Shown: positions 1 to 64,000 of the stretch, piece after piece | Layout of the letters: each line of letters opens with the position of its first letter | Position numbering within the stretch: the stretch's first letter is position 1 | The notes under the pieces: model-generated | What the model was told of the DNA's origin: nothing | The model's input: the letters and a program-made list of their open reading frames with translations, nothing else | Databases searched by the model: none | NCBI GenBank assembly: GCA_965198225.1 | Contig: CBDAOY010000006.1 | Location: 928,001-992,000 of the forward strand | Source: Terriglobia bacterium | GTDB lineage: Bacteria; Acidobacteriota; Terriglobia; 20CM-2-55-15 | Direction: 5' to 3' | DNA: 64,000 nt | Position numbers and translations under genes: made by a program

Positions 1-160
1 CGCCTTTCAAACATTGCTCGGCCTCGGTACGGGAAGGCCTCCGACGATCTATCGCCGCATTCGAGGAGCCCGGGACGTCGCGAACCATGGGCGGTAGTCA
101 CAACATGTTGGGGTCTGCTGAACAAACCGTATAAGCAAGAGTCTGCTAGAAGGATTTCTA

Positions 161-643
161 TTGACGCAGTCTGCGGAGAATCTTTGGGAGTTTGGACCTG
201 AAATGGTGTCGATCGAACGCTGTCGAGCCGGACTCATCGGCACCGGACTTATCTGGTTTGCACTCTCGGTGGCGGCGCAGGGCGAAGAGAAGTTCACGGC
301 GCGACTCTCGGTCGCACCGGTCGAACCCAGCACCCAGGCCGGCATCACGGGAACAGGGACGGCTTCGGCGACTCTGGTCGGCACGAAGCTCTCGATCACG
401 GGAACATTCGAGGGCTTGCTGTCGCCCGCAACCGTGGCCCGCGTCCACCGGGGTCTGGCGACGGGTGTGCGCGGATCGGCGTTCTTCGATCTGGATGTCT
501 CCAGAGAAACGAGCGGGTCCATTATGGGCTCGGTTGATCTGACCGCAGAACAAATGGAGAGTCTTCGACAGGGAAGGGTCTACGTCCAGATTGACAGTGA
601 GAACGCGCCTGACGGTAACCTCTGGGGCTGGCTGCTGCGGTAG
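161..643 (+). CDS. CHRD domain-containing exported protein (start may be ATG 203)
   Basis: Signal-peptide-like segment, then FTARLS...TGTGTASATL...RVYVQIDSENAPDGNLWGWL, typical of CHRD; ends just before the AGGAGG RBS of the next gene. Confidence 0.8.
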   Translation: MTQSAENLWEFGPEMVSIERCRAGLIGTGLIWFALSVAAQGEEKFTARLSVAPVEPSTQAGITGTGTASATLVGTKLSITGTFEGLLSPATVARVHRGLATGVRGSAFFDLDVSRETSGSIMGSVDLTAEQMESLRQGRVYVQIDSENAPDGNLWGWLLR

Positions 644-652
644 GAGGACACG

Positions 653-2800
653 ATGCTCGGTTTCTTGATACGTTTTGCAGGGGCGCTGCTAGTGGTTGCC
701 GTCTCCGGCGCGACAATCGCTGCGGGACGACAGGCGCAGGTCGCTGGAGCGTATACAGCCGCGCAAGCTGCAGCCGGTCGTACCTCGTATCAGTTGAACT
801 GCGCCAGCTGCCATTTGACCGATCTCGGCGGCCTGAACGAAGCCCCGGAACTGGCGGGTCCCAATTTCATGAGCGCCTGGGGTCACCTGACCACAGGCGA
901 CCTCATCACCTACATGCAGGCGACGATGCCTCCCGGCAATGTTGGCATTCTGGGCGAACAGGCATACGTCAACATCGCGGCCTTCCTTCTCGAAGCGAAC
1001 GGCGCGCCGACGGGAACACAACCCCTGACACCGGAAGGTGAGGTGTTGATCAGTGCGCTCGCCACGAGCCAGGGTATAACGCCGCTCGACCTGCCAGGTG
1101 GCGAAGCGGCGCCGGTCGCAGGGCCGGAGACGCCTGAGGAGAGCGGACCGACGGGGTTGACCGTAACCGGCGAAGTACCCGACTATGCGCCGGTCACCAA
1201 TGACATGCTGCGCAACCCTGACGCGGCAGACTGGCTGATGATCCGGGGGAACTACCAGGCGTGGAACTACAGTGCGCTTGCTCAGGTGACGCGTGAAAAC
1301 GTCGGCGACCTGCGGCTCGCATGGGTCTGGGCCATGCACGAAGGACAATCGAACCAGCCTGCGCCGATTGTTCACGACGGGACGATATACCTGAACAACA
1401 CCGGCAACACTGTGCAGGCGCTCGAAGGCCAAACGGGTGAGCTCATCTGGGAGAACAGGCTCGGGGGACGCCAGGGGGGCGCGATGCGGGGCCTGGCAAT
1501 TCACGACGACAAGGTCATCGTCGCCACGACCGACGCGCGGCTCGTCGCGCTTGACGCGCGAAGCGGAGAAACCGTCTGGGAAACCGTCATCGGCGACAGG
1601 ACGCACGGGAGCTTCAGCAACTCCAGTGGCCCGATCGTCATCGACGGGACAGTGGTTCAGGGCCTGACGGGATGCGGCCGTTACAGGGAAGAGAAGTGCT
1701 TTATCAGCGCTTACGATGCCTCCGACGGGAGTCCGGTCTGGAAGTTCAACACCGTCGCCAGCGACGGCGAGCCCGGAGGAGATACCTGGGGTACTCTTCC
1801 GGATCTGTTCCGGGCCGGGGGAGAAACCTGGATCACTGGCAGCTACGATCCCGAACTCGAACTGACCTATTGGGGAGTGGCTCAGGCCAAACCCTGGATG
1901 GCCGCCAGCCGAGGCGCGACCGTCTACGACAAGGAGCTCTACACGAACGCGACCGTGGCGCTCGGCGCCGCCGACGGCAAGCTTGCCTGGTACTTCCAGC
2001 ATGCTCCCGGCGAATCGCTGGATCTGGACGAGGTCTTCGAGCGCGTTCTTGTGGATGTCGACGGCCAGAAGTTAGCTTTCACGGTAGGCAAGCCCGGCAT
2101 CCTCTGGAAGCTCGATCGAGAGACGGGAAAGTATCTCGGTCACAAGGAAACCGTCTTCCAGAACGTTTATGACCGGATCGATCCGGAGACAGGCCAGCCC
2201 CAATACCGGATCGACATCGTGGAGCACGAGACGAATCAGTGGATACAAGGGTGTCCCAGCACGGAGGGCGGCCACAACTGGCAGGCGATGAGCTACCACC
2301 CCGGCGCCGGCCAGCTCATCATTCCGCTCAGCCAGAGCTGCCTCGAGATCCGCGGGCGCGTGGTCGAGTTCGAAGTCGGCTCGGGTGGTTCGGCGGCGGA
2401 CCGCCGCTGGTATGAAATGCCGGGAACCGACGGGAACCTCGGCAAGCTTGCGGCCTACGACGTTCGCACTCTGGAAGAGAAGTGGTCCGTCCAACAGCGG
2501 GCGCCGTTTCTGACCGCCGTGCTTTCCACAGCCGGCGGGATCGCTTTCGTGGGAGACGTCGACCGCCAGTTCCGTGCGTATGACGTGGATACAGGCGCCG
2601 TACTCTGGCAGACCCGGCTCGGCACCTCGGTCCAGGGGTTCCCGCTGACGTTCAGCATCGACGGGAAGCAGTACATCGCCGTGACGACCGGACTGGGCGG
2701 TGGCAGTCCGCGGCGCGTCCCGCGATTGATCGCCCGCGAAATCCGTCATCCCGCGACCGGCAACGCGCTGTACGTGTTTGCGCTGCCCGATGGGCAGTAA
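653..2800 (+). CDS. PQQ-dependent dehydrogenase (beta-propeller) with N-terminal cytochrome c domain
   Basis: Signal peptide; CASCH heme motif; repeated PQQ Trp-docking motifs (GELIWE, GETVWE, GSPVWKF, GAVLWQ); [10 protein letters not shown]; GKQYIAV; RBS AGGAGG. Confidence 0.9.
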
Positions 2801-2913
2801 GTGAGAATCCGTGCGAAACAGGCGTGTCTTACGAACTGCTTTTTCGGAACACTGACCGGATTTCGCCTGGCCCGCCTGAACTCTCAACGGACATGCTGTG
2901 GCGCAAGTTCCAA

Positions 2914-2943
2914 CTGGTCACTGTCCACTGACCACTGACCACT
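2914..2943. repeat. Heptamer tandem repeat (CTGACCA-like) downstream of ankyrin gene
   Basis: ctggtca ctgtcca ctgacca ctgacca. Confidence 0.6.
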
Positions 2944-2952
2944 TCTTCAGAC

Positions 2953-4701
2953 TCAGGGTTCGGGTTCCGTTTCCAGGGTCTTGACCACGCACGTGGATGC
3001 GCGGCAGTGATTTGAGTTTTCCGAGCCCAGAGCCTCGAGAAACTCGACGGTCTCGGGGTACTGCATGTTGTGGGCTTTCGGACCGTTCGCCATGTCGGCA
3101 ACCGTGTCCCCGGTATTCCCTTCAACTTCCTGATCCGCACGACCGGCGCCGCCAAAAACCTGGGTTGCTCTGGCCCTGACATCCGCGCCTACGGAGATAA
3201 GGTACAGGATCAGATCCCGTTCGACGGTGAGAGCAGCCCCGTGCAGTGGCGTGTAGCCCTGGTTGTCCCCCAACTTGACGTCCGCGCCGACTTCTTCCAC
3301 GAGGTACTTCACGGCGGCCAGTCGCTGGTTCGGAGCGAAATTGGTCACCTGCGGTTCGTAGCCCCAACCGGCGGCAGCCAGCAGCGGCGCCGCTTCTCGC
3401 TCGGTCGGGATCGTGGGATTTGCTCCCGCTCCGACCAGCAGTTTCATCGCAGGGACATCGTTCGCCTTCGCGGCGAGCCAGAAGGCAGTCGCGCCTTCCG
3501 GTCGGATCCAGTCGCCGTGGTTCGTCCTGTAGTGGGGCTTCTTTTCCAGTCTTTGGTCGGGATCGGCGCCGGCCTCCAGCAGTGCCTGAAGCAGGTCCAG
3601 GTAGTCGGTTCTCTCCTCTTCGACACTGGGGGCTGGATACCACGTACGCTCGGCCCACCGAGCGTCGATCGTCGCGTACAGCGGAGCGACTCCGTCCTTG
3701 TTCGCAAGATTGGGGTCGGCTCCCTCATCGAGGAGGAAACTGGCGACGTCGAGCCTTCCGTTGATGATGGCGGTGGTCAGGGGGCTCGCGCTATCTGAGG
3801 CTGCCACCACGTTCACATCGGCTCCCGCTGCTACCAATTCCTTGGCGACCTGTAGGCGGCCTTCGCGGGCCGCGAAATGGAGGGCGGCGAGCCCTCCTGA
3901 GGAAGCCTCTGGGCGGTCTTCCTTAACGGCAGCGTTGCCGTCTTCGTCCCGGTATCGGTCCCTCCACCGGATGACGTCGGACAGTTTGGTCAGGACATCG
4001 GGGTCGGCTCCCCCGGCGACGAGTTCCCGGACGACTTCGGAGCGACCCTGGGCCGCGGCAAACATCAGCGCCGTCTGCCCGTTCGTGGTGTCGGCCGCGT
4101 TCACCTCGGCGCCACTCTCGAGCAGAAGCCTGACGGCGTCCGTATTGCCTGAAGCCGCCGAATACATCAGCGGTGTGGTGCCGTTCGCGTCGGCGTCGTT
4201 CGCGCCCGTTCCGGCCTCGAGCAGGATCTCGATGAGGGCCGCATTGCCGTTCTTTGCCGCGAGCAACAGGGGTGTGAGGTCGCCGAGACGAGTCTTGGAG
4301 TCGAGGTTTGCGCCGGCGTCGATCAGCAGCCTTGCGATTTCCGCATCGTCCCGGTACGCCGCCCAGTGCAGCGCCGTGGTGCCGTCGCCCTGCGTTGCGT
4401 CGACGTCCACACTCTGCTCCAGCAGGGATCGAACGGCGTCGATGTCCCCGTGCATGGCCGCGTCGGCCAGGGGCGCGTCCGCAGCGGCGGATGCCAGTGC
4501 ACCGCTGACGCCGAACAGAATGGCGATGCACGATCCGACGATCAGGGAAGCGAAACTTGGGGCTCGAGTGTAGGTGCGCTCTATGAGCGCACGTTGTTTC
4601 GCTTCGCGGGATGTGCGGTCATAGACCGCACCTACACGGCGTGGGGGGACCGGACCAGCTGTCTTTCTCCCGGAACTTACGCAAAGCGATTGGTGGATCA
4701 A
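2953..4701 (-). CDS. Exported ankyrin-repeat protein (cassette copy A)
   Basis: Multiple G.T.LH.AA ankyrin repeats; hydrophobic signal segment; C-terminal CRASTC; start uncertain (TTG 4701 with GGAG upstream). Confidence 0.88.
   Translation of the reverse strand: MIHQSLCVSSGRKTAGPVPPRRVGAVYDRTSREAKQRALIERTYTRAPSFASLIVGSCIAILFGVSGALASAAADAPLADAAMHGDIDAVRSLLEQSVDVDATQGDGTTALHWAAYRDDAEIARLLIDAGANLDSKTRLGDLTPLLLAAKNGNAALIEILLEAGTGANDADANGTTPLMYSAASGNTDAVRLLLESGAEVNAADTTNGQTALMFAAAQGRSEVVRELVAGGADPDVLTKLSDVIRWRDRYRDEDGNAAVKEDRPEASSGGLAALHFAAREGRLQVAKELVAAGADVNVVAASDSASPLTTAIINGRLDVASFLLDEGADPNLANKDGVAPLYATIDARWAERTWYPAPSVEEERTDYLDLLQALLEAGADPDQRLEKKPHYRTNHGDWIRPEGATAFWLAAKANDVPAMKLLVGAGANPTIPTEREAAPLLAAAGWGYEPQVTNFAPNQRLAAVKYLVEEVGADVKLGDNQGYTPLHGAALTVERDLILYLISVGADVRARATQVFGGAGRADQEVEGNTGDTVADMANGPKAHNMQYPETVEFLEALGSENSNHCRASTCVVKTLETEPEP
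4568..4637. repeat. REPIN (two inverted GTAG-type REPs) inside the 5' end of ankyrin gene A
   Basis: GTGTAG-GTGCGCTCtatGAGCGCAC + 20-bp spacer + GTGCGGTCataGACCGCAC-CTACAC. Confidence 0.85.
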
Positions 4702-4721
4702 CGCTCCATCTCCGGTTGTGA

Positions 4722-4840
4722 GGGGGACGGTGGGCCCGACGCTAATGGATGGTTCCGGTCATAGACCGCACCTACACGCCGTGGGGGGACGTTGGGCCCG
4801 ACGCCAATTTGATGGTTCCGGTCATAGACCGCACCTACAC
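4722..4840. repeat. Tandem ~63-bp repeat, each unit carrying a partial REP
   Basis: Two units gggggacg(g/t)tgggcccgacgc..gatggttccggtcatagaccgcacctacac. Confidence 0.8.
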
Positions 4841-4872
4841 TTTTGACGAACATGTTTTGCTCTCTCAGAAGC

Positions 4873-6243
4873 TCAGATCGAGAAAGTTCCCGTGCTGTCG
4901 CCGAAAGTTTCGACATCCACTCCGAGGGAATGGAGTACCGACAGCAGAGCGTTGGCCTGCGGGGTGTCGTCTGCGGCCCGCACGTGCAGGTTACCCCGCA
5001 CCCGACCGGATGCGTGACCCGCCAGTAGCACCGGTACCCGCTTGTGTCCGTGGATGTTGCCGTCGCCCATCGGGCTGCCGTAAAGAACCAGGGAGTGGTC
5101 CAGCAGGTTGCCGTCTCCATCAGGGGTATTCCGCAACTTATCGAGGAAATATGTCAGAACACCCACGTGGTAGTGGTTGATCTTGGCGAAGTCTTCGATC
5201 ATTTCGGGCCGCTGCTGATGGTGCGACGCCGAGTGGAACGCTGTATCGCTGCCGCTGGTCGGGAAGGTCCTCGGGCTGACGTCGCGGCACATCTTCAGTG
5301 TGGAAACGCGGGTCACGTTCGCCGCGAAAGCCAGAACCTGCAGGTCGAACATGATCTTGACGTGCTCTTCCCAGGAATCGGGCACCCCCGCTGGAGCGTC
5401 TGGCAGTTCTCTCTGGGCGCCCGAGGCGTTGTATTCCTCGATCCTCTGGATGCGACGTTCAATCTCCCGAACGTTCTCCAGGTAGTCGTCCAACCGGTTG
5501 CGGTCCGCGGTTCCTATACCGGCCCGCAGCCGCGCGACGGAACTCGTGATCCGGTCGAGGATGCTGCGGTCGACCTCGCGCCTCGAAGCGCGCTCGTCGG
5601 GAGTACCGCCCGTGCCGAACAACTCTTCGAAAGCCAGGCGCGGGTCCTGGATCATCGGAAGCGGACTGGTCGGAGATGCCCAGCTGAGCGTATCCATGTA
5701 GACGCAACTGTAGTGATAGCCGCAGGCACCGGACGTGTCCTGGTTCTCGATGCTGAGCTGGATCGACGGCAGCGGCGTGTCCTGGCCGAAATTCTGGGCG
5801 TACAGCTGGTCGACGGACGTCCCGTTGTAGACGTCGGAACCTTCGGTCTGCTTGGGATGAGAGGCGGTCAAGAACACCGCGCTCGAACGGAAGTGGTCGG
5901 CACCGACTTCTTCTGCCGTCAGGGGATCCGCCTGGCCGCAGTCGGTGTGGCTGATGATCGTCGTGTAGTCGCGGAACGGTTCCATCGGTTCAAGGATCTG
6001 GGTGAACTCGAAATCGCGACCTTCGGTTCCGGGAGCCCAGAGGTTCTTCTCGGTGCCATACGTCGTGCTGCCCGAGTTGCCGTGGACGATCTCGACCCCG
6101 GCGAAGCGAGGGCGCGGCGTGGCCGCGGTCTGCTCGAGTGGGGTCTGGGCGGGGGCCATGGATTCCAGGAAGGGCAGTGCCACCGCCGCTCCCGTACCTT
6201 GGAGCATCGTTCTTCGTGAAATATGCTTCTTAGTGATGAACAT
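4873..6243 (-). CDS. DUF1552 domain protein (Tat-exported; cassette copy A)
   Basis: SRRTMLQG Tat-like motif, ALPFLESM, SVDQLYAQ, LDDYLENVREIERRI, DGNLLDHSLVLYGS; typical DUF1552. Confidence 0.85.
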   Translation of the reverse strand: MFITKKHISRRTMLQGTGAAVALPFLESMAPAQTPLEQTAATPRPRFAGVEIVHGNSGSTTYGTEKNLWAPGTEGRDFEFTQILEPMEPFRDYTTIISHTDCGQADPLTAEEVGADHFRSSAVFLTASHPKQTEGSDVYNGTSVDQLYAQNFGQDTPLPSIQLSIENQDTSGACGYHYSCVYMDTLSWASPTSPLPMIQDPRLAFEELFGTGGTPDERASRREVDRSILDRITSSVARLRAGIGTADRNRLDDYLENVREIERRIQRIEEYNASGAQRELPDAPAGVPDSWEEHVKIMFDLQVLAFAANVTRVSTLKMCRDVSPRTFPTSGSDTAFHSASHHQQRPEMIEDFAKINHYHVGVLTYFLDKLRNTPDGDGNLLDHSLVLYGSPMGDGNIHGHKRVPVLLAGHASGRVRGNLHVRAADDTPQANALLSVLHSLGVDVETFGDSTGTFSI

Positions 6244-6303
6244 AGATCCGCCTCTCCTTTTGGTCCAATAACCTCTGAAGCTCTATTGATTCGATACTTT
6301 ACC

Positions 6304-8718
6304 CTATTCGGGCGCCGCTTCCGAGCCTGAAGTCGGGCTTTCTTGGCGCATCTGGAACGGCGCACTCGTGACGATGTTCATGACAAACGCCGAAAAACGG
6401 TTGTCAGCGCCCTCCGAGGCGCGTGCGATCGAGCGCACCGTCGGCATATCCCGGTGGTCCAACACCCGGCCGACGGCATAGGCCAGCAGGTTCTGCGTGA
6501 AGCTCCCAAGAAAGGTCACTGAACGGTTGAGGAGCGCCTGGCTCAGGCTACGGGCCCCCTCAAGCTTCGTTCCGTCGTACATCTCGGAAACCGGATCGAT
6601 CGGAAAGCCTCCTTCCGTGACGCGCCGACGCCCGATCGCATCGAAGTTCTCGAGTGTCAGGCCGAGCGGATCCATGATCTGGTGGCAGGCGTTGCACGCC
6701 GGGTTTTGTCGATGCTCGATCATCCGATCCCGGACCGTCAGCACCGCCTCGTTGTTGACGCTCTCCTTGAACGGTGGCACGACCGGGGGAGGCAGCGGGG
6801 GAGGCGAGCCGACCAGGACTTCCAGAACGTACTTTCCGCGCGCCACCGGGGACGTCCGGTTCGACAGGGAGGTGACGGTCAGGACGGCACCCTTGCCCAG
6901 CAACCCGAACCGATCCGGGTCGTCGAGCGTTACACGACGAAACGCGGTCCCCACTATGTTCGGGATGTCGTAGTGGGTGGCGAGCGCGCCGTCGACGTGG
7001 GTGTAGTCTGCCGTGAGCAAGTCCAATACGTTTCGATCCTCGCGCACGATCGTGTCAAAGAGAAGCTCGACCTCACGCCTCATCGACCGCGCCAGGTTCT
7101 TCGTGAAGTTGGGAAACAGAGTGCCCTCGGGATGGGCTTCTTCGATGCCCGTCAGCCGAAGCCACTGCATGGCGAAGTTCGTCGCCAGTGTTTCCGAGCG
7201 GGGGTCCGCCAGCATCCGTTCCACCTGCTCCCGGAGGATTCCTTCTTCCCGAAGCCTGCCATCATTTGCGACGGCCATCAGCTCGTCGTCCGGTGCCGTG
7301 CTCCAGAGGAAGTAGGACAGTCGGGAAGCCAGCTCGAGGTCGGTGATGCGGTAGCTTTCGCCGGGCCCGATACCGCCGGGCGCGCTTTCGAACCGGAACA
7401 CGAATTCCGGCATGGCGATCAGCGTCTGTATGGCCGTCCGGATCCCTGTTTCGAAATCACCCTTCGAGCGGCCCAGCTCATACATCAGCAGCAACCCTTC
7501 AAGATCCTCGGGGGTGGTCGGTCTCCGGAACGCCTTGCCGGCCAGTTGCGTGATGATGTCCCTTGCGCAGGGTTCTTCTTCAGTCGGACCGGAGGGGTAG
7601 CACGAAAAGATCTTGCGGCGGCTGGGTGTCTCGGACATTCCGGTGACTTCGAGCGGTCCGGTGATGGTGAAAGTCCTCAAGTGAGGCGGTAGTGAAGTCC
7701 CGGAGTTCCGACCATAGTCGAGATCCACGAGCGTCTGCTCCGTGACCCGATACTGGTCCTCGCCGGGACCTTCGTACTTCGACACGAACGCAGCCGAGAC
7801 CCGTCGCGGCCCGGCTTTGATTTCGATCGGATCGGTCACCATGACGCCGTCACCGAGCTCGTTCATCAGTGGGTCAATGGTGAACACCGCGACACGCTCT
7901 CCGTCGATCGAGATCTCGAGTTCCTGATACTGCAACGATTCCGGGAGCTCCCGTCCGATGAGGTCCCCCGTGTCGACATACCAGAGTTGCATCCGGAAGG
8001 TGTAGGTGCCGTCGGCCGGGAAGTTGTGAATGACGGAGAGCCCCCCACGGGTCCCGAACGGCGTCCCCTCGACATGCCGCATCTGGTTGACGACCTTCGG
8101 CACGTCGTATTGCTTGATAGCGACGACTGCGTCGGGATCGCCGATGGCGAGGCGCGCGATCGCATCGGCCGCGCGGACGTAGGCCTGCATGAGTGCCGGC
8201 GTGACCGTCAGGGCTTCGGCCATGTTGTCGAAACCGCCCGTTCGGCCGTCGGGGGGGAGCAGGGAAGCAACCTCTACATCGATGCCCAGAAGGTCGTGGA
8301 TCGAGTTGCGGTATTCCTTGCGGTTGACGCGGTGGAGGTCGGGCGCGCTGACGTTGGGGCTGTCGGCCGCTGCCTGATCGATGCGGGTTTCCAGGGCCGC
8401 CGCCAGAGCCTGCAGCGCATCGTCATCCGGCCGGGACGCACCGGCGGGAGGCATCATGCCGGCCCGCAGTTTCCGGATGATTTCTTCAGCCTGCGCGGCG
8501 TTCCGCTCGGGGTGCGCCACATTCACTTCAGACCACGAGAAACCGCCCTCTCTCAGGCTGTCGTCGTGGCAGTAGGCACAGTAGTCGTTCACCAGCGCGC
8601 GTTGGGCACCCACCGCCGCCGGATCCTCGGCGCTCTCCTGGGCGTAGGCGTAGCCAGGTCCCAGGATCAGGGAGGCGAGGAGGATGATCAGGCTGCTGCG
8701 AACCGAGGTTGTTCTCAT
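6304..8718 (-). CDS. DUF1592/1587/1595/1588/1585 planctomycete-type cytochrome c protein (copy A)
   Basis: CAYCH and CNACH heme motifs, KLRAGMMPP, ELASRLSYFLWS, TSPVARGKYVL. Confidence 0.87.
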   Translation of the reverse strand: MRTTSVRSSLIILLASLILGPGYAYAQESAEDPAAVGAQRALVNDYCAYCHDDSLREGGFSWSEVNVAHPERNAAQAEEIIRKLRAGMMPPAGASRPDDDALQALAAALETRIDQAAADSPNVSAPDLHRVNRKEYRNSIHDLLGIDVEVASLLPPDGRTGGFDNMAEALTVTPALMQAYVRAADAIARLAIGDPDAVVAIKQYDVPKVVNQMRHVEGTPFGTRGGLSVIHNFPADGTYTFRMQLWYVDTGDLIGRELPESLQYQELEISIDGERVAVFTIDPLMNELGDGVMVTDPIEIKAGPRRVSAAFVSKYEGPGEDQYRVTEQTLVDLDYGRNSGTSLPPHLRTFTITGPLEVTGMSETPSRRKIFSCYPSGPTEEEPCARDIITQLAGKAFRRPTTPEDLEGLLLMYELGRSKGDFETGIRTAIQTLIAMPEFVFRFESAPGGIGPGESYRITDLELASRLSYFLWSTAPDDELMAVANDGRLREEGILREQVERMLADPRSETLATNFAMQWLRLTGIEEAHPEGTLFPNFTKNLARSMRREVELLFDTIVREDRNVLDLLTADYTHVDGALATHYDIPNIVGTAFRRVTLDDPDRFGLLGKGAVLTVTSLSNRTSPVARGKYVLEVLVGSPPPLPPPVVPPFKESVNNEAVLTVRDRMIEHRQNPACNACHQIMDPLGLTLENFDAIGRRRVTEGGFPIDPVSEMYDGTKLEGARSLSQALLNRSVTFLGSFTQNLLAYAVGRVLDHRDMPTVRSIARASEGADNRFSAFVMNIVTSAPFQMRQESPTSGSEAAPE

Positions 8719-8721
8719 CTT

Positions 8722-8868
8722 GTCAATTTTTGGTTTCGAATCTCCAATGGCTAATCTGCGCTGTGGGTTTTCAAATAGGCAACTTGTGCCGAAGCGTCAT
8801 TGCAGATTTGACTATCGAAAAATCCACATTTGAAATTCGAGACTGGAAATTCGAAATCTCGTATTTTT
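8722..8868. repeat. AT-rich degenerate heptamer array (GAAATTC/GAAATCT)
   Basis: ttgaaattcgagactggaaattcgaaatctcg, gaatctccaat; similar to 9650-9722. Confidence 0.5.
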
Positions 8869-8932
8869 TTGGCGATCTTCGAGGTCCGATTGTAAATCAC
8901 CTCTGGAAATAACGGAAATTGCGGCGAAAGGA

Positions 8933-9493
8933 TCAGGGAAGCAGAACGTCAATCTGGAGGCGGCATTCGGGTAACAGCTGCGGCGCGATGAAATCACCGC
9001 GGTGAAACTGACGGACGAGACGATAGGAATTGTCACCAAGATCGGAGTATGCGAACAGGCAATCGTTTTTGACATCCGCAACCCAGTACTCCGGGATTCC
9101 CGTTTCCGCGTAGAGACGCTTTTTCACGGTCCGATCGTATTCAAGTGAGGACTCGGCGATTTCGACGACCAGGAGGATGTCCGGCGGGCCCGGATGCGCG
9201 GAAGCATAAAAATCCTCTCTCGGCCGGAGCAACACGATGTCGGGCTGAGGTTCGTCATACTCATCCAGACGGACAGCGCCCTGCACACGCACGATCGCAC
9301 TGTCGCCCGTGATGTTCACGATGGCCCGGGTCGCACGATCCACCGCGGCACAATGGGGCGGCCCGATCGGGCTCATGGCGAGGATCTCCCCCCGGATGAG
9401 CTCCACGCGATCTTCTTTCGACAAGATGCCGGCCTCGCCCATGCGATGGTAATCGTGAACCGTGAAAAGCCTTCTTGTGAGTTCGACAGGCAT
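8933..9493 (-). CDS. Uma2/DUF820 family putative restriction endonuclease
   Basis: DRVELIRGEI..MSPIGPPH, EPQPDIVLL, LLVVEIA, K..LYA..GIPEYWV. Confidence 0.9.
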   Translation of the reverse strand: MPVELTRRLFTVHDYHRMGEAGILSKEDRVELIRGEILAMSPIGPPHCAAVDRATRAIVNITGDSAIVRVQGAVRLDEYDEPQPDIVLLRPREDFYASAHPGPPDILLVVEIAESSLEYDRTVKKRLYAETGIPEYWVADVKNDCLFAYSDLGDNSYRLVRQFHRGDFIAPQLLPECRLQIDVLLP

Positions 9494-9649
9494 AAACGCA
9501 CTGCCAGAATAGCGCAGATCCGTCGCCAAGGCTAAGTCACTGATTTGGTGTGACTCGTCGCAGGGAATGATCCCTTTTCCTGCGACAAGGCGACTGTTAA
9601 TCCGGAGGGGGTGCGATCTGCATCAAGGAAGGGGAGGGGTGGCCTGACA

Positions 9650-9722
9650 TTCGAAATTCGAAATCTCAAATCCCTTCGGACAATTTCAAATCTCGAATCT
9701 CCAATTGAACAATCTCCAATCT
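9650..9722. repeat. Heptamer tandem array (xAATCTC/GAAATTC)
   Basis: gaaattc gaaatct caaatcc ... caatttc aaatctc gaatctc caattgaa caatctc caatctt. Confidence 0.6.
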
Positions 9723-11381
9723 TCAGGGTCCGCCCTGAGTCCTTACTACACACGTGGAGGCCCGACAGTTGTCCGAGTTCTCCGAGCCCAGGGCCTCGAG
9801 AAAACCGACAGTCTCGGGATACTGCATGTTGTGCGCTCTCGGGCCGTTTGCCATGTCGGCGACGGTGTCCCCGGTTTCCTCCTCAACATCCAGGTCGCTG
9901 CGACCGGCGCCGCCGAAGACACTGCTGGCCCGGGCTTTGACGTCCGCACCCATGGCCATCAGATAGAGGATCACATCGTGGTCGATGGTGAGCGCGGCGC
10001 CATGCAGTGGTGTGTAGCCTTGATTGTCTCCCAGATTGGGATCCCCGCCGATTTCCTCCACGAGGTACTTCACGGCAGCCAACCGCTTGCCTGGCGCGAA
10101 GGCGGTGACCTGCGGTTCAAAGCCGAAACCCGCGGCGACCAACAGAGGCGTCGCTCCCCGCTTCGACGGGATGGTCGGATTGGCGCCGGCGGCGATCAGA
10201 AGCTTCATCGCAGGGACATCATTGGCTTTAGCAGCGAGCCAGAACGGGGTAGCGCCCGGCGGTCTTGCCCAGTCTCCATGTTCGGTGCGGTACCACGGTT
10301 TGTTGATCAGTCTCTGGTTGGGATTGGCTCCCGCCTCCAGGAGTGCACTCACCAGATCGAGATAGTTGGTCGCTTCCTGGTCGATGGTCGGGGCGGGATA
10401 CCATGTGCGCTCGGCCCATTGCGCGTCGATCGTCGCATACAGTGCCGCCTGGCCGTCGACGTTTGGCAGGTTGGGATTGGCGCCGGCTTCGAGGAGGAAG
10501 CTGCCGATGTCGAGGTGCCCGTTGGCGATGGCCGATGTCAGGACGCTCGTTCGATCCGCGACCGACACCTGGTCGATGTCGGCTTCGGCCTCCACCAGCT
10601 CTCGTACGGCGTCCATGTGACCCTGTCGCGCCGCAAAGTGCAGAGCGGTCATGCCCCCCATGGGTATTTCGTCGTGGTCCTCCTTGACAAGGATCCGGCC
10701 GTCCTCGGAGCGGTACCTGTCGTCCGACTTGATGACCTTGGTCACTCGCGTCACCGCGTCCAGGTCGGCGCCGCCCGCAGCGAGCGCCCGGATGACTTGC
10801 GCTCGACCCTGCGACGAGGCGAACATCAACGCTGTCTGCTCGTTAGTCGTGTCTTTGGCGTTCGCGTCCGCACCGCGATCGAGCAATACCCCCACAGCCT
10901 CCGGCTTGCCCGCGGCCGCGGCGTACATCAGCGTCGTCGTGCCGTTGGCGTCGGCGTAAGCCGGGTCGGTCCCGGCTTCCAGCAGAAGCGTGATCATGGC
11001 CGTGTTACCGTTCTTGGCGGCCATCACGATTGGAATGAGATCGCCCACACGGGTCGTGGCATCCACGTCTGCTCCCGCTTCGACCAGCAGGGTCGCCAGC
11101 TCCAGGTCGTCCCGGTATGCGGCCCAGTGCAGTGCGGTCGTGCCGTCGCCCTGGGGAGCGTTGACATCGGCCTGCTGATCGAGCAAGGTCCGCACGGACT
11201 CGGCATCGCCGTGCATGGCCGCATCCGCGATCGGCGAATCCACGGCGGAGGCCGACGCCAGGGTGGCCGCGAACAGAAAGACTAATCCGACAAAGGTGTA
11301 GGTGCGCTCTATAAGCGCACGTTGTTTCGTTTCGCGGGATGTGCGGTCATAGACCGCACCTACACGGCCTTCGCGTTTCAT
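9723..11381 (-). CDS. Exported ankyrin-repeat protein (cassette copy B)
   Basis: Ankyrin repeats; paralog of 2953..4701; ATG overlaps the upstream stop (ATGA). Confidence 0.9.
   Translation of the reverse strand: MKREGRVGAVYDRTSRETKQRALIERTYTFVGLVFLFAATLASASAVDSPIADAAMHGDAESVRTLLDQQADVNAPQGDGTTALHWAAYRDDLELATLLVEAGADVDATTRVGDLIPIVMAAKNGNTAMITLLLEAGTDPAYADANGTTTLMYAAAAGKPEAVGVLLDRGADANAKDTTNEQTALMFASSQGRAQVIRALAAGGADLDAVTRVTKVIKSDDRYRSEDGRILVKEDHDEIPMGGMTALHFAARQGHMDAVRELVEAEADIDQVSVADRTSVLTSAIANGHLDIGSFLLEAGANPNLPNVDGQAALYATIDAQWAERTWYPAPTIDQEATNYLDLVSALLEAGANPNQRLINKPWYRTEHGDWARPPGATPFWLAAKANDVPAMKLLIAAGANPTIPSKRGATPLLVAAGFGFEPQVTAFAPGKRLAAVKYLVEEIGGDPNLGDNQGYTPLHGAALTIDHDVILYLMAMGADVKARASSVFGGAGRSDLDVEEETGDTVADMANGPRAHNMQYPETVGFLEALGSENSDNCRASTCVVRTQGGP
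11296..11365. repeat. REPIN in-frame within the N-terminus of ankyrin gene B
   Basis: Differs from 4568-4637 at two positions; encodes VGAVYDRTSRETKQRALIERTYT. Confidence 0.88.
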
Positions 11382-12748
11382 ATCGAAAAAACTCCCGTGC
11401 TGTCGCCGAAGATTTCGTCACGCACGCCCAGCTTGTGCAGAACCGTCAGCAGGGCATTCGCCTGCGGGGTGTCGTCCCGAGCCCGGACGTGCAGGTTGCC
11501 CTGCACCCGACCTGATGCGTGACCGGCCAGGACAAAAGGAACCCGCTTGTGGCCGTGGACGTTGCTGTCGCCCATGGGGCTGCCGTAGAGGATCAGCGAG
11601 TGGTCCAGCAGGTTTCCGTCACCGTCTGGCGTGTTCCGCAGCCTGTCGAGGAAGTGGGTCAGCACATCGATGTGATGCCGGTTGATCAGGGCAAAGTCCT
11701 CGATCTGCTCCGGATCCTGCCGGTGATGCGACGCCGAGTGGAACGGCGCGCTCGTGCCGCTGTCCGGGTAGGTCCGCTGGCTCGTGTCGCGCCCCAGTTT
11801 CAGCGAAGCCGCTCGTGTCACGTCCACCGAAAAGGCTACTACCTGAAGGTCAAACATGAGTTTGACGTGGTCTTCCCATGAGTCGGGGACACCGACGGGA
11901 GCATTCGGCAGTTCTCGCTGGACGCCCGACGCGTTGTAGGCCTCGATTCTCTGGATGCGTCTCTCGATCTCCCGAACGTTGTCGAGATAGTCGTTCAGTC
12001 GATTGCGATCCACTGGATCCAACTCGTTCCGCACCCGGGCCACGGAGTTTGCGATGCGATCGAGGATGCTGCGATTGACCTCACGCCGCGCCGCCCGTTC
12101 CTCCGGAGAGCCGCCCGAGCCGAAGAGTTGTTCGAAAGCCAGGCGCGGGTCCGGGGTCATCGGCAGGGGAGTCGTGGGTGATGACCAGCTAAGCGTTTCC
12201 ATGTAGACGCAACTGTAGTGGTAGCCGCAGGCCCCGGTGGTTTCCTGGTTCTCGATGCTGAGCTGGATCGACGGTACGGGAGTGTCCTGGCCGAACCTCT
12301 GCGCATAGAGCTGGTCTACCGATGTCCCGCAGTAGACGTCGGAGCCCTCGGTCTGCTTGGGATGACCGGCAGTCAGGAAGACGGCACTGGAGCGGAAGTG
12401 GTCGGCTCCGACCTCCTCCGGTGTCAGGGGGTCCGCCTGGGCGCAGTCCGTGTTGCTGATGACGGTCGTGTAGTCTCGGAACGGCTCCAGGGGCTCGAGG
12501 ATCTTGCTCAATTCGAAATCCCGGCCCTCTTTCTCCGGAGCCCACAGGTGTTTCTCGGTCCCGTACATCGTGCTGCCCGCCGAGCCGTGAACGATCTCGA
12601 TGCCGGCAAAGCGCGGGCGCGGTGCGGCTGCCGTCTGCCGGATCGGGGTCTGGGCCGGAACCATGGATTCCAGAAAAGGCAGCGCGACGGCCGCTCCCAT
12701 GCCTCGAAGAACAGTTCGTCTTGAAATGTGTTTCTTTGTGATGAACAT
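11378..12748 (-). CDS. DUF1552 domain protein (copy B)
   Basis: Close paralog of 4873..6243; MFITKKHISRRTVL start preceded by AGGAG. Confidence 0.85.
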   Translation of the reverse strand: MFITKKHISRRTVLRGMGAAVALPFLESMVPAQTPIRQTAAAPRPRFAGIEIVHGSAGSTMYGTEKHLWAPEKEGRDFELSKILEPLEPFRDYTTVISNTDCAQADPLTPEEVGADHFRSSAVFLTAGHPKQTEGSDVYCGTSVDQLYAQRFGQDTPVPSIQLSIENQETTGACGYHYSCVYMETLSWSSPTTPLPMTPDPRLAFEQLFGSGGSPEERAARREVNRSILDRIANSVARVRNELDPVDRNRLNDYLDNVREIERRIQRIEAYNASGVQRELPNAPVGVPDSWEDHVKLMFDLQVVAFSVDVTRAASLKLGRDTSQRTYPDSGTSAPFHSASHHRQDPEQIEDFALINRHHIDVLTHFLDRLRNTPDGDGNLLDHSLILYGSPMGDSNVHGHKRVPFVLAGHASGRVQGNLHVRARDDTPQANALLTVLHKLGVRDEIFGDSTGVFSI

Positions 12749-12802
12749 GGATCCGACTCTCCTTTTCTTCCCCAAAGCTCAGGAAACTCGCGAAGCTCGA
12801 TC

Positions 12803-15244
12803 CTACTTGCCGGCCTCCGTGGACGCCTGTCTGAATTGTCGCATCTGGAACGGGGCGCTCTTCACGACATTCATGATGAATGCCGAGAAAAGGTCCCCGT
12901 CATCGGCTGCCGCCCGTACGATTGTGCGAACCGTGGGCATATCCCTGTGATCCAACACCCTGCCGAGAGCGTACGCCAGCAGGTTTTGAGCAAAGCTGCC
13001 CAGAAACGCATCGGAACGCTTTACGATTGCCTGCCGCAGGCTGTTCGGTCCGTCCAGCTTCGTTCCGTCGTACATCTCGGCGGCCGGATCGATCAGGGAA
13101 CCTCCGTCGTTGGGACGCCAACGCCCGACCGCGTCGAAATTCTCCATCGTCAGTCCGATCGGGTCCATGATCTGGTGGCAGGCGTTGCATACGGGGTTTT
13201 CCCGATGCTCCATCATGCGCTCGCGCACCGTCGACACCACATCGTTGTCGCCCGCTTCCTTGAAGGGCGGTACGACCGGAGGAGGCAGTGGTGGAGGCGA
13301 TCCGACCAGGACTTCCAGTACGTACTTGCCGCGTGAGACGGGCGACGTGCGGTTCGCTTGCGAAGTCACGGTCAATACGGCGCCTTTTCCCAGCAGTCCG
13401 AAACGGTTCGGATCGTCGAGCACAACACGGCGGAATCGGTTTCCGAGGATGTTTGGAATTCCGTAATGCCTGGCCAGTGCCTCGTCGACGAACGTGTAAT
13501 CTGCCGTAAGCAAATCGAGAACGCTTCGATCCTCGCGAACGATGCTGTCGAAGAGCAACTCGACTTCACGCTGCATCGACCGTCCCAGATTGCTCGTGTA
13601 CTCGGGGAACAGGACGCCCTCCGGGTGCACGTCATGCATGCCTGTCAGGCGCAGCCATTGCATTGCGAAGTTCGTCGCAAGCGTCTCCGACCGTGGTCCA
13701 CCGAGCATGCGCCGGACCTGCTGTTCGAGGACACCCTCTTCACGCAGTCGACCCTGGTTCGCGATCTCGATGAGTTCGGCGTCGGGCGCCGAGCTCCATA
13801 GGAAGTAGGACAACCGCGAAGCGAGCTCGAGGTCGCTGACCCGGTAGCTTTCTCCAGGCCCGATGCCGGCGGGAACGCGCTCGAATCGGAATACGAAGTC
13901 CGGCATTGCGATCAGCGTCTGCACCGCGGTTCGGATTCCATTCTCGAAATCGCCCTTCGAGCGGCCCAGTTCGTACATCTGCAGCAGCCCTTCGAGGTCT
14001 TCCGGAGTGGCCGGTCTTCGGAATGCCCGGGTCGCCAGATCCGTGATGATGTTCTGCGCGCAGGCTGCCTCTTCGCTCGCATCGTTCGGATAGCAGCTGA
14101 AGATCTTGCGGCGGCTGGCGGTTTCGGACACGCCGGTGACTTTCAAAGGACCCGTGACCGTCATGGTTCTCACGTGAGGCAGCATCGTATTCGGGCTGAT
14201 CAGGCCCCAATCGACATTCACCAGCGTCTGTTCCCACAGCACGAACTGGTCCTCGACGGGACCTTCGAATTTCGAGGGGAAAGCAGCCGCAACTCGGTGT
14301 GCCCCCGCTTTGACCGGAACCGGTCCGGTGTCCATGATCCCGTCCCCGAGTTCGTCAAACAGCGGATGGATAGTGAACAGACCGACCCGCTCGCCGTCAA
14401 CGGAAACCTCGAGCTGCTGGCCCTGCAACGATTCCGGAAGATCCCTGCCGACAAGCTCCCCCATCGTGACGTACCAGAGTTGTATGTGGAAGGAGTACTC
14501 GCCGTCGGCCGGAAAGTTGTGAATGACGGACGTTCCACCGCGGGTTCCGAACGGCGCACCCTCGATGTGCCGCATCTGGTTGACGACTTTTGGGACGTCG
14601 TACTGCGTCATGATCGGGCCGGCTTCGGGGTCGCCGACCGCCAGACGTGCGATCGTCTCGGCGGCTCGAACATAGGCCTGCATGAGGCCCGGCGTGACCG
14701 TCAGAGCTTCAGACATGTTGTCGAAACCGCCGGTCTTGGAGTCGGGCGGCAGCAGCGTCGAAGCGTCAACGTCCACGCCAAGAAGGTCGCGGATCGAGTT
14801 GCGGTATTCCTTGCGGTTGACGCGGTGGAGATCGGGTGCATCGACATGGGGGCTGGCGGCAACACTCTGATCGATTCGGTCGGCCAATACATCGGCCAAT
14901 GCTTCGAGTGCCTCCTCATCCGGGCGCGGCGCACCGAAAGGAGGCATCATGCCGGCTTTCAGTTTGCGTATGATTTTTTCAGCCTGCTCAGCGTTCTGCG
15001 CCGGGTGTGCCACATCGACTTCCGACCAGGAAAAGCCGCCCTCGATCAAAGCATCGTTGTGACAGTAGGCACAGTATTCGTTCACGAGTGCCCGCTGCGA
15101 CTCTACATCGGATGGATCGTTGCTCGCCTGGCCGTAAGCCGGCGTAACCAAATCGGGGGTGCCGAGCCCCACGGCCATGAAACCGGACAGGACCAGCCAT
15201 CTATACACTGACATTATTCCCATGAAAGCCTTTGTTCTTACCAA
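12803..15244 (-). CDS. DUF1592-family planctomycete-type cytochrome c protein (copy B)
   Basis: CAYCH, CNACH; paralog of 6304..8718; start uncertain. Confidence 0.85.
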   Translation of the reverse strand: MVRTKAFMGIMSVYRWLVLSGFMAVGLGTPDLVTPAYGQASNDPSDVESQRALVNEYCAYCHNDALIEGGFSWSEVDVAHPAQNAEQAEKIIRKLKAGMMPPFGAPRPDEEALEALADVLADRIDQSVAASPHVDAPDLHRVNRKEYRNSIRDLLGVDVDASTLLPPDSKTGGFDNMSEALTVTPGLMQAYVRAAETIARLAVGDPEAGPIMTQYDVPKVVNQMRHIEGAPFGTRGGTSVIHNFPADGEYSFHIQLWYVTMGELVGRDLPESLQGQQLEVSVDGERVGLFTIHPLFDELGDGIMDTGPVPVKAGAHRVAAAFPSKFEGPVEDQFVLWEQTLVNVDWGLISPNTMLPHVRTMTVTGPLKVTGVSETASRRKIFSCYPNDASEEAACAQNIITDLATRAFRRPATPEDLEGLLQMYELGRSKGDFENGIRTAVQTLIAMPDFVFRFERVPAGIGPGESYRVSDLELASRLSYFLWSSAPDAELIEIANQGRLREEGVLEQQVRRMLGGPRSETLATNFAMQWLRLTGMHDVHPEGVLFPEYTSNLGRSMQREVELLFDSIVREDRSVLDLLTADYTFVDEALARHYGIPNILGNRFRRVVLDDPNRFGLLGKGAVLTVTSQANRTSPVSRGKYVLEVLVGSPPPLPPPVVPPFKEAGDNDVVSTVRERMMEHRENPVCNACHQIMDPIGLTMENFDAVGRWRPNDGGSLIDPAAEMYDGTKLDGPNSLRQAIVKRSDAFLGSFAQNLLAYALGRVLDHRDMPTVRTIVRAAADDGDLFSAFIMNVVKSAPFQMRQFRQASTEAGK

Positions 15245-15409
15245 ACCTGCAAGCTATGAGCCGGGAGCCCGTTCCGTAACACACCCAAGACCTGCCCTGC
15301 CGCAGGTTCGTAAATGATTCCACCAGAGAAAGTTACAGCTCTCCAGTAGAGTAGGCTAAAAGGGTCCCGGCGAGATGTCAATCGGTTTCAATAGTGACTT
15401 CGTCAGACC

Positions 15410-15445
15410 AACAAAGAAGGGTCACCGTTCGGTGACCCTCCTTGT
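15410..15445 (-). terminator. Rho-independent terminator-like hairpin
   Basis: agggtcacc-gttc-ggtgaccct stem, followed on the minus strand by TCTTTGTT, ~45 bp after the stop at 15484. Confidence 0.6.
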
Positions 15446-15483
15446 TCGTTTGGCGGAGTTTGACTCCGATAGCGAGTGTTGAG

Positions 15484-16221
15484 CTAGCCGGCGACGGCCG
15501 CCCGAGTTTTCTTGGGCTCCTCAGCGGCGGGCTGCGCATTGCCTGGCGCCTCGGCCGACTGCTCCTCTGCGGCGTCCAGCTCCGTCGCAAGGCGCTCCAC
15601 CTGTTCGACCGTCTTTAAGTCGTCTTCAAGTTTTGTGATCCTGCTTTGATGCGCGCTGATCGCGCTCTTGATCTTGCTCTTGAGTGCTTGAGTATCGATT
15701 CCCATAGAAGGCTCCTTAGAGAAAATTACAGGTTTGCTCTTGCTGCTCGCATCGGGGCCTCGGAGGCCCGTCCTGACGCCCAATGAACTGGAGCTGTCAC
15801 GCTGTTCACTTTCGCTCGAGGCTGGGCTGTTGGGCTGCTCCTTGATCTTGCCGGTGCCGCTGGAGCTTGCGCTCTGCTCTGTGGTGTCGCCCGCGGGACT
15901 CGGGCGCGCCGGTTGCCGGTTGCTGAAGCTCGCGAGTCCGGGGCCGCCAAGCTGCCCGCTCTCGCTCGAAGAGCCGGGGCGACCAAGCTGATTCTTCAGC
16001 TGGAGCAACACCGCACCGGCCACTGTCGCAGCCGCGAGGAAAAGTATGGCGGGCCCGGTCGCCGAGTTGAGCGACGTGCCAAGGAAGGTGACTTCAGTCG
16101 AACCTCGGGAGCCCAGGTAGGTCAGCCAGGCTCCGCCCACAGAGAACAGGAAGCCCAGGAGATATGCGCCGATAACGATCAGCCGGCGAGGGGCGATCGT
16201 TTCGCCGATTGGTTTGGCCAT
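15484..16221 (-). CDS. Hypothetical: 2 TM segments, Ser/Pro-rich linker, C-terminal coiled coil (internal start at 15705 likely)
   Basis: Hydrophobic N-terminus; strong SD TAAGGAG upstream of internal ATG 15705 (MGIDTQALKSKIK...). Confidence 0.5.
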   Translation of the reverse strand: MAKPIGETIAPRRLIVIGAYLLGFLFSVGGAWLTYLGSRGSTEVTFLGTSLNSATGPAILFLAAATVAGAVLLQLKNQLGRPGSSSESGQLGGPGLASFSNRQPARPSPAGDTTEQSASSSGTGKIKEQPNSPASSESEQRDSSSSLGVRTGLRGPDASSKSKPVIFSKEPSMGIDTQALKSKIKSAISAHQSRITKLEDDLKTVEQVERLATELDAAEEQSAEAPGNAQPAAEEPKKTRAAVAG

Positions 16222-16318
16222 GTTCTGTCCCGGTCAGTGATGGTCTTATGCCCTCAAACACGGGGAGAGGCTCGCGAAGCTCCCCTATCCGGGCTAGTCC
16301 CATCACAACCGCAGGTCC

Positions 16319-16392
16319 GCAAATATTACCGGATTCTCGTAAGGCGTGCAAATAATGCGCGAATTCGACTAATATTCGCAAATAATGCGCGA
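16319..16392. promoter_or_regulatory. Direct-repeat operator-like site
   Basis: GCAAATAATGCGCGA at 16348 and 16378, degenerate GCAAATATTAC at 16319, in AT-rich DNA upstream of 16221. Confidence 0.45.
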
Positions 16393-16510
16393 CAGTGGGT
16401 TGATGCATGGCCATTTTGAGGCATTTTGCGTAGCGAATGACGTCGCGGTTCAGAGAACTGCTAACCGCGTTGACGTGAAGTTGAGTGAGCTTGAGATCTG
16501 GTCTAGCTCA

Positions 16511-17272
16511 TCATTCGACCGGGATGCCAACCTTGCCGGGACCCGGGCCGGGTTCCGGCCCGTATCGCACCACTCCGTCGGGGCCAACATAGAAGCCATA
16601 CCGGCCTACATTGGGTAACGGTATCGCCGCCGCAACGTAGCCGTTGAGGGCGTCGAAGGAGTCATCGCTGCGAGCCTCGGTAAGTGTGATTTCGAAGCGA
16701 TACCCGCGAAGAATACGCTCGCCGAAGCGCGGATCGAGGAACCCCGCGTCGATCAATTCCTGGATATCACCATAATGGCGGTCCCCCCGCATCATATAAG
16801 TAACCTCGGCGGCGTTGATTGCTCTGAGCAACGCCACGACACTTTGCTCGGCCCCTGGTCCGGGTCGAAGATAGCCAGGGGGGACAATGGACGAGAAGTT
16901 GACGACGATGGAAACAGGGAGTAGCACGGACGCCGCTCCGAGAGCGGTTCCGCCTGCGCTTCGCCCCTTGACGCCGTAAACGATGGCAATGCCACCGCCT
17001 GCCAGGGACCCAAGCAGCGACAGCCAGAGCAGTGTCTGCTCGAGCAATATCGAGTCGATGCCACCGCTGATTCGGGCCTCGACAACGAAGACGAATCCGA
17101 TCAGGACTGCGATCGCGACGGGAATGGTTAGCAATCCGACGAGTCGGCTCCGCCGTCGCCACCGAAGTTGTCTCGCGTCCTCGTCAGAGCGGTTCAGCCT
17201 CCGCTGTATGGCCATGGCGTCAAGCCTTGATAAATCTCGTACGGGCCCAGGCGTGTGCCTTGCTGGCGACAC
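16511..17272 (-). CDS. Membrane protein with C-terminal pilin-like domain
   Basis: Three TM helices, then EQSVVALLRAINAAEVTY...GYRFEI...GFYVGPDGVVRY resembling acidobacterial pilin-like domains. Confidence 0.6.
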   Translation of the reverse strand: MSPARHTPGPVRDLSRLDAMAIQRRLNRSDEDARQLRWRRRSRLVGLLTIPVAIAVLIGFVFVVEARISGGIDSILLEQTLLWLSLLGSLAGGGIAIVYGVKGRSAGGTALGAASVLLPVSIVVNFSSIVPPGYLRPGPGAEQSVVALLRAINAAEVTYMMRGDRHYGDIQELIDAGFLDPRFGERILRGYRFEITLTEARSDDSFDALNGYVAAAIPLPNVGRYGFYVGPDGVVRYGPEPGPGPGKVGIPVE

Positions 17273-17365
17273 CGACTGCCTCCTGAGGACGTACGGTCAC
17301 ACGACCATCCTTGTCCAAAACAGCCTTTCGAGGGGAGAGAATTCGGGAGGGGCGGATCTGGGGAG

Positions 17366-17436
17366 GTGTAGGTGCGGGTCTATGACCGCACATTCTTCGA
17401 GCCGAAACGATGTGCGCTCACAGAGCGCACCTACAC
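17366..17436. repeat. REPIN
   Basis: gtgtaggtgcgggtctatgaccgcac...gtgcgctcacagagcgcacctacac. Confidence 0.8.
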
Positions 17437-17631
17437 CCGATCCTGAAGTTTCGCTCTCTCACATCCGAGACCTCTTCACCGGCCCGCCGCTGGCCCACTG
17501 ATTCGACCTCACTCAAACAAAGAGTCCAGCTTGGGGCGGCCTTCCAACAAACCCGAGAGGATTTCCAAAACGCCGGGGCCTCGGGGTGTTACTCTTGCCC
17601 CGATTTCCTAATCCGTCCGGACGTCCTAGTC

Positions 17632-18126
17632 ATGAAGGTTGATCGAAGATCGTGTGCACTAGTTTCCCTCTTACTGCTGTGGGCCGGCATGACTCTCTCC
17701 GGTCGGCCCGAAGCCCATCCCGAGAAATATCGGGACGCCGGGTTCCAGCGGATAGAACAATTGGAAAGGCGCTTGACGGATTACCTGAACGGGCGCGTGC
17801 TCGTGTTTCGAAAGGCCGGTCTCGAAGGCGCCCGGCTCGAATTCGACCGATCCGGTCGGCCGAAGGGATCACTCTCTGAGGGGGGAGACCGACGCGCGAT
17901 TCGATTCCTCGAACTCCGGATACTCGAGGGACGCATGATCTTGCGCGCCGAGGAAGTCTGGCCCGAGATCCGGGACGGAAAGAGGATCTATGTCAGGAGA
18001 GGAGAAGTGATCCCCGTGGTGCGTTCGATCGCGGAGCTTCCTGAAGACGCCACTTTCTTGTCGGTCATCTCGCTTCTGGCACGGATCTTCCTGACCGCCG
18101 ACGAACTGGACGTACCCGGCTCGTAG
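17632..18126 (+). CDS. Hypothetical exported protein
   Basis: ATG 17632, signal-peptide-like LVSLLLLWAG; directly precedes the 18163 gene. Confidence 0.5.
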   Translation: MKVDRRSCALVSLLLLWAGMTLSGRPEAHPEKYRDAGFQRIEQLERRLTDYLNGRVLVFRKAGLEGARLEFDRSGRPKGSLSEGGDRRAIRFLELRILEGRMILRAEEVWPEIRDGKRIYVRRGEVIPVVRSIAELPEDATFLSVISLLARIFLTADELDVPGS

Positions 18127-18162
18127 AAACCGAATCCTGATCCCTGGAAAGGACGAAAAAAG

Positions 18163-20628
18163 ATGCGACGAAAACACTTCCTGGGTCTCGCACTGACCCT
18201 GTCGATCGTGGTGCTCGTGTTCCTCTCAGGCGTCATCCCACACGCGGTGGCCCAGTGGGCGAACCGGTACCACCAGGTCGACGGTTACAGCCACCACGTT
18301 TACGTCGAGGGCTTCGAATTGCCGACGCTCACCAACGGGCCCATCGACCCGGCGCCGGCTCCCGATGGACGGCAACTCGCATTCTCTTCGCGCGGCTGGC
18401 TCTGGGTGATGGATCTGGAAACGGGGGAAGCCCGAAGGATCACCGAGGGTGGGGAGATGGACTTTCGTCCTTCCTGGAACCCCCAGGGCGACCGCCTCGC
18501 ATTCGTCCGGGACAACGACCACGACACCCGCATCGTTGTGATCGACGCTGAGAGCGGGAACGAATTGTACACGCTCGATACGCCCACCATCGAACTCGAT
18601 CCCGTGTTCAGTCCCGACGGCCGGACGCTCTACTACACGTCGGGGGAGTCGGGAGATCTCGACATCTGGGCCTTTGACTTCGAGTCGGAGGAAAAACGAC
18701 GGATCACCACCGACACGGGTATGGAGGTCAAGGCGCAGCCGCACCCGAACGGTGAAGACCTGGTGGTTCTCTCGAAGGTCGACGTCAGCGACCAGAACGA
18801 TAGCGTCCAGATTCGCGGAGACGGGGGTACGGGAAGTCCCGTGAACCTGGTCAACGGGCGGATCGCGTCGATGGCACGACCCGCGCTGAGCCCGGACGGG
18901 GATTACCTGGCTCTGAACTGGCCCACACAGAACGGGTGGGAACTGCGGCTGCACCGGATGGATGATCCCGGCCCGTCGGTCCTGCTGGCGGAAGGCCTTC
19001 CACTCACGCCCGCATGGAGCCCGGACGGCGAGTGGATCTACTACTCCGAGGCCGACGACGAAGATCGGATGTTTCTCAAGCGCATTCGCGCCGTCGGAGG
19101 GGCTGTCGAAGAGGTGCCGGTCCTGTCGTGGGATTGGGAAGTGGATGTCGCGCGGGTGCGGATCAAGACCCGACTGACCGGGCGCGTCGAACCCCTCGCG
19201 GTCCGTCTGAACGTCGTGGACGCCACCGGCCATCCCGCGGTCCCGGACGCGTCCGCCGCCCACGCCGACCTCCAAAGCGGGCGGGTGTTCTTCTACAGCC
19301 CGGGAGTCGTCGAGGTGTCGGTCCCAGCGGGCGAGGTCGCCGTTTCTGCGGTGCGCGGCCTCAGCACACCCGAAGTGACGGAGCGAGTCGTCGCGCGGGC
19401 CGGTCAGGTCACCGAGGTCGAGTTGGAGCTGGAGTCGCTCTGGGATGCGAGAGCGGCGGGATGGACTTCGGGCGACCATCACTTCCACCTAAACTACGGC
19501 GGGCAGTATGTCCTCAGTCCCGAGGATCTCGTTCCCATGATGGCAGGCGAGGATCTGGACATGACCACGCCGCTGTTAGGGAACCTCCACAACCGGTTCG
19601 AGGACCAGCACCTGTGGGGGTGGGAGAAATCCGACGGCATACCGATGATCCGTTTCGGTCAGGAACTCCGACCGCACCTCCTGGGCCATCTGGGATTGAT
19701 CGAGACACCCGAGTTCCACTGGCCCTGGGTGTGGGGTCCGGGATACGAGGTGTACGGGTCGGATGACCGGACCAATGCAGAGGTCCTCGGGTGGGCCCGG
19801 GACCGGGGAGGCCTCGGCTTCTACGTTCACCCGACTACCGCAACAGACCCGTTCGACGAAGTCGCGAGATCCGGGTTGATCGCGGAACTGGTTGCCGATG
19901 GGGTCCTCGGGGATCTCGATGCCCTGGAGGTCGTGTGCATGTGGAGTGACGAGGTTGGGACCTCCGCGATGTGGCACCGGTTCCTGAACCTGGGTATGAC
20001 CGTGGCGCCGACGGCGGGCACCGACGTGATGACCGACTACTACCGGACCATGGCGATCGGCACGACAAGGGTCTACGCCGACACCGGGGATCGGGTCAAC
20101 TGGCCGGCATACATCGGCGCTCTCCGGGAGGGCCGGTCTTTCGTGACCAATGGTCCACTCCTCGATTTCCGTCTGGAAGAGGCGAGGCCCGGAGGGGTCG
20201 TCGAGGGCGGTGCGGCCGACTGGTCACTCGAACTGGCCACCGCGACCGAGGTCGACACCGTGGAGCTGATCGTCAACGGCAACGTCGTCTGGTCTGATGA
20301 AGGGCTCGATCGGCCGGGCCGGCGTTCCTATTCGGGTACGGTCGAACTTCCCGACGGCGGGTGGGTCGGCATCCGCGCCAGCGGCGGCGAGACCAGGTGG
20401 CCTTCGATGGACAGTTATCCTTTCGCGCACACCGCACCGGTTTGGATCGATCACCGGGGCAGCTTTGATGAGGCGGCTCGACGAACTGCCGCCGGCGAAC
20501 TGCTCCAGGTTCTCGACGCCTCGCAGAATCGACTTGTTGAGGCGTACGGGGATGCCGAGATTCCCCGCCTGCTGCAGCATTTCAACGCGGCGCGGACACG
20601 TTTGACGGCCCTGGGGGCAGGGAACTGA
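18163..20628 (+). CDS. CehA/McbA-family metallohydrolase with N-terminal TolB-like (PD40) propeller
   Basis: Signal peptide; SPDG repeats; GDHHFHLNYGG, GQE, GHLG, YVHP, AGTD, GRSFVTNGP PHP-like motifs. Confidence 0.8.
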   Translation: MRRKHFLGLALTLSIVVLVFLSGVIPHAVAQWANRYHQVDGYSHHVYVEGFELPTLTNGPIDPAPAPDGRQLAFSSRGWLWVMDLETGEARRITEGGEMDFRPSWNPQGDRLAFVRDNDHDTRIVVIDAESGNELYTLDTPTIELDPVFSPDGRTLYYTSGESGDLDIWAFDFESEEKRRITTDTGMEVKAQPHPNGEDLVVLSKVDVSDQNDSVQIRGDGGTGSPVNLVNGRIASMARPALSPDGDYLALNWPTQNGWELRLHRMDDPGPSVLLAEGLPLTPAWSPDGEWIYYSEADDEDRMFLKRIRAVGGAVEEVPVLSWDWEVDVARVRIKTRLTGRVEPLAVRLNVVDATGHPAVPDASAAHADLQSGRVFFYSPGVVEVSVPAGEVAVSAVRGLSTPEVTERVVARAGQVTEVELELESLWDARAAGWTSGDHHFHLNYGGQYVLSPEDLVPMMAGEDLDMTTPLLGNLHNRFEDQHLWGWEKSDGIPMIRFGQELRPHLLGHLGLIETPEFHWPWVWGPGYEVYGSDDRTNAEVLGWARDRGGLGFYVHPTTATDPFDEVARSGLIAELVADGVLGDLDALEVVCMWSDEVGTSAMWHRFLNLGMTVAPTAGTDVMTDYYRTMAIGTTRVYADTGDRVNWPAYIGALREGRSFVTNGPLLDFRLEEARPGGVVEGGAADWSLELATATEVDTVELIVNGNVVWSDEGLDRPGRRSYSGTVELPDGGWVGIRASGGETRWPSMDSYPFAHTAPVWIDHRGSFDEAARRTAAGELLQVLDASQNRLVEAYGDAEIPRLLQHFNAARTRLTALGAGN

Positions 20629-20684
20629 TCCAGCCTTGAATTCCTGGCAGGCGTTTTGACGCGCGCGAACTCACTTCCAGGGTC

Positions 20685-21019
20685 GTGTAGGGGCGCTCTA
20701 TGAAGCGGTGAACGAATTATGGGAACGGAAAATCGGGTGGCGGGGCTTTTCACGTGTAGGTGCGGTCTATGACCGCATGAATTATGGGAACGGAAAATCG
20801 GGTGGCGGGGCTTTTCACGTGTAGGTGCGGTCTATGACCGCATAACTTGTGGTCCCGCGGGCATTTGTGCGCTCATAGAGCGCACCTACACTTGAGGATC
20901 GCAGGTTCTTCACGAAAAGCCCCGCCACCCGATTCTCAAACAAATGGCATTGGTTCACAGCTTCGTAGAGCGCACATGTTTCGGTTCGAAGAGTGTGCGG
21001 TCATAGACCGCACCTACAC
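20685..21019. repeat. REP/REPIN mosaic cluster (BIME-like)
   Basis: 65-bp direct repeat (20714-20778, 20779-20843), several REP arms, and an inverted copy of aatcgggtggcggggcttttc at ~20914-20934. Confidence 0.85.
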
Positions 21020-21141
21020 CTCCTCAGGAGATCCGCCTCTCCAAAATTCCCTCCCGTCGAAAAGATGTCTTGGGCAGCAATGGTCCTGTCCGCCTTCGCC
21101 GGAACAAGAAAGGCGGGCGAGAAAACGCGGCTAGAGGTTCG

Positions 21142-22148
21142 CTAGTTCCCTTCGAGATACTCCTTTCGGAGCTTTGCGACGACCGTGTAGTGCGGGTCGA
21201 CGACGTTCGCGATCTCATACTCGATCAGGTGCCCGAGCAACATTCCCGCGGCGCGCTCGTCGAACCCGTAGTCTGTCATGAGCGGCCGCGCGCTCTCCCC
21301 AGAACCATGATGTAATCATCATTCTCGATGCGCGGCCATCCGATCATCTTGCTCTTGACCAGATCCACCGAGAACTCGACATCCATCGAAATCTCCAGGG
21401 CGTTGCCGACCACCTCGCCGTGACCCTGCCGAGCGTGTCCGTCGCCGACGAACAGTAGCGCTCCGGGTTCATACACCGGGAGCATTACCGTCACGCCCTC
21501 GACCAGGCCGAAGTAGTCCATGTTGCCGCCGAACTCGCCCGGGGTCGCCGTAGAGACCGCTTCCTTCCCCGGTGGCGCCGTCCCCAGACATCCGAGCATC
21601 GGTTCGAGGGGGATCTCGAGGACGGACGGCTGCAGATCCGCGGTTGTGGTCCGTGCGACGCCCTCCCTCAGATCAACCGTCCAGTTCTCGCAGTAAGGAG
21701 AGTCCAGATCGAGGCAGGGATGTGCGACCGGGACTCTCCCGCCGTCGGTGCGCAGGAAGAGGGGATCGGTCGCATAGGGAGCGAGCACCTGCGACGACCA
21801 GGCGTTCGTCCGGTTCGGCTCGATTTTCTCGATTCGCACGACGAGCATGTCTCCGGGCTCAGCGCCCTCAATGTAAAAGGGCCCGGTCTGCGGGTTCCAG
21901 TTGTCGGCAACCCTCCGGCTGTTCTCATCGAAACCAAGTGCGTCGATCGTCCGGGTGATCACCCTGTCGCCGGGATTGATCCGCAGTACGGGCGCATGCG
22001 CGAAGGAGAAGGTGTTGAAGTAGTGCTCCGCCTGGAACCGATGCGTTTCTCCACTCTGTGGAGGTCCCGCCGCCATCTGCGCTGACACGATGCCCAACAG
22101 CAAGGCCACCATTAGCGACACGTTCATGAACTGAGTTGTTCGATTCAT
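21142..22148 (-). pseudogene. Acetamidase/formamidase family protein, frameshifted near the 3' end
   Basis: NPQTGPFYIEGAEPGD, GGNMD, GDGHARQGHGE; C-terminus (SARPL/MTDYGFDER...YEIANVVDP) lies in another frame after GGG-AG-AGC. Confidence 0.75.
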
Positions 22149-22365
22149 TGCACCCCCAAGTGTTCTGGTGTTTTTTCGCACTTCGGAAAACTCGCGTAAA
22201 TACTACGGAAGGAAGGGTCCAGATCTGTTCCAGGCCTTCTAATGTGAAAGATAGGGACAGAGGAGCCTGTCCCTGTTCTATCTTCCGTGTTCTTAGCAGT
22301 TTTTCGGGCGCGCCCCTTGCGCCGCTGACGGACAGGCCGGACAACGAGGCCGATCACTCGGGGGC

Positions 22366-23802
22366 TCAGTTGCCACCCTCCTGATACATGTAGTCCGCCG
22401 CGAGATTGGACATCGCGCGCACGCCCACAATCAGCGCACCCTCGTCCGCGAAGAACAGCGGCGAATGGTTTGGTGCGGCCGTCTCCGGATCTCCATCCTC
22501 CGGCGTCACGCCCAAGAAGAAATACAGGGACGGGACTTCGTTCGCGAAGTAGGCAAAATCTTCGGCGCCCGTTATCGCATCTGCCACAAGAACCTTGTTG
22601 GGTCCGGCTGCCCTCTCCAGCGTCGGAACCATACGCGCGGTCAAGGTGGGGTCGTTGAAAGTGACCGGAACACCCACATCGATCGTGACCTCCGCCCTCG
22701 CACCGGCGCTTTCCGCGATCATCGTCGCCGTGGTCCGGATGCGCCGGTGGATTTCCTCTTGCATTTCGCCGTCCAACGTCCGAATCGTGCCGACCAGTTC
22801 GACTTCGTCCGGGATGATGTTTCTTCGAACACCTCCCCGGATCATCCCGATCGTGATGATAGACGCCGCCTTCGTGACCTCGACCTGACGGCTGGCGATC
22901 GTCTGCAGACCCATGATGATCTGAGCCGCCGTGACGATCGGATCGACTCCCCGCCACGGTGCGGCTCCGTGTGTCTGCGCACCCTTCACTGTGATTCGGA
23001 GCCCGTCTGCGGCCGCCATTGCCCCTCGTTGCCGGTAGGAGCGGCTCCCGAACTCCCTGGGTGAAACATGCAGCCCGAAGGCCACATCCGGCCGGGGATT
23101 GTCGAACACGCCCTCCTTCAGCATCAACTCGGCGCCACCTTCTTCGCCCGCAGGCGGTCCCTCTTCGGCGGGCTGGAAGATGAACTTGACCGTTCCCGGC
23201 AGTCGGTCGCGGACTTCGGTCAGCACCTCCGCAGCACCCATCAGGATCGCGACGTGATTGTCGTGTCCACAGGCATGCATGACGCCGACTTCCTGGCCGT
23301 TGTACGTCGTCCTTGCTCTGGAAGCGAAAGGCAGGTCCACCTGCTCGGTCACAGGCAGGGCATCCATGTCCGCCCGCAGTGCGACGACGGGTCCCGGCCG
23401 CCCGCCGCGAAGCAGTCCGACGACCCCGGTGTGTCCGACTTCAGTCTGAACCTCGATGCCGAGGCTCCGAAGGTGGTCCGCCACCTTGGCCGCCGTGCGA
23501 AACTCCCTGTTGCCCAGTTCCGGGTTTTGATGGATGTCGCGACGCCATTCGATGACCTTGCTTTCAACCTCTGAGGCAAGCCGGTTGATTTCAGTGGCTA
23601 TCGGGCTCGCACCGTCCTGTGCCGATGCTAATGGCGCACCGATCGCGATCACTACGGCGACCGCCAGCCGACGGGCCTTCGGTCGCACTTTGTTGAGTAG
23701 GGTTATCACTCTTGTCGCTCTCCTTTCTTTCGCCTTGCCTTTACCGATCGGCAAAGGCTTTCGTAGCTGCCCACTTGGGTGCCGGGGATCATTCGCTCTC
23801 AC
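22366..23802 (-). CDS. M20D family amidohydrolase
   Basis: RRDIHQNPELG, LRADMDALP, MHACGHD, FQPAEEG, GAEDF, NHSP; true start probably downstream of 23802. Confidence 0.9.
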   Translation of the reverse strand: MRANDPRHPSGQLRKPLPIGKGKAKERRATRVITLLNKVRPKARRLAVAVVIAIGAPLASAQDGASPIATEINRLASEVESKVIEWRRDIHQNPELGNREFRTAAKVADHLRSLGIEVQTEVGHTGVVGLLRGGRPGPVVALRADMDALPVTEQVDLPFASRARTTYNGQEVGVMHACGHDNHVAILMGAAEVLTEVRDRLPGTVKFIFQPAEEGPPAGEEGGAELMLKEGVFDNPRPDVAFGLHVSPREFGSRSYRQRGAMAAADGLRITVKGAQTHGAAPWRGVDPIVTAAQIIMGLQTIASRQVEVTKAASIITIGMIRGGVRRNIIPDEVELVGTIRTLDGEMQEEIHRRIRTTATMIAESAGARAEVTIDVGVPVTFNDPTLTARMVPTLERAAGPNKVLVADAITGAEDFAYFANEVPSLYFFLGVTPEDGDPETAAPNHSPLFFADEGALIVGVRAMSNLAADYMYQEGGN

Positions 23803-24029
23803 CAGGGCGCCAGTTGAGGATGACAGTGATTACACCTCGGTCCCCCTGGCAGGCTGACCGGCAACGAGAAAGGCCTTCGGGTACAGGTCTTTCCAGCACA
23901 ACTTGAAAAACTGAATTCCTTCTACCCCATGCCCTCGGGCCCTATTCAATCCACCGAAGTCGATTCAGCTCATCGGGCCCGATCAAATGATCGCGCCCGG
24001 TTTCCAGCGGATGCTTCGACGAACCTGGC

Positions 24030-24860
24030 TTACTGCGCGGAGACTTGCTCGATCCGCGTCCAGACTTCCCTCACAACCGCCTCTCGCACGTCCATGGTTC
24101 GGTCGATCGTCGCAGCCCAGCCTGCTTCCGTCATGCTCGGATGGGCCTCTCGGATAAGGTCGTCTGTGACACCACGGCCCACCTCCTGGTCGTCACCGTA
24201 GAAGCTCACGGTCAGAAAATTGTAGGGCTCGCGGCTTCCGCCGGGAAGGAACAACTGCCAGACGCTCCATCCCGCACTGGCTCCCGCGTCCTGCACAGCC
24301 TGGTGGATCGGTTTCCAGATGTCTCGTTCCAGGGTGAGGTAGGCATCATTTCCGCCCGGATCAACTCGCATCTTTGTGAGCAAAAGGTAAGATGCGGGAT
24401 TGATCGACGACAGGGCTTCACGCCGGACCCAGATTTCGCGCCGCACCAAGTCTCGCATCGCCAGGTATTCGCCGACCATCTCTTGAGTGCGTTGCTCGTC
24501 GGCTCCGGGATGGGCCTCTTGAAACACGCCGGCAGGGAAGGCGTCGATGGTCTTGTTGAAGTCGTTGAAGTTGTTGACGGCGACGTAATCGTACTCGGCT
24601 TCTGTCCCGGACGGATACTCCACCCGGTAGAGCTGCCAGCCGGTGATGATCTCCGCCCTCAAGCGGGCTTCGTGGATCGGCATCCAAAACTCTCGCACCA
24701 TCCGGAGGAAGTTGTCGGCTTCACCGGGGGCCACCTTCAAGTAGTTCAAATGCGCGTAAATAGGGGTCTCCGTCTGACCGATCAAGGGTATGGCGAGCAG
24801 AACCAACGCGAAAACGACAATCAAACTGCGGACTGCTTGATGCATTTCCTGTACCTCCAT
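24030..24860 (-). CDS. Exported protein with two NIPSNAP-like alpha/beta repeats
   Basis: Signal peptide; internal duplication (KVAPG..W.PIH..GW..Y..EAHP..R..VRREIW twice). Confidence 0.65.
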   Translation of the reverse strand: MEVQEMHQAVRSLIVVFALVLLAIPLIGQTETPIYAHLNYLKVAPGEADNFLRMVREFWMPIHEARLRAEIITGWQLYRVEYPSGTEAEYDYVAVNNFNDFNKTIDAFPAGVFQEAHPGADEQRTQEMVGEYLAMRDLVRREIWVRREALSSINPASYLLLTKMRVDPGGNDAYLTLERDIWKPIHQAVQDAGASAGWSVWQLFLPGGSREPYNFLTVSFYGDDQEVGRGVTDDLIREAHPSMTEAGWAATIDRTMDVREAVVREVWTRIEQVSAQ

Positions 24861-24883
24861 TTAACGAAAGTGTAGCCGCGCAA

Positions 24884-24952
24884 GTGTAGGTGCGGTCTAC
24901 GACCGCACACTCTTCGAACCGAAACACGTGCGCTCATAGAGCGCACCTACAC
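24884..24952. repeat. REPIN
   Basis: gtgtaggtgcggtctacgaccgcac-actcttcgaaccgaaacac-gtgcgctcatagagcgcacctacac. Confidence 0.85.
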
Positions 24953-24954
24953 CT

Positions 24955-25124
24955 GCTGATCGATTCACTTTCGGGTAGTAGTTGCTGTTGCGCCTGAAGC
25001 TTTCGACTTCTCCGCTTTCCCGACCACGAAGATGATCTCCTCATCGAGTTCGCCGTCGTTGACCGTAGGACCATGGAGAGGTTGTCAGGACCAACAGAAC
25101 CATTAACGATATCGTCTTTTTCAT
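24955..25124 (-). pseudogene. Gene remnant: signal peptide fused to a C-terminal tail (possibly serine hydrolase)
   Basis: GAGG RBS + MKKTISLMVLLVLTTSPWSYGQ, then in other frames VNDGELDEEIIFVV / ESGEVESFRRNSNYYPKV. Confidence 0.4.
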
Positions 25125-25166
25125 AGTCTTGTTCCTCTGGGATACGGTCTGGCCGATCATGTTGGG

Positions 25167-25673
25167 CTAATCACTTGAACCGTTCTGATCAATGGCCTCC
25201 CTGGACGGCCGGGACTCGGCCCGAGAAACCCTCAGGACCTGATAGGACTTAAACACATCTTCCTGGTTCTCTTTGGCCGTTTCGCCGAGATCCACAAATA
25301 CCCTATGGCCCCCGGCATAGGCCTGTACATCGATTGCTTCGCGAACTCGAACAATACGATCACGATGAGATCCCACAAGAATATGGACGGAATCCCCAGT
25401 CTTGAACGGCTCGCCGTTCTTCAGGCTACGACCGTAATACAGAGGGCCCATGATAGGCCAGCCAATCAGGATACCTGCGAACCATCCAAGGGCTGGGAAT
25501 ATGAACAACGAGACCACAAAAACCAGAGGGTCCGTCCATCGTCCTGGTGTACTGATCAAGGGCCACGTGGCGATCACGCCCGCAACACCAGATACAACGG
25601 GAGTGAACCACATCCATGTCCTGACCGGCCAATCGTCCGCAAAGAAGTAGTGGATTCGTGTCGGCTTGACCAT
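25167..25673 (-). CDS. Hypothetical membrane protein
   Basis: 168-aa ORF with two hydrophobic helices and an SH3/KOW-like tail (FKTGDSVHILVG). Confidence 0.55.
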   Translation of the reverse strand: MVKPTRIHYFFADDWPVRTWMWFTPVVSGVAGVIATWPLISTPGRWTDPLVFVVSLFIFPALGWFAGILIGWPIMGPLYYGRSLKNGEPFKTGDSVHILVGSHRDRIVRVREAIDVQAYAGGHRVFVDLGETAKENQEDVFKSYQVLRVSRAESRPSREAIDQNGSSD

Positions 25674-25734
25674 GCTGCGCGACTGTTGAGGCTAAACCTC
25701 CGATTGGTTTCGACAGGGGATCACACGCTCACAA

Positions 25735-26112
25735 CTACTGCAGCGCTCCGTAGATCAGAAAGGCGCCGAACCCAGCGGCTCCCAGCCCCCATGCCCGGAT
25801 GAAACCCATCGGCCGCGCAGTCCACCAGTCGACGAACCGCGGCAGACGACGCCGACCCAGAACCGGAATGGCCGCCGCGGCTGCCAACGAAACGGCGCCA
25901 AGGATTTGAAACGCCGCGGGGAAACGGGACTCTGAGGAAGCCCCGATCAACACCAATCCAAAGACCAACCTCAAACCGACGGCAAGGTAGATCCCCGCGC
26001 GCGACTGCCACGGGCCGCTGACGAGGCCTATGAGCTTCATCGGGTGCACCGAACCCAGTACTCCCAAGGATGTGATTGCTACTCCGAACAGTATTACGGC
26101 CTCGTCAAGCAT
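25735..26112 (-). CDS. Small integral membrane protein
   Basis: Four hydrophobic helices in 125 aa. Confidence 0.65.
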   Translation of the reverse strand: MLDEAVILFGVAITSLGVLGSVHPMKLIGLVSGPWQSRAGIYLAVGLRLVFGLVLIGASSESRFPAAFQILGAVSLAAAAAIPVLGRRRLPRFVDWWTARPMGFIRAWGLGAAGFGAFLIYGALQ

Positions 26113-26386
26113 CGGGAGTTTCGGGTGTGCCTCAACGCCGGTATCGTTCCGTCACAGACGCTGGACAGACGCTGCCGAACTCGGTGGAGTGTTCGAGCCT
26201 TGTCTTGAAGATTATCTGCGGAATTGGGGTGGCCGGTGTGGTCGAGTGCAAAGCGGAGCGCCGATCCATACCACTCGACGCGTTCCTCCATGGCCATATC
26301 CGAATCACTGATCGACGATTCCCATTGATGAAACCCCCTCCATGGGCTCCGCGTTTGTCAAACGCCGTCTTCGGATCAATATCCAC
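26094..26386 (-). pseudogene. Frameshifted paralog of the 60997..61251 antitoxin-like gene
   Basis: EERVEWYGSALRFAL.HTG..SADNLQDKARTLHRVRQRLS shared; 1-bp deletion (gcccagtgg to gcccatgg). Confidence 0.7.
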
Positions 26387-26609
26387 AACGACATGTTAGC
26401 TCGCGCGGGCGGCGGTGGTCCCCTCAAACTGACCATGAGGCCTTGTTTGTGTCCGGCTTGAAACCATAATCATCGCCTTCCTCACGAGCAGCCGCGACAA
26501 AGCCCCGAGGAACAGTCAGCACTCTGTGGTCCCCGAACGCCGACGCAATCTTCTATAGGCAAAAGTGTTTGATGGTCTTGGCGTCCCCGTGCTGAGGCGG
26601 GACGCCGTA

Positions 26610-27719
26610 TCACTCCCAGGGGTACGGCCCCTCCATCTCGATCCCTCTAGCCTCGAAGATCAGCTCGATCATGCGGTTCCGCGACTCCGGGCTCGTCGTG
26701 CGGTTGTAGACCGCGTTGGTCTTGTGAGCGATGACGAGGTCGATCGCCGGGAACACCATGATCATCTGACCGTACGCACCAAGCGACGTGTACGCGCCCT
26801 CGAACGGACCGACGGCGCGTGGGCCGTCCCATACCCACCACATGTAGCCGTAGCCGAAGTAGCCGTCCCTGCGGCTGACGGGGTTCATCTCCGCCAGGGG
26901 AGTCACCACGCTCGAGATCCGTCGCGCCCAGTCCCGCGAGACGACCTGTTCGTCTTTCCAGTTCCCCTCGTTGAGCATCAGGTAGCCCAACCGGGCCATG
27001 TCTCTCGTCGACAGCCAGATGTGATAAGCCGGGTTCACCGAGATGTCGAGGTTGCCGCTCTTCCGCTGCGCGCTTCGATCCCAGTCCTCGAACTGGAGTG
27101 GGCCCGCAAGCTGGGACTGGATCTCGTCGTAGATATTCCTACCCGTGAGCTGCTCGAACACCGCGCCGGCCGCGTTGAAGTCCCAGTTGCTGTAGAGCAT
27201 GTATGTGCCGGGCTTCTGGGACCCGCGCTCGGGCGCGTCGGCCAGGTTGTCCCCACCGTTGGAGGCGGGGTGGTAGACCCCAGACCGTGCGGTGATGAGA
27301 TGCCGGACTTTTGCCTGCTTCTCGATGGGAAGCAGGCCACCGATGTCGTCGATGCCCAACTCCTCGAGAGTGGCCTCGATGTCGATAGTGTCGTTCGCCA
27401 CCCAGTATCCGTAGAGCATCGCCAGGATACTCTTCCTGACGGACGCGAGATACGACAGCTCCTCGATGTCGCCGAAGCGGAACGTGACCCGGCCACGGTC
27501 GACGACGACGACACCCGTGCTGTTGGAGTCGTCGCGCAGGTGTGTGAAGACGTCGCGGAGCTTCTGCCCATCCCAGCCGTAGGCAGCGAGCTGTGGCTCG
27601 CTGACGTATTCCCATTCTTCTCCCGGGAAGACGGCGTCGGTCGGGGATTGGGCCGCCGACGAGGCGACGAAAACGGCCGGCACCAGGAGAGCACGAAGGA
27701 CAAGACGAATACGCATCAT
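26610..27719 (-). CDS. Serine hydrolase, beta-lactamase family
   Basis: SVRK (SxxK), YSN, STRDMARLG, YGYMWW, GAYGQ; signal peptide. Confidence 0.88.
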   Translation of the reverse strand: MMRIRLVLRALLVPAVFVASSAAQSPTDAVFPGEEWEYVSEPQLAAYGWDGQKLRDVFTHLRDDSNSTGVVVVDRGRVTFRFGDIEELSYLASVRKSILAMLYGYWVANDTIDIEATLEELGIDDIGGLLPIEKQAKVRHLITARSGVYHPASNGGDNLADAPERGSQKPGTYMLYSNWDFNAAGAVFEQLTGRNIYDEIQSQLAGPLQFEDWDRSAQRKSGNLDISVNPAYHIWLSTRDMARLGYLMLNEGNWKDEQVVSRDWARRISSVVTPLAEMNPVSRRDGYFGYGYMWWVWDGPRAVGPFEGAYTSLGAYGQMIMVFPAIDLVIAHKTNAVYNRTTSPESRNRMIELIFEARGIEMEGPYPWE

Positions 27720-27814
27720 GGCTTTGCTCCACGGGATTGCGATGAGTGGCGCCTCTCGCTAATCCTCTGCACCTGTCTCGACATCGATCCAACACGCCCG
27801 AACCGCCGGCCCCC

Positions 27815-29467
27815 TCAGTCGGGATCCGCCCGTTCTACGCCGACAACCGAAACGTTCTCACCGTTGCGAAGATACACATCAACGGGACTCGTCCACTTGG
27901 GTTGGCCGGAACAGCGCGACGCGAGACGAACCATCAGAAAATCCGCCTCTTCGATCGGAACCGGAAGCCGAGTAGTAGTGGTTGAAGAGGTTTGGCCGAG
28001 CGGCGACAGATTTCCGCTCTGGTTGTCGAACTTGTGCCACGTGTAGTCATAGCGGCACTCGGAAGCCATTCCGGCCACCAGACCCAGGTTGACAAAGTCC
28101 AGGCGAGGGCCGCCGGGGCCGGAACCCGAGACTCCGAATTGATCGACCGGATTGATCTGCGACAGGTAATAGCGAACGATCTTGTCCCGACGCTCAATCA
28201 GGTGTGAGACCAGGTAGTCTTCGGCCGCTGGATCGTCGATCAGCCCGGTTCGAACGATCGCTCGAACGGCCTCGTCACTGAAACGCGCCACCGTACGCGT
28301 CGCCCAAAGCGCATCCTGCCAGGTCATCTTGTCGAACGCAGGATTTGGATAGTCCGGCTTCCAATCGCCCGGCTCGAAAAAGCTCGACTCGAATCGCCCG
28401 ACTGCCGGGTATTCATGATATTTAGTGCGGCGCCAGGGTCGATCCAGGAGGCCGAGTGTTGCGCCGGACTTGAACGCCGGCAGGAACTCGATGTAGTACT
28501 CGTTACCAACACGGCGTGCGTGAGGCTGTACCGCGCCGCTTCCCATGACCGTGCCAAAATCGATCAGATAGTGCTTGACCCACGTCTGCTCCTGCTCGTC
28601 CGTGTGGTACATGTCCAGCGTATTGACGCTGTCGGAGTCGTTGTGATTGAGCCAGGCTGCGAATATGCGCATACCGCGCAACTCGCGCCGGTCTTCGTGC
28701 GGGAAAAGATCATTCGGATCGTCCTTCCGGGTCTCCTGAAAATCGAACGGTCCGATCGGTTTTCCCGGAAGGAACTTGCTCGCTAATACTTGAACTGTTC
28801 CGTCCGGTCGCCGCGGAACACTCTGCAAGATATCTTCCACGTAGTCGTCGCTGAGCACTTCCACCTGTCCCTGAAACGTCACCTCGACGTCCTGGTCGAG
28901 TTCGTAGTCCGGGCGCCAGTGGACGAGGTAGTTCTCAGGCACGTTGTAGCCGAAGGCGTGGAAGAACTTGGTGCCGATGACTTCGGCGGACGTGGCCATC
29001 TGCGGCCACCGAATGGGATCGAATTTGAGTAAGTACGTGTCGCCCAAAGCATCCTGAATCGTAAAGCCCGGTGTCGTCCCCTCGGTCTTCGCTGCAGTAA
29101 TCAGCCACGGTTCGGACATGTCCGGACCTTGTCCCCGGTTGGGTCCCGTGACGAGTTCTTCGATTGTCATCAGCCGATCGCTCACCCGGTTCGTGAACCA
29201 TGAGGAGTTCGGAACTTCTCCCAGCGTGTTGACGTTCTGTGCCTGTCTCTCGCCACCCCCGGGCCTGAGGAATGTCTTCTGAAGCAGATCGATCATTTTG
29301 CTCAGGGGCCGGCCCAACGGCTGCGGGATCGAGAGATTGTCCGGATCTCGCATCAGGGGATCGTCTGATCGGAACTTGCCGGGCTGAGGGGCCTGTGCGC
29401 CGGCGACAAGGGCGGCACAGGCGATCGATGAAAGGATCCAGGCCATTCGGCTTCGTAGATTCTGCAT
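27815..29467 (-). CDS. Exported hypothetical protein with atypical (HipA/CotH/PI3K-like) kinase motifs
   Basis: Signal peptide; KTEGTTPG, YLLKFD, SAEV, WLNHNDSDSVN, YLIDFG. Confidence 0.6.
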   Translation of the reverse strand: MQNLRSRMAWILSSIACAALVAGAQAPQPGKFRSDDPLMRDPDNLSIPQPLGRPLSKMIDLLQKTFLRPGGGERQAQNVNTLGEVPNSSWFTNRVSDRLMTIEELVTGPNRGQGPDMSEPWLITAAKTEGTTPGFTIQDALGDTYLLKFDPIRWPQMATSAEVIGTKFFHAFGYNVPENYLVHWRPDYELDQDVEVTFQGQVEVLSDDYVEDILQSVPRRPDGTVQVLASKFLPGKPIGPFDFQETRKDDPNDLFPHEDRRELRGMRIFAAWLNHNDSDSVNTLDMYHTDEQEQTWVKHYLIDFGTVMGSGAVQPHARRVGNEYYIEFLPAFKSGATLGLLDRPWRRTKYHEYPAVGRFESSFFEPGDWKPDYPNPAFDKMTWQDALWATRTVARFSDEAVRAIVRTGLIDDPAAEDYLVSHLIERRDKIVRYYLSQINPVDQFGVSGSGPGGPRLDFVNLGLVAGMASECRYDYTWHKFDNQSGNLSPLGQTSSTTTTRLPVPIEEADFLMVRLASRCSGQPKWTSPVDVYLRNGENVSVVGVERADPD

Positions 29468-29486
29468 CAAGCCTCCCTGAGGGCCC

Positions 29487-30848
29487 TCAAAAGGATGGTC
29501 CGAACGCAAGGAACAGCAACACGTTGCCGTCCCCAGTGCGGCCGACATCCATTCTGAAAGACACCCGGCGCCTGTTCTTGGCGCGGATACCCCAACCGAA
29601 AGTGTGCTTCATCCCGTCGAGGTGGAATTCGGAACGTCTGGCAAACGCCTTCCCAGTGTCATAGAACACCGCGAACTCCAACCCCGCTGTCGCTTCCCAT
29701 CGGTACTCGCCGGATAGATAGAGCAGGTTCGCGTCGCGAAACCGAAAATCTTTGTAACCGCGTAGCGTGTCCTGCCCGCCCAGGCTCTTCATCAGGTAGA
29801 AGGGCACCTCGGCGCCATCGTTTGCATAATCTCTCGAGGCGTAGTAGCGCAATGCGATCATGCGTTGCCGAGAGCCGAGCGGCACATACCCCCGCGCATC
29901 CACGGAGAAGCGCTTGAACTCAAAACGGCTTCCATCCAGGTCGTCGAAGCTGGCAAATCGAATGCCGAGCAGGGCAGCCGGCTCGTTTGGATCCGCTTCC
30001 CAGCCAAGATACAGTCCGGAATCGTAGTGCAGGAAATCCGGTTGATGGGCGAGCCCCGGGGCCTGGTCGTCACTGAAGACTTCCTCTGCGTCCGGCCGGG
30101 AGGTTCTGCCTGGGCCGACATTGGTGCTCAGGTAACCCGTCCGGAATTGAACCCCAACCCAGCGCGCAAGCTGGTAGCCGGCCACGACGTCCGCCCTGGC
30201 CTCCTCATACCGGTAGTCGGTACGATTGACCTCTTCAGACTCCGGACCCAGCCCATAAAAGATCTCTTCGGTGAAATTGCGATACCGAAGATCCCCATAT
30301 AGAAAGGTCTTGGTGGGTTCTGGTGAGCGCTGGTCAAATTCGAACGGAGCGCCCAGGAAACTGTCTCCCAGAAAATCATACGGGGCCAACTCCCCGAACC
30401 TTCCCAACCGGAGGTCCAGCGCTCTATAGCCCGTCACGGAATACGCGCCCGATGTCCGAAGCGTTAGACCCGTGCGCCCGATGCGGGGTCGTTCGTAACT
30501 GACGGTGGGAGTCAGGTTGGATATCTGGCTGATCTTACCCAGACCCGCACGCCAACGCCCGAGCCGAACCGACAGCCACTGATCGAATCCATTGGTTTCA
30601 GCCGTTGCCAGGATGTCGGCGAACCTGCCGGCCTTTAGTGGCTGGAGCGCTTTCAAACGTTCGAGTCTTCGGGCCTGGAGCTCTTCGGAACGGCTTGCCC
30701 CGTCCGTCTGTGGAGCGTCCTCCGTCTGCGGACCGTTGTTCGTCTGCGGGGATGCGCTATTCTGACGGGCGCCGCCCTGCGCCGTCGACGGGCTTGCTAC
30801 TAGATCTACCGCGAGTACCAGAAACAGGGGTAGAAGGACAGTCTTCAT
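29487..30848 (-). CDS. Omp85/BamA-TamA family outer membrane protein (bacterial surface antigen domain)
   Basis: LGGQDTLRGY..FRFRD, GEYRW, FYDTGKAF, C-terminal Phe; signal peptide. Confidence 0.82.
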   Translation of the reverse strand: MKTVLLPLFLVLAVDLVASPSTAQGGARQNSASPQTNNGPQTEDAPQTDGASRSEELQARRLERLKALQPLKAGRFADILATAETNGFDQWLSVRLGRWRAGLGKISQISNLTPTVSYERPRIGRTGLTLRTSGAYSVTGYRALDLRLGRFGELAPYDFLGDSFLGAPFEFDQRSPEPTKTFLYGDLRYRNFTEEIFYGLGPESEEVNRTDYRYEEARADVVAGYQLARWVGVQFRTGYLSTNVGPGRTSRPDAEEVFSDDQAPGLAHQPDFLHYDSGLYLGWEADPNEPAALLGIRFASFDDLDGSRFEFKRFSVDARGYVPLGSRQRMIALRYYASRDYANDGAEVPFYLMKSLGGQDTLRGYKDFRFRDANLLYLSGEYRWEATAGLEFAVFYDTGKAFARRSEFHLDGMKHTFGWGIRAKNRRRVSFRMDVGRTGDGNVLLFLAFGPSF

Positions 30849-31006
30849 GAACGCTAGCCGGTGGAGGAAGCGACGGTCAGCGTCAGCAGCGGAGATCGCG
30901 ACCGCCGTTCCCGAGGAACGTTCGAAGGAAAATCGTCATCAGCCATGAACAGTTTATCGCGACCACGACCGTCAGTAAGCAAAACGATTCGCGCAGGTCG
31001 GGGCAA

Positions 31007-33193
31007 TCAGGCTTGTTCCTGCTCGGTTTCGAGTTCGTTCAGAACATTCCAGACGTTGTGTTCGACGCGAATCCAGTGCCGCAGCAGGTCCATGGTAAAG
31101 CGATACTTCGTCTGATCGCGATCGAGAATCGAAGTCTGTCGGAGCCCTTCCAGTTCAACGCGCGTTCGGGTCATGTCGAGCTGTTGTCGATGGGACTCTG
31201 GAAGCGAACGGATCATTCGGCCGATTCGCTCGGACGACGCATACCCTTCGGGCGCTCCGAGCAACGTCGCCAACGCCGACAGGATCAGTTTGTTGGGTCC
31301 GGCCAAACCGTGCCAGCTGTAGAGAAGCTGCGGTGGCGGGCTTTCGACAACGCGGTCGACGACTTTTTCGACGATGGCCCTGTCGACCGTGCTGGAACGC
31401 TGCTCATTCAACACCTCGACCATCGTCTGACAGAGCAGCTGAGTGTAAAACGGATGCCCGTGTGTCAGCCGGATGAGATCGGCAACCGTCCCTTCCTGGA
31501 AGAACACGCGACCCTCGACGGGTTTGGAAACGAGGTCCTCGGCGTCTTTTCGGTCCAGGAACGTGATTTCGCGGTAGAAGGACTTTCCGATCAACCGATC
31601 CCAGGCGGGCTCGGCAGCCAGCGTGCGAGATCCGGTGAAGACAAAGCTCAGCTGAGAATGACGTTCCAGGAGGCTGTTCAGGTAGTCGTACAGCTCGGCG
31701 CTGAGCTTACCTTCCCGGACCTTGCTCTCGATCAGTTCATATTCGTCGACAAGAAGCACCAAACGGTGTTGATCGATTCGAGATATCGCGGAGTCCATGA
31801 AAGAGCCGAATTCGACATAGTTTGTCACCGACTCTGACGGGCTGTCGCTGCCGCGAATCCCCGAGGCGACGAGGGCGCCACCGATCCGATTGGCGAGCTC
31901 CTGGAGCAACTCCCGGTCTTTCTCGACCACCATACTCTGCATGTCCACAAAGACGGGAATGAACTCTTCACCCAGCCGGCCGTTCAGAATCTGGTAGAGA
32001 ATCGAAGTCTTTCCAGTTCGCCTCTCCCCGGACAGGACCGTCAGGCACCCATGTTGCTCGCTCTCGAGCTTTGAGCGGATGTAACCAAAATCCCTCTCTC
32101 GCCCGAAGAACATCTCGGCGGAGCGGACCGGGTTGCCGACGATATACGGGTTCGGGCGGATGGTTTGAAAATTGGGAGTCGGAACCTGTTGGTCCCGACG
32201 GCGAAACACCCTCCCGTAAAAGTGGGCCGACACATAAGATCCGGCCCAGCGTCGAAGCGGGAAGAGAAGGATCGCCGACAGAACGAGCGGTGCCAACACC
32301 CGCAGCGATCCCACCGGTTCAGGGTCGGAAAAAACTGAGGAGAAAACTATGAAGAAGAGAAGGAAACCAGTGAGTGTCCCGGCGCTGACGAGCGAGTAGA
32401 TCAGAAGATTCTGAAACCCGATCGAAATCATCGAGAAGTTCTCTTTGGCTACTGCGAAGACCAGCGAGATGGGAAACAGAGGCAACAGGAAGTAGGCCAG
32501 GTACCCCATCAGCGCGGGAACGCTCGGGCTGACGAGTGACAGGATCCATGGGATTCCGCCCGCCAGACATCCGATCAAAACCACTCGAAGTCGGTTCTTC
32601 TCCGCACCGGTGAGCGAGTAGAGGTACTGACGCACGAAAATTGACAGGCCTAGAAAAAATCCGACTATGAATACGGATACGAGAACCAGCTCTCCCGTGA
32701 CGCGACTCAACGGATCGGAGAACACAACCAGCATCGCATAGAGCCCGTACACCACAAGGAGCCGGCTTGGGCCTCGATCAATCCATTCACTGGGAATCGG
32801 AAAAATCAGTGAAAAATGTACGAAGGCGAAGGGAAACAGCCAGAAGCAGGCGTTCCAGAAGAAAAATCCCAGCCATCCGAGCCAGCCGCCCCGGATCAGA
32901 ATCTCGTCCGGCACCACAAAGCTGAACAGCACGGACAGCGAGCCCAGCAGAAAGCACAGCACGGGCACCGCCGAGGTTGCCGGACGGACGAAACAACTGG
33001 CAACACCCAGGCTTACAAGCAGCAGGGAGAACCAGACATCGGACAGCGTCAAAGAGCCGTCGACGAGAAAAGACAGCTCGATGCCAAAAATGGAGACCAG
33101 CAACAGCAGCAGGATCGACTGGACGAAACGTTTAGGCATGGGCCATGTCGCTCGGGCAAATCCAGTGTGCACGAAGCGCCCTAATTGTTCCAA
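31007..33193 (-). CDS. Multi-pass membrane protein fused to STAND/AAA-like P-loop ATPase
   Basis: ~9 TM helices; NPYIVGNPV..FFGRE, Walker A GERRTGKTS, Walker B LLVDEYE, GHPFYTQ; start likely 33139. Confidence 0.8.
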   Translation of the reverse strand: MEQLGRFVHTGFARATWPMPKRFVQSILLLLLVSIFGIELSFLVDGSLTLSDVWFSLLLVSLGVASCFVRPATSAVPVLCFLLGSLSVLFSFVVPDEILIRGGWLGWLGFFFWNACFWLFPFAFVHFSLIFPIPSEWIDRGPSRLLVVYGLYAMLVVFSDPLSRVTGELVLVSVFIVGFFLGLSIFVRQYLYSLTGAEKNRLRVVLIGCLAGGIPWILSLVSPSVPALMGYLAYFLLPLFPISLVFAVAKENFSMISIGFQNLLIYSLVSAGTLTGFLLFFIVFSSVFSDPEPVGSLRVLAPLVLSAILLFPLRRWAGSYVSAHFYGRVFRRRDQQVPTPNFQTIRPNPYIVGNPVRSAEMFFGRERDFGYIRSKLESEQHGCLTVLSGERRTGKTSILYQILNGRLGEEFIPVFVDMQSMVVEKDRELLQELANRIGGALVASGIRGSDSPSESVTNYVEFGSFMDSAISRIDQHRLVLLVDEYELIESKVREGKLSAELYDYLNSLLERHSQLSFVFTGSRTLAAEPAWDRLIGKSFYREITFLDRKDAEDLVSKPVEGRVFFQEGTVADLIRLTHGHPFYTQLLCQTMVEVLNEQRSSTVDRAIVEKVVDRVVESPPPQLLYSWHGLAGPNKLILSALATLLGAPEGYASSERIGRMIRSLPESHRQQLDMTRTRVELEGLRQTSILDRDQTKYRFTMDLLRHWIRVEHNVWNVLNELETEQEQA

Positions 33194-33258
33194 GAAGCAG
33201 GCCGGATGGGGTTATAGTTTTTCTTAGGCCAGCCAAGCATATGCTCGCCGGAGGGCGG

Positions 33259-34437
33259 ATGCGAGAGATAACGGTCGCGCTTCTCAGCTTGCTCCTCACA
33301 GTCAGCAGCTTGTGGGGACAAACCGAAACCGACCTGGACCGACGGGTCAGAGACGGTAAGGATGCGATCTACCGCCAGGAGTACGCAGCGGGAACGAAGA
33401 TATACGAGGAGATAGTCGAAGACTATCCGGAAAGCCCTGTCGGCTACGGCATGTTGTCGATCACGACCTGGGACCAGCTGCTCTATGCTGCGGCAAACGT
33501 CACGCTGCACGACTACGGAGCTCCCAGTCCTTTCTCGAACTCGAAGATTTACAAATCAGTCCGAGCGGAGTCGGAACGGTTTCACACCGCGAACGACAAA
33601 CTGCTTGCGGTGTGCGACAGGATACTGGCGGAAGATCCCACGAACGTACTCGCCCTCTACTTCCAGGGCCTGGCCTATGAGAATCTCGCAGCCGAGGCGA
33701 TCGTGATCACGAAAAACAGGGGAAGAGCGTTTAGCCACGGCAAGAGAGCCAACAATATCCATCGGCAAGTCTTGAGACTGGATCCCACCTTCGTCGATGC
33801 GAACGTCAGTGTCGCCGTTTACGAGTTCGCCAAGGCGACTCTTCCCTGGAGCATAAAATGGCTCGCCTTCCTGATTGGATATCGCGGTGATAAAGAAGAG
33901 GCCTTCAGGAAACTGGAGAATGTCGCCGAGCACGGAAAGTACCGCAGCCAGGACGCGCAGGTGATTCTCTCGGCCATGTACACCTGGAAAGGAGACCCAC
34001 AGAAGGCCGTTTCAATCTTCGAAGAGTTGGGCCGACTCTATCCCCAGAACTACAGGGTTGACCTCAACCTCGCCGCGGTCCACGCGTATACGCTCGAGAA
34101 CCCGAGAGCGGCACTCGAGACCTACAAGAACCTCGAGCAGACGCTCCCGGCAAAGACACCGGGTCTGCACGAAGGCGAGCTTCAGTTCCGGATCGGTAAA
34201 ACCTACCTTGAGCTTCGCGAATACAGCCTTGCGCGCACGGCATTCGAGAAAGCCATCGAGCTGCCCAAAGGGGAGCTGGAAACCGAGCCTCTGGCTTATT
34301 TCTACCTCGCCCAGATTAACGAAGAACAAGGTGCTCGGGATGAAGCAGTGGAACACTATCGCAAGGTATTGGCATACACCGGTCCGATAGCGGGCATCGA
34401 GGACGAGATCAAGACAGCGCGCAAGAAAGTACGCTGA
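33259..34437 (+). CDS. Exported tetratricopeptide-repeat protein
   Basis: GGAGG RBS, signal peptide, multiple TPR-like helical repeats. Confidence 0.78.
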   Translation: MREITVALLSLLLTVSSLWGQTETDLDRRVRDGKDAIYRQEYAAGTKIYEEIVEDYPESPVGYGMLSITTWDQLLYAAANVTLHDYGAPSPFSNSKIYKSVRAESERFHTANDKLLAVCDRILAEDPTNVLALYFQGLAYENLAAEAIVITKNRGRAFSHGKRANNIHRQVLRLDPTFVDANVSVAVYEFAKATLPWSIKWLAFLIGYRGDKEEAFRKLENVAEHGKYRSQDAQVILSAMYTWKGDPQKAVSIFEELGRLYPQNYRVDLNLAAVHAYTLENPRAALETYKNLEQTLPAKTPGLHEGELQFRIGKTYLELREYSLARTAFEKAIELPKGELETEPLAYFYLAQINEEQGARDEAVEHYRKVLAYTGPIAGIEDEIKTARKKVR

Positions 34438-34454
34438 GAGAATGTAACCGGCAG

Positions 34455-36398
34455 CTACGGTCCACGCCAGAAAAACAGCTTCTTCCGCGGTTTCAACAGG
34501 TCCGCGAGATCCGACAGCAATTCCCCAACGTTGGCGTATCGCTCGAGAGGTTCCTTTTCTAGCATCATCCCGAGGATACGGTTCAGCGGTTCGTCGTTCC
34601 CCACCTGGTAAAACCCGAGCTCGGGTGTCGGGTCATTGAGAATCGCATCGATGGTCGCCGCCGGCGTGCGTCGGAGGAACGGGATCTTGCCTGTAATTCC
34701 CTCGAAGAGCACAACCCCCGCTGAAAAAATGTCGCTGCGTCCGTCGGCCGATTCGCCCCGAACCTGCTCCGGCGACATGTAGGCCAGAGTCCCCAGGAAA
34801 TCGCCGGCGTTCGTCAAGGTCAGCGTCTGGAGTGTCTTCATCCGCGACTCCCTCTGCTTTGCCAAACCAAAGTCCAGGATTTTCATGTGGCGGCCGGCTG
34901 TAATCATCAGGTTGGCGGGTTTAATGTCCCGGTGTACGATCCCATTTCCATGGGCCGTCTCCAACCCGTTGCCGATCTCGATCAGCCAATTCACCATCTC
35001 CCTCCAATCCAGACGCCCCCGGGCCGCAATCTCTTCAGCCAGGGTACGGCCCTCTAGCCACTCCATCACCAGTACAACCTGCGAGCCCAGCTCGAGGAGC
35101 TCGTAGACCGCAGTGATCGAGGGGTGGGCGAGCCCGGCGGCCGAGCGCGCCTCCCGGACGAATCGGTCTCGAAAAGTGGCCTTATCCAGCAAATCCGGGC
35201 GGATCACTTTCAGGGCCACGGGCCTCTGGAGAACCAGATCCAGGGCGCGGTAGACGACGCCCATCCCGCCTTTCCCGGCACGGGACACCACTTCGTACTG
35301 GTTGATCCTTGCCCCCGGCGAGAGGTCGACTTCAGTCGAAGACGCAGGGGCCGTTCCCGACTCCGCAACGGTAGCTCCGATCGTGCGGCTCTCGGCGGCG
35401 CCTGCAAATTGGGTCAGCAGTTTGGAGAAGACCCGAAGTTGCTTCTCTTCCGTCTCCCGAAGGTAACCTGCCTTCAGCAGCCTTCTGGCGATGTGGGCGT
35501 GTTCCGGGCTCGGCATTCGGCCTTCCATCACAGCTACCAGAACCTGTTGCTGTTCGGAAGGACACTGCTGCCAGAAATGACTGAAGTGGGGATCTGCCTC
35601 TTCCCGGATCCGGGCTTCGATTTCCTCACTATCAAGGTGCCGGCCGGGGTTTTCTCTCAACCAGTCGAAGTAGACCGAACAGGCGATCTGCAGGTAGAAG
35701 GGCAGGTATCCGGCCAGATCGAGAATATCCTCCGAAAACTCTTCCAGAGGGATTTTCTCAGCAGCGGACGGCGAGGCGATCAGCTCCAATGCTTCTTCGT
35801 GCGCCAAAGGCCCAAGGTAGAGGTTGGTGAATATGTTGAAGAACGGGGAGTCCGAAATCTCCGAAGAATGGCAGAGCTGTTGAAGTTCGGTCTTAGAAGA
35901 CGTGACGTAGCCCACATCGTAGTTGTTCGCGGTGGACCGAAGGTAAGAAAAGAAGTCGCGATCGAACGTCGGGTTGGAAGTAATCGCGTCGAATTCGTCG
36001 AAAAGCATGATGAGCTTCCGGTTTTCCTTGCTCAAACGCTCCAGCATCTTGTGAAAGGAGCCGTACGTTGGCGCTTCCGCCCCGCCGAGCGAGGGGTCGG
36101 CGCGACCGATCTGGTAGAAGAGAAGCTCGAAGAAGTCTTGAAGAGAAATCGTGCGGAGCTGTTGAAAATCCAGGAAAGCGACAACGAGTGAACCCGGATT
36201 ATCGACAAGCTTCTCTCGCACACCTGGCCAGGTGAGATAGTACAGGAGGGACGACTTGCCGATTCTGCGTTCGCCGACCACCGACACGCTCTGAGGACGA
36301 TCTGACGCAACACGATCCAGGATACGCGCGACCTGGCGGTGCCGACCGTAAAAACGGTCTTCGTCCCGAATCATGAGCCGACTGAGGTAGGGATTCAT
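34455..36398 (-). CDS. STAND/AAA-like ATPase fused to C-terminal Ser/Thr protein kinase
   Basis: FYGR, GERRIGKSS, LFDEFD; GKGGMGVVY, VALK, HRDIKPAN, DFG, YMSPEQ. Confidence 0.88.
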   Translation of the reverse strand: MNPYLSRLMIRDEDRFYGRHRQVARILDRVASDRPQSVSVVGERRIGKSSLLYYLTWPGVREKLVDNPGSLVVAFLDFQQLRTISLQDFFELLFYQIGRADPSLGGAEAPTYGSFHKMLERLSKENRKLIMLFDEFDAITSNPTFDRDFFSYLRSTANNYDVGYVTSSKTELQQLCHSSEISDSPFFNIFTNLYLGPLAHEEALELIASPSAAEKIPLEEFSEDILDLAGYLPFYLQIACSVYFDWLRENPGRHLDSEEIEARIREEADPHFSHFWQQCPSEQQQVLVAVMEGRMPSPEHAHIARRLLKAGYLRETEEKQLRVFSKLLTQFAGAAESRTIGATVAESGTAPASSTEVDLSPGARINQYEVVSRAGKGGMGVVYRALDLVLQRPVALKVIRPDLLDKATFRDRFVREARSAAGLAHPSITAVYELLELGSQVVLVMEWLEGRTLAEEIAARGRLDWREMVNWLIEIGNGLETAHGNGIVHRDIKPANLMITAGRHMKILDFGLAKQRESRMKTLQTLTLTNAGDFLGTLAYMSPEQVRGESADGRSDIFSAGVVLFEGITGKIPFLRRTPAATIDAILNDPTPELGFYQVGNDEPLNRILGMMLEKEPLERYANVGELLSDLADLLKPRKKLFFWRGP

Positions 36399-36410
36399 TA
36401 GCAGGACATT

Positions 36411-37349
36411 CTAGTTCTTGATTGAGTTTCGGTAGATGCTTTGAATCAGGGTCCGCTGCGAAAATGGTAGGTAGGCAAGGCCGGCCACACCCGCTAATGC
36501 CAGCCCGAAACCAATCCTGCCTGTCGCAAGCAGTGGCGAAGCGGCCCACAGCCCATCCAATACCAGCAGGACCGGAAACAGTCGGTGGAATTTCAGCCCG
36601 GCGGCAGGATGAGCCCAGCCTACGGAGGAGACCAGGTACAGGCGCACGGCGATGCCGCACATGGCGGTCATGATGACGAAGGGTAATGTGAGCGCAATTG
36701 GGACGAGGCGAAAGCCACTCAATGCCTGTTCCAAGGCCCCTACGTAATAGAGGGTCGAGCAGTACATCGCCAGATAGCCGGCCTGTATGATCAAGAACAA
36801 GACTCGCGCCAGGCTCCTGGGTAAGGCAAAACCTGCCTCCAATTCTGCCTCGGTCGGCATTCTGGCCGTGGGAGGGTCCTGGCCAATCTGCCGAGGATCG
36901 GCTGGTTCACGGCTCGAGGGTTGGGTGAGTCCAATCGTCGTGAGACCCCCGGTCGGATTCTGACCGGGGGCTACCTGCTCACCCGCGGCAGAATCTGTCC
37001 AGCCGGCCCGGGCTACAGCCTCCACGGGTGCGACGAAGCGATAGCCTTTGCGTGGCAGCGTCTCGATCAGGCGCGGCTTCTCCACATCGTCGCCCAAAGC
37101 CCCACGGATCTTCCGCACCGCCGTATTGATCGCGTGCTCAAAATCTACGAACTGGCCGTCCCCCCACAACGTTTTCTGGATCTCGCCGCGGGTAACCAGT
37201 TCTCCGGGACGGCTGGCGAGCAGCATGAGTAGCCTGGCGGGCTGATCCTGCAGCCGAATTCGATGCCCATGTTTGTGAAGTTCGCCTGTTCGAAGGTCGA
37301 ACTCGAAGGAATCAAAGCGTAGTCGAGCCGGCTGATCCTTCTGAGTCAT
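36411..37349 (-). CDS. CadC/OmpR-type winged-helix regulator with C-terminal multi-TM domain
   Basis: RFDSFEFDL..GEL..IETLPRKGYRF Trans_reg_C motif; about four C-terminal TM helices. Confidence 0.85.
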   Translation of the reverse strand: MTQKDQPARLRFDSFEFDLRTGELHKHGHRIRLQDQPARLLMLLASRPGELVTRGEIQKTLWGDGQFVDFEHAINTAVRKIRGALGDDVEKPRLIETLPRKGYRFVAPVEAVARAGWTDSAAGEQVAPGQNPTGGLTTIGLTQPSSREPADPRQIGQDPPTARMPTEAELEAGFALPRSLARVLFLIIQAGYLAMYCSTLYYVGALEQALSGFRLVPIALTLPFVIMTAMCGIAVRLYLVSSVGWAHPAAGLKFHRLFPVLLVLDGLWAASPLLATGRIGFGLALAGVAGLAYLPFSQRTLIQSIYRNSIKN

Positions 37350-37430
37350 CTGATCGTGCCTTCAATCGAGGGACCGAAGCGCCCGCTTTGCAGCACTTCA
37401 TCAGGCGTGCTGCAACGCCAAAGTCATAGC

Positions 37431-37467
37431 AATCAATAAGTTAGCTGTTCAGAAACGCTTCAGAAAC
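37431..37467. promoter_or_regulatory. IHF-consensus site plus 11-bp-period direct repeat in the divergent promoter
   Basis: AATCAATAAGTTA matches WATCAANNNNTTR; TTCAGAAAC at 37448 and 37459. Confidence 0.5.
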
Positions 37468-37604
37468 TATACACCATCAATCGAGAAAGGATCTAGGGCC
37501 GGTGCATTGATGCCGTTCCCAGACCTGTCCGACGATGGCGCGTGGCACCCCGATTGGGGCGTAACCGAGGATCTCACTTTTGAATTGCATTAACGGAGGC
37601 GAAC

Positions 37605-38102
37605 ATGCGCCGTTTGATTCTGATCAGTGTCATTGTGTTGCTGCTTCCCCTCGCAGGCCGGGCACAAGAAAAGGGAACGCCACCCTCCAGCCAGACCTAC
37701 GTTTTCTTTGCTCCAGGATGGGGCCTTCCCGGCGGTGGAAAGATCGCACAGTTCGGAGGTGGAGGAGAACGGCTGGTTTACAAAAGGCTGGGCATCGGAG
37801 GAGACATCGGCTACCTGTTTCCTGCACGCGGAGTGCGGAATGGAGTCGGTCTGCTTTCGGTAAACGCATCCTATCAGTTCACGGAAAACCGTTCGTCGCA
37901 AAAGCTGGTCCCGTTTGTGACGGGTGGGTACTCCTTGATGTTTCGGGGCGGTTCAATCAGCGGGTTCAATTTCGGAGCTGGGGTAACGGAATGGTTCTCA
38001 GACCGGATAGGCCTCCGCATGGAAGTTCGAGATCATTTCGTCTCTCCCTGCGGGTGCAGCCTCCACGTCGTTCAATTCCGTGTAGGTTTGACATTCCGCT
38101 AA
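37605..38102 (+). CDS. Small outer-membrane beta-barrel protein
   Basis: GGAGG RBS, signal peptide, alternating beta strands, PFVTGGY, FNFGAG, C-terminal QFRVGLTFR. Confidence 0.8.
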   Translation: MRRLILISVIVLLLPLAGRAQEKGTPPSSQTYVFFAPGWGLPGGGKIAQFGGGGERLVYKRLGIGGDIGYLFPARGVRNGVGLLSVNASYQFTENRSSQKLVPFVTGGYSLMFRGGSISGFNFGAGVTEWFSDRIGLRMEVRDHFVSPCGCSLHVVQFRVGLTFR

Positions 38103-38132
38103 CCGATCCGTACGGCGAAACTTCAGGATCGG

Positions 38133-38202
38133 GTGTAGGTGCGCTCTATGAGCGCACATGGTTTCGGTTCGAAGAGTGTGCGGTCATAGACCGCACCTAC
38201 AC
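38133..38202. repeat. REPIN between convergent genes
   Basis: Both arms intact; its TAG is the stop codon of 38197..38478. Confidence 0.88.
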
Positions 38203-38478
38203 CTCCGTCTCTTCACGGTCCAGCTTCTCCATCATACGCATCCGCCCGTTGCCGCCGCTTCCTCTCCATCGACCCAAGAATCCACCGAACAGAATGCGGC
38301 TTAGAAGCAGGAGTCCCAGCGCTTGCCAGAAGCTGATTGCCGGCAGCCCGAACAGTGCCGGCATCAGCCAGTTCCAAAGAGCCCAGAGGGCAACGCCGTA
38401 CACGGCAATGAACAGCAGCGTGAACAGCGCGAACTTCAGGAATTTGTTCTTACGTTCCAGCATCCGCCTGCCGATCAT
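38197..38478 (-). CDS. Small membrane protein
   Basis: LWNWLMPALFGLPAISFWQALGLLLLSRILFGG conserved-hypothetical motif. Confidence 0.7.
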   Translation of the reverse strand: MIGRRMLERKNKFLKFALFTLLFIAVYGVALWALWNWLMPALFGLPAISFWQALGLLLLSRILFGGFLGRWRGSGGNGRMRMMEKLDREETEV

Positions 38479-38515
38479 GGCACCGGCACCCGTTCCTTCA
38501 GTTATTCAAACCAGA
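38475..38515 (-). pseudogene. 3'-end scar of a deleted Ser/Thr kinase-propeller gene
   Basis: Reads WFE*LKERVPVP*, matching the C-termini at 54921 (WFEELKERVPVP) and 44494. Confidence 0.7.
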
Positions 38516-38540
38516 CGGCCTTGCACGTCGGAGGAGAGCT

Positions 38541-38804
38541 TCAACGGTCACCGGATTGGCGCCTACCGCTGGTTCCGCCAAGGCGGCGACCAGGATACGC
38601 CCCGGCTCTGTCGTCGCCACCTTCCTTCCGTTTGGCTCCCGCGGCGGCTGTTTCGATGTCGCCGGCTTCGAGGAGTTTAACCAGCAGTGGGTGCTCGAGA
38701 GCTTTTGGCGACACCTGCCCGGTCTTCCCGGGTCCGAGAAACAGTCTTTTCCCGCCGGGCAGGGGAAGGCTAATAGGTTTTTGAGTCTTGTTGGTGATGT
38801 CCAT
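38541..38804 (-). CDS. Small hypothetical protein
   Basis: 87-aa ORF with ATG just downstream of the PanE-like gene. Confidence 0.55.
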   Translation of the reverse strand: MDITNKTQKPISLPLPGGKRLFLGPGKTGQVSPKALEHPLLVKLLEAGDIETAAAGAKRKEGGDDRAGAYPGRRLGGTSGRRQSGDR

Positions 38805-38848
38805 GGGTTTTTTTGACAGAACTTATCGTCCGCTGAAGGGGTTGCCGT

Positions 38849-39910
38849 TCAGTTGGCCGCACGGTTTTTCCCCAGACGCTGATCCACCAGGGTGACGATC
38901 TCGTCTACCGTGTCGGACTGGAGTCCTTGTTGCTGAGCGATTTGCCGAACGAGGCAATCGACCCGTTCGATGTGTCTTGCACCGCCGAAGAGCGCACGTG
39001 CCGCAGAAGAAGGCTTGGCCAGCCCCTCGGCGGCTTTTGCGTACTTCTCGAAGGGCACCATGTCGGCATCCGTCGCTCCCAGCCGAGTGCACAGTTTCCG
39101 AGCCCAATCGTAGACTTCCCGTGACGCCTTGACGTTACCGTGCACCGCCTCCTTGATGGGGATCAGGTCGTCGGGCCCGATACACCGGTAGTTTCCCGCG
39201 AGCAACATCGGCCACTTGGCCAGCGGCACGAAGATGGAATCGTGCACCTTGAGCTTTACTGGAACTTCAATGGCGCCATCGCCGGGATCGAATCGGACTG
39301 CCTCGATGTCGGCCTGGAGGTTTTTGAGCATCGCCGTGTGTGTTTCAGATTCGAACCGCGCCGCCTTGAAATTCGTGGGCAACCCAACATGGAGAATGTT
39401 CTTCGGCTCGGCCGGCGGGCGGAACGCCTGGGGGTCGGGACTCGCCAGCGTGACCAGCCCTGGCTCGAAGCCTTCCCAAACGCCGGGATCGGTGTAGCAC
39501 TGGGTCAGGGCGCCGGTCGAAAGCCCCGGAATACGCTGGAGGTACGGCAAAGGAGGCATGTTCATGATCGCCAGGCACGGCACGCGCGCTGCCGCGACAC
39601 GTCCCATCAGCTCCCGGACGCCATCCGCGCCGTACTGCGCTTCCTGCATGCCCAGCACGACCAGGTCGAAGTCGCCCGGGTCGACCGTGTCTGGCGCGCT
39701 GGCGGAAAGCTCGCCTTCGAGCCCATTTGAGGAGATCTCGACCGGCGTTTCCCGCCCACGGATCGGAAAGCGCACCACGGTCCCGTCACGGTTTATCAAT
39801 TCGGCGGTGGGCCTGGTGCAAACCAAAGTCACCGGGTGTCCCGCTAACAGCAACTTGGTGCCGAACAACGAGCCGTATGAGGCCCCGAGAATCAGTACGT
39901 TGTATTTCAC
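38849..39910 (-). CDS. Ketopantoate-reductase-like Rossmann-fold protein (frc-associated)
   Basis: N-terminal VLILGASYGSL dinucleotide-binding motif; 17-bp gap after frc. Confidence 0.65.
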   Translation of the reverse strand: MKYNVLILGASYGSLFGTKLLLAGHPVTLVCTRPTAELINRDGTVVRFPIRGRETPVEISSNGLEGELSASAPDTVDPGDFDLVVLGMQEAQYGADGVRELMGRVAAARVPCLAIMNMPPLPYLQRIPGLSTGALTQCYTDPGVWEGFEPGLVTLASPDPQAFRPPAEPKNILHVGLPTNFKAARFESETHTAMLKNLQADIEAVRFDPGDGAIEVPVKLKVHDSIFVPLAKWPMLLAGNYRCIGPDDLIPIKEAVHGNVKASREVYDWARKLCTRLGATDADMVPFEKYAKAAEGLAKPSSAARALFGGARHIERVDCLVRQIAQQQGLQSDTVDEIVTLVDQRLGKNRAAN

Positions 39911-39927
39911 TGTTTCATCGCGCCGCG

Positions 39928-41175
39928 TCAGATCGCACCCTGCTCACGCGCAATCTCGATCTCATTGTCATCGAGGCCAACGACGGTCTTGAGGATCTCT
40001 TCGGTATGTTCGCCCAGGAGCGGCGAGCGTGCGACCTCAGGAGCCGAATCCGACAGCTTGATCGGGTTGCCGACCGTCAAGTACTTGCCGCGTTCCGGGT
40101 GATCGACCTCAACAACCGTGCCGGTCTGGCGCAGTGATTCCTCATTGGCCAGCTCTTTCATGGACAGAATCGGGCCGCATGGTACGTTCAGCGGATTGAG
40201 GATTTCCATGACTTCCATCTTGCCCTTGGTCAAGGTCCACTTCTCGATTTCCGCGAACACCTGGTCCAACTTAGGGAGCCGCGCCTCGGGGGTGTTCCAT
40301 TCCGGATCCTCGAGCCAATCCTCGCGGCCGATGGCCTTGGCCAGCGCGGGGAACGCCGCCGTCTGGGTGATCACGTAGATGTAGCTGTCCGGATCGGTCT
40401 CCCACCCCTTGCACTTGACGATCCAGCCCGGGTGGCCGCCACCGGAGGCGTTGCCGGCACGCGGCACGGCATCGCCGAACTCGCCGTTCGGATATTGCGG
40501 ATACTCCTTGAGCGGGCCGTGCGCGATCCGCTGTTGGTCACGGAGCTTCACGCGACAGAGGTTGAGGACGGCATCTTGCATGGCGCATTCCACGCGCTGG
40601 CCCCTACCGCTCTTCTCACGCTGGAATAGGGCGGCAAGGATGCCCGCCACCAGGTGAATGCCGGAGCCGGAATCGCCGATCTGTGCGCCGGTAACCGTCG
40701 GGAAACCGTCGAGCTCCCCGGTAGTCGAAGCTGCCCCGCCGGTGCACTGGGCAATGTTCTCATACACCTTGCAATCCTCGTAAGCACCGGGACCGAATCC
40801 CTTGACCGAGGCGTAGATCATGCGCGGATTGATCCGCTGGATCTTCTCCCAGGGGAAGCCCATGCGATCGATTGCACCGGGCGCGAAGTTCTCCACCATC
40901 ACGTCGCACTCTTCGATCAACCTGGCAAAAATCTTGTTGCCCGCTTCGGTCTTGGGATTCAGTGTGACGCTACGCTTGTTGGCGTTGAGCATGGTGAAGT
41001 AGAGGCTGTCCACATCCGGAATGTCGCGCAATTGGGCGCGTGTCGGGTCTCCGGGGCCCGGCCGTTCGATCTTGATGACGTCGGCGCCGAACCACGCCAG
41101 GATCTGCGTGCAGGTCGGTCCCGCCTGCACATGGGTCATATCGAGGATACGGACACCGTCCAGAGCTTTTCCCAT
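39928..41175 (-). CDS. frc: Formyl-CoA transferase
   Basis: CaiB/BaiF family with Frc-specific motifs [54 protein letters not shown]. Confidence 0.9.
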
Positions 41176-41580
41176 GATTCTCCTATTCTTCAACCGGGGT
41201 CACCGCGAGTCCTGCGACGCGTTCGGCTCCGGTCCGGCGTCAACTTTTCGAGCCGGCTCTTGAACTACCCGAAAAGGTCCCTCACTCGTGGGACAAGCAA
41301 GATGGTAAAGGCGATTCCACTCAGCACGGTGAAAACGACGAAAGTAAACCAACTGAACGCGCGGCGAAAACCGACGGATACAGCGCTTTATCTTCTCGCG
41401 GAATCCTTGTGAAGCAATAGTACAAATTCAAAAAAAGATTTCTCGACTGCGGAAATCGATACGGATGTGGATGAGGCCGACCTGGCCGGTGTTGCAGAAA
41501 GTCCTTGGTAGCAGAAGCGAGTCTCAGAGCAGATAAGGAACGCCCATGGAAAGAGCCCTGTAGTCCCCGACACCCGAGCG

Positions 41581-41973
41581 TCAGCCCGCCTCCCAGTCCC
41601 GCTTCAGCATCGAGTAGACCGTGAGGTCGAGATAACGATCGTTGACCCATTCCGCCTCGCGCCAGATGCCCTCGAATTCGAACCCCAAACGCTCGGCGAC
41701 GGCCCGGCTCTTCGTGTGCGCATCTTCGTCCCAAACAGTTCGAGGAGAAGGGCATTTTGGAGAAGCCCGTGTCCTAACTCAGGTGTAGGTGCGGTCTATG
41801 ACCGCACACTCTTCGAACCGAAACACGTGTGCGAGCGCACCTACACCCGATCCCAAGGTTTTCCGCAGGTAGTCACGGTTGCTATCGATCAGGGCGAAGA
41901 TCTCCCGAGCGTCTTCGGGTTGTACCCCTGCCAGGACAATGCCGTCGCCGATGTCGAGTGTGTCGAACGCCAT
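41581..41973 (-). pseudogene. RimJ/RimL-type GNAT acetyltransferase with its core replaced by a REPIN
   Basis: N-term MAFDTLDIGDG...FALIDSNRDYLR (41973-41847); C-term [19 protein letters not shown]...YSMLKRDW* (41716-41581). Confidence 0.75.
41783..41846. repeat. REPIN, second arm partly deleted
   Basis: gtgtaggtgcggtctatgaccgcac-actcttcgaaccgaaacac-gtgtgcgagcgcacctacac. Confidence 0.82.
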
Positions 41974-42177
41974 ACTTCTCACCAAGTGGTTGGCTCGCCA
42001 GGGCGGCTACATGGACATCTATTCGATCAGCCTCGGTGGCTATCTCTTCCTCATGTGCCTCTTGACGGTCTTCGTCCTGCGGCGAACGAGTCCGCGAGAA
42101 CAGACATTGAGTTAAGGGTAAGGTCGAACCCCGCTGACCCTCGGGGTCCGCGGCGGTGTGGGTTGGGTCATTTCCTG

Positions 42178-43527
42178 GAGCTACCCTCAAAAGGTGTGTA
42201 AATAGCATAGGCGGTGATTATCCTTCCGGGTGAAATAAAAACCCGGGCGGAAGAGCCCGAAAGGAAGGAGTCACACCGCCATGAGCAAGAAGAACATTGA
42301 TCGAAGTGTGGAGTCAAGAGTCTGCTTTGAACAGCTGGAAGAGTGGGTGCGAGAGCAGATCCAGTTTTACGTACAGGAACTGTTGGAGGATGAAGTGACA
42401 CAGCTGCTGGGACGAAGAAAGAATGAGCGTCGCCGAGAAGTGGACGCACCCGGGGGCTATCGCAACGGCTACGGTAAGGAGCGGCGACTGACGCTGAGTT
42501 GCGGAACGATCAAGCTGCGGCGTCCCCGAGTGCGGGATCTGGAAGAGCGTTTTGAGAGCCGGGTCTTGCCGCTGTTTGCCAAGCGGACGCAAGAGGTACG
42601 AGACTTGATTCCAGAACTCTATTTGCATGGTCTGGCCGAGGGGGATTTCGATCTGGCCTTAAGAGGGCTTTTAGGGGAAGAAGCGCCGCTGTCCCCCAGC
42701 ACCGTAGCCCGGTTGAAGGAGAAGTGGCAGGGAGAAATGGAGGCCTGGCAAAGCCGTCGGCTGGACGATCTGGAAGTGGTGTATCTGTGGGCAGACGGTG
42801 TGTACATCAAAGCAGGGCTGGAGAAGGAAAAGGCCGTGATCCTGGTAGTGATCGCCGCTTTAAGTGATGGCACTAAAGTGGTGGTGTCGGTCAGTAGTGG
42901 TTATCGAGAATCGACCCAGAGCTGGTCCGAAGTGCTGAGGGATCTCAAAGAGCGGGGGATGAACCCACCGAGACTGGTGATGGCTGACGGGCATCTGGGG
43001 ATCTGGGGAGCGTTGCGCAACGTTTTCCCAGAAGCCGACGAGCAGAGATGCTGGAATCATCGCATCGTCAACTTGCTGGCTAAGATCCCCAAGGGTCGGC
43101 ACAAAGCGGCGTTGTTGATGTTGCGGCAGATCCCTTATGCAGAAACACGGCAGGAAGCCGAGCAAGTCAAAGGACGATTCCAACATTGGTGTGGCAAGAG
43201 AGGACTGGAGGCTGCGGCTGATCTGATCGACCTCTGCGACTGCGAACCGATGCCTCTCGAAGGTTCAAGACTCGGATGGCGCATCAGTCGCGGTGGCCAT
43301 CGTCAGTGGCAGTACCATCTGGTTCGCCGGCGAATTGCTCGACCAGGTGGGCGCCGTCAACTGGAAGATGCTGCTGGTCGCTGAGAAAAGATTTCGCCGT
43401 TTGAAGGCTCCGCACTTGATGAAGGATGTCTACCAAGGCGCCCAATATGTCAATGGAGTTCCAGTCAACCAAGTCACCGAGGAGAAAGCCGCCTGATGTC
43501 TATTTACACACTTATTGACGGAACCTC
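42178..43527 (+). mobile_element. IS256-family insertion sequence (damaged)
   Basis: Imperfect 28-bp terminal IRs (gagctaccctcaaaaggtgtgtaaatag / gaggttccgtcaataagtgtgtaaatag); 9-bp TSD CATTTCCTG at 42169-42177 and 43528-43536. Confidence 0.9.
42281..43496 (+). pseudogene. IS256 transposase, disrupted at ~43230-43355
   Basis: YRNGY, YLWADG, MADGHLG, QRCWNH motifs; the C-terminus WKMLLVAEKRFRRL is in another frame. Confidence 0.85.
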
Positions 43528-43545
43528 CATTTCCTGCGATCAGAG

Positions 43546-43944
43546 CTACTTTTCGTCAGAGGGTTCGTCCGCCATGATCGCAAGTGCCCGTTGTGAATCA
43601 TCTTCGTCCACGAGCAGTTGGACCTCCCGGCCAAACCCCAACGCCGGATCCGTGGTGCCGCAATCGTCGGAGTTTACAGTCGCAGGGATGCCATGTGCAG
43701 CTAAGACGCCGCGGAGGAGTTCTGCTTCGTGTCGCTGATTGAGACGGGCGACGACCACAGGGGAAGCGATCAAGTCGGATGGCGCATCAGTCGCGGATGG
43801 ATCGTCTGCAGTACCATCTGGTTCGCCGGCGAATTGCTCGACCAGGTGCGCGCCGCAACGAGGGCACTCGGTGACCCCCTGACGATACTCACCTCGTGTC
43901 CCGAGAACGGTCCAGTCCGGGCATTCGTCATTTGTGCAGATCAT
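43546..43944 (-). CDS. Zn-ribbon + DUF2007-like putative signal-transducing protein
   Basis: CTNDEC...EYRQG...CPRCG; EAELLRGVLAAHGIP...LLVDEDD. Confidence 0.7.
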   Translation of the reverse strand: MICTNDECPDWTVLGTRGEYRQGVTECPRCGAHLVEQFAGEPDGTADDPSATDAPSDLIASPVVVARLNQRHEAELLRGVLAAHGIPATVNSDDCGTTDPALGFGREVQLLVDEDDSQRALAIMADEPSDEK

Positions 43945-43997
43945 CGCGCCCTCTCCATTTTGGCGTTACGTCAGGCCCGCTCCTCTAGTAGTTCTTG

Positions 43998-44450
43998 CTA
44001 AACGCGGTCATAGTCGGCTTGCCAATCCTTCACGAGTCGCTTTATGACAGTCGGGTCCTGGATGTCTTCATTCAGAACCCTTTTCAGCAGTTCGGGCAAT
44101 TCATCATCGGAGGCGAAACGAAGTCCGACCAGTTGCTTGATAGTCAGATACTGAATGCTCCGTCGTTGTTCGGGCGGCAAGAGCCCCTCCAGCCGAATGC
44201 GCATCTCGGTCCTGATCATCCGGTCCTGCAGCGTTACTGCATAGCGGCGGACGAGCCCCAGTCCGATCAGGCTGCCAAGACCGTTCAACACCACCCCAAC
44301 GCCGATCAGATATGGCCCCGCCGTGTGTCCCAAGAACAGCAGCCCCAGGCCTGCTGAAATGACGCCAGCCAGCACCAACAGCGCCGCGGCAAACCAGGGC
44401 CTGGGCACGACGACATGATTCTCGAAGTTCTGGGGAGTTGGATCTGTCAC
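43998..44450 (-). CDS. DUF6526-like membrane protein
   Basis: QNFENH, two TM helices, LQDRMIRTEMRIR, QLVGLRFASDDEL, WQADYDRV. Confidence 0.7.
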   Translation of the reverse strand: MTDPTPQNFENHVVVPRPWFAAALLVLAGVISAGLGLLFLGHTAGPYLIGVGVVLNGLGSLIGLGLVRRYAVTLQDRMIRTEMRIRLEGLLPPEQRRSIQYLTIKQLVGLRFASDDELPELLKRVLNEDIQDPTVIKRLVKDWQADYDRV

Positions 44451-44493
44451 GATGTCCCCTTGACGAAAGCGTATTGGGATATGGTCGGGCCGA

Positions 44494-47304
44494 TCATGGC
44501 ACCGGCACCTGTTCCTTCAGTTCCTCGGACCAGTTCAGCACAACACGAAGCTTGGTCACTGGCTGTGGTTCAGGCTCATCGAACTGCGGCATCAAGAATC
44601 GTCTTCCGTCCAGCGCGACGTCGTAGGTTCGCGACGGGATGGTGCCATGGAAAGTGTGAATTTCGAAAAGCAAGCGTGGAACACCCACACTGAAGTCGGG
44701 GTTCGTCCTGATGTCGACGACCATCATCTCGTCGTCCAGCCCACGACGGAATCCTCTGGCCATGAAGGTCCGATAGAATAGTTCCGTTCCGTCGGGCGCC
44801 CAAGCCGGCGAATTCCCCCCACTCGTTGACACCAGGAACTTCGAACCAGGCCCGGGAAAAGGCCGAACATACACTTCGTATTGGCCGGTCTCGTTTGAAG
44901 CGTATGCCAGCCACTTGCCATCCGGTGAGAATGCGGGCCAGCCTTCCGAAAACGGTGTTTCTATAAACCGCTGTGGCTCGCTGGCACCATCCATTTGCAA
45001 GTACCAGATGTCGTTCGCCTCGACGAAGGCAAGCGTGCCGTCGCCCGACCACGACGTCGGCCTCTGTACGAGATCAGCCGTCGTAAGCAGCTCGGCGGTG
45101 TCGCTACCGTCGACGGACATCCAAGACAGACTCCGACCCCCAGCCGTTGAAGATGCAAAGGCTAAGCGCTGACCGTCCGGTGACCACACGGGATACGTAT
45201 TCTCGCCTTCAAACGTCAGCTGTCTGGCCGTGTTCCGCTGGAGGTCAAAGACGAAAATGTGTTCGGCGTCCGCAGCGGCGGCGAACCGACCATCGGGTGA
45301 AAGGCGAAGCCCTCGATAGCCGCCTTGAGGTGTAGGTATGACTTCGACGGCTCCCTGTCGGTCCACCCAGACGAGAGACGTAGACATTTCTGGATATCCT
45401 TCCCCTGGTACGAAAACCAGAGATCCAGAGGCGGACAAGTCGTAGTGTGAGACGCCGGTTTCCAACACGGGGTTTCCAGCATTGGTCGAATGCATGACAC
45501 CGTCAATTACCGGGACAGGAGCACCAGTAATCTCGAGCCCTTCCACATCGAATGGTGTAGCCACAACGCTGTTGCCACGTCTGTATAACAGGTGGCCGCT
45601 CGGAGAGTAGCGAGCGTCTGCCGCACCACCGTCGACGAGGATCTTACGTTCACCGTTGCGCAGTGACAACGCGACGATCTGAGCGTCTTCCCAGTTTCGA
45701 GCCAAAAGCACGGTGAACAGCACGGCGCTACCGGTCGGGAGGATCTCTGGGAGGAGATGCGCGGTCTCGCCTTTTTGCGGATCGGGGGCTGCGAGCTGTT
45801 CCGGGTCGCCGCCGTTTGCAGAAACCCGCCAAATGCCCCCACCGCGGTGCGAATACACAATGGTCTCATCCGGTCCCCAGCTGACGCCGTATGGCAACGG
45901 GGTCGCGGCCAGTGGGACCGGTAAGCCACCCTGAATGGAAACTTTTTGCAGTTGGCCTTCTGCCCAGAAGCCCACCCATTGCCCGTCAGGAGAAAAGAAA
46001 GGGCTGGCACCCTCTTCTGTACTTGGGATCGGTCGGGGCTCCGGTCGATCTAACTCACGTAGATACACCTGGGAGTTACCGTCAGCGTTCGCAGCACTGT
46101 AGACCAGGGTTCGACCGTCTGGCGACAGAGCTATGGCCTTGCGGCTGGGACGCTGCATTCCGAAGTACATCGGTTCAAAGGCGTGCCCACCCCACAGGTG
46201 CTGGCCCGGCTGCAGCTCAAGCGTCAGGCGAGTGACCACTGTCGTCGGAGCCGAGTTGAGATTCCAGAACACGATGCTCGCTACGAGCGTGGCCAAAACG
46301 GTCGCACCCAAGGCCACAGGGAAGGCTTTCCACCGTAAGGCCGTAGCGTGTGCCTCAGGAAAGCTGGCTGGCTGTGCGTCGAGCGTCCATTTCAACTGGA
46401 ACAGTAGGTCGCTCGACGACTGCCACCGATTATCTGGATCTTTTTCCATGCACCGCTTCACCGTTCTACCGAGAACTGGCGGCGACACGGGCTGAACGTC
46501 GGCAATCGGAGGTGGTTCACTCCCCATGATTGCGGTTATCAGGCTGACTTGACTCTTGCCGGTGAACGCCTTCGTCCCAGTGACCATCTCGTAGACCACA
46601 GCACCGAACGCGAAGATGTCCGTGCGGGCATCAGCTTCCTTGCCCTCTAACTGCTCCGGTGCCATGTATTGGAGCGTGCCGAGGATTGTGCCTTCGGCGG
46701 TCAACGTGGACTTCTGTTCGGAATACAGCCACCACGCTGGCTCTTCGCCGGCCACTTGGGGGCCGGCCGCATGCGGTGTTCCCGACTCTGTAGGCGCTTG
46801 CGATAGAGATTTTGGGTGATCAGGAACCGGTCGCAGTTTCGCCAACCCGAAGTCCAACAGCTTCGTCCCGGACTTCGTAAGCATGATGTTTCCGGGCTTC
46901 AGATCTCGGTGAACGACGCCCTGCCGATGGGCCTTGTCCAGGGCGTCGGCGATCTGGATGGCATATTCGAGAGCCTGATCGACCGGCAGCCGCCCTTTTT
47001 CCAACCGATGCTGGAGCGTCTCCCCCTCAACGTACTCCATGACGAGGTAGTGAATGCCGTCCTGTTCGCCGACGTCATGTAGCGTGCAGATGTGAGGGTG
47101 GTTCAAGCTGCTAACGGCACGGGCTTCACGCTCGAATCGTTCCTGGCGTTCGGGGTCGTCGGAGAGGTGTTCGGGAAGAACTTTGATGGCGACGGCGCGG
47201 TCCAGGCGGGTGTCGGTGGCGCGATACACTTCTCCCATACCGCCGGCACCGAGTTGATCGGCGATTTCGTATGGGCCCAAGCGCGTACCCGCGTTGAGGG
47301 ACAC
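44494..47304 (-). CDS. Ser/Thr protein kinase with TM helix and TolB-like propeller
   Basis: [31 protein letters not shown]; SPDG repeats; AGGAGG RBS before GTG. Confidence 0.92.
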   Translation of the reverse strand: MSLNAGTRLGPYEIADQLGAGGMGEVYRATDTRLDRAVAIKVLPEHLSDDPERQERFEREARAVSSLNHPHICTLHDVGEQDGIHYLVMEYVEGETLQHRLEKGRLPVDQALEYAIQIADALDKAHRQGVVHRDLKPGNIMLTKSGTKLLDFGLAKLRPVPDHPKSLSQAPTESGTPHAAGPQVAGEEPAWWLYSEQKSTLTAEGTILGTLQYMAPEQLEGKEADARTDIFAFGAVVYEMVTGTKAFTGKSQVSLITAIMGSEPPPIADVQPVSPPVLGRTVKRCMEKDPDNRWQSSSDLLFQLKWTLDAQPASFPEAHATALRWKAFPVALGATVLATLVASIVFWNLNSAPTTVVTRLTLELQPGQHLWGGHAFEPMYFGMQRPSRKAIALSPDGRTLVYSAANADGNSQVYLRELDRPEPRPIPSTEEGASPFFSPDGQWVGFWAEGQLQKVSIQGGLPVPLAATPLPYGVSWGPDETIVYSHRGGGIWRVSANGGDPEQLAAPDPQKGETAHLLPEILPTGSAVLFTVLLARNWEDAQIVALSLRNGERKILVDGGAADARYSPSGHLLYRRGNSVVATPFDVEGLEITGAPVPVIDGVMHSTNAGNPVLETGVSHYDLSASGSLVFVPGEGYPEMSTSLVWVDRQGAVEVIPTPQGGYRGLRLSPDGRFAAAADAEHIFVFDLQRNTARQLTFEGENTYPVWSPDGQRLAFASSTAGGRSLSWMSVDGSDTAELLTTADLVQRPTSWSGDGTLAFVEANDIWYLQMDGASEPQRFIETPFSEGWPAFSPDGKWLAYASNETGQYEVYVRPFPGPGSKFLVSTSGGNSPAWAPDGTELFYRTFMARGFRRGLDDEMMVVDIRTNPDFSVGVPRLLFEIHTFHGTIPSRTYDVALDGRRFLMPQFDEPEPQPVTKLRVVLNWSEELKEQVPVP

Positions 47305-47394
47305 TGGTTGCCTCCTGAAGAGGTGCGGTCATGGACCGCCCCAACGCCTCTGCTCAAAGACGCTCCGTCGTCCTGTCTGGGAAAACTTGGCTAA

Positions 47395-47423
47395 ATATTA
47401 AGTGAGTGGTGGGTTAGGGTCAA
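47395..47423 (-). promoter_or_regulatory. Sigma70-type promoter of the kinase gene
   Basis: TTGACC-17 bp-TAATAT; same layout at 60350-60378. Confidence 0.65.
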
Positions 47424-47592
47424 TGAAGTCGGCCTTCGACCTAGAAGAGTTGCCGCGACACTCAAGAGATCAACTCGAAGGCGGAAAGGTTCAGCGACGT
47501 CCTGCTCGTTTGAAGAAAGGGCGGCTGTAGAAGTCTAGAGAGAGGATAGAAACTACTGGGTCATCAGGGGCATCTGGGCACTGCGCATTCGT

Positions 47593-47621
47593 TTGACACC
47601 CCGCCCCACTGCCGATAGCAT
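47593..47621 (+). promoter_or_regulatory. Sigma70-type promoter
   Basis: TTGACA-17 bp-TAGCAT, duplicated at 50158-50186. Confidence 0.75.
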
Positions 47622-47654
47622 CCCCTCACCACCAATCCAACTGGAGGACACACC

Positions 47655-48155
47655 GTGAAACGGACACTGGTATACCCATGCTTCGCCGCAGCCCTGTTGA
47701 TCTTGACCGCCTGTGCACCAGCACCAGCTCCAACGCCCGCGCCTGAACCCGAAAACACGACCGAAGCCGACGTTGCAGCGATCAATGGCATGGTGGACCA
47801 GTGGCTCGAGGCCTGGCACGCTGGTGACGCTGCGACCTTGAATTCGCTTTATGCGGATGATGCCGTCCGAATGTTGCCTGACTCCTCAAACCTCACCGGG
47901 CGCGAAGCTATTCTGGGACGCCAGCAAGCCGGCGCCGAAGAATATGAAGAGCGGCAGCAGACCGTGTCTAAAGATGACCTTCGTGTCTCCGGGGATCTGG
48001 CGTTTCTAAGCGGAGACTGGAGCGTGGTTCAGACACCTGTCGGCGGTGAGGCGCGGAGCCTGAACGGAAAATACATCTGGCTGCTCGGACGACAAGACGA
48101 CGGCTCATGGAAGATCGTGCGCCATATCCACAACGTGGCACCAGAAGAAGGCTGA
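47655..48155 (+). CDS. SnoaL/DUF4440 (NTF2-like) lipoprotein
   Basis: Lipobox LTAC, PA-rich linker, LYADDA, GREAI, GKYIW..RQDDGSWKI. Confidence 0.82.
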   Translation: MKRTLVYPCFAAALLILTACAPAPAPTPAPEPENTTEADVAAINGMVDQWLEAWHAGDAATLNSLYADDAVRMLPDSSNLTGREAILGRQQAGAEEYEERQQTVSKDDLRVSGDLAFLSGDWSVVQTPVGGEARSLNGKYIWLLGRQDDGSWKIVRHIHNVAPEEG

Positions 48156-48224
48156 TCGGTCCTGGGTAGAACTGCTTCCGCTACCTGTCAGCTCAAACTC
48201 TGAATCCCCACGGAGGTATGAGAG

Positions 48225-48983
48225 ATGAAACGATTGGTATTCACTTTGATCGCATTCGCGATGGTCGCTGCTTTTGCAACGGCCTCATCGGCCCAAACGC
48301 CGGACCGCGTGATGGTCAGCATCGTCGAAATCCACGTGAAACCCGGCATGGAGGCCCAATACGAAGCGGCCAGAAAAGAGGGTGTGGCGAACTGGGCCAG
48401 GAACAACTTCTCTTACGCCGTGAACGAGAGTCGAGGCGATGGATCGATCTACCGCCGAACGACCGTGGTTGAAAGTCTGACCGACCTGGACAAGGCCTCG
48501 ACCCAGAGCGGGGCCAATCCCGTCGATCAAAGCGTCCGGAACCGTTTAAACGAGGCTATCGACCACACCTCGAATACTATCGTGTGGTCCAGACCGGACT
48601 TGGCCTACACACCGGAGAATCCGAGGCTCAGCGGGGACGAAGTGGGCTTCTACCATTACGTCTTTCTGTATCCTCGACGCGGAACCCGAGAGCAGATGAC
48701 ACAAGCCTTCATGAAGCACCGGGAGCTGTACGTGAAACACGGGGATTCCGACACGTACGCCGTGGCCCAGACCACCCGGGGTCCGGAAGTGCCGATGTTG
48801 ATAGTCCGTTTCTCGGCTAAAGATGCTGCGGACTATTTCGCGCAGGACCCACAGCGGAGCAGCGATTTCCTCGAGGAACGGGGTGCGATTCGCAGTGAAA
48901 TTCTGAGTCTGTGCAGAAGGTTTGAAGTGTCGAACAACACGCGTGTTCCAGACATTTCATACCAGCCCGGCGGAAGCAACTAG
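48225..48983 (+). CDS. Exported NIPSNAP-like two-domain protein
   Basis: Signal peptide, HVKPGMEAQYE, repeated RPDLAY.P / RVPDISYQP. Confidence 0.65.
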   Translation: MKRLVFTLIAFAMVAAFATASSAQTPDRVMVSIVEIHVKPGMEAQYEAARKEGVANWARNNFSYAVNESRGDGSIYRRTTVVESLTDLDKASTQSGANPVDQSVRNRLNEAIDHTSNTIVWSRPDLAYTPENPRLSGDEVGFYHYVFLYPRRGTREQMTQAFMKHRELYVKHGDSDTYAVAQTTRGPEVPMLIVRFSAKDAADYFAQDPQRSSDFLEERGAIRSEILSLCRRFEVSNNTRVPDISYQPGGSN

Positions 48984-49250
48984 TGACCTGTAACAGTGCT
49001 ATCGGTACCAGCGTTCGGCGGAGCGGCGTCGGATTCTAGGAGTGACGCTCGAGCCAATGCTGTTTCATTGCGAGGGCGTTACGACACCGAAGCCGGCGCC
49101 GTTCCGCCGAACCCTTCGGGCCGATGGGGGTTGCGGGCGATCTCTTTGTCGGAAGCCGTCACCGATGAAAGAGCATCGCTTTCCGTCTCCCTCCTCGACC
49201 TCGCCCGCAAGACCCATCGGCGATGGTGCCGATACCACTGTTGCAGGCCA
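48984..49250. mobile_element. MITE-like element, 267 bp
   Basis: ~30-bp imperfect terminal IRs (tgacctgtaacagtgctatcggtaccagcg / tggcctgcaacagtggtatcggcaccatcg), flanked by CTAG on both sides. Confidence 0.65.
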
Positions 49251-49517
49251 CTAGCGGCGCTGGGAGCCCGCACGCGCGGTTCCGGTCGGGCTCAGGCACG
49301 AAGAGTCCACGTCTGCCTTGACCGGAACCGCTGAGCACTGGCTGGTGAGCGGGCAGGGGAGAGCGCACACATCGAGTGAATCGAGTCGGTCACGGAAGCC
49401 TGACGTTATCTCACAACGTCCTGCACGATAGCCACTGAACTCAGGCTCAACGAAACAACGTCCCCCTAGCTTCTGGGTGACCGAATTTTCCCCAGTCAAT
49501 ACAGGAGAGAAACTCTA

Positions 49518-49976
49518 ATGAAGACGACGACCCTTTCAGTCTTAGCCATTGCCGCGCTGGTCCTTTCCGGTCCAGCAGCACACGCCCAGAATCCCGAAGC
49601 CGAGGTCCGGGAAGCTATCCAGAGACACTATGACGCCATCAACAACAACGAGTTGGAGAGCATCCGGGAACAACATCTCCCTGAGATGTCTTGGTTCCCC
49701 GGAGGCGGGGAGATGCTTCTGGCTCCCGGTACTCTGGACAGACTCGACCAGGATGTGGCCATGATGGGTTGGACGACACCCAGCCTGTCCATCCGCGAAT
49801 TCAATGCCCAGGTTTACGGGGATGTCGTCATCGCCACCTTCTACCTGGTGGGGCGCCCCAGTCTGGACAGCCCACGCACTACGAATCGCGTCAGCGCGGT
49901 TTGGGTCAGGCAGGGATCGGAGTGGAAGGAGGCTCATCATCACGAGTCATCGCTTGTCCCGGGGGAGCATCCCTAA
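49518..49976 (+). CDS. SnoaL/DUF4440 (NTF2-like) exported protein
   Basis: AGGAG RBS, signal peptide, QVYGDVVIATFY, RVSAVWVRQGSEWKEAHHHES. Confidence 0.8.
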   Translation: MKTTTLSVLAIAALVLSGPAAHAQNPEAEVREAIQRHYDAINNNELESIREQHLPEMSWFPGGGEMLLAPGTLDRLDQDVAMMGWTTPSLSIREFNAQVYGDVVIATFYLVGRPSLDSPRTTNRVSAVWVRQGSEWKEAHHHESSLVPGEHP

Positions 49977-50157
49977 TACCCCCACAGATTTAAGGGCTGA
50001 CGACACTCTGACGGCGGTATGGCGATGTCCTATAGTACTTTCAGTCGACAAACGTTCGTTGTTCCTCGTGCGGCAAGACAAACCGAGTCCGGCAACTCGG
50101 GATCTCGGTCGTGAACTGCCGAGCGTGTAAGACACCGCTGCCCCCACCCTCCATTCG

Positions 50158-50186
50158 TTGACACCCCTCCCCACTGCCGATAGCAT
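50158..50186 (+). promoter_or_regulatory. Sigma70-type promoter (duplicate of 47593-47621)
   Basis: TTGACA-17 bp-TAGCAT. Confidence 0.75.
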
Positions 50187-50219
50187 CGCCTCTCACCCGA
50201 TCTCATTGGAGGACACGTC

Positions 50220-50729
50220 ATGAAACCCAGATTGGTTTACGTCTGCCTCGCCTCAACCCTGTTGATCTTCACCGCCTGTGCGCCAGCGCCTGCTCCGGTA
50301 CCAGAGCCTGTGGACACGACCGCAGAGGATGAGGCCGCAATCAGGGCGCTCAGAGCAGCCTTCACTGAGGCTCAGGGTTCTGGGGATGTTGATACCATCG
50401 TGTCCAGTTACGCGAGCGACGCCATACTGATGAGGGCTGGTGCGCCGACTGTGTCCGGGCTGGAGCCCATAAGTGCCCTGCTCGCCGAGAACTTTGAGCA
50501 ATCGGCCATGACGGTCGAAGATCCCATTGATCAGCTAGTAGTGCTCGGCGACTGGGCGTTCGATCGAACAAGCTTCTCAGGGACTCAAACAAACAGGGAG
50601 TCCGGCGAGACGGTCGATCTTGAGGGTAAGGCTATTCACATCTATCGGCGGCAGGCTGATGGGTCGTGGAAGATCGCTATAGACATGTACAACTTTGACC
50701 AGCCGATGGAGTCAAACCCGGACAACTGA
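50220..50729 (+). CDS. SnoaL/DUF4440 lipoprotein (paralog of 47655)
   Basis: Lipobox FTAC, YASDA, GDWAFDR, RRQADGSWKI. Confidence 0.82.
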   Translation: MKPRLVYVCLASTLLIFTACAPAPAPVPEPVDTTAEDEAAIRALRAAFTEAQGSGDVDTIVSSYASDAILMRAGAPTVSGLEPISALLAENFEQSAMTVEDPIDQLVVLGDWAFDRTSFSGTQTNRESGETVDLEGKAIHIYRRQADGSWKIAIDMYNFDQPMESNPDN

Positions 50730-50895
50730 CCATACAGGAGTGACCTGTTGGCCTGGGAAGACCTCCGAGTCAATCGAGTCCAACAATAAAATCAATCACC
50801 GATGATTGGGAGCCGGATATCAACGGATACGGCCTGAGTTGTTAGCGCCGTTCTCTGGGGTCACGCCTGGCCGACAGACGCGCATATGGGGTGTT

Positions 50896-51405
50896 ATGAG
50901 CATACGTCGCCTTCTTACGATCATCGTCACGTTCGTGATCCTCGTTGGCTTGGGATCTGTTTCAGCACAGAGTCCAACTAGCTCTCCTGGGGAGCTTGTC
51001 GGTGTCTGGCTGATTTCCGAGACCGTGGTGACTACGACGGATGGAACCACGAGGAACGAAAACCCACAACCGGGGTTGTACATATTCACGGAACGGCACT
51101 TCAGTAATATGTTGATTCCCAGTGTGGAACAGAGGGCACCGCTCAGTGCGGAACGAACGGATCAAGAGCGGCTGGCGGCTTTTGAGAACTTCATTGCCGA
51201 TGCAGGTACATACGAGTCCACGGACTCGGAGATCACCGTACACAACATCATTGCGAAGATTCCGAACGTTATGCCCCCGTTCAGGGCCGGGGCTGACTTG
51301 ACATACGGCTACAAGTTCGAAGGGGAATCGCTGATGCTCACACTGCGAGGGATGGGATGGGCGCAAGGTGGTGAGATTACCTATCGGCTTGAACGCATTG
51401 AGTAG
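50896..51405 (+). CDS. Lipocalin-like exported protein
   Basis: Signal peptide, ELVGVW, GLYIFT, FIADAGTY, C-terminal YRLERIE. Confidence 0.7.
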   Translation: MSIRRLLTIIVTFVILVGLGSVSAQSPTSSPGELVGVWLISETVVTTTDGTTRNENPQPGLYIFTERHFSNMLIPSVEQRAPLSAERTDQERLAAFENFIADAGTYESTDSEITVHNIIAKIPNVMPPFRAGADLTYGYKFEGESLMLTLRGMGWAQGGEITYRLERIE

Positions 51406-52200
51406 AACACTCCGAATGGGATGACTCGACGGACCCGGCCTACTGGGGTTCGTCGAGCAACTGCTGACACTCGGCCGCGGGAGCAGCCAAGCCGAGGGCC
51501 TCGAATCCCTCGGTCTGGCTACCATCCCGGCCTGTCTCGTCCGGCTTCTCTTACGGTTCGCCTGCAAGCGGTCCGAAGTCGGGCGGTGGTTTTCGATGTT
51601 TCGTCGCCGCTTCATAGGCCGAAGCGACCTTCAAGACCGTTGACTCCTCACCGGGACCAGCCCAGAACATCATGCTGATAGGAAGTGGCGTTTCAAGCAA
51701 CGATTGCTCGGTGCCGGCGACCTGACTGTAGTTGTCCGTGGCGGCATTCAGAGCGAACTGGGGCTCGTAAACGATCTGGTTAAAGCCGGCCGGAACGACG
51801 ATCTCCGGGATTCCCAAGAGGGCAGTAAGGGTCTGAGTTGCTCCCGACGCGCTTCGGCGATTGGCAGAGGGTTGCCTCGGGCCCCCGATTTTCGGGTGAG
51901 GGAGCGTATTCTCCGGATTCACCAGCACATCGAGGTTGTTCTCTTTCATTACCTTGACCAGCACGAGCCTCATCACCTCGCGCATCTGCATGCGCTCGAT
52001 GTTTCCTGCTGATCGAATATCGTGTATGCCCACCCAATTCTCAGATCCCGCTCTCGAAGAGTCATTAAAGTATTTGGTGTTGGCGTTCAGACTGGCCATA
52101 TCGTTGACCCTCTCATCGCCTCTTCGGTCCAGATACTGGTCAATATGCAAGGCGAAGCTCAAGGTCCGTGGTGAGCTTGTGACGCGGCGGAGATTCATAT

Positions 52201-52280
52201 TCCTTTGACGTCACATCGTAGTCCGGCACGGCAAATTCAAGGTCGCCCGACTCGGTTGTCTTGGAGAAGTACTCCGGCAT
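52201..52280. repeat. 80-bp direct duplication of amidase sequence (copy of 53246-53325)
   Basis: Identical tcctttgacgtcac...tactccggcat. Confidence 0.9.
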
Positions 52281-53202
52281 CAGTAGTGTCCGACAGATTT
52301 AGGACCTCCCGGTCCTAAAGTTAGAACTGACGCGATGTAGCGCGCTTGTCAAGGTGTTAACGATTTGATTTCTGTGCGGCCTTCGCGGCAGCCTTTCCAG
52401 AGGTTTCTGGGAGGCACCGATGTACGCTGGCAAGCTGGTCTTCGCACAAGTCATGGAGTTCGCGCCGTGGTATACGTTCCGTCGTCTGGTGACCAAGTAC
52501 CGCGGCAATTTCAACGTCCGCACATTCAGTTGCCTGGACCAGTTCCTATGCATGGCCTTCGCTCAGCTGACCTATCGGGAGAGCCTGCGCGACATTCAAG
52601 CCTGCTTGCGAGCCCAACCCGCCAAGCTCTACCACCTGGGGTTGCACGGGAAGGTCAGCCGCAGTGCATTGGCCGATGCCAACGAGTCTCGCGACTGGCG
52701 CATCTACGGAGAGTTCGCTCAGGCGCTGATCCGCATCGCACGCCGCTTGTATGCCCACGAGCCGCTCGGGATCGACCTGGACGAAACCGTCTACGCGCTC
52801 GACTCCACGATGATCAGTCTGTGCTTGTCGCTGTTCCCTTGGGCGCACTTTCGAAAGACCGAAGCCGCGGTGAAGCTTCATACGCTGCTCGACCTGCGTG
52901 GCGGTATCCCCAGCTTCATCCACATCTCCGAAGGCAGGCTGCACGACGTCAACGTTCTCGACCTGCTCATCGCCGAAGCCGGTGCTTTCTACGTGATGGA
53001 CCGCGGCTATCTCGACTTCGATCGCCTCTACACCTTCAATCAAGCCGGGAGCTTCTTCGTCACCCGTGCTCGATCCGACTTCGCGTTCAAGCGCATCTAC
53101 TCCCAACCCGTCGACCGACACACGGGCCTCATCTGCGATCAGACTATCGAACTGACCGTATTTCGCTCCCGCCGCGGCTACCCCGAACGGTTGCGGCGCA
53201 TT
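52281..53202 (+). mobile_element. IS4-family element, left end plus 3'-truncated transposase (DUF4372 N-term)
   Basis: Terminus CAGTAGTGTCC; ORF from 52420 with QLTYRESLRDI, ALDST, VKLH, HDV, MDRGY; breaks after LRRI. Confidence 0.88.
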
Positions 53203-54920
53203 CTCCGAGAGCGGCGCCTTACCTTCGGCTAGCTTCACCAGATACTCCTTTGACGTCACATCGTAGTCCGGCACGGCAAATTCAAGGTCGCCCGACTCGG
53301 TTGTCTTGGAGAAGTACTCCGGCATATGTATCGGCATGATCTCTGCCAGAGCATCCTGGAAGGTATACCTCATGTTGGGCACCGTCGGATCGTCGGGGTA
53401 CAACGGATCGACGGATTCAACCAGTTCCGCACCGAGCTGATCGCGCAGGACCGTCTTGATTTCCCTGTCGATTTGATCGCTGATCACCACATCGTTTTGG
53501 CTGTGCTTGACCATGTACTCGCGCACTATGCCAATGCGCACGCCGGCCAGGGATCTACTGTCAGCATCTAGATGAGCGGTGGCGAAACTGGCGTATGGCT
53601 CCTCGGAGACCAGAGCATCGGGTAATGCCGAGTAGATATCCCTCGGATCGAAGTAACCGAGCTGCGGATCTTTGAGGGCATCGAGAACCAGGGCTGCGTC
53701 TTTGACCGTGCGACACGTGATGCCGGCGCGGTCAACAAGTGGGTTCGCACCAATCCCACCGCCATACGGTATCAATCCCTTGGTGGTCAAAAGGCTTACC
53801 ACGGCGTTCCTGGATGCGGGCCCCTTACAGGAGCCTCCGGTCTGTTCGCAAAAGGAGCACACCGCCAGATTGGCAGCCACCGATGAGCCCGAACCGGTGC
53901 TCGACCCTCTGGGCGACCGCTCAGTATCGTAGGGATTGCAGCCCTGGCCGGCCCACGTGCTGCGCTCCTCATACCCCAGGTACCGCAATGTTGCCGAAGC
54001 ATCACCACCAGGATTCCCTATACCTCCGTTGAACTCCGCCTCGTTCGCCTTGGCAAAAATGATCGCCGCTTTGGCTCGAAGCCGGGCCACGATGGTGGAG
54101 TCCTCCGGAGGGGCATCCATGGCGAAGTTGATGTCGGCCGCCGCGGTTGTCCGCATGTCCTTTGTATCGAATACATCTTTAAACGCCATGGGAACGCAAT
54201 ACATCGGCAATGTCGCCAGATCAGGATTGCGACCATATTGCATATCCAATTCAGCCGCTCGCTCCAGGGCGTCCGGTTGCCGGCGGAACTCTTGGCAGAC
54301 GGCCGGGCATCCTCCCGGAATCGATCCCTGGCCGGGATGCGTGTCGCATGCACCTTTGCATGTCACTGATCGCTCACCGCGAATGTTGAGAGTGCTGAAC
54401 GCGCTCAGCTGTCCTGCCTTCGGGATACCGACAACCATGCCGAACTGTTGCTGCACGCTGGGGTCCGATGCGGTTGCTTCCATTCTGCCGAAATCAAGCG
54501 GCAGCCCTTCATACTGATCAAACTCCGGAAGCACCTGCGAGACCGGGACCGTCGTAGTCGGGAATACGAGTGGCGCACCAGCCCGAACAAAGCCCTGAGT
54601 GGAGGGAATTGGCGCGCCATCTCCAGTGACAAGCTGAGTGCACATCCCGTTATAGGCGCTTGCTCGATTGATATAGGCCTGCACCAATCCCTGGCAGGTG
54701 ATTTGCCCCTCCTGGATCGCGCGGTGTATATCCTCAATGGTCGCTTCCTCGAGTTGGAACGGGGTCTGCCCGAAGGCCAGCCCGGACATGAGGGAGAATG
54801 AGATCAGCATTACAATCACTGGCATGGCTAATGTCTCTAGCCTTGAGGAACGCGTAACCTTTTTTGACAAGGCTCTATGTTTTCTTGTTCGCTTATCCTG
54901 TTGCTCCGTTGACGCTCGAA

Positions 54921-57566
54921 TCATGGCACGGGCACCCTTTCCTTCAGTTCCTCGAACCAGTTGACGACAACATTGATGGTGTTTCGTTGATTTGGGATGG
55001 TGCGACGAATGTAATACAAGCGTTGTCCATCGGACGACACGTCGAACGATTTTCCGCCCGTGTCAATGAAATCGACCGCTTCAAAGACGACCCGTGGGGA
55101 TCCGAATTCAAGCGATGGTTGGCGAGTGACCCGGCTTGCGTAAATTTGGCTCCCGTTTCTATAGAACAGTTCGTCGCATTCCGCGCACCATACCGTTTCA
55201 ACTCCCCCGAGGTCTGACACCTGTTCTCTGAACGTTCCGCCGATCTCTACAACCCATACTTCATTGCGCCCGGTCTCGTCGGTGTTGAAGGATACGTGGC
55301 TGCCGTCGGGCGACAGGCTGGAGCCCCAGGAAGAAGACTGGATCGAAGTAGGCTCACTTCCGGGTTCGGTGGAGATCACACCTACCTCGCTCCCCCAGAT
55401 ATCGAAGGAGATGAGTTCATTCTCGGCCCATCCGCTGGGCACAGCACCGCGCAAGGAGTGCTCGAACTCCGGGCCCTGTATTTCGTGAATGAAAAGGGGG
55501 CTGAGTGGATCGAAAGGGCTCCCGTCCAGAAAGGCGAGACGCTCGCCAGTGAAGTCCCACCGGGGTTGTCGTGCTCCAATCCTGAAGTCCAGGCCAGTTT
55601 GCCCGTCCCAGAGCCAAATGTAGTCATTAACATCCGCAACCTCAATTGCGATCCGCTGATCGTCTGGATTAACGTCCAGGATGCCGTAGACACGCTCGGG
55701 CACGTCCAGAAAGGCGCTGTTGCCCTGTCGATCCACCCAGGCCAGTTTGCCGAGCGCGAGATCGCCGCCAGGAACATAGACGAGGGTTCCGTTGTCGGAA
55801 GCCGCTGCATGCACCGTACCAAAAACAGACTGCATCGCGACGTTTCGTTCAACAGAAACTGCCTCCCCGATCACTTCCAATCGGTCGGCGTCGAAACCCA
55901 CGACCCATAGTGCACCGGCACGGGCGAATTCGAGATGGCCGCTAGCCAAGTACCGTGCGCTGTAAGCGGACGGCAAAAGCGTTTCCCTTTGCCGTGTATC
56001 GAGGCGCAGCACTTCGATCGCCCCATGATCTCTACTCGAGCTTGGCAAGGAAGGCGTAGACAGAAGGGCTGCCTGGCCATCTGGAAGGACTTGATCAACG
56101 GTCGAAAGCCCGAGGCGAATGACTTCGTCGCGTTCTCCACCCGCCGCCGTCGACGCAATCCTGCTCAGTCTGTATCCCTCGTCTTCCACGATATAGATGA
56201 CATCGTTCGCAACCCAGAAGGCTTGAATCGGCGTTCGTGCACGAGAGATGGTGGTTGGCGAACCGTCGATTGAGGTCTTCTTAAGACGGTCAGATGTGAG
56301 GAATCCGATTTCACTGCCGTCGGGCGAAAAGAACGCGTGAATCGCACCTTCGGTCTCGGGGAGCGGCCTTGGGTTTGCAAACTCGTCAAGAGGCCGGTAG
56401 TAGAGTACCGTGTCCGTCCCGGACTCTCCCACATAGACTAATTGAGTCCCGTCAGGTGAGACGGCCACAGCCGGGCTCTCGAATCCGATGAGCGGCAACC
56501 GGGTTCCGACCGCAAGTGATGCTGCGCTCGGGAGTTCAATCGTCGTTCTGGTCGAGGGCGGCGTCAACTCGCCAGAGCTCGGGTTCTGTGTCGACTGACC
56601 CCGACCGATAAGAAAACCCAGCAACACACACATCGGAATAACAACGGCCGCGCCCATCAGAAGCTGTAGTGAGCCGACCCTCGCACCGGATTTGCTACTG
56701 CCTTGTGAGTTCGGGTCTTGCAGTACTTCGTGAATCTCGAGTCGAGCATCACCAACATCTCTCAGCCGGCGCTTCGGATCGCGTTCGAAACAGCGTTGGA
56801 GTAGCCTCTCGACCCCGAATGGAGTTGTTCCCGGGAGTGCGGTCCAGTCCACATCCCTTGTGAGCACGAACGCCAAGGTGTCGGAGACGGTTGGGGCCTG
56901 AAAAACGGGTCGCCCCGCGAGCATTTCATAAAGGACACACCCGAACGCCCAGATGTCTGCTCTCTTGTCGACTTCGTGGCCTCGCGCTTGTTCCGGGGAC
57001 ATGTACGCGGCGGTTCCGAGGATCACGCCCTGCTGCGTCGCTGCCAAACTCAAGGTCGGTGACTGCGAGAGGTTCACGTCAGCCCCATCCCCCGCTAATG
57101 CTTTCGCCAGCCCGAAGTCCAGCACCTTCACATTGCCGTCGGGCGTGACCTTGATGTTGGCGGGCTTCAGGTCGCGGTGGATGACACCTTTCTCATGGGC
57201 GGCTTCGAGGCCCTCGGCAATCTGTAGCGCGAGCTTGAGCGACTCTTCGACCGGGATCGCCCCACGCTTCAGCCGGTCCGCCAGCGTGTCGCCTTCGACG
57301 AGTTCCAGGACGAGGAAGCGTGTGCCGTTATCTTCTTCCAGACCGTAGATTGCTGCGATGTTCGGGTGGTTCAACGACGCCAGTAGCTTCGCTTCACGTT
57401 CAAATCGGGCAAGGCGTTCCCCGTTCTTGGCGAACTCTTCGGGCAGCGTTTTGATGGCGACTTCGCGTCCCAGCTTGGAGTCCCGCGCACGCCACACCTC
57501 ACCCATCCCACCCTTGCCGAGCGGGGAGAGGATTTCGTAGCTGCCGAGTTGGGTGCCGGGGGTCAT
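54921..57566 (-). CDS. Ser/Thr protein kinase with TM helix and TolB-like propeller
   Basis: LGKGGMGEVW, HRDLKPAN, DFG, YMSPEQ; SPDG repeats; ATGA-coupled on both sides. Confidence 0.92.
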   Translation of the reverse strand: MTPGTQLGSYEILSPLGKGGMGEVWRARDSKLGREVAIKTLPEEFAKNGERLARFEREAKLLASLNHPNIAAIYGLEEDNGTRFLVLELVEGDTLADRLKRGAIPVEESLKLALQIAEGLEAAHEKGVIHRDLKPANIKVTPDGNVKVLDFGLAKALAGDGADVNLSQSPTLSLAATQQGVILGTAAYMSPEQARGHEVDKRADIWAFGCVLYEMLAGRPVFQAPTVSDTLAFVLTRDVDWTALPGTTPFGVERLLQRCFERDPKRRLRDVGDARLEIHEVLQDPNSQGSSKSGARVGSLQLLMGAAVVIPMCVLLGFLIGRGQSTQNPSSGELTPPSTRTTIELPSAASLAVGTRLPLIGFESPAVAVSPDGTQLVYVGESGTDTVLYYRPLDEFANPRPLPETEGAIHAFFSPDGSEIGFLTSDRLKKTSIDGSPTTISRARTPIQAFWVANDVIYIVEDEGYRLSRIASTAAGGERDEVIRLGLSTVDQVLPDGQAALLSTPSLPSSSRDHGAIEVLRLDTRQRETLLPSAYSARYLASGHLEFARAGALWVVGFDADRLEVIGEAVSVERNVAMQSVFGTVHAAASDNGTLVYVPGGDLALGKLAWVDRQGNSAFLDVPERVYGILDVNPDDQRIAIEVADVNDYIWLWDGQTGLDFRIGARQPRWDFTGERLAFLDGSPFDPLSPLFIHEIQGPEFEHSLRGAVPSGWAENELISFDIWGSEVGVISTEPGSEPTSIQSSSWGSSLSPDGSHVSFNTDETGRNEVWVVEIGGTFREQVSDLGGVETVWCAECDELFYRNGSQIYASRVTRQPSLEFGSPRVVFEAVDFIDTGGKSFDVSSDGQRLYYIRRTIPNQRNTINVVVNWFEELKERVPVP

Positions 57567-60295
57567 TGGTTTTCGAGTTCCGTGGTCCAGTTGAGGACGA
57601 CCGTGAGTGAGGGCGTCTCTCTCGACGTCGGACTGTCTTCTTCAGCAGGCGCGACGATCAGGAAACGCTGGCCATCGGTCGTGACAGCGTACGGACTATC
57701 CAGGGGGTCAGTTGTACCAATGGGCGGTTCGAATAGCGCGGCCGAAACGCCAGCTTCAAAGGTCCCGTCCGTCCGGACCTCTACTGCCATCAAACTGCCG
57801 TCGGGTGTGAGATAAAACAGCTCTCTTCCATCCCCGCGCCACCGAGGGTGCATCCCGCCATTGATCGAAATCTGCCACTTGTCACCGGTTGCCGGGAACC
57901 GCTGCACGTACACTTCATAGGGGCCGGATTCGTTGGAGGCGTAAGCGATCCAACGAGCGTCGGACGAGAATCGCGCGTGCAATTCGCTGAATTCCGTTTG
58001 CAGGAAAACATAAGGCTCCGAATCCCTATCCAGCGGCAACACCCATATATCGGCCCGGGGGGCACCGCCACGCTGATAGGCAAGGAAACGGCCGTCGGAA
58101 GACCAATCCATCGCAAAAACGCCGCTCGAATCAATCGGGCTGAGACGGGCATCCGCCGCAACCAGACTGGCATCAGCTTGAAGGAGCAGTTCGTCGTTGC
58201 CAGAACCAAAGGAGGTCTTCCGATAAAGGCTATTCGGTCCATCCCGATTCGAACTGAACACGATCTGGGTTCCATCGTGCGACCAGATCGGCCGAAATTC
58301 TCGTACAGCGTCGAACGTGAAACGCGGTGAAACACCACGGTCCAAGTCCATCGTCCAGATGTCCTGATTTCCGGTCAGCGGATCTACTGACTCGAAAGCC
58401 AGCCGCTTCCCATCAGGCGACAGTGTGGGGGACTCGTAGGCACCCGGGCCACCGATTCTTCCGAGTTGCCTACCACTTCGATCGAACCAAACGAATTCTT
58501 CTAGGGCGGTATCGAAACCACCCAAATACACGAGAATTCCATTCTCGGACGTCGAGAAATCCGCAACTCCCGCGTTGCTGTTGACCACCTGTTCCGCGAC
58601 AGGCGTCGGCTCGCCGGAAAGCTGCATCTGCTCGATGTCAAATGCCTGGGCCATGAGTGTTCCGTCTCGAACAAACACAAGGTATCCCGGGCGTGCGTAC
58701 TCCGCTCTCGAAGTTGACCGGAAAAGAAATCTCGACTCCTGCGAATCCAGCGACGCCACGTAGACACCCCTATTTTCCAAATTTGTGCTGCTTGCAAAGT
58801 AAAGGAAGTGGCGACCGCCCGGTAAGAAGTGCGGGCCGGCGTGAAGCCGCTCCTCCCTGGCAGCGTCGAGATCCGTCACCGGAGTCGCCGGTCCACCCGA
58901 TGAGGAGATACGGTACAGGCGATTCTGATTCGTGAAGACGATGGTGTCATTCTCGTTCCAGGTTCCACCATAGAAAGGGGCCCCATCGGAAAGTGTTTGT
59001 GGTGGCCCGCCGGAGACCGCAATTTTATTGAGTTTGCCTTGAGCGAAAAACCCGATGGAGCGGCTGTCGGGTGACCAAAACGGGTAGGAGGCTCCCTCAG
59101 TTCCAGACAACACCTGAGCGGTGAGGGAATCGAGCGGGCGAATCCAGAGAAGGGTTCTGCCCTCAGATTCAGCCAGAAAAGCAACTAAGCCTCCATCAGG
59201 TGACACGGCCGGACAAGTTTGGCAGGCGAGTCCTGGCGCCCTTAATATCGCTCCTTCGGGCGCAGCAATGCTAAAGCGCACTGCCCTTGGTTCTTCCAGA
59301 ACTTGACCCAGATACCACCTGCCAAGCACCACGACCAAGACAACCAGCACAGCGGTGGCCGCGATCCATGCGATCCGCCCTCGATTTTTCGAGCCAACCT
59401 CGACGGTGCTCGTGCTGACAGACGCACTGCCCTCGGTGACCCATTTCAACTCGTCCAGGAGATCACCTGTACTCTGCCAACGGCCGTCAGGATCCTTTGC
59501 CAAACACTTCTTCACTGTGCGATCCAGAGTAGTTGGGGAAATTGGCTGGAAATCGCTCACCAGTGGGGGCACGTCCTTGAGGATCGCCCCAATCAAGCTC
59601 GCCGGACTCGCTCCGTCAAACGCTTTCTTACCCGTGACCATCTCGTAGACGACGGCCCCGAATGCGAAGATGTCGGTTCTGGGGTCGGCTTCTTTGCCTT
59701 CGAGTTGTTCGGGTGCCATGTACTGGAGGGTGCCGATGATGGTGCCTTCTGCGGTGAGGGGTGTGGATGGGTCTTGTGTGGGCATCTGGGAGAGCGGTGA
59801 TACTGTGCCGGCGTCGCCCTTCAACTTGGCCAGCCCGAAGTCGAGCAGCTTCACACCCGCCGACTTGGTCAGCATGATGTTGCCGGGTTTGAGATCCCGA
59901 TGCACCACGCCCTTTCGGTGGGCCTTGTCGAGTGCGTCGGCGATCTGGATGGCATACTCCAGCGCCTGATCGACCGGGAGCCGTTCCTTCTCCAGCCGTT
60001 GCTGGAGCGTCTGGCCCTCGATCAACTCCATGACGAGGTAGTGCGTCCCGTTCTGTTCGCCGATGTCGTGGAGCGTACAGATATGCGGGTGGTTGAGGCT
60101 GCTGACAGCCCGGGCTTCGCGCTCGAAGCGTTCCCGGCGTTGGGGGTCACTAGCGAGGTGTTCGGGAAGGACTTTGATGGCAACGGTGCGGTCCAGGCGG
60201 GTGTCGGTGGCGCGATACACCTCTCCCATACCGCCCGCACCGAGTTGGTCGGCGATTTGGTATGGGCCGAGTCGCGTTCCTGCCGTGAGGGCCAT
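57563..60295 (-). CDS. Ser/Thr protein kinase with TM helix and TolB-like propeller
   Basis: Full Hanks kinase motifs; N-terminus nearly identical to 47304 gene; SPDG repeats. Confidence 0.92.
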
Positions 60296-60349
60296 AGGCT
60301 ACCCGCTGCCTGTCGTGTGTTTTTCGCCAGGTTCTGGGAAACTGGCTAA

Positions 60350-60378
60350 ATAGTACGGCAGGAAGGGTTTGGGGTCAA
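60350..60378 (-). promoter_or_regulatory. Sigma70-type promoter of the kinase operon
   Basis: TTGACC-17 bp-TACTAT followed by TTAGCCA..TTTCCCAG as at 47378-47423. Confidence 0.65.
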
Positions 60379-60437
60379 CGAGGGCGGAGCACAATCGGAT
60401 AACGGCGGGATTCGGAAGCGCAGAAATCATCTGATGG

Positions 60438-61004
60438 CTAACGCGGCATTCCCCAACGAGCCTTCAGGGCGTTGTATCGCGTGGCCATTCCGGGATCGGC
60501 CAGCGCATCAGCAAGTTCGGCCACACGGGGATCAAGATAGCCGCAGTCCAGTTCGCCGTGCTTGTGACGAAAGATCCCGTCGATGTCTTCCTGATCCCGG
60601 GCTCTCGGAGAAACGATCTTATGCAAGATGAGATCTTCGGGCGAACAGATTCGAACATCCCGATCCTTGATGGGGATCAGCTTCACACGAGCGATGGCTT
60701 CATTCTCATAAGGGAGGGCGGCAAGAATCAGGTCGACCGGCACTTTGTCCACTACGATCGGTAGTATTCGTGTGTCGGCAACAAAATCGATTGGATTGTC
60801 CACTCGAACCTCGAAGATCTTGGACGCCAGGTTGATCAGGTTTTCAACTTCGTTGTCGTCCACCGAAATTGTGACGTCCAGATCGCGCGTGAAACGCGGC
60901 TCCCCCCAGATCGTCACGGCAAACCCCCCGATGACCATATAGGGGATATTCCGATCGTCCAGCCAGGATGTCAGGGTGGTGAGGGCGTCGTCCAGCTCAG
61001 GCAT
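60438..61004 (-). CDS. Nucleotidyltransferase (AbiEii/DUF6036-like, putative TA component)
   Basis: IGGFAV...PRFTRDLD, EDLILHK...RARDQEDI. Confidence 0.8.
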   Translation of the reverse strand: MPELDDALTTLTSWLDDRNIPYMVIGGFAVTIWGEPRFTRDLDVTISVDDNEVENLINLASKIFEVRVDNPIDFVADTRILPIVVDKVPVDLILAALPYENEAIARVKLIPIKDRDVRICSPEDLILHKIVSPRARDQEDIDGIFRHKHGELDCGYLDPRVAELADALADPGMATRYNALKARWGMPR

Positions 61005-61251
61005 TCCGGGGCGCCGTTGACAGGCCGGAAAGACGCTGCCGAACTCTGTGGAGTGTTCGAGCCTTGTCTTGAAGATTATCAGCGGAATCGGTCTGGCCGG
61101 TGTGCTTGAGTGCAAACCGGAGCGCCGACCCATACCACGCGACGCGTTCCTCCAGGGTCAGATCCGAACCTTCGATCGACGATTCCCAATGGTGAAATGC
61201 CTTCCACTGGGCTTCGCGTTCTGCGAACGCCGACATCCGATCGATATCCAC
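60997..61251 (-). CDS. Small protein overlapping the nucleotidyltransferase start (putative antitoxin/partner)
   Basis: 84 aa, 8-bp overlap with the NTase gene; paralog at 26094-26386. Confidence 0.65.
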   Translation of the reverse strand: MDIDRMSAFAEREAQWKAFHHWESSIEGSDLTLEERVAWYGSALRFALKHTGQTDSADNLQDKARTLHRVRQRLSGLSTAPRNA

Positions 61252-61879
61252 AACAATATGTTAACTCACACTGGTGCAGGGCGGTCCGCTCAAACGAAAG
61301 ACGGGCAGTGCCGTACCACGGTGAGAGGGCTTTTGTTCTTCGGTGGACGGAACCCAGGTTCGCTGTGGCGTTCACCTGAATCCTTCTTGCTCTATGGTGT
61401 TCCACGCTGTTTTGTTCCCCTTTTGTTCCTCTCCCGCCCAGGAGGTATCAGTCAGCATTACTCGGCGGTGCTTCTACCGCGCCACGCGAGACGAAGCCGG
61501 AGCATTCATGACCGATTTCCATTCACGCAACAGTAGCCGCTGGCGTTCCCCTTAGGCGGAGGCTATTGATCGTAGCAAGGGGGATGTCCAGCAACCTTTC
61601 CCACTGCCCCAGTTACTTTGGCACGCCGATCCCAATCGAAAGGAAGCAGTCAACAGGTGCCGCCGCCACACCCAAAGTGTTGTCTGGGTAGGAATCCCGC
61701 AGTAGACTTGGTCAGGAATGTCTTGACCCATTGAAGACAGGAGGGATCGTTTTCTGCAAAACGGCCCCGAGGTTGGAATCCTTGCCCTCGGGCGGGGGAT
61801 CGCTGGAATGCGATCTCAGAAATGGTCGTTTCTTAACGGAAAGCGTAGTTAGAATTTTTCGAGGAATAGGGAGATCAAG

Positions 61880-62923
61880 ATGTCGAGAGAGCGGCGGCGG
61901 TATTTTGGCAGGGGACTGGACGTGGGGACCTCTTTTGTTCGCTGTGCTGAGATGCAGGGACAGGAGATCGTGTCGCGTTCCGAACGAAGCGCGTTCATCG
62001 ACCTGAACCAGGCGGCGGACTTCACGGAAGGCATGCTCGGGATGGCGCAGCTCGATTACGCGAAGAACGGCGACCAGCTCCGAATCGTCGGGACCAAAGC
62101 CATCGAGTTCGCAAACATTTCCCAGACGGATGCCCGAAGACCCCTTCGGAGCGGTTTGATCAGCCCGTCGGAAGATGAAGCCCTCCCGATGATGGAACTC
62201 ATCGTCAGAAACGTTGCCGGTGAAGCAAGGCAGGGCGGGGAACCGTTGTACTTCTCGGTTCCGGGCGAGCCTCTGGACGCTGAGGTGAACCTGGCCTACC
62301 ACGAGAAAACCATCAGCGGGATCTTGAGGAAGCTGGGCTACAACGCCAAGCCGATCAATGAAGGGCTTGCCGTAGTCTTTTCCGAGCTCGCCGAGCAGCA
62401 ATTCACCGGGATCGGTATGTCGTTCGGCGGCGGCATGGTCAACGTGGGCTTCGCTTACCGGTCACTGCCGCTGCTGACTTTCAGCCTGGCCCGAGGAGGG
62501 GACTGGATAGACGAGAAGGCCGCCCTGGCTCTCAGCGAGAGCTCCAGCCAGGTTTGTCTCCTGAAGGAGTCTTCGCTCGACCTGAGCAAGGGAGAAGACG
62601 GCTCCAATGCGCACAACGCTCTGTCGATCGCCTACGATGAGCTCATCGGCTACGCGGCGGATGCGATGAAGGACGAAGTTTCGAAAATGGTGGCCGTCTC
62701 GTCGATGAAGGATCCCTTGCCGATCGTACTGTCGGGAGGGACGGCAGCTCCCCGGGGTTTTGCCGAGCGGTTCACCGCGGCGCTGAAGCAGAGGGACTTT
62801 CCGCTCGAGATCGCGAGAGTTCAGGTAGCCAGAGACCCGTTCGGGGCCGTGGCCAAGGGCGCCCTGACCGCCGCACGGGTTGAGGGCGGGAGGCTCGAGG
62901 AAAGCGAGGCGGGCACGGCCTGA
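61880..62923 (+). CDS. Actin-like ATPase, resembling haloarchaeal volactin
   Basis: Phosphate-1 GLDVGTS, INEGLAV, SFGGGMVN, RGGDWID, adenosine motif VLSGGT, AKGAL; GGAG RBS. Confidence 0.8.
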   Translation: MSRERRRYFGRGLDVGTSFVRCAEMQGQEIVSRSERSAFIDLNQAADFTEGMLGMAQLDYAKNGDQLRIVGTKAIEFANISQTDARRPLRSGLISPSEDEALPMMELIVRNVAGEARQGGEPLYFSVPGEPLDAEVNLAYHEKTISGILRKLGYNAKPINEGLAVVFSELAEQQFTGIGMSFGGGMVNVGFAYRSLPLLTFSLARGGDWIDEKAALALSESSSQVCLLKESSLDLSKGEDGSNAHNALSIAYDELIGYAADAMKDEVSKMVAVSSMKDPLPIVLSGGTAAPRGFAERFTAALKQRDFPLEIARVQVARDPFGAVAKGALTAARVEGGRLEESEAGTA

Positions 62924-63125
62924 AGCGAAGCCGGAACCGCCCAGGCGGGCACAGCAGCTTCCCTACGCTCCCGGCCATCTTTGTCGATCACTAAGCCAAG
63001 GGGTCTAAGGGAATCTTGCTCAATCTTGCAGTGTGCGCGTTGCCAGGAATTTTTCTTCCCTAACGCGCTTGTTCTACAGGCGGGGTTCGGAAACACGAGC
63101 CCAACGGCCTGAAAGGGTTTTGTCG

Positions 63126-63494
63126 ATGATTCTAGAGCGCGCTTCAAAAAGCACCCACGAAAACACAAGCGACACCGAGTTTTTGGGCTACCAACTTTGT
63201 GTCGAGCAAAGAACAGGCGTAATTCGAATCGGGTTTGAGGAATTCTCGGGGGTGGGAGGCAGACGACTCACCCTAAGCCTGCCAACGGATGTCGCAAAGG
63301 AACTAGGGCGCAAAATCCTGCATGCGGCGGCCGGTCAGGACGGCCGTATCGAAATCCAAGAGGTCTTGCACAAGGCGAGTGCCGAGAGGATCAAGGACCT
63401 CACTCCGCGCAACAACCGAACTGCAAGGGAACAGAAGACAGCAGACGGGCACGAGGTCGTCCCCAGCAATGTTGTCCCGTTCCCGAGTGGTTGA
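63126..63494 (+). CDS. Hypothetical protein
   Basis: ORF downstream of the actin-like gene; no recognisable motif. Confidence 0.4.
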   Translation: MILERASKSTHENTSDTEFLGYQLCVEQRTGVIRIGFEEFSGVGGRRLTLSLPTDVAKELGRKILHAAAGQDGRIEIQEVLHKASAERIKDLTPRNNRTAREQKTADGHEVVPSNVVPFPSG

Positions 63495-63574
63495 CGTGAA
63501 TCGACGGTCGTCGTCTAAGACGATTCGATAGTTTCCTCAATGGCCCGGCAAAAAGAAGCGTCTTGTTTCGATCT

Positions 63575-63712
63575 GGTCGTGGAAGATCGCTATGGACATG
63601 TACAACTTTGACCGTCCGATGGAGTCAAACCCGGACGAGTGACCACACCGGAGTGACCTTTAGGCCCGGGAAGACCTCCGAGTTAGTCGAGTCTAAGAAT
63701 AAAATTCACTTC
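63575..63712 (+). pseudogene. 3'-end remnant of a DUF4440 lipoprotein gene plus downstream flank
   Basis: SWKIAMDMYNFDRPMESNPDE* and following ~70 bp match 50662-50800. Confidence 0.75.
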
Positions 63713-64000
63713 CAATCGAGTCACCCACCCGAGCCGCGACCGAGGCAGCCGAGTCACTCGACCCCGCTTGCCTCGACACCGACTCGGTTCACCGCCTCGA
63801 CTCTAAGCTGTTGATTTCAAGGGATGACTCGACGGACGCGGCCTACTGGGGGTGATGGAGTATTCGGTCAAGGCGAGAAAGTCATTGTGGGTAGTTGAAT
63901 CGGCGAAGGAGGTCTTGAAATCGAGGATCTGAACGGAGGGGGTCCCATGCGGGGCGACCAAGCATGGTGGGAAGCCGATCACCTTCTTTGTACGCTTGCT

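Follow-up and report, generated by a model that had tools for sequence, protein, structure and literature searches.

Can a palindromic repeat be translated as part of a signal peptide? The question is raised by the junction between a DUF1552 (HXXSHH) gene and an ankyrin-repeat gene, ank1, in a 64,000-nt stretch of contig CBDAOY010000006.1 (positions 928,001-992,000; assembly GCA_965198225.1). We refer to this stretch as the window, to its host genome as G000, and use window coordinates throughout. A REP doublet (REPIN) lies at the 5′ end of ank1, and an initial annotation proposed that it is read as the n-region of a signal peptide, in which it would be tolerated or co-opted. A doublet is also found at a second DUF1552-ankyrin pair in the window, and the features of both loci are collected in Table 1.

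Table 1. Features of the two DUF1552-ankyrin loci, in window coordinates.
Feature	Coordinates	Strand	Basis or remark
Ankyrin gene 2 (ank2), open frame from TTG 4701	2953..4701	-	GGAG 8 nt upstream; putative translation
REP doublet, 2 differences from ank1 copy	4570..4635	-	5′ of ank2, in frame with ORF 2953-4701
Relic of ancestral ank2 start	4698..4853	-	Alignment to G002/G003 orthologues; translation
DUF1552 gene 2	4873..6243	-	Tail GDSTGTFSI-stop
Ankyrin-repeat gene 1 (ank1), 552 codons	9723..11381	-	ORF; orthologues 77% identity in G002/G003
Signal peptide, 46 codons, putative	11244..11381	-	Translation and alignment to orthologue signal peptides
REP doublet (REPIN), 66 nt from GTAGG to CCTAC	11298..11363	-	11296-11365 with GT/AC ends
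ATG, only canonical start of ank1, putative	11379..11381	-	Overlaps DUF1552 stop (ATGA)
DUF1552 (HXXSHH) gene 1	11378..12775	-	ORF; Pfam PF07586, E 1e-82; tail GDSTGVFSI-stop, last codons ATA TGA

The REP doublet is in frame with ank1 and its putative signal peptide

The minus strand reads ...TTT TCG ATA TGA at the 3′ end of DUF1552 gene 1, and the overlap of ATG 11381 with the DUF1552 stop, reported in the initial annotation, can be read from it directly. A GGGAG motif lies 10 nt 5′ of this ATG. The N-terminus of the 552-residue product consists of MKREGR, VGAVYDRTSRETKQRALIERTYT, FVGLVFLFAATLASASA and VDSP..., and its leader is laid out as MKREGR, 23 repeat-encoded residues, the h-region FVGLVFLFAATL and the c-region ASASA. 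By eye, and in alignment with the leaders of the orthologues, this corresponds to the Sec (SPase I) pattern of a positive n-region, a hydrophobic h-region of 10-15 residues and small residues at -3 and -1. Cleavage is predicted by eye to fall before VDSP, where an A occupies both -3 and -1 (A-S-A, then V). The n-region is unusually long, at 29 residues, and contains 8 K/R against 4 D/E. The repeat peptide had been called Arg-rich, and it does contain 5 K/R in 23 residues, with a net charge of +2 when the 22-residue element is scored.

The element is in frame, contains no stop and passes into the host reading frame at either end; of three frames per strand a single one is stop-free, in agreement with the earlier claim of a frame that avoids the REP's own TAG. 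A scan for ATG, GTG and TTG found no in-frame start inside the element, between the element and the h-region (as had been stated), or in the 12 codons that separate the upstream in-frame stop from ATG 11381. The 552-codon frame is unbroken and has a GC3 of 0.78 on the 3′ side of the repeat. The doublet comprises a left REP (11341-11363), a 20-nt spacer (11321-11340) and a right REP (11298-11320). Its inverted repeat has 25-nt arms (11296-11320 and 11341-11365) that are 88% complementary and 20 nt apart. A length of 70 bp had been given for the element, which is correct with the GT/AC ends included; the core is 66 nt, or 22 codons. No Rfam family was found in 4300-11700, and no sense-strand terminator or promoter-like site at the ank1 or ank2 locus, terminator-like matches being antisense only.

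The insertion is specific to this lineage

We aligned ten orthologues from six genomes, six of ank1 (G002, G003, G012, G020, G017 and G007) and four of ank2 (G002, G003, G012 and G020). All ten lack the repeat, begin with MF(G/R)K or MLGK followed by an h-region, and have an SD-like GGAG or GAGG 6-9 nt 5′ of the start. The ank1 h- and c-regions on the 3′ side of the repeat align with the signal peptides of these orthologues. We also scanned metagenomes and obtained 79 loci, with identities of up to 76% and none nearer than G002 and G003; the 17 that were inspected have MF(G/R)K followed by an h-region and zero REP cores. Some metagenome alignments seemed to extend over part of the repeat peptide (query residues 4-16), but these proved spurious. 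Since the repeat is absent from all orthologues compared and from the 17 inspected metagenome relatives, the insertion is lineage-specific. The initial annotation had anticipated a clean indel of about 69 nt in such an alignment. The repeat is indeed missing from 10/10 orthologues, but the indel is not clean in the DNA, where ancestral intergenic sequence and the first codons have been replaced as well. Judged from these alignments, the insertion replaced the ancestral ribosome-binding site and start of ank1.

The same junction could in principle be produced by a mis-join or collapse during assembly, via a 38-nt stretch over the left REP arm that is identical at both ankyrin loci. Short-read contigs do end exactly at the repeat, as an artefact of this kind would have it. 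We nevertheless regard it as extremely improbable: the assembly is in 9 contigs only, despite more than 800 REPs, and both DUF1552-ankyrin pairs match G002 and G003 in gene order, strand and spacing. Contigs from sequencing runs of three other studies (X4, X7 and X9) carry the junction of DUF1552 tail, ATGA and REP with no differences. An RNA-library run (X15) contains identical pieces of ank1 (11088-11254 and 9944-10096) and a piece at 4880-5071, none of which bridges the repeat and which may reflect DNA carry-over.

The doublet belongs to an abundant REP family

The host genome holds 794 GTAGGTGCG cores. Searches with the REP 23-mer gave 891 copies at up to 3 mismatches and 839 at up to 2, while a reversed-pattern control gave 0 matches. 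The REP consensus is GTGTAGGTGCG[G/C]TCTATGA[C/G]CGCACA, in which a G..C / C..G pair is compensatory and the GTAG tag stands at one end. There are 313 convergent REP pairs, for which the commonest spacing from GTAGG to CCTAC is 66 nt (153/313), and the doublet spacers are very diverse. Against the 839 copies of the host genome, the closest complete relatives, G002 and G003, have 1 copy each.

A search for the RAYT family PF01797 gave no match at E<=0.001 in the host assembly, which is 97% complete. It does contain two identical RAYT fragments, which cover only positions 68-146 of NF047646 and score 38.9-39.3 bits (cut-off 80); no REP lies within 1.5 kb of the fragment L063. In the sister species G001 there is a RAYT of full length (110 bits), and three REPs lie at distances of 73-160 nt from it. 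The REP population of the host genome may perhaps no longer be mobile.

Translation through the repeat at ank1

Our preferred reading, to which we assign a probability of about 0.65 on sequence evidence, is that the inserted ank1 repeat is translated, tolerated, and lost when the signal peptide is cleaved. A GTAG-type REP doublet would have landed in, or been copied into, the 5′ end of ank1 after the split from the REP-free sister species, taking out the ancestral ribosome-binding site and MFGK start. ATG 11381 would now serve as the start of the gene, and because it overlaps the DUF1552 stop, ribosomes that terminate on DUF1552 would probably restart there. Using the single frame without stops, translation would cross the repeat and produce the 29-residue n-region, followed by the intact hydrophobic core and the ASA cleavage site. 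The 46-residue leader would be wholly removed during export, which would leave the mature protein unchanged, so the insertion would be tolerated. We infer the use of this start codon, the coupling, the export and the cleavage. The proposal that the repeat is tolerated within a cleavable signal peptide is supported, by comparison, by its absence from orthologues, its one open frame, the intact h- and c-regions, and two further unrelated genes described below.

Several features count against this reading. The distance of 10 nt from GGGAG to ATG is long, and neither the ancestral SD nor the ancestral start has survived. The RNA of 11270-11420 (151 nt) has a predicted folding energy of -55.1 kcal/mol (z -3.84), and a hairpin of this predicted stability near the ATG should hinder initiation. 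The TGA lies 12 nt 5′ of the REP, and ATG 11381 lies 17 nt 5′ of it; the predicted hairpin starts about 8-17 nt past the ATG, and its stem reaches into the flanks. Given a very stable predicted hairpin at this distance, an influence on ank1 initiation is plausible. As for the start itself, selection of ATT->ATA and Thr->Val changes in the DUF1552 tail, which created the ATG and the GGGAG, was a weak candidate. The 20 DUF1552 tails of the host genome show no constraint on this residue; 3 of them have ATA as their final codon, and 2 contain ATATGA.

Initiation might instead occur downstream at a non-canonical codon, for example an ATA in the right REP arm, giving (M)ERTYTFVGL..., or a CTG in the h-region, with the repeat serving as a 5′ leader. 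The ATA at 11309-11307 would give a short n-region of conventional length, and the cited sections of Di Nocera et al. 2013 (PMC3733652) caution that a large number of N-terminal 'intragenic' REPs are in fact extragenic. No purine-rich SD precedes the ATA or the CTG, however, the site is buried in the predicted hairpin, and a canonical in-frame ATG is at hand. ATA and CTG starts are, moreover, very rare in bacteria, and we consider a downstream start very improbable.

A REP cluster puts the ancestral start of ank2 out of frame

The initial annotation described the same REPIN in frame in the paralogue, at 4568-4637. Its frame relative to the ankyrin ORF is indeed the same, but it is not simply part of a signal peptide, because the ancestral ATG 4853 is out of frame. 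This ATG (MFVK, behind GAGAG) has been retained and was thrown out of frame by a REP cluster of about 290 nt. It opens a 51-codon frame that runs through two REP singlets (about 4819-4840 and 4756-4777) and ends at TGA 4700-4698, overlapping TTG 4701 as TTGA. TTG 4701 is the only start able to feed the ankyrin frame of ank2. From the sequence, ank2 would be either broken or dependent on reinitiation at TTG 4701. With its ancestral ATG out of frame, ank2 is not a second clean example, and it may represent the failure mode of REP insertion. That a REP insertion can disconnect a start at such a locus also counts against our preferred reading of ank1.

The ank1 and ank2 doublets differ at 2/66 positions. 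One of these, CTC against CTT, had been described as synonymous yet palindrome-breaking. It is synonymous, and it lowers arm complementarity from 92% to 88%; in the RNA, however, its sole effect is a U-G wobble in place of a C-G pair, and the position stays paired in the fold.

The same layout recurs in other exported genes

We scanned the host genome for REP doublets that lie just 5′ of an h-region in a long, high-GC3 frame. Where no start lies between repeat and h-region (n=5), the repeat is open in frame in 4/5 cases and blocked in 1/5, the blocked case being a further point against our preferred reading. Where a start does intervene (n=14), 4/14 are open, about the third expected by chance. 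The enrichment gives a binomial p of 0.045 and a Fisher p of 0.07, on few cases of which ank1 and ank2 are not independent. In the blocked case (C6:431708-431774), the REP's own AGGTG-N6-ATG is the sole start before a lipoprotein-like leader; the corresponding G002 and G003 proteins are only 36-41% identical, too distant for a comparison of N-termini.

Two of the open cases are unrelated, single-copy-like genes with the layout of ank1. One, P0003, encodes an exported MBL-fold hydrolase and starts at an ATG 7 nt from AAAGGAG; the other, P0004, encodes an SsuA-like lipoprotein and starts at a TTG 5 nt from GGGAGG, a start common to its G012 orthologue. Orthologues lack the repeat in 4/4 and 7/7 cases, respectively. 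The repeat peptide had 3 weak matches in G001 and G012, and the one with long open frames (G001:C31) lies 5′ of a dehydrogenase gene in a different frame, so it does not represent an in-frame case. No convincing internal, non-leader doublet was found in frame: doublets flanked on each side by more than 100 open codons had non-coding-like GC3 on one of the sides (judged by eye, without a gene caller).

These genes bear on whether ank1 was recently disabled, the repeat having destroyed the ribosome-binding site and start, the upstream ATG being coincidental, and little or no protein being made. The lost SD and MFGK start, the stable predicted hairpin that adjoins the ATG, the chance ATATGA in 2/20 DUF1552 tails and the ank2 start put out of frame by REPs would all fit such a loss. 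About 50 ankyrin-family matches (51) occur in the host genome, so the loss of one copy may cost little. We judge a disabled ank1 to be unlikely, as the repeat occupies the only one of three frames that is open, and no stop separates it from an ATG on one side or from intact h- and c-regions on the other; the 552-codon frame is intact with coding-like GC3; P0003 and P0004 combine the same layout with strong starts; and open frames are enriched where no alternative start exists.

A contrasting reading is that the repeat has been co-opted. Its hairpin would set the DUF1552:ankyrin ratio, by termination-dependent initiation or stalled DUF1552 termination, or its peptide would be a functional extended n-region. 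The position of the REP relative to the TGA and ATG, with the predicted stem extending into the flanks, would suit the former, as would the overlap of the ank1 and P0004 starts with the end of the upstream gene (2/3 clean cases). Liang, Rudd and Deutscher reportedly found in 2015 that REPs close to stop codons affect translation in E. coli. On the side of the peptide, the ank1 and ank2 spacers read SRETKQR and SREAKQR, against the family consensus FFEPKRC, and rank near the hydrophilic extreme of the 157 copies in the same orientation (fractions 0.01 and 0.02); all 4/4 open cases share the orientation in which the peptide tends to be net positive. Against this, no orthologue or paralogue requires the element, P0003 is uncoupled and the P0004 spacer keeps a hydrophobic FF. 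The orientation bias rests on about 3 independent events, which is too few, and the two hydrophilic spacers, being in related copies, count as one shared event. Co-option is improbable on this evidence, and the initial annotation's suggestions of co-opted Arg-rich peptides and of a hairpin modulating coupled translation find no support past geometry.

It is a doubtful extension of these results that n-regions form a systematic safe harbour for coding REP doublets in this lineage, that the harbour may shape the element, and that REPs repeatedly provide exported genes with new 5′ ends and are not only passengers. The basis for this idea is the orientation shared by 4/4 cases, the shift of the ankyrin spacer from FFEPKRC to SRETKQR, the most hydrophilic and most basic variant of the genome, and the REP-supplied start at C6:431708-431774.

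Relation to known systems and implications

Intragenic ('codogenic') GTAG and CGTC REPs, including those of the PVC group and deep-branching phyla, were surveyed by Di Nocera, De Gregorio and Rocco in 2013. According to the cited sections, codogenic GTAG REP dimers encode 20-30 residues in frame, and many are N-terminal and missing from shorter homologues (PMC3733652). The ank1 element resembles them in each of these respects. The N-terminal cases are mostly taken there as misannotation, and a link to signal peptides is absent from the cited sections (PMC3733652), whereas ank1 has no downstream start and the element falls exactly in the n-region of three exported proteins. Our literature search for REPs in frame within signal peptides found none on topic.

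Ogata et al. are said to have described in 2000 Rickettsia palindromic elements (RPE) in frame within proteins. RPEs are selfish palindromic repeats tolerated in proteins, and N-terminal RPE-1-tagged proteins are reportedly expressed in vivo, according to the cited parts of PMC3733652 and PMC2229807. As described there, the ank1 element is like an RPE in being a selfish, in-frame and tolerated palindrome. RPEs differ in belonging to another family (longer, some of CGTC type), in their obligate intracellular host and in lying mostly at the surface of the mature protein, whereas the ank1 peptide would be cut off. A Yersinia YPAL/RU-2 MITE fused to YPO1552 (Delihas) is another small mobile repeat in a predicted signal peptide, part of which it supplies (PMC2229807, cited section). 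In that putative new protein, the repeat peptide is hydrophobic and makes up some of the signal core, whereas in ank1 a hydrophilic peptide only lengthens the n-region of a signal peptide that is old and conserved. The REPIN-RAYT system, as outlined in the cited part of Bertels and Rainey 2011 (PMC3116915), consists of inverted REP doublets, present by the hundred, that fold into a long hairpin. The host genome likewise has hairpin doublets in the hundreds, and in G001 a RAYT is flanked by the same REPs; it differs in showing only two identical, truncated RAYT relics and very diverse spacers. Sec signal peptides of autotransporters still work with an N-terminal extension of about 25 residues, the ESPR. 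The ESPR is a conserved, presumably functional motif, whereas the ank1 extension is repeat-derived and lineage-specific.

Intragenic REPs (Di Nocera 2013, PMC3733652) and a MITE-derived signal peptide (Delihas, PMC2229807) are already in print, as the cited sections set out; ank1 is a clear example of a known phenomenon and involves no new mechanism. Its interest lies partly in the missing downstream start, since N-terminal 'intragenic' REPs were put down to misannotation. Genes of this kind are prone to being shortened or wrongly labelled during annotation, by gene callers and signal-peptide predictors alike. Together the four genes form a natural series of gene starts, in which ank1 would be rescued by an overlapping start, the ank2 start is stranded, and two genes carry the repeat after an unchanged start. 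Such a series bears on the limits of Sec, that is, on how much extra structured sequence an n-region may carry.

The 5' end of ank1

The first ankyrin gene (ank1) would begin at an ATG that overlaps the stop codon of the preceding DUF1552 gene 1, and its codons 1-46 read MKREGR, VGAVYDRTSRETKQRALIERTYT and FVGLVFLFAATLASASA, followed by VDSPIADAAM. The VGAVYDRTSRETKQRALIERTYT block is the product of an inverted repeat. The initial annotation described a 70-bp element; the repeat is real, with a core of 66 nt (22 codons) that reaches 70 nt only when its GT/AC ends are included. In each REP, TAG closes one frame and the TGA of CTATGA closes a second, leaving one open frame per strand, and the ank1 reading frame is the sole stop-free frame of its strand through the element. 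From the element as far as the hydrophobic stretch this frame has no ATG, GTG or TTG, and the 12 codons from the upstream in-frame stop to ATG 11381 contain none either. Sequence and ORF reading confirm the layout as first described, with an ATGA overlap, a repeat read in frame and no later start.

Features of the ank1 locus and of related elements in the same genome (bare coordinates refer to the window; C6, C7 and C8 are contigs)
Feature	Position	Strand	Evidence or remark
DUF1552 gene 1, ORF	11378-12775	-	Pfam HXXSHH, E 1e-82; 3' end ...TTT TCG ATA TGA
ank1 start ATG	11381-11379	-	overlaps DUF1552 stop as ATGA
ank1, ankyrin-repeat ORF, 552 codons	11381 to 9723	-	ORF and domain reading
Inverted-repeat arms in ank1	11296-11320 and 11341-11365		25 nt each, 88% complementary, 20 nt apart
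ank2 doublet	4570-4635
P0003, MBL-fold protein, doublet	C8:581360-581425		AAAGGAG-7 nt-ATG; MNRSRERD + repeat + TQLTTLCLVFVLAPSVVLG
P0004, SsuA-like lipoprotein, doublet	C7:529272-529337		GGGAGG-5 nt-TTG; MRHRS + repeat + ...ALLVLFLILLSC
RAYT fragments, 201-codon frame	C6:1056743-1057348 and C8:596434-596646 (locus L063 1333-1938)		NF047646 positions 68-146, 38.9 bits; N-terminal HUH half missing

The repeat family

The window's own genome (G000, 6.4 Mb) contains 794 GTAGGTGCG cores and 891 copies of the 23-mer GTAGGTGCG[G/C]TCT[A/G]TGA[G/C]CGCAC at three or fewer mismatches; a reversed-pattern control gave zero matches. There are 313 convergent REP pairs, and the commonest spacing (n = 153) is exactly 66 nt from GTAGG to CCTAC. 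The ank1 unit belongs to this genuine repeat family and has the structure that defines a GTAG REP doublet. At two or fewer mismatches the family is patchy among relatives, with 839 copies in G000, 185 in the sister species G001 (same genus), 74 in G012 and one each in G002 and G003. In G001 a RAYT gene (110 bits to NF047646) is flanked by these REPs, three of which lie 73-160 nt away. The RAYT-like matches in G000 are two identical fragments only, both matching the RAYT model in its C-terminal half; an intact RAYT was not found in this 97%-complete assembly with more than 800 REPs, and no REPs lie within 1.5 kb of the one fragment examined.

Other repeats were also seen. Window positions 4698-4853 hold variant REP singlets (GTAGGTGCGGTCTATGACCGGAAC..., 11 copies genome-wide) inside a 63-nt direct repeat that also bears GTCCCCCCACG(G/C)CGT; unlike plain REPs, they look as if they belong to a larger, composite repeat. 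In G012, more than 100 near-identical 180-nt fragments (e.g. C7:1187058-1187237) match the C-terminal half of an IS200-like Y1 transposase model. All share the same internal TGA and TAG, and the set resembles a high-copy derivative that arose from a piece of a transposase gene.

Comparison with relatives

Among 40 related genomes searched, clear ank1 orthologues were found, and their order relative to the paralogue is conserved. We read the 5' ends of six orthologues of ank1 (G002, G003, G012, G020, G017 and G007) and four of the paralogue, ank2 (G002, G003, G012 and G020). All ten begin MFGK, MFRK or MLGK and pass directly into the hydrophobic core, with a GGAG/GAGG-like site 6-9 nt 5' of the ATG and a start 14 to ~150 nt past the DUF1552 stop; none of these 5' ends has a REP. 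The 17 inspected metagenome relatives (of 79 returned; best 76% identity) have ordinary leaders free of REP cores, and the other parsable DUF1552 genes of G000 (20 tails in all) also have an SD and ATG 15-40 nt downstream. Because all of these have ordinary leaders, the ank1 repeat is, on this comparison, a lineage-specific insertion. A clean indel had been anticipated. The repeat is indeed missing from relatives, but ank1 has also lost its ancestral ribosome-binding site and first codons, together with the old intergenic DNA.

The surrounding genes are arranged as a tandem pair of DUF1592/PSD - DUF1552 - secreted ankyrin triplets (window 2953-15244). This three-gene module is massively expanded in G000, where DUF1552 tails number at least 20 and the ankyrin protein has 51 matches.

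The paralogue ank2

The ank2 doublet differs from that of ank1 at 2 of 66 positions and is its nearest relative among the 313 doublets, the next nearest standing at 4-5 differences; the two also have a 5-nt left flank, GCCGT, in common. For these reasons one probably arose from the other by copying or conversion, and separate insertion is disfavoured. The differences are a spacer A/G (Thr/Ala) and CTT/CTC. The second is synonymous, as the initial annotation stated; in RNA it makes a C-G pair U-G, which is still paired in the predicted fold.

The repeat had also been reported in frame in ank2. The frame matches, but ank2 is not a clean signal-peptide example. Alignment with G002 and G003 shows that the ancestral start persists at 4853 (GAGAG-6 nt-ATG TTC GTC AAA, MFVK), directly past the DUF1552-2 stop. 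It is followed by ~290 nt comprising two REP singlets, unique DNA and the doublet, and only thereafter does ank2 resume. The frame from ATG 4853 reads MFVKSVGAVYDRNHQ... and ends after 51 codons at TGA 4700-4698. The ankyrin frame can be entered only at TTG 4701, in a TTGA overlap with this stop and with GGAG 8 nt upstream. With this arrangement, ank2 is either a 5'-disrupted gene or one dependent on termination-reinitiation at TTG 4701.

Probable translation through the repeat

In its only open frame, the ank1 repeat links a canonical ATG to an h/c-region that can still be aligned with the signal peptides of orthologues, and the frame past it is intact, with a GC3 of 0.78. We scanned all 313 doublets and the singlets of G000 (578 elements) for recurrence. 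A hydrophobic core follows directly, in frame and without an intervening start, at four doublets: those of ank1, ank2 and two unrelated genes for exported proteins, P0003 and P0004. Orthologues of P0003 (G001, G002, G003 and G012) have MFRFR... or MMRCR... starts and lack the repeat. The P0004 TTG overlaps the end of a permease gene and also opens the repeat-free G012 orthologue (MLHRVLSKAARS...); all seven P0004 orthologues are without the repeat. Blocked frames were then included by counting doublets just 5' of an h-region with a long high-GC3 frame. Where a start codon lies between doublet and h-region, 4 of 14 are open in frame, about the third expected by chance; where none does, 4 of 5 are open (binomial p 0.045, Fisher p 0.07), these being few cases of which ank1 and ank2 are not independent. 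The ank1 junction is unchanged in contigs from three other studies (runs X4, X7 and X9), and synteny with G002 and G003 argues against a mis-join. With a probability of roughly 0.65, we read the ank1 repeat as a tolerated insertion that would be translated and removed with the signal peptide.

Contigs of metatranscriptome run X15 (labelled sponge metagenome) are identical to window 4880-5071, 9944-10096 and 11088-11254. Before the P0003 SD (C8:581450-581560, locus L046), GTCACTT-like and AGTAGTC/AGTAATC-like short tandem heptamers fill a spacer whose orthologous counterparts lack them.

Initiation at ank1

The ank1 GGGAG sits 10 nt from the ATG, which counts against use of this start. The surrounding 151 nt have a predicted fold of -55.1 kcal/mol (z -3.84), with a stem that extends into the flanks and starts ~8 nt past the ATG. 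Because this predicted stable stem is so close, independent initiation should be poor. The likelier route to ank1 would be for ribosomes that finish at the overlapping TGA to start again. DUF1552 gene 1 ends in GDSTGVFSI* (...GGA GTT TTT TCG ATA TGA) as against the conserved GDSTGTFSI* (...ATT/ATC TGA). The idea that this tail was remodelled to create GGGAG and ATG is weakened, since the residue varies freely across the 20 tails of G000. Of the 20, 3 have ATA as their final codon and 2 contain ATATGA; the ank1 ATG may already have been present before the insertion.

Tolerance or co-option

The initial annotation proposed that such elements are tolerated or co-opted. Comparison with orthologues free of the repeat favours tolerance, the default reading of the ank1 element because no relative needs it. 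The n-region of signal peptides is known to be forgiving, and a repeat-bearing one would be removed together with the remainder of the leader. That the element does more, and has been co-opted, is hinted at by several features, none strong. All four cases share the orientation whose open frame encodes VGAVYDR...ALIERTY, for which net charge is at least +1 in 82 of 157 copies; the opposite orientation is net negative in 81 of 129. The ank1 and ank2 spacers (SRETKQR and SREAKQR, versus the consensus FFEPKRC) rank near the hydrophilic extreme of the 157 copies in that orientation (fractions 0.01 and 0.02), and in two of three clean cases the start overlaps the end of the upstream gene. However, P0004 keeps the hydrophobic FF spacer with a net charge of 0, P0003 lacks coupling to its upstream gene, and independent events number only about three.

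In E. coli, a REP close to a stop codon reportedly lowers gene output (Liang, Rudd and Deutscher 2015); by analogy, the REP 12 nt from the stop might lower that of DUF1552. Elsewhere in G000, a 67-nt doublet (C6:431708-431774, locus L149 209-275) lies directly 5' of a lipoprotein-like leader (NWFRRFRITLILLAC) in a 248-codon ORF, for which a close orthologue for comparison was not found. Because a TAG belonging to the REP itself closes this frame, and the sole starts are a GTG and an ATG in the left REP arm (AGGTG-6 nt-ATG), this REP may supply both ribosome-binding site and start.

Relation to known insertions

GTAG and CGTC REPs within genes are the subject of Di Nocera, De Gregorio and Rocco 2013 (PMC3733652); dimers encode 20-30 residues, and many are N-terminal. 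The authors warn that translation may start downstream, which would make most N-terminal cases extragenic, and they mention expression of Rickettsia N-termini tagged by RPE-1. A Yersinia MITE forms part of a predicted signal peptide, according to Delihas (PMC2229807). The open literature searched does not seem to state explicitly that REP doublets and n-regions are linked. Since intragenic REPs and a MITE-derived signal peptide are already described, the ank1 case is of a known kind and adds to the in-gene REP insertions.
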